Counted from the stretch's first letter, positions 1 through 27,222 are shown. The stretch is DNA of 27,222 nucleotides from an uncultured archaeon (GCA_964447495.1 CAYUTF010000028.1:1-27222); one strand, 5' to 3'. Notes: generated from the sequence alone by a model not told the origin. Translations and numbers: made by a program.

Positions 1-616
1 AATTCTCATCAGGAGTAAGCATATCCAAGATTGAATTATTAAAAACCATAAATCCGCCATTAATTAAACCCACAGATGTTTGTGGTTTTTCCATATAAGT
101 AATAATTTGTCCCTTTTTCTCGACAAGTTCGCCAAAGCGAGCTGGAGCATGAACTCCTGTGATAGTCATTGCTTTACCACTACTTTTATGAAAATCAACT
201 AACTCTTTAATATTAATATCCGCTAAACCGTCTCCATAAGTTAACATATTCATGTCCGGATCAAGATATTTTTCAATTCTTTTTATCCTTCCACCTTTTA
301 AAGTGTTTAATCCTGTTTCAATTAAACTGACTTTCCAATTCTCATCTTCATTTTGTTTATAGAAGTGTATATTTCTATTTTTGATATCGATTGTAAAGTC
401 GTTATTTTTTATGTCATAATGGTAAAAATAATCTTTTATGATCTCTCCTTTTACACCAAGACAGATAATAAAATCATTAAAACCAAACGTGGAATAAATT
501 TTCATGATATGCCATAAAATGGGTTTATTACCGATTTTAACCATTGGTTTAGGTATGATATCGGTTAAATGTCCTAATCTAGTCCCCCATCCACCAGCTA
601 ATATCACGACTTTCAT
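1..616 (-). CDS. rfbF: Glucose-1-phosphate cytidylyltransferase (3' end runs off the window)
   Basis: Not in the ORF track; translated by hand from ATG at 616: MKVVILAGGWGTRLGHLTDIIPKPMVKIGNKPILWHIMKIYSTFGFNDFIICLG...GGRIKRIEKYL...LTYGDGLADINI...ARFG...EKP...INGGFMVF. LAGGxGTR, PILWHIMKIYS and LTYGDG are typical of RfbF/DdhA. The frame is open to the window edge. Confidence 0.9.
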   Translation of the reverse strand, partial: MKVVILAGGWGTRLGHLTDIIPKPMVKIGNKPILWHIMKIYSTFGFNDFIICLGVKGEIIKDYFYHYDIKNNDFTIDIKNRNIHFYKQNEDENWKVSLIETGLNTLKGGRIKRIEKYLDPDMNMLTYGDGLADINIKELVDFHKSSGKAMTITGVHAPARFGELVEKKGQIITYMEKPQTSVGLINGGFMVFNNSILDMLTPDEN

Positions 617-715
617 AATATATATTAAATTTATCTTTACTTTAATTTTTTAATCATTACTTATACAATATCTTTATATAAAAATTTTTTAAAAATCTAA
701 TAAAACGCTAGATTG

Positions 716-1714
716 TTATTTTCTATACGTTTGAAATTGATTTATATATCTATATTCTTTTATCATTAACCGGTGACATCGTCTATGGGTTCGTCGTTTG
801 AAACCTATCAGTGATCCCATTAAAAGTGCTCTAATATTTGCAATAAAAAAGTTATATTTATTCTGGAAAATGGAATATAGAATTTCAAATATTGTTTTCC
901 TGAATTGATAAATAAGGAAAAATAAAATGATATTTATCAAAGAAAAATGCTTTATAGTAAAAATTATCATATTTCTTGTATATAGATATATCTGAAAGTA
1001 ATTTCTTCTAAACCCTAATCTATTTTCTTTTGAAACTAAATCAATCTTATGATATATTTGTGTTTTTGGAAAATAAATCAATTTATATCCCATTGCCTTT
1101 GCTCTGTAATTCCAATCGACTTCTTCAGCATACATAAAGAAAATCTCGTCTAATAACCCAATTTTTTGAATAACATCTTTCCTAATAAATAATGCCGCTC
1201 CATTGGCATATGAGGTTTCCTTAATTTGATCAAATTGACCATTATCCTTTTGACTTAATCCATAATGATAAGTAAAGTATATTGATCTCGGATTCAAGTA
1301 AGCTCCTGCATACCATATGTAATTAGGCTTCTTATAGTATAGAATTTTAGGACATAACATGCCAATATCTTTATTCAGCTCTAAATAATTTATGACAATA
1401 TCAAGGAAATCGGGCTCAACTTCTGTATCATTATTTAATAAACAGATATACTCTCCTTTAGCTTCTTTAATAGCTTTATTAGTACCACCCGCAAAATAGA
1501 GCTTAATATTACTTCTAATCAATTTTATATTTAATTTGGGTGAAAATTGCTTAATATCATTTTTTAACTTGATAAAATTAGCACGCGTCGATCCATTATC
1601 AGTAATAATTATTTCAAAATTTTGATAGAGTATTTTCATTAAACTTTTCAAACAATCAATTGTATACTGATTGTTATTGAAATTTACTAATAAAATCGAT
1701 ACTAACTTGTTCAT
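716..1714 (-). CDS. Family 2 glycosyltransferase (rhamnosyltransferase/WbbL-like subgroup)
   Basis: VSILLVNFN, IIITDNGS, LLNNDT (DxD region), GAALFIR and FFMYAEEVDWNYRA motifs; hydrophobic C-terminal segment. Confidence 0.88.
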   Translation of the reverse strand: MNKLVSILLVNFNNNQYTIDCLKSLMKILYQNFEIIITDNGSTRANFIKLKNDIKQFSPKLNIKLIRSNIKLYFAGGTNKAIKEAKGEYICLLNNDTEVEPDFLDIVINYLELNKDIGMLCPKILYYKKPNYIWYAGAYLNPRSIYFTYHYGLSQKDNGQFDQIKETSYANGAALFIRKDVIQKIGLLDEIFFMYAEEVDWNYRAKAMGYKLIYFPKTQIYHKIDLVSKENRLGFRRNYFQIYLYTRNMIIFTIKHFSLINIILFFLIYQFRKTIFEILYSIFQNKYNFFIANIRALLMGSLIGFKRRTHRRCHRLMIKEYRYINQFQTYRK

Positions 1715-1811
1715 TTTTATTTTTTTAATCTTTTAATCAATTTCAAGTTTAACTTTTTTGGAGATAAGGAAAACTCAAGGTATTTTATAGTTTTTCAATT
1801 CTTTAATTATC

Positions 1812-3344
1812 TTAATAGAGCATATCCGGTTCTTTATTAGACATCTTTAATGATTCTCTTACAATTTTAATATATTCCTTAATTTGATTAAGTTGAATTG
1901 CTTTTGTTAAAAAAAGAAATAAAACTGTAATTCCAAAATAAATAACGGTCAAGATGACTAGATTATATAAACTATAATTATGTAAATTAAAATATACCAT
2001 TAAAAACCACGAAGAAAGCCCAGACAGAATTGATGAAAATAAAATTTTGAAAAGAGAAAGTCTCGTATGCGTGTAGAATTGAATATTATTCATTTTCTTA
2101 ACCTTAATTAAAGTGATTATAATATAAGCAATATGAGGAATCATTATTGCGAATATCGCTCCGTAAGTGAAAAAAAGTGGAATAAGAATTATACTTAAAA
2201 TTATTGTGAAAAGTGCCGTGATGCCATATAATTTAACAACGAGTTTTGGTTTATTTGCTGCCCAAAGAAAATGCCCTCCTAAAATATCGATCATTTTAAA
2301 GTTTAAATAAAAAATAAATACTTTTATGTAGAGAGACGCATTGTAATAGGCTTCTCCAAAGATACTGATGACGATTTGATCAGAAAACGTAAAAAAGAAG
2401 ATGGTAACTGGGATCATTATCAACAAGCCATAGTAAAAGGTTAAATTAAATATAGTATGTACATTTTTACCGCTTTCTTCTTTTCTTGGCATATAATATG
2501 AAACATATGGAAATACTAAATTAGAGAAAATAAGTATTGGTAAGGATATAATTTGAATTATCGTAAGAGTAATAGAATAAACAGCGAATTCCGAGGGAGT
2601 TATAACATAAGCTAAAATAAATTGATTGAAGTTATTTATAATGTAGAGAAAAATTCCAGGTAAAAACATAAAGAAGGCAACTTTTAAAAGCATTTTACTA
2701 AATTTAAAATCAAACGTAAAGATTTTTTTTATGAACTTTAATTTGATCACAATAATGAAGAAAATTAGAAAATGTATTGCCGATACTAGTGAAAATAAAG
2801 CTAAAATTGTTGGAATTGATAAACTGATGGTAAAGTTTAAAAGAACAATCACCAGCTTCAATAAGTTGAACATGGTTTTTGACAACGCATAATACTTGTA
2901 TAACCAAGTGCCTAAAAATACATTCTCAAAATGTAGAATCAGATTGGAAAAAAATAAATATATAGAAGCAAAGCTTAGTGCTATTCCTAAATCGGGAATG
3001 TCATATATGTTATTAATAAAAATCGAAATTATGAACAGTATTAAGGAGGCTATCGATGAAAATAGAAGAATTAATTTAAATCCTTCTGTTATTAATTTTT
3101 GAACGCCTTCATTATCTTGATCTTTTTTAGCGGCTATATATTGGATTATTATCGATCCTAATCCAAAATTGGCCATAATCATAAAAAATGAGATAAAAGT
3201 AAAGGAAAAACTATAGGAAGAAAATTCAGCGCGAGAGTAAAGATGAGATAATATGTAGATTATAATAAAGTTAGAAATAAAACCAATTAATTCTGTAATT
3301 AATGTTAAGACGAAATTTTTTAACGTTCTTCCTGATATTGACAT
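1812..3344 (-). CDS. Oligosaccharide flippase, Wzx/MOP (MATE-like) family
   Basis: 510 aa, almost entirely hydrophobic helices; N-terminal KNFVLTL...LSHLYSRAEFSSYS...ANFGL and internal NQFIL...EFAVYS patterns match Wzx-type flippases; glycan-cluster context. Confidence 0.85.
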   Translation of the reverse strand: MSISGRTLKNFVLTLITELIGFISNFIIIYILSHLYSRAEFSSYSFSFTFISFFMIMANFGLGSIIIQYIAAKKDQDNEGVQKLITEGFKLILLFSSIASLILFIISIFINNIYDIPDLGIALSFASIYLFFSNLILHFENVFLGTWLYKYYALSKTMFNLLKLVIVLLNFTISLSIPTILALFSLVSAIHFLIFFIIVIKLKFIKKIFTFDFKFSKMLLKVAFFMFLPGIFLYIINNFNQFILAYVITPSEFAVYSITLTIIQIISLPILIFSNLVFPYVSYYMPRKEESGKNVHTIFNLTFYYGLLIMIPVTIFFFTFSDQIVISIFGEAYYNASLYIKVFIFYLNFKMIDILGGHFLWAANKPKLVVKLYGITALFTIILSIILIPLFFTYGAIFAIMIPHIAYIIITLIKVKKMNNIQFYTHTRLSLFKILFSSILSGLSSWFLMVYFNLHNYSLYNLVILTVIYFGITVLFLFLTKAIQLNQIKEYIKIVRESLKMSNKEPDMLY

Positions 3345-3498
3345 TAGTTAATCGAGGTTTTAATTTTATTTATACTTCATATAATCAAGAGTTATTCATT
3401 AATTTGAGCTAATCTTAGTAAAGAAATCATCTATAATTTAAAAATAGTTTAAAAGTTGCATTAAGTTAATGATCTTTATTTTTATCTTATATTTATTT

Positions 3499-4653
3499 TT
3501 ATGATCTCAAGCTTTGTTTTAAAAATCGAAGATATATATCAGTTATGAATGCCCATGAATACCTTTTTGCTATTTTTAAACCATTATTTCCCATTTCTTC
3601 TAATAGACTCTCATTTTTTAAAAGTTTTAATATCTGTCTAGCTAGATCCTTAGGATCATTTAATTTAAAAGTCACCCCTCCATTTGCGACTATTGTCGAC
3701 ATGGGAGGTTTATCTGCACATATGACGGGAATACCACTCGCCATTGCTTCTAAAATTGTTTGCCCAAAACCTTCTTGTTCTGATGGAAATACGTAAATAT
3801 CACTTGTAGCATAAAATTCTTGAAGATTTTTCTCATCTATAAATCCTAAGAAAGATACTTTTTCATTAATACCATATAATATACTTAACTCTTTCAGAAA
3901 ATTTAATAGCGGCCCATCCCCAGCTAATAGTAAATGAACATTTGGATATACTTCTAAAACATGTTGAAATGCTTTTAATAGAATAGAAATTCTTTTTCGA
4001 GATATCATTAATCCAGAATAAAATAATATTTTATTTCGATATCTTTCTTTAATTGCATTTGAGTAGTTAGATGGATTAAATTTCTGAGTATCTATCCCAA
4101 GGGGAATAGATATGATATCATTTTTATCTAATTTATAATGTTCAATTAAATCATTCTTTGATGTTTCAGAAATAGTTATAATTTTCTTATGTTTTTTATA
4201 TTGATTTTTCTGTAAAAAGTGCAATGACGAATAAGTGAGGATATCTTCCCATTTTTGAATCTTGTCGTAATGTAGAAATATAGATATTAACGGCATGCGT
4301 TTTATATCAAATTGGAAACTAAAAATCATAGCAAAAGCAGAAATGATGACATCTGAATCTTTAAAAAACTCAAAATTTCGTTTTCTAAATAAATTTAGAC
4401 CAAACGTTATATAATTTAAACAGAACACAGATCCAAGCTTTCCTAACAACGTTTTTGAGTCTAATATCCTTAAGAGAGGGATTCCTTTGTATTCACCATG
4501 CCTTCTACCTCCATTCCAAAATGTGGTTACAATCTTTACATCATTACCACTTTTTTTTAGGTTAATTGCTAGATTCTCCATGTATCTTTCAAATCCGGGA
4601 AATATACCCCGCTTAGGATAAGGAAAAGTAGGAGTTATTATTGTTATTTTCAT
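3499..4653 (-). CDS. Family 4 (GT-B) glycosyltransferase
   Basis: DIYVFPSEQEGFGQTILEAMASGIPVI (ExFG...E) motif. Start placed at ATG 4653 (MKITII), downstream of a GGGGG SD-like tract, instead of TTG 4665. Confidence 0.9.
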   Translation of the reverse strand: MKITIITPTFPYPKRGIFPGFERYMENLAINLKKSGNDVKIVTTFWNGGRRHGEYKGIPLLRILDSKTLLGKLGSVFCLNYITFGLNLFRKRNFEFFKDSDVIISAFAMIFSFQFDIKRMPLISIFLHYDKIQKWEDILTYSSLHFLQKNQYKKHKKIITISETSKNDLIEHYKLDKNDIISIPLGIDTQKFNPSNYSNAIKERYRNKILFYSGLMISRKRISILLKAFQHVLEVYPNVHLLLAGDGPLLNFLKELSILYGINEKVSFLGFIDEKNLQEFYATSDIYVFPSEQEGFGQTILEAMASGIPVICADKPPMSTIVANGGVTFKLNDPKDLARQILKLLKNESLLEEMGNNGLKIAKRYSWAFITDIYLRFLKQSLRS

Positions 4654-5018
4654 AGATGCCCCCAAAATTATTTATAATCGTTTATTGTTTTTCGATTTCG
4701 GTTTTAACACATTTCTCCTCACTATAATTTTTACTTTCATGCTAATTATGATTATAATTATATTAAAACTGTCTATGTTATTAAAAAAATGATGATCAAA
4801 TTAGAAGATTATTCAACTCATAAAATGTGATGAACCTCGATGTATAAAAATTTATTTTGAAAAATAGAATTATGAGAAGAAATAAAAGAGCTTAGAAATT
4901 ATTTGAGTTTTTTGATTTAACTAATTATTTATAGCTGTAAAAAATTTTAAGATTAATGCTTTTTTTTTTATTTTAATTAAAAAAATTTAAGGAATTTATT
5001 TTTTATACAAGATAGTAG

Positions 5019-6365
5019 ATGGCGAAAGTAATTTTTCTAGCTTTAGATGGACTTAGTTGGAATCTAATCAATGACTTAATTGCTAACAACAAATTAGATA
5101 ATTTTAAGAAAATCATTAATAATGGAGTTTCTAGCACGTTAGTGGCTGAAGGTTTTTTAAGTTCTCCTAAAGTTTTTTGCTCCATTTTTACTGGAAAGAC
5201 TGTTGAAAAGCATGGAATCAGGGATTTTTATTCTAATGAAGAAGATTTAACTTCTGATCAAATTTGGGACATTTTAAAAAGAAATGGTTATAGGATTGGT
5301 CTTTATAGACCTTTAAGTGTATGGAGCGCAAAAAAATTTGATGGGTTTTGCATTCCAAATCCTTTATTAGTAGATAAAAGTACATATCCAAAAGAATTAG
5401 CTTTTATTGGAGAAATAGATAGAAAAGCACGAGCTGAGAAATATTCTTTCAGCTTTAAGATCATGACTTTCTTGGATCTTATAAGGTTTCATTTTCCAAT
5501 TAGACCTCTAATTAATATCATAAAAAGATGTCTCTTATTATCTTTTAAGGAAGGTTTACTCGAGAGAATGCATCTATTAAAAGAAATTGAGCTTATAATT
5601 CATACCAATTTATATCTTGCACTACTAAATAAGTATGAATTAGATTTTTCAGTATTTTTTGATTATACTTTTGATACTTTAAGCCATATATATTGGAGAG
5701 AAAAAGCTGAAAAAACGAGATATTCTAAAATCATTCCAAAAACTTATCAAATTATAGACAAATTTATTGGTGAGCTTAACAAATATGCTCAAAAAAATAA
5801 TTTTCACTTAATTATATGTTCTGACCATGGATTTGAAAGCATTGATCGAAAATGTCGCAAGAATTTTTCCTCAATAAATATTATTTGCTTACTTCGCGAA
5901 TTAGGGTATTATTATGACGTATATGGGGTATATGTAGCAGGAAAAGTAATTTTTAGAATTAAGCCAAATTCAAATAGAAAAATTGATGAATTTAAGAAAA
6001 GTATCGAATCAATCTATTGTGAAAAACAACAGCTTTTTGAAGTTACATCTTATACAAATAAATTAATGGTTAAAATTAATGGTTTCATAGGGGAACGGAG
6101 AAATTTAAAAGCCAGTTTACCTAACGGAAAAAAAGTGAAAATAAATTTAATTCTAGATTTTAATCCAGGTCATACGGGAACTCATAGTGCACATAACGGG
6201 GTTTTCATAATAAATGGACCCAAAATTAAGAAAGGAATGATTATTGAAGATATTACTCCGTATGATGTAACACCAACTATTTTTGCTCTATTGAATGAGA
6301 AAATTCCTCTGGATATTGATGGACAGGTATTAAATAAAGTATTTCTAAAAAAAGTGTATAATTAA
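5019..6365 (+). CDS. Alkaline phosphatase superfamily protein (phosphodiesterase/nucleotide pyrophosphatase-like)
   Basis: KVIFLALDGL, SSPKVFCSIFTGK (nucleophile region), DTLSHIYW, ICSDHGF, GTH and DVTPTI...DIDGQVL motifs; no signal peptide evident. Confidence 0.82.
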   Translation: MAKVIFLALDGLSWNLINDLIANNKLDNFKKIINNGVSSTLVAEGFLSSPKVFCSIFTGKTVEKHGIRDFYSNEEDLTSDQIWDILKRNGYRIGLYRPLSVWSAKKFDGFCIPNPLLVDKSTYPKELAFIGEIDRKARAEKYSFSFKIMTFLDLIRFHFPIRPLINIIKRCLLLSFKEGLLERMHLLKEIELIIHTNLYLALLNKYELDFSVFFDYTFDTLSHIYWREKAEKTRYSKIIPKTYQIIDKFIGELNKYAQKNNFHLIICSDHGFESIDRKCRKNFSSINIICLLRELGYYYDVYGVYVAGKVIFRIKPNSNRKIDEFKKSIESIYCEKQQLFEVTSYTNKLMVKINGFIGERRNLKASLPNGKKVKINLILDFNPGHTGTHSAHNGVFIINGPKIKKGMIIEDITPYDVTPTIFALLNEKIPLDIDGQVLNKVFLKKVYN

Positions 6366-6446
6366 GATAATACAAGGATAGTTCTCACTTTCTTATGAAG
6401 AATTTCTATGTGCAATAAAAATTTAAAAGAGAGAGCATATATACAA

Positions 6447-7625
6447 TTACTTATAACCTAAAACGCTTTTATAGAGGTTAAAATGCAATTGGGCTGTTTT
6501 TTGCCATGAGAAAAGTTTTTTTGCTCTCTCTAAACCATTCTGACCTAGTTTTAATAGTATATTTTTATTATCAAGGAGAGTAATAATCTTTTCACTTAAT
6601 GCGGAAATATCTTCAAAATTTGAAGTAAATCCTGTTTTTCCATCCACAATTATTTCGCTTGGACCCATTATATCTGAGCCAATAACCGGTTTTCCACATG
6701 CCATTGCCTCGCATATAACTAAACCGAATATTTCTTGTCTTGATGGATAGACGACTAAATCCGCAATTGAATAATATGCAGCTAAATCGTATTTAGCTAT
6801 ATATCCTGTAAAAATCACATCATCCGATAAGTTATATTTTTCTATTAGAATCTTTACATACGATAAATATCCTGCATCTCCACCAATAATCACTAATTTT
6901 ACCCGTTTATTTTTTCTTCGAACCTGATATAATATTTTTATTAACTTATCTACACCTTTTCCTTTCGCGATACGCCCAACATAAAGTAAAACATCAGCAT
7001 CCAATAAACCTAATTTTTTCTTTAATTCTATTGCATCAACTGGCTTAAAGATTTCAGTATTAACTCCATGGGGAATAAAATGAATGTGGTCTTCCGCAAT
7101 TCCATATTTCTTTAATATCGGGATTTCCATCCTTGCTACAGCAATAAAATGAGGATTTAATAATTTTTTATTTAAATACCCTATACTTGTATCATGAAGC
7201 ATCTTTGGAATCTTATCAGTATAATCCCAATTAATACTGATTCCGCCGTGGGGGGAGATAATTAAAGGTTTGTGCTTTACAAGAGAAATAAATGAACCAA
7301 TATCTTCTTGATAGCTCCTTATCGCATGAGAGTGGATAATATCTATAGTATCCGCATTTTTTAACATAAAGGGAATCATTTGTAGCGAAATTCGATATTC
7401 TTTAAAGCGTAATAGTGAGTCAAAGCGAAAAATTTTGAATCCTTTACTTTTTTCTTCGTAGAATTCCGTCTTATTTCTTCCAAACTTGGTGATTGCCGAA
7501 GAAGTATAAATATTTGTAGTTACCCCTAATTTTTCTAAATAAGGGGCTATTTCTAAAATTACATTATAAGGACCACCTAAGTTTCCCGTGAAAAAAGGAG
7601 TCAACATAGCAACATTTATCATCAT
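6447..7625 (-). CDS. Family 4 (GT-B) glycosyltransferase
   Basis: LYVGRIAKGKG and VYPSRQEIFGLVICEAMACGKPVIGS motifs. Confidence 0.9.
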   Translation of the reverse strand: MMINVAMLTPFFTGNLGGPYNVILEIAPYLEKLGVTTNIYTSSAITKFGRNKTEFYEEKSKGFKIFRFDSLLRFKEYRISLQMIPFMLKNADTIDIIHSHAIRSYQEDIGSFISLVKHKPLIISPHGGISINWDYTDKIPKMLHDTSIGYLNKKLLNPHFIAVARMEIPILKKYGIAEDHIHFIPHGVNTEIFKPVDAIELKKKLGLLDADVLLYVGRIAKGKGVDKLIKILYQVRRKNKRVKLVIIGGDAGYLSYVKILIEKYNLSDDVIFTGYIAKYDLAAYYSIADLVVYPSRQEIFGLVICEAMACGKPVIGSDIMGPSEIIVDGKTGFTSNFEDISALSEKIITLLDNKNILLKLGQNGLERAKKLFSWQKTAQLHFNLYKSVLGYK

Positions 7626-7634
7626 AAAATCGCT

Positions 7635-8861
7635 TTATCCTTTTATTTTACTATTTCTCTTTTCTTTTATTGAACGTATGATAATTTGTTTCAAATGATT
7701 AAGTATTTTTGGCCAAATATATTTCTGTTTGATTAAATCATACCCTTTTATTCCAATCTGTTTAAGTTCTGCTTTTTGAGTTGTTAATATGCTGATTTGT
7801 TTTATTAATTCTTGTTGATTTTTTGCGAATATGACTCCGCTATCTTCTCCTATTTCAGCAACTACACTAGGTAAGCTATTGGATAATACTGGCTTTTTCA
7901 TTGCCATATATTCCATTACTTTAACCGGAGTAATTTGTCGTGTTATTTCATTTAACTTAAAACTCATTAGACAGAGATCTGCTAGCGCGATATATTCGGT
8001 TATATCAAAAAAAGGAACTCTCCCAGTCAATTTGACCCAGTTTGCATTTAATTCATGTATATATTGTTTTAAGCTGCTATAAATTCCTCCATCGCCAACA
8101 ATTACAAATTTAAGATTTAATTTACCTTGTTTTACATCCATGTGATAATAATCAATGATTTCTTTTAAACCGGCAAAATCATATAAATACCCCATAAAAA
8201 AAATTATAAAATCCTTCTCGGAAATAGCTAATTCCCTTTTAATTTGAACTAATTTAGTTTGATCTACAACAGTATTTTCCAAAGATATACCATTCAACAA
8301 AATTGTTATTTTATTTTCGTTGATTCCTTCATTAACAATATATTCTTTTAAATAATTAGTTACTACGATGATTTGGTCAGAGTATTTTAATATAAAACGA
8401 GAAACGATTCTGGCAAAATTTTGGACATACCCGAGAGGGATTAACGTATGAAGCAAATCTATGTAGTAAAAAAAATAAGGGATTCTAAAAAGCTTTGCTA
8501 AAATTAATCCTATAAGGCCATTTGATATTGAGAGTCCAATAATAATATCTGGACGATTTTTCCTTATGTATTTTATTAACCCAAAAAAATTAGAAATTAG
8601 TGAGGAAATTCTTCGAATATAGGGTATTTGTATATGTGAAGTTCTAATTACCTGAACCTTTGAATCTCTTACAGCTTTGTTAATGTTTAAATACTCTCTT
8701 CTTTTGATCAAAAGAGATTTTGATTTCATTACTTTATCAATATCATAATCAAAAATAGTAATTTTGATATTAGGATTTATGGATAATCTTTCAAAAACAT
8801 GATGTTGAGTATGAGGCCCTCGGGTTAACCAATCTGTTTCTTGAATTCCGAGTATTTTCAT
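7635..8861 (-). CDS. Family 4 (GT-B) glycosyltransferase
   Basis: VIVGDG, TGRVPF and PVKVMEYMAMKKPVLS (PxKxxEYMA subtype); only 9 bp separate it from the downstream GT4, so probably co-transcribed. Confidence 0.87.
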   Translation of the reverse strand: MKILGIQETDWLTRGPHTQHHVFERLSINPNIKITIFDYDIDKVMKSKSLLIKRREYLNINKAVRDSKVQVIRTSHIQIPYIRRISSLISNFFGLIKYIRKNRPDIIIGLSISNGLIGLILAKLFRIPYFFYYIDLLHTLIPLGYVQNFARIVSRFILKYSDQIIVVTNYLKEYIVNEGINENKITILLNGISLENTVVDQTKLVQIKRELAISEKDFIIFFMGYLYDFAGLKEIIDYYHMDVKQGKLNLKFVIVGDGGIYSSLKQYIHELNANWVKLTGRVPFFDITEYIALADLCLMSFKLNEITRQITPVKVMEYMAMKKPVLSNSLPSVVAEIGEDSGVIFAKNQQELIKQISILTTQKAELKQIGIKGYDLIKQKYIWPKILNHLKQIIIRSIKEKRNSKIKG

Positions 8862-9197
8862 TTTAGTTTTACTATTTTATTAATTATTACCATTTCAATA
8901 TCAGCAGAGTTTGAAATTCCAAAATTCATACCATTCTCTTTACTAACCAGAAGATTCATAGAACAAATCTGTTTAAAATAATTACGTAAGAATATTATGA
9001 ACTATATTATAAAAGAAATGCAATTTATTTAAAATTTAATATGAAAACTTCGTCATTTTTTAATTTAAAAATTAATGGAACATGTTACGAGAAATTGTAT
9101 TAATTTTTATTATTAGAATAATTAATGTGCATTAATTAAAGTTTAAATTAAACTTAATGATTGATAATATATCACATTTTTAAAAAGGAAAGAATGC

Positions 9198-10586
9198 ATG
9201 ACACCAAAAGTATTAATTATTGGAGGTCTCGGGTATATAGGATCTGTACTTTATAATATTCTAAAGCATGAGGAGTGGGAGGTTGAAATTCTTGATACTC
9301 ATCTTTACAAACAGCTTACTCCTCTTAATCCTTATATAGAAGCCGATGTTACAAATAGGGATGATCTAAAGAAAGTTTTCAATAGATTTGATGTTGTTGT
9401 TAATTTAGCGGCAGTTGTTGGCGATCCTGCATGTTTAGTGGATACAAGTCGAGCAATTCTTATAAATTGTATTGGCACACGGAATATAGCAGAAATGTGC
9501 AAATCCTTAAATAAATATATAGTTCACATTAGCACATGCAGTATTTATGGAAGTGAACCAAATAAGCTAGTAAAAGAGGAGGATGAGGGTTTTCCCATTG
9601 ACTTTTACGGTCAGACAAAATATACTCAAGAACGAATTGTAAGAGAGATTTGTAAAGAAAATTCTTGCATCTTACGTCTTGGTACTGCATATGGGTTAAG
9701 TCCAAGGATGCGCTATGATTTAGTGGTAAACTCTTTTGCCGCAAGAGCAGTGAAATTCAAAAAAGTAACGGTATTTGGAGGAGAACAAGAAAGACCGTTT
9801 GTATCAATTAAAGATATTTCCCGAGCAATAGGTCATGCTGTTAAACATAACTTAAAAGGGATATATAATGTGCGTGGAGAAAATTTAAGTTTATTAAAGC
9901 TTAGCGAAATTGTTAAAAACATCACCGGATGTGAAGTTACAATTGACAAAAATATAGTAGATATGCGTAGTTATATGGTTGATAATTCAAAATTAGTCAA
10001 AACAGGATTCGAATATAAATATGATATTGCCGATGCAGTAAGGGAAATCTCACAATCACCCACAGCTTTGGAATTTGAAAAAGGGATATATTCCAACTTA
10101 AAACTAAATGAAATACTTAAAATCTCAGAAACAATTGGGAAGAAAAAATTGTCTCTTATAGATGGTGGTTTAGCTGTTGATGATCGGGGTCTTCTTAATT
10201 TTGCTAATGAATTTAATTTTTATGGTGTCAAACGTTTTTATCAAGTTCAAAACTTCTCCACTTCTACAATACGGGCATTTCATGGTCATCTTAATGAAGC
10301 GAAGTATGTTTATGTTGCAAAAGGCTCTGCTATTGTTGCGGCAGTAGAATTAGATACTGTAAAATCACCATCGAAAAAATTACCCGTACATCGTTATGTT
10401 CTTTCTGACAAGAACCCAAAAGTGCTTTTTATCCCTCCTAAACATGCAAATGGATTCCGTCCTTTAGAAGATGATACTAGAATTTTATTTTTCTCCACAA
10501 GTTCGCTAGAGGAAAGTAAAGATGATGACTATCGTTTCCCCGCAGATTATTGGGGAAATGAAATTTGGGAAGTGGAAAACAGATAG
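9198..10586 (+). CDS. NAD-dependent sugar epimerase/dehydratase (extended SDR) fused to a C-terminal RmlC/WxcM-like cupin
   Basis: GGLGYIGS, NLAAVVGD, STCSIYG, YGQTK (YxxxK) and RMRYDLVVN in the first ~300 aa; DDRG...KRFY...IRAFHGH...LFIPP..ANGF cupin motifs from ~10140. Confidence 0.85.
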   Translation: MTPKVLIIGGLGYIGSVLYNILKHEEWEVEILDTHLYKQLTPLNPYIEADVTNRDDLKKVFNRFDVVVNLAAVVGDPACLVDTSRAILINCIGTRNIAEMCKSLNKYIVHISTCSIYGSEPNKLVKEEDEGFPIDFYGQTKYTQERIVREICKENSCILRLGTAYGLSPRMRYDLVVNSFAARAVKFKKVTVFGGEQERPFVSIKDISRAIGHAVKHNLKGIYNVRGENLSLLKLSEIVKNITGCEVTIDKNIVDMRSYMVDNSKLVKTGFEYKYDIADAVREISQSPTALEFEKGIYSNLKLNEILKISETIGKKKLSLIDGGLAVDDRGLLNFANEFNFYGVKRFYQVQNFSTSTIRAFHGHLNEAKYVYVAKGSAIVAAVELDTVKSPSKKLPVHRYVLSDKNPKVLFIPPKHANGFRPLEDDTRILFFSTSSLEESKDDDYRFPADYWGNEIWEVENR

Positions 10587-10595
10587 AATTAAAAG

Positions 10596-11495
10596 GTGAT
10601 AATGATAGCGAATGTATTAGTTCTTGGGATTAGTGGAATGCTTGGTTCGATGGTATTTAATTACCTGAAAAACAATCCTGATTTAAATGTGTATGGAACG
10701 GTAAGAAACCGAAAATATCTTACAGATAACGTGTTTATTTTTGATGCGAATGATATTACACAATTAGAATCCAAAAAGTATCTTGATTTAAAATTGGATT
10801 ACATAATTAATTGTATAGGGATAACCAAACCATTTGCTAAAGACGATGACCCTGTCGGAGTTGTTCGAGCGATAAAAATTAATTCCGATTTTCCTTGGGA
10901 GTTAGGAAAGTATGCAAAAAAACATAATATTAAAATAATAACTATTGGAACCGATTGTGTCTATAGCGGAAAAAAAGGGTTATATACTGAAAGTGATTTA
11001 CATGACCCATTAGATGTATATGGCAAATCAAAGAGTCTTGGAGAAGTATTTGATGGAACTACTCTGATTATTCGTACTTCGATTATTGGACCTGAAATCA
11101 AAGAAGAAAAGAATTTTCTACTTGAATGGTTTTTGCACCAACCAGAAGGAGGAACAATTGGTGGGTTTGAGCATCATCTTTGGAATGGCATTACAACATT
11201 ACAATTTGCCCAGATTTGCGAAAAAATAATCTCTTCCAATAATTTTGATGAGTTAATGCGTACTTCATTTGTACATCATTATTCTCCAAATAACATTGTA
11301 AATAAATATGAGTTAATGCATATTTTTAAGACAATTTTTGAAAAGAATTTAACTATCAATCGAGTGAATAAGCCCAATGAAAAAGTTGATAGAACTCTGA
11401 CATCTAAATATAATATTTTAGACAAGTTATCAGAGAAAAAGCAAATAAAAGAGGCAATTAAAGAGTTGCACGATTTTATGCTTCAAATTGAATAA
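10596..11495 (+). CDS. RmlD-like NDP-4-keto-6-deoxyhexose reductase (SDR)
   Basis: GISGMLG, INCIG and TDCVYSGKKGLYTESD..DP.DVYGKSKSLGE. The true start may be ATG 10602, because GTG 10596 lies inside the AGGTGA SD-like site. Confidence 0.85.
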   Translation: MIMIANVLVLGISGMLGSMVFNYLKNNPDLNVYGTVRNRKYLTDNVFIFDANDITQLESKKYLDLKLDYIINCIGITKPFAKDDDPVGVVRAIKINSDFPWELGKYAKKHNIKIITIGTDCVYSGKKGLYTESDLHDPLDVYGKSKSLGEVFDGTTLIIRTSIIGPEIKEEKNFLLEWFLHQPEGGTIGGFEHHLWNGITTLQFAQICEKIISSNNFDELMRTSFVHHYSPNNIVNKYELMHIFKTIFEKNLTINRVNKPNEKVDRTLTSKYNILDKLSEKKQIKEAIKELHDFMLQIE

Positions 11496-11500
11496 ATCTT

Positions 11501-12286
11501 TCATTTCCTCTTTTCCGCCCAAAATAAAATCATCCAGGCATAATATTTAAATGGAGTTTTATTTAATAGGTACTTTGTAAATCGATTTATGATTTTAGCT
11601 ACAGGGATAAAAAATATCGGATGACTGAAAGTAGCTCCAACTACTTCTAGATTCGCGTATCCTATATTTTCAAGAGATTTAAGCATCTGCTTTGGTCGAA
11701 TTGGGTCTTCATCCTCAACCTCCCCGTAGGGATTTTTAAATAGTCTTTTAATAATTGGTCGTGTAATTATATTTAAAGGATAATATAAAGAAAAATCTAA
11801 TATTATAAGCTTTCCTCCAGGTCGTAATATTCTATAAAATTCCTGTAAGAAAGGGGCGAATCCTATTTTCACAAGATGATGAAAAAATAAAGGACTAGCA
11901 ATTAAATCAAAAAAGTTATCGGGGTATTGAGAATCAAGTATATCACCCGTTTTAACTTTTATTTCAGTAGGACAAGAATTAACTGCAATTGGAGATAAAT
12001 CAATTCCATAAATGTTATTAGAGAATTGTTTTAAATATTGATAATCATCCCCCGTTCCACAAGGAGCAATCAAGATTTTTGCAAGTTTATTGCTTTTTAC
12101 ATGACGTTTGATCAAACCTTTCATTTGATTTTTTGGAAATGCATAATTGTATCCAAATCTTTTAAAGTTCTTGATTGCTGGAGAATTTAATATAGTGCTA
12201 ATAACACCAGTTCTGCTTTTCTGATGCTTTCTGTCATACCATTCCAATTCTCTCTTCTTTTTATGTTCATATTGACTTTTTTCCAT
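11501..12286 (-). CDS. Class I SAM-dependent methyltransferase
   Basis: ILIAPCGTG (motif I variant), YGIDLS, GDI...YPDNFFDLI and EFYRILRPGGKLII. Confidence 0.85.
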   Translation of the reverse strand: MEKSQYEHKKKRELEWYDRKHQKSRTGVISTILNSPAIKNFKRFGYNYAFPKNQMKGLIKRHVKSNKLAKILIAPCGTGDDYQYLKQFSNNIYGIDLSPIAVNSCPTEIKVKTGDILDSQYPDNFFDLIASPLFFHHLVKIGFAPFLQEFYRILRPGGKLIILDFSLYYPLNIITRPIIKRLFKNPYGEVEDEDPIRPKQMLKSLENIGYANLEVVGATFSHPIFFIPVAKIINRFTKYLLNKTPFKYYAWMILFWAEKRK

Positions 12287-12333
12287 GATGATGAGATTCC
12301 AATGGGGAGTATTTTCTTATATTAAAATTATAA

Positions 12334-13404
12334 TTAACGCTCTTTCTTCTTATGAAAAGATAAAGAATTCCCAATTAATATATTACAGATTTTATTGGAA
12401 ACATTTTCTCCATAATGTAAAACAGGTGTGATTTTTTGCTCCAATGCAAGTTTCGCTGCATCTAGCATTTGATCTACATCTATACCAGTTAATACATTCA
12501 CACCGAGTTCGATTAAATCTACTCTTTCAGTACTTTCTCTAATTGTTAAGCAAGGTGTACCCAATATTGCACACTCTTCAACAACAGTTCCACTATCCGT
12601 TAGAACGAGATCAGCTTCTTTTTCCATTCCTAAAAATTCAAGAAATCCTAAAGGTTCAACCTTTTTAATGCCTTCTTGGAATGATAGACTGAATTTTTCC
12701 ATCATAGCTTTAGTTTTGGGCATTAGAATGAAAATAATTTCCACTTTATTTTTTTTATATAATTCATTCAAAAAAGTTAGTATCACTTTAAGATTATGGG
12801 CATTTTCAATATTTTCTGCTCGATGACAGGTAACCAAATAGAAAGGACCCTTCTTTTTAAAATTGGGTTTAGCAAGCTTTACTACATCGATAATTGGATT
12901 TCCAACCACCCAAATTCTACGTGGATTTAAACCCTCTCTAAGCAAGTTTTCTCTATGTTCTGGAAGATAGCAGATATTCATATCAGAGAGGTGATCAATA
13001 ATCACTCGATTCTTCTCTTCGGGCATCATCCAATTTTTACTTCGCATTCCCGCTTCAATATGGACTAAAGAAATATTTAGTTTCGAAGTAGCTAGCGCAA
13101 ATCCTAAACTACTATTATTATCCCCCAGCACTACGACAAATTCAGGGCGTTCTTTTAGTAATACCTTCTCAAATTCAATGATTAATTTTGTAACTTGGCT
13201 TGCATGAGTTCCACTTTTTATATTCAAATTATAATCGGGAGTACGGACGCTTAATTGCTCATAAAAAATCTTATTTAAATTATAGTCATAATGTTGCCCA
13301 CTATCAACAATGATATTTTCAAAATACGTATCTAGTTTTTTAATTATCTGAGAAAGACGGATTATATCAGGTCTAATACCAATACAAGTAATTATTTTTT
13401 TCAT
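12334..13404 (-). CDS. Non-hydrolysing UDP-N-acetylhexosamine 2-epimerase, FnlC/Cap5G/WbjD-like
   Basis: GIRPDIIRLS, GQHYDY, VLGD, HIEAGMRS, MPEEKNR, HRAEN, TDSGTVVEE and RESTER. IIRLS and DSGT resemble FnlC/Cap5G more than WecB (DSGG). Start set at ATG 13404 (MKKIITCIG). Confidence 0.85.
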   Translation of the reverse strand: MKKIITCIGIRPDIIRLSQIIKKLDTYFENIIVDSGQHYDYNLNKIFYEQLSVRTPDYNLNIKSGTHASQVTKLIIEFEKVLLKERPEFVVVLGDNNSSLGFALATSKLNISLVHIEAGMRSKNWMMPEEKNRVIIDHLSDMNICYLPEHRENLLREGLNPRRIWVVGNPIIDVVKLAKPNFKKKGPFYLVTCHRAENIENAHNLKVILTFLNELYKKNKVEIIFILMPKTKAMMEKFSLSFQEGIKKVEPLGFLEFLGMEKEADLVLTDSGTVVEECAILGTPCLTIRESTERVDLIELGVNVLTGIDVDQMLDAAKLALEQKITPVLHYGENVSNKICNILIGNSLSFHKKKER

Positions 13405-13470
13405 AGGATCACTATAGAAGGATATAATCAAAAATATAATACTTTGTTATACTATAGAATTTCTACCTTC

Positions 13471-14328
13471 TTAAAAAAAGACCGAATTTAGATTTGCATT
13501 TTTTCTAAATATATTATATCGTATTTTTTTATAATAATAGATTAAAAGACATGAAAAAATATCAAGTGCTAATTTCCAAAGTACTATTTTCGAAGACCCG
13601 TACTCTCGGTTATATACTTTAATCGGACATTCTTTCATTTTATACCCATTTAATTTGGCTTTTATGATTTGTTCTGTGCAAAAAGCATAACCTAAAAATC
13701 GAATATTATCGAATATGTGAAGCATTTTTCTGCTATAGGCTCGAAATCCATTTTGATTATTAACTATTTTTATGCCAAAGCATGTTTGTACTAGTTTTTC
13801 TATTAATACCTCGCCAAATCTTGTTGTTAAGGGAAGTTTATAAAAATATGTCCCAAGATATCGAGAACCAATAGTGTTATCGATATTCTCTTCGAAAATT
13901 GGCTTTACTAATCGTAATATATCATCAGGACTGTGTTGTCCATCAGTATCCATAGTCACGATTACTTTTCCCTTTGCATTTTTAATACCTGTAATTATAG
14001 CTGCGCCATAACCCTTATTATATTTATGTTTCAAGAGTTTAATCGGTTTTATTTTTCTTATTTTGGAAATTTCAGAAATACTATTATCTGTTGAGTGATC
14101 ATCAATAACGATTATTTCAATAGAATTATCTTGAGGTAAACCTAGTAATATGTTTCTAATAGTTTTTTCCTCATTATAGAGGGGTAAAATGATCGAGATG
14201 AGAATCTCTTTTTTTTCTGCATTATATTTCCTTAAAAAATCAAATAATTCTTGATGTTCATAATCAATTTTGGGTAGGAGTTTTTTACTTTTTTCAAGAA
14301 TAGGTTTATCTCCACCAAAACGACTCAT
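13471..14328 (-). CDS. DPM1-like (polyprenol-phosphate sugar synthase) GT2, paralog A
   Basis: ILPLYNEE, VIDDHSTD, NKGYGAA, MDTDGQH, IGSRY, GFRAY and REYGSSK. ATG 14328 follows AGGTGA by 5 nt; GTG 14337 is an alternative start. Confidence 0.85.
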   Translation of the reverse strand: MSRFGGDKPILEKSKKLLPKIDYEHQELFDFLRKYNAEKKEILISIILPLYNEEKTIRNILLGLPQDNSIEIIVIDDHSTDNSISEISKIRKIKPIKLLKHKYNKGYGAAIITGIKNAKGKVIVTMDTDGQHSPDDILRLVKPIFEENIDNTIGSRYLGTYFYKLPLTTRFGEVLIEKLVQTCFGIKIVNNQNGFRAYSRKMLHIFDNIRFLGYAFCTEQIIKAKLNGYKMKECPIKVYNREYGSSKIVLWKLALDIFSCLLIYYYKKIRYNIFRKNANLNSVFF

Positions 14329-14482
14329 TGTTTTCACCTAAAAACCCCTTTCCGTAAATTATTTGAACCTAAATTATTATTATAATTAGGTTTTTAAATA
14401 TTAGAAGAGTAGTATTTAATTTAAATTTAATTATAATGGATTAGTTTCTAAGGAGTTCATTAAAAAAGAGATAATTTACTCT

Positions 14483-15457
14483 TTATATTGATAGATATTT
14501 CTGTTTTTCAATAAAAAAGAAAGTATTATAATGGAGAAAATTTTCATAAGTAAAGGGCTTTTTACTTAATCGAAATGCTTTTGAAGATTTTTTATATATT
14601 TTAAGAATCCCTAATTTATTTCTTTTTAATCCCATAAACTGAATTTTTCTTAGAGAATATATAAACAGACAAGAAAATAGATTTACTGCTAATTTTCGGA
14701 GAATAATATGTGAAGACCCAAATTTTCTATCATACACTTTGACAGGGCATTCTTTAATTTTAAAACCTTCCAATGAAGCTTTAAGTATCTGTTCTGTACA
14801 AAATGCATATCCGTCATATTTAAAATCATGAAAAATTGAGATAACTTTTCGATTAAACGCTCGAAATCCATTTTGATTATTTCTTATTTTCTTATTAAAG
14901 AGTAGCTGGATAAATTTCTCTAATATGACTTCCCCTAATCTTGTCGAAACCGGTAGTTTATAAAAGTATGAACCAAGATAACGGGAACCAATAGTATAGT
15001 CCGCTTCTTTCTTAGCAATTGGCCGTATTAAGGTTAAGATATCGTCGGGACTGTGCTGTCCGTCTGAATCCATTGTAACAATAATTTCGCCCCTTGCATG
15101 TTTAATTCCTGTGAGTATTGCAGCGCCATACCCTTTATTTTTCTTATGGGTGATAATTCGAATGTTTTTATAACCTTGTATTTTTTTTATTTCTAATAAG
15201 CTATTATCTGATGAATGATCGTTTACTACAATTATTTCAATAAATTTATTTTGTGGTAAATTTTCCAATACGGATTTAATTGTTTTTTCTTCATTATATA
15301 ATGGAAGGATAATGGATAGAGAGAACATACCTTCTTTAGGTTTTATATCTTTTATACAATTATACAAATCTTGAAACTTTGATGGCAAAATTTCTGAATC
15401 TGTTGTAATATTACTTGCTTTTACGTTAATTAGATTATCAGAAGATAATATTTTCAA
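14483..15457 (-). CDS. DPM1-like (polyprenol-phosphate sugar synthase) GT2, paralog B
   Basis: ILPLYNEE, NKGYGAA, MDSDGQH, IGSRY, GFRAF and RKFGSS. TTG start 8 nt after AGGAG. Confidence 0.85.
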   Translation of the reverse strand: MKILSSDNLINVKASNITTDSEILPSKFQDLYNCIKDIKPKEGMFSLSIILPLYNEEKTIKSVLENLPQNKFIEIIVVNDHSSDNSLLEIKKIQGYKNIRIITHKKNKGYGAAILTGIKHARGEIIVTMDSDGQHSPDDILTLIRPIAKKEADYTIGSRYLGSYFYKLPVSTRLGEVILEKFIQLLFNKKIRNNQNGFRAFNRKVISIFHDFKYDGYAFCTEQILKASLEGFKIKECPVKVYDRKFGSSHIILRKLAVNLFSCLFIYSLRKIQFMGLKRNKLGILKIYKKSSKAFRLSKKPFTYENFLHYNTFFFIEKQKYLSI

Positions 15458-15657
15458 AGGTATAACTCCTAATTCAATATAATTTACATTATTATTGATG
15501 TAATATTGATTTGCTCATTTAGTATAAAGCCCATTATTGAATATAAATATATTTCTATATTGTTATTTACTGGAAAACAGCAAGAAGAACAATAGATTAT
15601 CCTATTTCGAATGTTAATATCAATTTTTGCTAAAGAAATCGAATTTTATTCAATTAA

Positions 15658-16629
15658 TTATTTAGAATTGTCACTTTTTATTACCCATTCATAATATCTC
15701 TTTAACCCTTCATTAATGCTTACTTTTGGATTGAAATTCAGAAGTTTTTTTGCTTTTTCTATGTTAGAATGGGTGATATCTACATCTCCTATTTGTGGAG
15801 CTTCAAATCGTATTTTTTTTTCATTTTTTGTTAGTTTATACATTTTATTTACCAATATGTTTACGGAAATAGGATTTGAGTTTCCTAAATTAAAAGTCTC
15901 ACCTATAGCTTTTACATTTTCACTGCTTAGAATTAGACCATCAATAATATCAGATATATAGGTAAAATCTCTTAATTGTTCGCCTGTTCCATATATAGTA
16001 AGTGGTTTATTTTTTTGTATTAATTTAAAAAATTTTCCTATAGCCATATCGGGACGCCCATTAGGACCGTATACTGTATAGAAACGTAGAGATGTAGTTG
16101 GTATTTTATATTGCTTAAAATAATAATTTGTATATATTTCACCAGCTAATTTTGATATAGAATAGGGCGAAATGGGATTTTTAGGATGATTTTCATCACA
16201 AGGCGTATAGAGAGGATTTCCATATACCGATGATGAGGAGGCAAAAATAAATCGCTGAAGATCTTTAACAGTCTTAGCAAATTCGAGAAGACGAATAGTA
16301 CCAACAATATTATTATTAGCGACCTGTGATGCGTTTTCAATTGAATATCTTACACCCGCCTGTGCTGCTAAATGAAAAATATAGTCAATCGGAAAATCCA
16401 TTTTTTCATACACAGACCGATTTAAAATATCGTCTTTAATTAGCAGATAATCCTTATTTGGTTCGTAATTTTCTAAGATAAATTTTAGACGTTGTTCCTT
16501 GCCGGAATAATATTCATTAAAATTATCAAGTAAAATCAAAAAATTATTATATTTTAATAGAGTCTCAGTTAGGTGTGAACCGATAAAACCTGCGGCTCCT
16601 GTAATTAGGATTGATTTATTTTTCAACAT
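15658..16629 (-). CDS. NDP-sugar 4-epimerase, UDP-glucuronate 4-epimerase-like
   Basis: TGAAGFIGS, HLAAQAGVRYSIEN, ASSSSVYG, YSISK and RFYTVYGPNGRPDMA; QAGVRYS and GRPDMA characterise the UDP-GlcA epimerase subgroup. Confidence 0.82.
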   Translation of the reverse strand: MLKNKSILITGAAGFIGSHLTETLLKYNNFLILLDNFNEYYSGKEQRLKFILENYEPNKDYLLIKDDILNRSVYEKMDFPIDYIFHLAAQAGVRYSIENASQVANNNIVGTIRLLEFAKTVKDLQRFIFASSSSVYGNPLYTPCDENHPKNPISPYSISKLAGEIYTNYYFKQYKIPTTSLRFYTVYGPNGRPDMAIGKFFKLIQKNKPLTIYGTGEQLRDFTYISDIIDGLILSSENVKAIGETFNLGNSNPISVNILVNKMYKLTKNEKKIRFEAPQIGDVDITHSNIEKAKKLLNFNPKVSINEGLKRYYEWVIKSDNSK

Positions 16630-16756
16630 AAATGCTATTCACGATTAACTTATCATTATTATAATAAGATATTAAATTTCAAGATCATTGATAAACTATT
16701 AATATTTCATATAAATAACATTCTAATATTAATTTATACGACTAGATTGGTAAAAT

Positions 16757-17713
16757 TTGATGTTTGAAGATAAAAAAATATTAATAACAGGTGTAGCAGG
16801 GTTTATAGGAAGTAATATTGCGGATAATTGTCTTGATTTAGGAGCAAATGTATCAGGAATTGATAATCTTTTCAATGGATCTTTAAATAATGTAAATGAA
16901 GCACTAAAAAACAAAAATTTTCGATTCATTAAGGGGGATATTAGAGATTTATCGTTAATACTAGAAATTACTAAAGATATAGACATAATTTACCATGTAG
17001 CGGCATTTACAAGTGTTCCTCAATCAATATTGATGCCAGAAACATGTAATGCCGTCAATGTAAATGGAACATTAAATATATTGAATGCCGCAAGGAAAAA
17101 TAATATAGATAAAATAATATTTTCATCCAGTTCCTCCGTTTATGGCAATACTAATACATTACCTTTGACAGAGGATATGCCTAGAAATCCAATTTCCCCT
17201 TATGGCACATCTAAACTTGCATGTGAATCCTATATGCAATCATTTCATCATGTATATGGTCTAAACACAACTATATTGAGATACTTTAATGTCTATGGTC
17301 CAAGACAGAAAGATTCACCTTATAGTGGCGTAATTGCAATTTGGTTGGGTAATATAGGAAGAAACGAGCCTTTGGTTATATTTGGTGATGGAAAAAACTC
17401 ACGAGATTTTACTTATGTAAAGGACGTTATTCGAGCAAATTTACTTGCCGCTGAAAAAAGTACAGCTGGAGAAATAATAAATATAGGGGCGAGCTCTCCA
17501 ATTTCGTTGAATAATTTAGCTACTTTATTACTCAGGCTTACAAAAAAACCTAATCTTCCAATCAAACATGTAGAACCTCGTCAAGGTGATATAAAACATA
17601 GTTACGCAGATATATCCAAAGCTAAAAAATTATTAGGTTTTATTCCAGAATATGATCAAGGAAGCGGATTAGAGGATTATTTAAAATGGCTTTCTCAGAA
17701 TAATGAATTTTAG
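16757..17713 (+). CDS. NDP-sugar 4-epimerase, UDP-Glc(NAc) 4-epimerase (WbpP/TviC-like) SDR
   Basis: TGVAGFIGS, AAFTSVPQSI..P, SSSSVYG, PISPYGTSK and LRYFNVYGPRQ..SPYSGVI. The start could be ATG 16760. Confidence 0.82.
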   Translation: MMFEDKKILITGVAGFIGSNIADNCLDLGANVSGIDNLFNGSLNNVNEALKNKNFRFIKGDIRDLSLILEITKDIDIIYHVAAFTSVPQSILMPETCNAVNVNGTLNILNAARKNNIDKIIFSSSSSVYGNTNTLPLTEDMPRNPISPYGTSKLACESYMQSFHHVYGLNTTILRYFNVYGPRQKDSPYSGVIAIWLGNIGRNEPLVIFGDGKNSRDFTYVKDVIRANLLAAEKSTAGEIINIGASSPISLNNLATLLLRLTKKPNLPIKHVEPRQGDIKHSYADISKAKKLLGFIPEYDQGSGLEDYLKWLSQNNEF

Positions 17714-17849
17714 AAATTATGCTGAATTTCAATTTATCTTTCTAATCGAGAATAAGTAGAGCACATTATAAAAACACAAATTAAAAATATTTGAATTAAT
17801 TTACATAATTATTTTAAAAGTCAAAAGGAGTTAATGTATATTACTTAAT

Positions 17850-20129
17850 ATGGGGAATTTTAGTTTAAAGCTCAATAATATTTTATTTCATTTATATCTA
17901 AGAAGACATACGGTCGTCTTCTTATCTTCTTTAATATCACTTCTTTTAATAGCATTTAATGTTTTTGGAATAAATGCGCTACTGTCTAACTTTAATATTC
18001 CCATTTTAACTATTTTCTTACAAATATTAACGCTCTGTGCGACGGCATTTACAATATTATTCTTACCAAATTACCCATTATTCTTTATCTTGCTTAAAAA
18101 AAAAGAATTTACCTTTTTAGAAAAACTTGGGATAACAATATCTTTTAATTTAGCGTTTTTTATTCTGATTGGTTATCTCGGCAATTCTTTTGGAATTCCA
18201 ATCACTGGTTTTTTCTATTTTTTAGTTGTTGCTACTATTTATTTTCTGTTTATATTGTTTATTATTATTAAAGATGTCAGAAGAAAAACTGTTTTTTTCC
18301 TTCAAAAACCTGCTAGCTCTGATGAAAAAGAACTGATCTATACCAATTTTTCATTTATTAGCTACTGTAAAAGTAAAGTCCGCTTAAATATAGTGCTACT
18401 ATTTGTTTTCTTAATATTGTTGTCTGTTGTTCATTCGATTCGGTTTAGTTATTTTTATGGTACAGATGCTATGTATCATGTCTTTATGATGAATATGATA
18501 ACTAAACTCAATTATTTACCAACGAATCAATATTTTGGCGCTTTAGGTTTGCATATCTTTGGAGCCGTAATTAACTTTTTTTCAAATATAAATGTTATTT
18601 TAATAGGTAAATATTTTCTATTTTATACATATTTTGTATCAGCATTAATCTTTTATAATATTTTAAAGAGAATTTTTAAAAATCAAAATATAGCTATATT
18701 TGGTGTATTTCTATTAGAGAGTTCCTCGTTAGGGTTTAGTGTTATGATGTATGAGTTTTGGCCAACGAGCTTAGCTACAATACTCTCTTTAGAAATTTTT
18801 TTTCTATTATATGTACGACTTCAAAATTTTATTAAATTAGAACGACCAGATAAAAAAAATGTCCTCTCAAATATTTCATTTAATTATGCATTGATAATTT
18901 TACTTGGAGTGAGTGCTATTTTCACTCACTCATTAATCTCTATGATTTATATCGTTTCATTTTCGTTTATTTTTCTGATATATTTCGTTAAAAACTACAG
19001 GAGAGGAATCGATTTTATCGTTTTATGTATTGTATTACTAATCTTCTTAGCTTTATATGATACCACAGAGATAAGTCTTCATTGGAGGATTGCTAATTTT
19101 TTAAGTCTTCCTTGGTATTTTTTCATATTGGGTGGAATTGGCGGTGTGACATTAATCTTATATTTAAGAAGAGGTATAGATTTTTCTTCTGGACGATATA
19201 AAGCAGTAATTACTGGTAAAAAATATAAATACTATAAGACTCTTGAGGATAAATTCATTTTTCCCCTACTCTATTCATCTATAGTAATATTACTGTTCGT
19301 TTTTTGGTATTTAAATGTTTTTTTCCTTGATATGTATTTCTCAAAAATATTAATTTTAATAGAGAGCTTGATATTTGGATTTTTTTGCTACTGGGGACTT
19401 ATACTATTTCAAAAGCGAAGAAAAGGTAAACCGCTTTATTTATGGTTATTAGGGTTAATTGTTATTTATTTAGGAGCTTTTTCTCTTGATGTTTTTGTAT
19501 TACACGAATTTTGGTCGGGACGAATTTTACTTCTTTTCTCTCCTGTTATCATTATTGGATTTATGGCATATTTTTTTAAGATGTTAAAACTCAAATTAAT
19601 AAATACTCCCAAAATGAAATTTTTTATCTTGTTTGTTGTAATTTTTTCATTCTTCGCTCAATACTCTGATCTATTGATTGATGTCGATGGAATTGAATAT
19701 AACCTATATCATAGAGAAGTAAAATCTATATATTGGTATGCTAAGTATACTGATCAGCGAAATCTTATTATATGTGAATTTGGATTACCCTATGTTCTTT
19801 ATTATTATGACTATCCTTATGAAGAGAATAATAAGAGTATAACTACCTCAGATATTATAATAATTAATCAAAATCCCTTAGGATTTTTTAAACCAGAAGA
19901 TCATTTCTATGAAAATGGAACAAATAAATTACAGCAGTTAAAAGCAGAGTTAAATACAGATATTTACCTTATTCTAGATGATAATTATTTAGTATTTGGA
20001 ACTTGGGAAGTTTTTCAACGCCTAACCGAACAAGAGATGGCAAGTTATTATTATATGGATTATCTTAATAGAATTGCATCCTGTAAAAGTGAAAATGGTA
20101 TAGAAGTGCCCTATTACTGGGTCATTTAA
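17850..20129 (+). CDS. Large multi-pass membrane protein, putative GT-C-fold glycosyltransferase
   Basis: 759 aa with many hydrophobic helices; GTDAMYH loop (DxxYH, 18459-18479) after the N-terminal helices; soluble C-terminal domain starting REVKSIYWYAKYT. No WWDYG motif. Confidence 0.6.
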   Translation: MGNFSLKLNNILFHLYLRRHTVVFLSSLISLLLIAFNVFGINALLSNFNIPILTIFLQILTLCATAFTILFLPNYPLFFILLKKKEFTFLEKLGITISFNLAFFILIGYLGNSFGIPITGFFYFLVVATIYFLFILFIIIKDVRRKTVFFLQKPASSDEKELIYTNFSFISYCKSKVRLNIVLLFVFLILLSVVHSIRFSYFYGTDAMYHVFMMNMITKLNYLPTNQYFGALGLHIFGAVINFFSNINVILIGKYFLFYTYFVSALIFYNILKRIFKNQNIAIFGVFLLESSSLGFSVMMYEFWPTSLATILSLEIFFLLYVRLQNFIKLERPDKKNVLSNISFNYALIILLGVSAIFTHSLISMIYIVSFSFIFLIYFVKNYRRGIDFIVLCIVLLIFLALYDTTEISLHWRIANFLSLPWYFFILGGIGGVTLILYLRRGIDFSSGRYKAVITGKKYKYYKTLEDKFIFPLLYSSIVILLFVFWYLNVFFLDMYFSKILILIESLIFGFFCYWGLILFQKRRKGKPLYLWLLGLIVIYLGAFSLDVFVLHEFWSGRILLLFSPVIIIGFMAYFFKMLKLKLINTPKMKFFILFVVIFSFFAQYSDLLIDVDGIEYNLYHREVKSIYWYAKYTDQRNLIICEFGLPYVLYYYDYPYEENNKSITTSDIIIINQNPLGFFKPEDHFYENGTNKLQQLKAELNTDIYLILDDNYLVFGTWEVFQRLTEQEMASYYYMDYLNRIASCKSENGIEVPYYWVI

Positions 20130-20910
20130 TAATCTCAAACCCTTCTGAAAAAGAATTAGTAAATTTTTCTTTTAAAATCTCATCTTTATCGCCTGTAATT
20201 TTAAACATCTTAGGAATTTTACCTGAATATCCAATTTTATCATTTCTACAAATAAAAGCGCCATTTACTCCATCAATATCATCCGCGTTATCTAATGCAT
20301 CCTTGATTGATTTTTCGATATCACTCCCTTTAACTAGGTTCCCAATTTTTGTTGCAGCTCCATCTGCTATGGTAGCATTTTTGGCAAATATGGTAACAAT
20401 ATCGGATTGTCCCAAACTTACAGCATGGCCGATTTTAGCAGAACTAGAAGCAATGCCCATGGGACACTCTTTTTTCTCAATTAAAAAACCAATATTAAGA
20501 TTTAATTTGTTATAGCCTGCATACAGAGCAATCTTCATTGCTTTCTCAGAATCTACTGCTATTTCGCCTCCATTTTCAATGAGAGCAACTTTTGCTGGAA
20601 CAGGGTTTGATATCGATTTAATTTTCATCTCCTCAAGCATCAAATCTGCGAAAGCACCTGCAACTGTAGCCATTGGCCCCACATCACATAATAGAGAACC
20701 TTCAGTCATTAAATTAATTATTCGTTCGTCAGTATGAATCTCTATGGGTGAAAACGAGGTCAAAAATTCGTTATGAGATTTAATATAATTTTCTAATATT
20801 CTTCTATGCCTAAAAAATCCCTTTTTTGCTACTAAAATTGCTTTTCTTGATTCCGAAATTAGTGTAATATCTGATTCTTTTTCAGTAAAATGATATTTAT
20901 ATAGTTTCAA
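20122..20910 (-). CDS. UPF0280 family (ApbE-like) protein
   Basis: KESDITLI, VGPMATVAGA, IENGGEIA, GIASSSAKIGHAVSLGQSD and ADGAATKIGN are typical of archaeal UPF0280 proteins. TTG start; 3' end overlaps the convergent gene by 8 bp. Confidence 0.85.
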   Translation of the reverse strand: MKLYKYHFTEKESDITLISESRKAILVAKKGFFRHRRILENYIKSHNEFLTSFSPIEIHTDERIINLMTEGSLLCDVGPMATVAGAFADLMLEEMKIKSISNPVPAKVALIENGGEIAVDSEKAMKIALYAGYNKLNLNIGFLIEKKECPMGIASSSAKIGHAVSLGQSDIVTIFAKNATIADGAATKIGNLVKGSDIEKSIKDALDNADDIDGVNGAFICRNDKIGYSGKIPKMFKITGDKDEILKEKFTNSFSEGFEIIK

Positions 20911-21020
20911 CCTTAAATCTCAATAAATTTAATTATATCTTAAACCTTAAGATTTACATTTAAATAAATATAAATAAATTACATATTATTATTTATTCAA
21001 AAAGTTCTTAAGAATCATAT

Positions 21021-21512
21021 ATGAAACAAATTAACTATGATGAAATTATAACCCAATTAAAGCGGGAGATCAATTCTGAATGTGCAATTGCGAATCGCTA
21101 TGGAATAGTATTGGGATCACTAATCAAAGAATTTGCTATAGGAAAGGTTATTCCTCAAAGGATTCTTTCATTAATATCTAATTCACAAAATATTGCAAAA
21201 GAATTAAATCTTAATCGTATAAATTCTTTCGCTATAGAAGCTCAAGAGTATAATTATTTATTTACGTTTAATGAAGAGTTAATTTTAATTTCTAAATTAA
21301 ATTTAGATGTGAATTTAGCAAAATTCATGCCAAGTATCAGTGTGTTTTTGAAAAGACTAAGTGAAAGCTCCAAAGATATAGAGATTAATGAATTCTCTGT
21401 TTTTGATTTTTCCAAGGAGATTAGTAAAATTCAAGATACTTTAAAAGAAGAGAAAATAAGAGAAAAGAAGTATTCTATTATAAAAGATCTAGTTAAATAT
21501 ATTTCAAATTAG
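21021..21512 (+). CDS. Roadblock/LC7 (MglB-like) domain protein with a C-terminal helical extension
   Basis: Pattern helix - CAIANRYGIVLGS - helix - KELNLNRINSFAIE..YNYLF..ELILIS..DVNLAKF - helix fits the roadblock topology; directly upstream of a small GTPase gene. Confidence 0.6.
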   Translation: MKQINYDEIITQLKREINSECAIANRYGIVLGSLIKEFAIGKVIPQRILSLISNSQNIAKELNLNRINSFAIEAQEYNYLFTFNEELILISKLNLDVNLAKFMPSISVFLKRLSESSKDIEINEFSVFDFSKEISKIQDTLKEEKIREKKYSIIKDLVKYISN

Positions 21513-21518
21513 ATATAC

Positions 21519-21526
21519 AGGAGTGA
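21519..21526 (+). promoter_or_regulatory. Shine-Dalgarno-like site AGGAGTGA for the longin-GTPase gene
   Basis: Lies between the roadblock stop (21512) and ATT codons at 21530/21533; no comparable site precedes ATG 21638. Confidence 0.6.
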
Positions 21527-21529
21527 AGC

Positions 21530-23695
21530 ATTATTTTAAGGCAAGTATATATTTATAAAGGCAATGATTTACTATATTATAGGCATTTCGGTAAAGCTCT
21601 AAAAACTGAAGTCTTTGATGCATTAATTAAAGATTTAATGCGCGATGCTTTTAGTAAAGGTGGAAATAAGGTAGAATATCATGATTATTATAAATACCGC
21701 ATATCTTATATTTCAGTAAAGGATTTAGAATTAATGTTTTTATTTGTAACTGGCTTAACTGATAATTTTGATAATATAAAGAAAGAATTGACAAAATGTA
21801 AAAAAGAATTTTTAAACCTATTTGAGGATATTATTCAGCATAAGTATGACTCTAAAACTTTTGAGGTTTTCGATCCCACCATTGACTCTATTCATAGAAA
21901 TTTACGTCCAAAAATCTCTCTCGTTGGATTTTCTGGAGTTGGAAAAACTACAATCACTCGTTTGATAAAAGCTGAAGAAATTCCGATGCAACATATCCCT
22001 ACAATCACAGGAGATATTGCAACGATTAAAATTGGTAAATTACACTTTCATCTTTGGGATTTTGCTGGTCAAGAGCAATTTAGTTATCTTTGGAATAATT
22101 TCATTAAAGGAAGTGATGCTGTTCTTCTAATAACGGATTCATCTTTAGAAAATGTAGAGAAAAGTAAATTTTTCTTAGAACTTATTAAAGAACAAGCACC
22201 AAATGCACATACCGCAATTATTGGAAATAAACAAGACTTAGAGCAGGCTATGAAACCCGAACAAATAGAAAAGATTTTGGGGTTGAAAACGTATTCCATG
22301 ATAGCAAAAAAAGCTGAAAATCGAGATAAAATGATTCAAATAGTAGCAGATATATTAGAGATGAGTGCAGAGGTTTCTCCTCTCTTAAAACCTTTATTAG
22401 AGAGGGATACATTTATAGAAGAGGCTACAAATGCATTAGAGAATGCAGAGTTTGAAAAAGCAGCTAATCTTTTTGAGAAAATAAGTGATTTATGCATTGA
22501 ATTAGGTGATGACTCATTGGGTCGTGAGTTTTATGAAAAGGCACAAAAAATTCGGTCAATGTTAGAAAAAGTAAGTTCTACTCAAACTGAAGTTAAAAAG
22601 GAACCCACATTAGAAGAACCAGTCTCTCCTCCTAAAGAAAAGCTTATTCCTCCTAAAGGAAAACCTATCCCTCCTGAAATAAAAGTTTTGAGGAAGGAAG
22701 AAAGCGGAGAAAGTGCACCAAAGCTGGAAGATGTGAAAGTTCCTGGTCCTCCACCTCCCCCACCAAAACCAATTTCAAAGGTTGAGACTAACCAAATTAA
22801 AACGGTTGAAATTAAAAAAGATGAAGAAAAACCAGTATCTTCAGAAGCTGCAATGGATAGCACTTCTTTAATTAAAGAGAGCACCTTTAGAAAAATTGAT
22901 AGTGCCTTAGAGGAGAGTAATGAAGCAGAAAAAGAAATAGTACCTAAACCGCAAGCTCAAAAAGTGGGATTAGAGTTAAATCCTGAAGATTTCATGGTAA
23001 AACAACGCCCAAAAACAGTTACTGCTGTTCCTAAAGATGCTAAGCAAAAGCTAAAAACATCTCCATATGGTCATGTGGAAAATACTCAAAAAGTTACGCC
23101 TACTGTTCCCGTAAATCCAGTTGAGTTAATTAAACCAAAATCATTTATACCCGCTAAAGAACAGAAGATTAAAAAAGAGTCTGTTTCATCCCAATCATTT
23201 CAATTATTCAAAGAAAGTTCATTTAAAACACCATTAGAAGTTAAACCACCTGTAAGCCCGACAATAAAACCCTCTAAACCACCCGAATTCATACCACAAC
23301 CTTCAAAAACGGAAATAGCCCCGAAGCCAATACCACAACCATTAGAAATCAAAGCACCAGTAGTTCCTATGATAAAACCTCCTAAAGTTGTCCCTGATTT
23401 AATTCCTGAATCGATCAAACCATCTGTTCCCTTGAAAGAATCCTCTCTGGAAACTGCACTTCCAAAGGAAATTCAACCTCAGTTAGATTCAGCACAAAAA
23501 TCGAATCTTGAAAAATCATTAATGGATTTAAAAGTGAAAAAAGCAAGTATATCTAAAATGGCTTTAGATCTTGATATGAAAGAATTAACTGGTGAAATTA
23601 CTCCTGATGAGCTCAATCAAAAGAAAGAAAAATTATCACAGATAGAAGAGAATATAAATAAACAAATTAGTGAAATAGAACGTATGTTAAAATAA
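21530..23695 (+). CDS. Longin domain-small GTPase (Arf/Rab-like) fusion with helical hairpin, long proline-rich linker and C-terminal coiled coil
   Basis: G1 GFSGVGKTT (21926), G2 IPTIT, G3 WDFAGQE, G4 GNKQD. The frame is open upstream of ATG 21638 back to TGA 21524-21526 and encodes IILRQVYIYKGNDLLYYRHFGKAL..., the first two longin beta strands. Start inferred at ATT 21530 or 21533. Confidence 0.82.
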   Translation: MILRQVYIYKGNDLLYYRHFGKALKTEVFDALIKDLMRDAFSKGGNKVEYHDYYKYRISYISVKDLELMFLFVTGLTDNFDNIKKELTKCKKEFLNLFEDIIQHKYDSKTFEVFDPTIDSIHRNLRPKISLVGFSGVGKTTITRLIKAEEIPMQHIPTITGDIATIKIGKLHFHLWDFAGQEQFSYLWNNFIKGSDAVLLITDSSLENVEKSKFFLELIKEQAPNAHTAIIGNKQDLEQAMKPEQIEKILGLKTYSMIAKKAENRDKMIQIVADILEMSAEVSPLLKPLLERDTFIEEATNALENAEFEKAANLFEKISDLCIELGDDSLGREFYEKAQKIRSMLEKVSSTQTEVKKEPTLEEPVSPPKEKLIPPKGKPIPPEIKVLRKEESGESAPKLEDVKVPGPPPPPPKPISKVETNQIKTVEIKKDEEKPVSSEAAMDSTSLIKESTFRKIDSALEESNEAEKEIVPKPQAQKVGLELNPEDFMVKQRPKTVTAVPKDAKQKLKTSPYGHVENTQKVTPTVPVNPVELIKPKSFIPAKEQKIKKESVSSQSFQLFKESSFKTPLEVKPPVSPTIKPSKPPEFIPQPSKTEIAPKPIPQPLEIKAPVVPMIKPPKVVPDLIPESIKPSVPLKESSLETALPKEIQPQLDSAQKSNLEKSLMDLKVKKASISKMALDLDMKELTGEITPDELNQKKEKLSQIEENINKQISEIERMLK
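22628..22690 (+). repeat. Three degenerate 21-nt in-frame tandem repeats (PPKEKLI / PPKGKPI / PPEIKVL)
   Basis: CCTCCT at 22628, 22649 and 22670; the first two continue as CCTCCTAAAG. Confidence 0.7.
23231..23445 (+). repeat. Degenerate 108-nt (36-aa) internal duplication in the proline-rich linker
   Basis: CCATTAGAA at 23231 and 23339; PLEVKPPVSPTIKPSKPPEFIP vs PLEIKAPVVPMIKPPKVVPDLIP. ATACCACAACC also recurs at 23291 and 23330. Confidence 0.7.
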
Positions 23696-23750
23696 CTTTT
23701 TTAGTGTCTTTCTTTTCTTGTTACTGAAATTATAGTTTTTTTCTATTTTT
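23696..23750 (+). terminator. Putative archaeal oligo-T terminator region after the longin-GTPase gene
   Basis: CTTTTTT...CTTTCTTTTCTT...GTTTTTTTCTATTTTT directly after TAA 23695. Confidence 0.4.
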
Positions 23751-23871
23751 ACTAAAAGAATAAGCTAAATTACAATTTTCTATTTAGTAACATTATACCT
23801 AAATTATTGTAAAAAATATTTATGTGATTATAACTTATAAAATTTTAAATTTTAGCTTTTAAATATCGATT

Positions 23872-23878
23872 GAGGTGG
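23872..23878 (+). promoter_or_regulatory. Shine-Dalgarno-like site GAGGTGG for the aspartate kinase gene
   Basis: 5 nt upstream of in-frame ATT 23884 and 20 nt upstream of ATG 23899. Confidence 0.6.
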
Positions 23879-23883
23879 AATAA

Positions 23884-25320
23884 ATTACTCTGATCATAAT
23901 GAAATTTGGAGGGAGTTGCTTAATCAATAATCAAGCTTTTAAAAAAATTATAAAAATAACCAAGCTTTATCAAAATGAGCAAAAAATCTATGTTGCTTCG
24001 GCATTAAATGGAATAACGGATTTACTGTTAAAGATGGCCAAGAGTGCTGAATCTGAAAAAGAGATCGACAATGATATGGCTTTATTAGAAAAGAGACATC
24101 TTGACGTAATTGAACAAATATTTAAGGAGGAGAGTGAGCATTATGTTAAAGCTAAAGATTGGGTTGATGAAAATCTTGGTTATTTAGAAAATCTTTTAGC
24201 GGATATCCGAGAATTTGGTTTTGAACCGTATTATCAAGATTATGTGATAAGTTTCGGAGAAATTCTTTCAACTTATATTCTTAATCAATACTTATTGAGT
24301 AAAGGGTATGATTCAATCTATATTCCTGCGAATGAGATAATTATCACAAACGATGAGTACAATAATGCTTATCCTTTATTTGAACTGACAAATGCGCGAA
24401 TGAAAAAATTAATAGTCCCTTTTTTAGAATTCCCTAAAGAAAATCTAATCATTTGTATAACAGGCTTTATTGGAAGAAATAAAATAGGATATACCACAAC
24501 ACTAGGACGAGGAGGCTCCGATTATACCGCAACGATTTTAGCACGCTCTTTATCAGAATTAGGGGTAGATAAAGATATCAAGGTTATCCTATGGAAAGAT
24601 GTTGATGGTATTTTAGCAATTGATCCCGATTTTGTGCCCCATTCATCGCTTATACGTTACTTAGACTATGATGAGGCAAAACACATTGCAAATTTTGGCG
24701 CAAAAGTGCTCCATCCAAAATGCTTAGAATCAATTGAAAAACTAAATATTCCATTAGAAATAAGAAATTTTAATAATCCTTATGAAGAAATTAATTATAC
24801 TACAATCTCGCCTAAATCCGACAAAGACCAAATTAAAGGTATCTCTACCATACAAGATGGAATCATAATCACAATTACTTCGGGTAGTCTTGTGGATATG
24901 CCCGGTGTTCTTGCTAAAATATTTAAAGTGATAAGTAAAAGTAAAATCAGTGTGTCTTTAGTTGCTCAGAGTGCTACAGAAATTAGTACGTCCTTTATTG
25001 TGAAAAAGGAAGATGCTGATAATGCAATTAGTTCTTTGAAAAGCTCGGATTACTTTTCTGAATTTTTTAAGATTAAATTTGAGGAGGTTGCTATAATCAA
25101 TATCACTGGTTCTAAAGTATTAGATAATATTACTAAAGTCAAAATTTTTCAAGCATTTGATAAAAAGAATATAAAAGTCAAAGCATTATCACAGAGCACT
25201 GATGAGATCAATTTTTCTATTGTTATTCAAAAAGATAGATTAATGGATGCGGTAAAAATATTACATCATGATCTATGCAAAGAATTTGAATCCATAAAAT
25301 GTAGTGATGAAATTGAATAA
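23884..25320 (+). CDS. lysC: Aspartate kinase with two C-terminal ACT domains
   Basis: KFGGS, VASA..GITD, SFGEILS, TGFIG, TTTLGRGGSDYTA, DVDG and FGAKVLHP; two ACT repeats (PGVLAKIF...QS.TEISTSF and KIFQAF...SQS.DEINFS). In-frame upstream ITLII completes the usual first strand, so the start is inferred at ATT 23884 (track ATG 23899). Confidence 0.9.
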   Translation: MTLIIMKFGGSCLINNQAFKKIIKITKLYQNEQKIYVASALNGITDLLLKMAKSAESEKEIDNDMALLEKRHLDVIEQIFKEESEHYVKAKDWVDENLGYLENLLADIREFGFEPYYQDYVISFGEILSTYILNQYLLSKGYDSIYIPANEIIITNDEYNNAYPLFELTNARMKKLIVPFLEFPKENLIICITGFIGRNKIGYTTTLGRGGSDYTATILARSLSELGVDKDIKVILWKDVDGILAIDPDFVPHSSLIRYLDYDEAKHIANFGAKVLHPKCLESIEKLNIPLEIRNFNNPYEEINYTTISPKSDKDQIKGISTIQDGIIITITSGSLVDMPGVLAKIFKVISKSKISVSLVAQSATEISTSFIVKKEDADNAISSLKSSDYFSEFFKIKFEEVAIINITGSKVLDNITKVKIFQAFDKKNIKVKALSQSTDEINFSIVIQKDRLMDAVKILHHDLCKEFESIKCSDEIE

Positions 25321-25321
25321 G

Positions 25322-25343
25322 TGAACATTAAGAATTATGTTCA
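25322..25343. terminator. Short inverted repeat between the convergent lysC and Rab-like genes (possible bidirectional terminator)
   Basis: TGAACAT-N8-ATGTTCA immediately after the lysC stop. Confidence 0.3.
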
Positions 25344-25377
25344 AATTGCCAAATACAATAAATCTGATGAGTTCTTA

Positions 25378-25905
25378 TTAAGAGGTTCTGGAATCAATAA
25401 TTCTTCGTGTGAGTTCTGTAAACGCATCATCAACATTTATTCCTGTTTTTGCAGAGGTTTCAATGTAAATGCTTCCCTCTTTTTCAGCGAAAGAACGAGC
25501 TTCATTCTTATCTATCACAACTCCAACGTCCTCTACCAAATCTGCTTTATTGCCAATTAAAACAAAAGGAATGTTTTCTCCAGCAAATTGACGTATCTCG
25601 GTTAACCACTTCCTAGTTTCCGTATATGTTTGTTCTCGAGTTAAATCAAAAACTAATAAAGCTCCTGCTGCTCCTTTATAGAAGGTGGATCGGATAAACT
25701 CGAATCTCTGTTGACCTCCTATATCCCAGATGCTCAGAGTTGCAATCTCACCTTGCCGAAATTCAACATCTTTAGTAAGAATATCCACTCCTACCGTCAG
25801 TTTATAATTTGCCGCAAAGCGATTCTTGATGAATCTTTGTACTAAACTTGTTTTACCAACCGCAGCAGCACCAGTGAGCAATACTTTTAATTTAAAACTT
25901 GACAT
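25378..25905 (-). CDS. Rab-like small GTPase without a C-terminal prenylation tail
   Basis: FKLKVLLTGAAAVGKTSL (G1), YKLTVGVD (G2), IWDIGGQQRF (G3), FYKGAAGALLVFDLT, IGNKAD (G4) and ETSAKTG (G5); ends IIDSRTS with no Cys. Confidence 0.92.
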   Translation of the reverse strand: MSSFKLKVLLTGAAAVGKTSLVQRFIKNRFAANYKLTVGVDILTKDVEFRQGEIATLSIWDIGGQQRFEFIRSTFYKGAAGALLVFDLTREQTYTETRKWLTEIRQFAGENIPFVLIGNKADLVEDVGVVIDKNEARSFAEKEGSIYIETSAKTGINVDDAFTELTRRIIDSRTS

Positions 25906-26169
25906 AGGATAAATCTACCTTGATAAATAGTCTTATGATAAATAAAAAATTTTAATTATATATTATTTAATTGTATATAATTTATTTAATTCTTTTTAAA
26001 AATTTAATATATTTATTTCTTAAATACTTTTACATAAATTTTAACCAAAAAGGTATATATTAATTATAATTGTATCCAACATATCTTGTTTTGTAAATAC
26101 TTTATCAATAATTAAGATTAATATAGTGTAATTTAGCTTAATGGCGACTAATGAGTGTTTAATCTCCTA

Positions 26170-27222
26170 TTATCGTTTTGGTATATGCTTATATTCATTT
26201 AAACTTGGAAAAAGGTCTAAATTCATATGAGGAAAATACATCGCTTGAGCAAATTCTTTTTGAAAATTTGCTTCTATCGCTATCTCTACATAATGCGTCT
26301 TTTTTAAGAGTTCATGAGCTTTTTCTCTTAGATCAATATTTAGTAATGCGTGTTGTGCACCAATACCTGCAGCATTCCCTATTTGGAAAATTTTTTCGTT
26401 AGGGATGTCGGGGATCATCCCAATGAATTTTGCATTTTCTTTATTTATGTAATTCCCAAAAGCTCCTGCTAGAAAGATTTGAGATATAGACGCTTCAGAG
26501 TTATACATACGCTTCAAGTATTGCAAAATCAATCTTGCTCCTGAAAAAAAAGCTCCTTTAGCCATCTGAATTTCTCTTATATCCTTTTGTGAGATAGTAA
26601 TGGGCCTATCTATTGAAGTTTCAGTGTCATTTGCTAATATAAATTCTAAATTATTCTCATTACGTATGAATCTTTCTTGATCGAAAAGTTCTTTATTAAT
26701 ATGACCACTTCGCGAGATAATTTTAGCCTTTAACATTTCAGCAACAGAATCTATTAATCCTGAACCACAGATTCCCATTGGAGGTTTACTTTTTATCGTT
26801 GTATATGAAACATCTAATGTTTTAGGATCAATCTTAACACTATCTATAGCTCCCGCAGCAGCTCTCATACCATGTGCTATATGTGCTCCCTCTAAAGCAG
26901 ATCCCGCTGCACAGGACCCAGTTGCTAAAAATTCTTTATTTCCTATAACAAGTTCTCCGTTTGTTCCGACATCCAGTGCCAAAGTAATCTCATCTTCTTT
27001 TCCTATTCCTGAAGAAAGCATGACTCCGATAGTATCAGCTCCAACATAGCCTGCAATGAGTGGTAATACAAATACGTTTCCTTGCTTAGACATATTCAGA
27101 TTAAGATTATTAGCATTGACATTGATGCTATGCTGTAAAGCAGGAACATAGGGGCTTAAACCTATAAATTTTGGAGTGATATTTAAAAATATGTGATGCA
27201 TAACCGAGTTTCCTACTATTGT
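26170..27222 (-). CDS. RACo/AcsV-type ASKHA-fold reductive activator of corrinoid proteins (DUF4445); 5' part outside the window
   Basis: Frame is open to the window edge (TIVGNSVMHH...); AGYVGAD, LDVGTNGE, SCAAGSALEG, GICGSGLID, ISQKDIREIQMAKGA, LAGAFG and IGNAAGIGA motifs. Confidence 0.9.
   Translation of the reverse strand, partial: TIVGNSVMHHIFLNITPKFIGLSPYVPALQHSINVNANNLNLNMSKQGNVFVLPLIAGYVGADTIGVMLSSGIGKEDEITLALDVGTNGELVIGNKEFLATGSCAAGSALEGAHIAHGMRAAAGAIDSVKIDPKTLDVSYTTIKSKPPMGICGSGLIDSVAEMLKAKIISRSGHINKELFDQERFIRNENNLEFILANDTETSIDRPITISQKDIREIQMAKGAFFSGARLILQYLKRMYNSEASISQIFLAGAFGNYINKENAKFIGMIPDIPNEKIFQIGNAAGIGAQHALLNIDLREKAHELLKKTHYVEIAIEANFQKEFAQAMYFPHMNLDLFPSLNEYKHIPKR

Follow-up and report, generated by a model that had tools for sequence, protein, structure and literature searches.

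In the Ragulator-Rag system together with FLCN-FNIP and GATOR1, three building blocks are combined, i.e. roadblock, longin and small GTPase, and the same three were found at the archaeal locus described here. The MglB-MglA system of Myxococcus xanthus and Thermus thermophilus resembles the locus in that the gene of a roadblock-fold regulator adjoins that of a small Ras-like GTPase. CASTOR1 is an arginine sensor with ACT domains which are related to those of aspartate kinases.

In the lokiarchaeal longin-Arf-like ('Rag-like') fusions, as in the GTPase of this locus, a longin domain precedes a small G domain of the Arf/Rab-like type. The excerpted text of PMC4917890 mentions, with reference to Klinger et al. 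2016, five cases in which a longin domain is fused to an Arf-like GTPase in lokiarchaea. According to the excerpt of PMC10933270, GTPases in strain MK-D1 occur fused to longin, to roadblock, or placed between both, and a preprint (excerpt of 10.1101/2020.10.19.343400) mentions longin fused to Rag-family GTPases. As far as these excerpts reach, the longin-GTPase fusion type is already published. The same excerpt of PMC10933270 adds that genes for GTPases and those for roadblock or longin proteins do not, as a rule, share an operon in MK-D1, therefore the roadblock/GTPase operon of this locus would be an exception. Compared with the lokiarchaeal fusions as excerpted, the present GTPase also has a conserved upstream roadblock gene, a non-ATG start, a Pro/Lys-rich arm and an end piece.

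The window, i.e. the whole stretch of DNA analysed, comprises 27,222 nt from an uncultured archaeon (GCA_964447495.1 CAYUTF010000028.1:1-27222). The initial annotation had described four consecutive genes and proposed them as a nutrient-sensing GTPase module. The four genes, their strands and their domains were confirmed by gene calls and Pfam, and the roadblock and longin folds by structure models. The first two genes, referred to as the pair, probably represent a conserved two-gene operon and a functional unit in Loki-type Asgard archaea, with the kinase and the Rab-like gene as bystanders. The features are the following:

21021..21512, + strand: roadblock-fold protein, first gene of the pair, 163 aa (AF2 topology, Foldseek, ortholog position)
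21520..21535, + strand: coupling region, with GGAGTGA at 21520-21526, 6 nt, and the ATT start at 21533-21535
21533-23695, + strand: longin-GTPase, 720 aa, frame open from 21527 (Pfam G domain, AF2 model)
21533..21910, + strand: longin domain, residues 1-126 (AF2 pLDDT 80-94; VIA-align Z 13.3-14.4)
21911..22372, + strand: Arf/Rab-like G domain, residues ~127-280, all nucleotide-binding motifs intact (Pfam, VIA-align, alignment)
22373..22588, + strand: three-helix region, residues ~281-352 (AF2 helices 286-303, 307-324, 327-350)
22589..23476, + strand: low-complexity Pro/Lys/Glu-rich linker, residues ~353-648 (composition)
23477..23695, + strand: conserved C-terminal end piece of helical or coiled-coil-like character (residues ~649-720) plus the stop (ortholog matches)
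23696..23883, no strand: spacer between GTPase and kinase, 188 nt, with T6 at 23697-23702 and T7 at 23736-23742
23884/23899-25320, + strand: aspartate kinase with two ACT domains (Pfam, NCBIfam)
25378..25905, - strand: Rab/Ras-like small GTPase, 175 aa (Pfam Ras 1.9e-49)

Folds and motifs of the two proteins

The AlphaFold2 (AF2) model of the 163-aa protein, based on an 18-row alignment, had a mean pLDDT of 76.6. The modelled order of elements was helix-strand-strand-helix-strand-strand-strand-helix (H6-17, E20-25, E29-33, H46-61, E69-74, E77-83, E87-94, H99-117), corresponding to a roadblock core of residues ~6-117, and one more C-terminal helix at residues ~131-162. The top Foldseek matches in the PDB were roadblock proteins, with a probability of 1.00 and E values of 8e-6 to 3e-4. 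The matches included the strain MK-D1 roadblocks 9jue and 7yh1, MglB (3t1x, 6hjm, 1j3w, 6h5b), the Thorarchaeota roadblock 7f8m, and the LAMTOR chains 7t3a_O, 5x6v_B and 5y3a_B. No Pfam family, PF03259 (Robl_LC7) included, was matched by the protein even at E<=10, and no NCBIfam family either. By its modelled fold alone, the protein is assigned to the Roadblock/LC7 (MglB, LAMTOR2/3) fold family. It differs from MglB in the additional C-terminal helix and in failing the Robl_LC7 model, and a GAP role is here only putative.

The AF2 model of GTPase residues 1-360 was obtained with a 30-row alignment and had a pLDDT of 79.5. Residues 1-123 were modelled as strand-strand-helix-strand-strand-strand-helix-helix (E2-9, E12-18, H25-42, E48-52, E55-62, E67-74, H79-97, H107-123), without an N-terminal helix. 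In the VIA-align comparison of residues 1-126, VAMP7 (4afi_B) resulted in Z 14.4 with 117 aligned residues and an rmsd of 2.9, Sec22 (3egd_C) in Z 13.9, and synbindin (2zmv_A) in Z 13.3. The longin part had no Pfam match; according to the structure model, residues 1-126 adopt a longin fold. For comparison with the longin-domain GAP class (FLCN, NPRL2, SMCR8 type), single residues were inspected: among 30 sequences, Arg3 was nearly invariant and Gly20 invariant, and strands 1-2 have no Gly-Pro pair.

The only Pfam match of the GTPase was the G domain at residues 126-272, with 80.1 bits for Arf (1.8e-22) and 59.3 bits for Ras (4.6e-16), compared with only 28.4 bits for Gtr1_RagA. In VIA-align, the Z value of the G domain was about 15 to Arf1, Rab6 and Sec4, and 14.1 to MglA (5ymx). 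The P-loop (G1), the switch I Thr, the DxxGQ motif with the switch II Gln, and NKxD are all present. The corresponding stretches GFSGVGKTT, PTITGD, WDFAGQE and NKQD were invariant or at least 90% conserved in 30 sequences of orthologs and paralogs. Judged by its sequence, the protein is classed as an Arf/Rab-like small GTPase of the Ras superfamily. A longin domain in the same chain, a long tail and the retained switch II Gln (WDFAGQE) set it apart from MglA. Assignment to the Arf family proper was rejected, as a 126-residue longin domain and not an N-terminal amphipathic helix precedes the G domain. A Rag/Gtr GTPase was rejected as well: the Gtr1_RagA score is low, and the C-terminal part, with its three helices, disordered arm and helical end, does not include a roadblock.

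The three-helix region is conserved in orthologs and short paralogs. The linker (P 18%, K 16%, E 12%) varies among orthologs in both length and sequence, the tblastn matches in it were weak or patchy, and the open frames of the orthologs comprise 564-776 aa from stop to stop. The last ~70 residues matched at 47-60% in other genera and at 31% in another family, with the linker unmatched. In Pfam, only weak SHOCT and CdvA-type matches were obtained with this end piece. Through the arm and the end piece, the switch may be anchored to a partner or an oligomer.

Translation start and conservation of the pair

The ribosome-binding motif GGAGTGA contains an in-frame TGA. The distance from the roadblock stop to ATT 21533 is 20 nt, and the first ATG of the GTPase frame occurs only at 21638. 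The start was placed at ATT 21533 because it is supported by the ortholog alignment. The codon before the conserved Leu-Arg was ATT, ATC or ATA in 14 of the 15 rows that represent the genus, the window among them, and in each of the 16 loci from the family's other genera, four of which also have an in-frame GTG 3-4 codons upstream. Throughout the family, this codon lies 6 nt downstream of GGTGA, and at one locus a stop codon immediately precedes the ATT. No internal Met was conserved in the GTPase alignment. The orthologs in other families start with ATG or GTG (5/5). The gap of 17-20 bp between the roadblock and GTPase genes, given by the initial annotation, holds only with a GTPase start at ATT 21530 or 21533. 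The weak ATT start, close after the roadblock stop, probably couples the translation of the GTPase to that of the roadblock protein and probably holds the GTPase at a lower abundance than its roadblock partner.

The neighbourhood was compared at 37 loci: the window, 14 others of the genus, 17 from the rest of the family (seven genera), and 5 in genomes that represent two further families. The roadblock gene was directly upstream of the longin-GTPase at 36 of them, i.e. in the window, 14/14 of the genus, 16/17 of the other genera and 5/5 of the other families, which confirmed the previously claimed tight linkage of the two genes. In the other families the roadblock identity falls to just 29-38%, and the adjacency to the GTPase is nonetheless kept; apart from UPF0280 (2/5), no further window gene stays near the pair. 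At the exceptional locus (genome G161), the two genes are split between contigs, with the longin-GTPase ortholog (74%) on C61 and the roadblock gene on C53. On C53, the roadblock gene adjoins a convergent longin-G-roadblock-Rab paralog, and either a genuine rearrangement or a mis-join may account for the split. Both genes were absent in five genomes of the genus; this co-absence carries no independent weight, since the loss of a single contig removes neighbouring genes at the same time.

The G161 locus, which parts the two genes, would suit a roadblock protein that serves as a general MglB-like GAP or scaffold, by itself or for other GTPases; its adjacency to the longin-GTPase would then mean no more than co-expression. 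The dozens of Ras-superfamily GTPases (79 first-look candidates) and the other roadblock fusions encoded in the window genome are also in line with this reading. Nevertheless, the adjacency survives where all other synteny is lost, the roadblock profile search resulted in exactly one copy per genome with none beside the paralogous longin-GTPases, and the 20-nt spacing with the weak start codon fits coupled translation. A partner-independent roadblock protein is considered distinctly unlikely.

For the two-gene unit, a mechanism can be proposed by analogy to MglB-MglA, Ragulator-Rag and the TRAPP longin-Rab complexes. A platform would arise by dimerisation, in which the roadblock protein pairs either with a second copy of itself or with the GTPase's longin domain. 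Seated on the G domain at its switch face, the platform would set the GTP/GDP state as a GAP or a GEF.

The aspartate kinase and the Rab-like GTPase

The kinase starts at ATT 23884, where the orthologs have ATG or TTG, or at ATG 23899. In Pfam, AA_kinase (PF00696) was matched with 1e-32 over residues 1-290 and ACT_9 with 6.8e-23 in two stretches; the TIGR00657 score was 288.9 bits against a cut-off of 208.7. In comparison with CASTOR1, the protein combines a complete AA_kinase catalytic domain with two ACT domains and is not a kinase-less sensor; a CASTOR-type ACT sensor was rejected because of this full domain. The kinase is the only ACT-bearing aspartate kinase of the genome, and asd and hom are on other contigs; therefore it looks like the cell's ordinary, housekeeping first enzyme of the aspartate pathway. 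The T-rich spacer of ~190 nt reported before the kinase is indeed present and has AT-rich TATA-like stretches, with GAGGTGGA at 23873-23880. A promoter and terminator scan of the spacer gave results no better than shuffles, using bacterial-type models that are not informative for an archaeon. The Rab-like gene is convergent with the kinase gene at a 57-nt gap, and its product has 88-95% identity within the genus and 66-73% in other families; it is a separate core GTPase.

The initial annotation had proposed the Rab-like gene and, as a speculative link, the kinase (lysC) as parts of the module, and synteny in related genomes had been set as the check beforehand. Inside the family these neighbours were kept: both are downstream of the pair in 12/12 informative genus loci and in 11/14 of the family's other genera. 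Outside it they were unlinked: neither ortholog was within 8 kb of the pair in any of the 5 other-family genomes (0/5), the orthologs being on other contigs or 0.9-1.3 Mb off, with one genome lacking a kinase match. Unrelated genes, such as a PHP phosphoesterase, an MFS transporter, a methyltransferase and others, are inserted between the GTPase and the kinase in 7/23 family loci. The whole block, including the unrelated flanking genes for UPF0280, a 759-aa membrane protein and RACo, has the same order in the family, so the kinase/Rab linkage is synteny of the entire block among close relatives. In G013 (98% complete) the search revealed neither the roadblock gene nor the longin-GTPase gene, and the Rab ortholog of this genome (83%) has no window gene within 9 kb. 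In G006, where the pair was not found, the Rab ortholog persists in another context. The kinase and the Rab-like gene are thus synteny neighbours of the pair in one family only, and their membership of the module was not upheld; with 23/26 informative family loci, a family-specific functional link may exist.

These data bear on the reading of all four genes as an amino-acid-sensing module, in which the ACT domains of the kinase would signal amino-acid status to the Rab-like GTPase and to the switch formed by the pair, in the manner of CASTOR1, Ragulator, GATOR1 and FLCN with the Rag GTPases. Besides the gene order within the family, some neighbours of the pair in other lineages are in line with it: a gamma-glutamyltranspeptidase two genes away (L047, L049), Opp-type peptide ABC transporter genes (L048, L050) and an HMGL-like synthase (L107, L108). 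An amino-acid starvation link of Asgard longin/roadblock/GTPase sets has also been speculated on in the excerpted text of 10.1101/2020.10.19.343400. However, the category 'amino-acid related neighbour' is wide and was defined post hoc, and by a rough estimate such a neighbour in 3-4 lineages is not unusual in peptide-fermenting archaea. The papers of the library searched contained nothing linking Asgard archaea to CASTOR1 or Asgard GTPases to aspartate kinase. The equally well conserved unrelated flanks, the insertions, the 188-nt T-rich spacer, the loss of linkage in the other families, and a catalytically complete kinase that is the only one in the genome leave the four-gene module scarcely probable. 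At this locus, a connection with an amino-acid sensor in the style of Ragulator-Rag does not pass the synteny test.

Paralogous longin-GTPases

In three paralogs of the same family (L062, L063, L117), longin, G domain, roadblock-like and Rab-like G domain are fused in one chain. In two paralog operons, L052 and L066, a Rag/Gtr-like GTPase of the true Gtr1/RagA type is encoded directly upstream of the longin-GTPase. L052 also has a Ras-like GTPase gene on the same strand, 17 nt after the longin-GTPase.

The pair could also be regarded as a native Asgard switch for amino-acid or peptide supply and a free-standing forerunner of the Ragulator-Rag logic, which we consider very unlikely. If true, the amino-acid gene neighbours (aspartate kinase, gamma-glutamyltranspeptidase, Opp, HMGL-type synthase) would reflect function and not chance, and the sister modules would have replaced the roadblock protein by true Rag-like GTPases or joined a roadblock-Rab unit to the chain in cis.

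The paralogs show that Rab-type partners of longin-GTPase modules exist, either as a fused Rab-like domain or as a Ras-like neighbour. A three-part relay without the kinase, in which the roadblock and longin platform acts as a GEF or GAP for the Rab-like neighbour as in TRAPP and Mon1-Ccz1, would be in agreement with these fusions, with the L052 arrangement and with the short distance of a few kb that separates the Rab-like gene from the pair across most of the family. The window's Rab-like gene is nevertheless an unlikely partner: it is convergent, the kinase gene stands between it and the pair, its ortholog is unlinked from the pair in 5/5 other-family genomes, and it persists in G013 and G006. 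In the window genome, the nearest match of the fused Rab-like domain was a roadblock-Rab protein on contig C10 (60%), and the window's Rab-like gene, at 41%, was on the fifth-ranked contig. The paralogs, with their fusions and Rag-like operons, thus connect this type of GTPase with roadblocks and with GTPases of the Rab/Rag type, and not with the Rab gene of the window.

Gene content and conservation of the roadblock/longin-GTPase pair

The window makes up the whole of contig C28 (27,222 bases) in a genome of 3.8 Mb, which is 98% complete and has about 29% G+C. The four-gene content of 21021-25905 reported in the initial annotation was confirmed. The genes and their flanks are the following:

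20122-20910, - strand: UPF0280-family flanking gene (NF003321, E 9e-66, below the NF003321 cut-off)
21021-21512, + strand: 163-aa roadblock-fold protein, the fold assigned by model
frame open 21527-23695, + strand: long GTPase with a longin and an Arf/Rab-like G domain
ending at 25320, + strand: aspartate kinase with two ACT stretches
25378-25905, - strand: convergent Ras/Rab-like GTPase, 175 aa
further flanking genes: a 759-aa membrane protein and a RACo-type protein

In the window, the UPF0280-family gene (20122-20910, -) and the roadblock gene point away from each other. One genus of another family has the UPF0280-family gene directly upstream of the roadblock gene and on the same strand, with a gap of 12-41 nt (loci L047:9610-10320 and L049:6621-7334). 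The scan for bacterial-type promoters and terminators, a type of scan unsuited to archaea, gave the same counts as shuffled sequences.

For the synteny comparison, both flanks of the orthologous GTPase or roadblock gene, up to 8-10 kb each, were taken from 36 other genomes and the window proteins were mapped onto these. The longin-GTPase ortholog has the roadblock gene immediately upstream in all 14 genus loci, in 16 of the 17 loci from seven further genera in the family, and in 5/5 genomes of two other families, where the identity of the roadblock protein is only 29-38%. With the window counted, the two genes are adjacent in 36/37 cases. The strong roadblock/longin-GTPase linkage proposed earlier is thus upheld, the genomes of other families included. 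The single exception was genome G161, in which the roadblock gene is located on contig C53 (L117:5858-6361), facing a convergent four-domain paralog and a 245-aa coiled-coil frame, and the GTPase ortholog (74%) on contig C61:23638-24552. This split may result from a rearrangement or from an assembly join.

At E<=1e-5, the roadblock profile detected one copy per genome in 39 of the 40 sampled genomes of the family and a match in one of three genomes of a second family; none was found at this threshold in 157 genomes from 25 further families of the phylum. Among the open frames around paralogs and remoter homologs (L052-L071, L117), the profile matched only in L053, L054 and L117, the loci that contain the known orthologs. 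The co-absence of the roadblock and GTPase genes in five genus genomes was rejected as evidence, since the two genes are adjacent and the genomes fragmented.

In another family, two genera have a coiled-coil (SMC-like) protein of about 350-378 aa next to the pair (L047:5863-6918, L049:9818-10867, L050:9831-10967), with a full-length identity of 30-33% between the two genera. Its homolog in the genome of the window is unlinked (contig C191).

Eukaryote-like small GTPases and roadblock/longin proteins number in the dozens in Asgard archaea. According to explicit passages of PMC10933270, the matching of regulators to GTPases in Asgard genomes is almost never predictable; as a rule, these passages add, the GTPase genes of MK-D1 do not share operons with roadblock or longin genes. 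Longin-GTPase fusions of Lokiarchaea have already been published, as seen in parts of PMC4917890, PMC10933270 and the preprint 10.1101/2020.10.19.343400. The pair is real and conserved, a variant of known regulator-GTPase pairs, and it belongs to the small group of matched regulator-GTPase pairs ready for bench work. The present analysis adds a negative outcome on synteny, a conserved start codon other than ATG and the architectures of the paralogs.

Start codon and predicted folds of the pair

The first ATG of the GTPase frame is at 21638, and the conservation of the protein starts about 35 codons earlier, with 88% identity from residue 2. As the codon preceding a conserved Leu-Arg, 14 of the 15 genus rows (window counted) have ATT, ATC or ATA, and the fifteenth, L044, has ATG. 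The same three codons were found in all 16 loci from other genera of the family; in four of these, belonging to two genera, an in-frame GTG lies 3-4 codons upstream and may serve as the start instead. At the same position, the five orthologs of other families carry ATG or GTG. A GGTGA-type motif is located 6 nt upstream of the start (21520-21535 in the window; also L035-L046, L053-L054, L102-L118); its TGA is an in-frame stop in most loci, and one locus has a stop codon immediately before the ATT. No conserved internal Met was detected in the longin-GTPase alignment. Due to the codon pattern of the orthologs, the motif spacing, the early conservation and the lack of a conserved internal Met, the start was placed at ATT 21533, 20 nt past the roadblock stop, a position consistent with the gap of 17-20 bp in the initial annotation. 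The kinase carries an ATT at 23884, five codons before its first ATG, where 11 orthologs have ATG or TTG, and GAGGTGGA lies 3 nt upstream of it. Apparent ATT starts were therefore seen in two neighbouring genes, the longin-GTPase and the kinase.

Pfam and NCBIfam searches with the roadblock protein and with the longin part returned nothing usable, and the ESM Atlas gave no usable match to the longin part. The folds were assigned from models. The roadblock protein, modelled from an 18-row ortholog alignment (pLDDT 76.6), has the roadblock element order with one extra C-terminal helix; its best PDB matches were MK-D1 roadblocks, MglB, a Thorarchaeota roadblock and LAMTOR chains, with E values from 8e-6 to 3e-4. 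The model of the GTPase core, residues 1-360, was obtained from a 30-row alignment with a pLDDT of 79.5. In VIA-align, residues 1-126 matched the longin domains of VAMP7, Sec22 and synbindin (Z 13.3-14.4) and residues 125-277 matched Arf and Rab proteins (Z about 15); the VIA-align lists consisted mostly of G domains, and the absence of other folds from them is uninformative. Three helices come after the G domain. The tail consists of a 296-residue arm (P 18%, K 16%, E 12%) followed by a helical end piece of 72 residues, which is kept across orthologs where the arm varies. Because the P-loop, the switch I Thr, WDFAGQE and NKQD vary little or not at all, the longin-GTPase should be active.

The kinase and the Rab-like gene as neighbours

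The initial annotation had proposed, as a candidate, an amino-acid-sensing GTPase module that includes the aspartate kinase. Within the family, the neighbourhood that it described stands: the kinase lies downstream of the pair in 12 of 12 informative genus loci and the Rab-like gene in 11 of 11, and both were found in 11 of 14 informative loci from other genera. Neither was found near the pair in L107, L108 and L114. Unrelated flanking genes hold their order equally well, and in 7/23 loci the GTPase and the kinase are separated by a convergent PHP phosphoesterase, an MFS transporter, a methyltransferase, an epimerase or unknowns.

Outside the family, however, the neighbourhood is lost, with the kinase or the Rab-like gene within 8 kb of the pair in 0/5 loci. 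The Rab ortholog is 1.2-1.3 Mb away from the pair in both single-contig genomes of other families; the kinase is 0.9 Mb away in one of them, G032, while G038 gave no kinase match at E<=1e-20. The remaining three genomes carry both the kinase and the Rab ortholog on contigs apart from the pair. Judged by gene order, the adjacency of the kinase is family-level synteny, and the synteny test of the sensing module fails outside one family. Nothing else in the analysis spoke for the module, which was not borne out.

Neither gene of the pair was found in two genomes of the genus, G013 (98% complete) and G006. Both have the Rab ortholog (83% and 77%, respectively), no other gene of the window occurs within 9 kb of it, and their sole kinase is of a different type, 36-37% identical to that of the window. 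Within the genus, this second type of aspartate kinase was located on G013:C195, G006:C53, G022:C155 and G020:C96. G020 has both types; G013, G006 and G022 have the second type only and also lack the pair. Of the four AA_kinase matches in the genome of the window, the window's kinase alone is long enough for ACT domains, and asd and hom are single genes on other contigs. The kinase looks like the ordinary entry enzyme of the aspartate pathway.

The Rab-like GTPase (25378-25905) is far more conserved within the genus (88-95%) than the kinase (63-69%) and the roadblock protein (66-80%), and has no C-terminal Cys for prenylation. In L112:304-854, in one genus, the match to its ortholog is in two pieces 26 nt apart, which may reflect a frameshift, a small insertion or a sequencing error.

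In other lineages, amino-acid or peptide genes occur within one to three genes of the pair: a gamma-glutamyltranspeptidase (L047, L049), an Opp-type ABC transporter (L048, L050) and an HMGL-like synthase (L107, L108). The pattern is suggestive and was picked out after the fact. Amino-acid starvation signalling via Asgard longin/roadblock/GTPase sets was already speculated on in a part of the preprint 10.1101/2020.10.19.343400. The full-text literature search returned no paper joining Asgard with CASTOR1 and none joining Asgard, aspartate kinase and GTPase.

Possible mechanism and paralog architectures

The mechanism of the pair, binding included, we infer from the analogous complexes MglB-MglA, Ragulator-Rag and TRAPP longin-Rab. 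The roadblock protein would likely form a dimeric platform against the switch face of the G domain and in this way control the nucleotide state of the longin-GTPase. Either a homodimer or an assembly with the cis longin domain could serve as this platform. Since the start codon of the GTPase is weak and lies 20 nt past the roadblock stop, its translation is probably coupled to that of the roadblock gene and lower in level, and the long arm with its end piece may tether the switch. The complex prediction with longin-GTPase residues 1-285 and the roadblock protein, run without controls, resulted in a score of 0.00, a value that speaks neither way on binding.

Paralogs of the longin-GTPase in related genomes support a working relation of this GTPase type with roadblock domains and with Rab/Rag-type GTPases in general. 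Three of them, L063:7962-10052 (+), L062:4387-6456 (-) and L117:2714-4807 (+), are single open frames of 689-697 aa with four domains in the order longin, Arf-like G domain, middle domain of about 137 residues and Ras/Rab-like G domain. In their Arf-like G domain, switch II is degenerate and its Gln lost. The middle domain looks like a roadblock: in Atlas features, 26/30 matches fell in the Robl_LC7 set (score 0.93), and Pfam gave one sub-threshold roadblock match in one of the three proteins (E 0.0026, 17.9 bits vs a cut-off of 23). The hhalign comparison of the roadblock alignment with this domain lent the assignment no support, with a probability of 0.6% (E 0.1), and neither did PDB sequence searches, which gave nothing meaningful.

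The best match of the window's genome to the C-terminal roadblock-Rab half of these paralogs (55-60%) is a separate 308-aa fusion of a roadblock and a Rab-like GTPase on contig C10:3922-4848 (-). The identity of the window's Rab-like gene to the Rab part of the fusions is only 41%, and the paralog architectures do not point to this neighbouring gene.

Two further paralogs were found in operons. The operon L052:7318-9896 (-) encodes, on one strand, a Gtr1/RagA-like GTPase, a short longin-GTPase and a Ras-like GTPase; the operon L066:6442-9895 (-) contains a Rag-like gene, a longin-GTPase and a gene whose Rag-like G domain is preceded by an additional N-terminal region. In both, the Rag-like gene occupies the place that the roadblock gene has in the window. 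In the genome of the window, several matches to Gtr1/RagA-like GTPases are clustered within 10 kb on contig C45:3339-13276.
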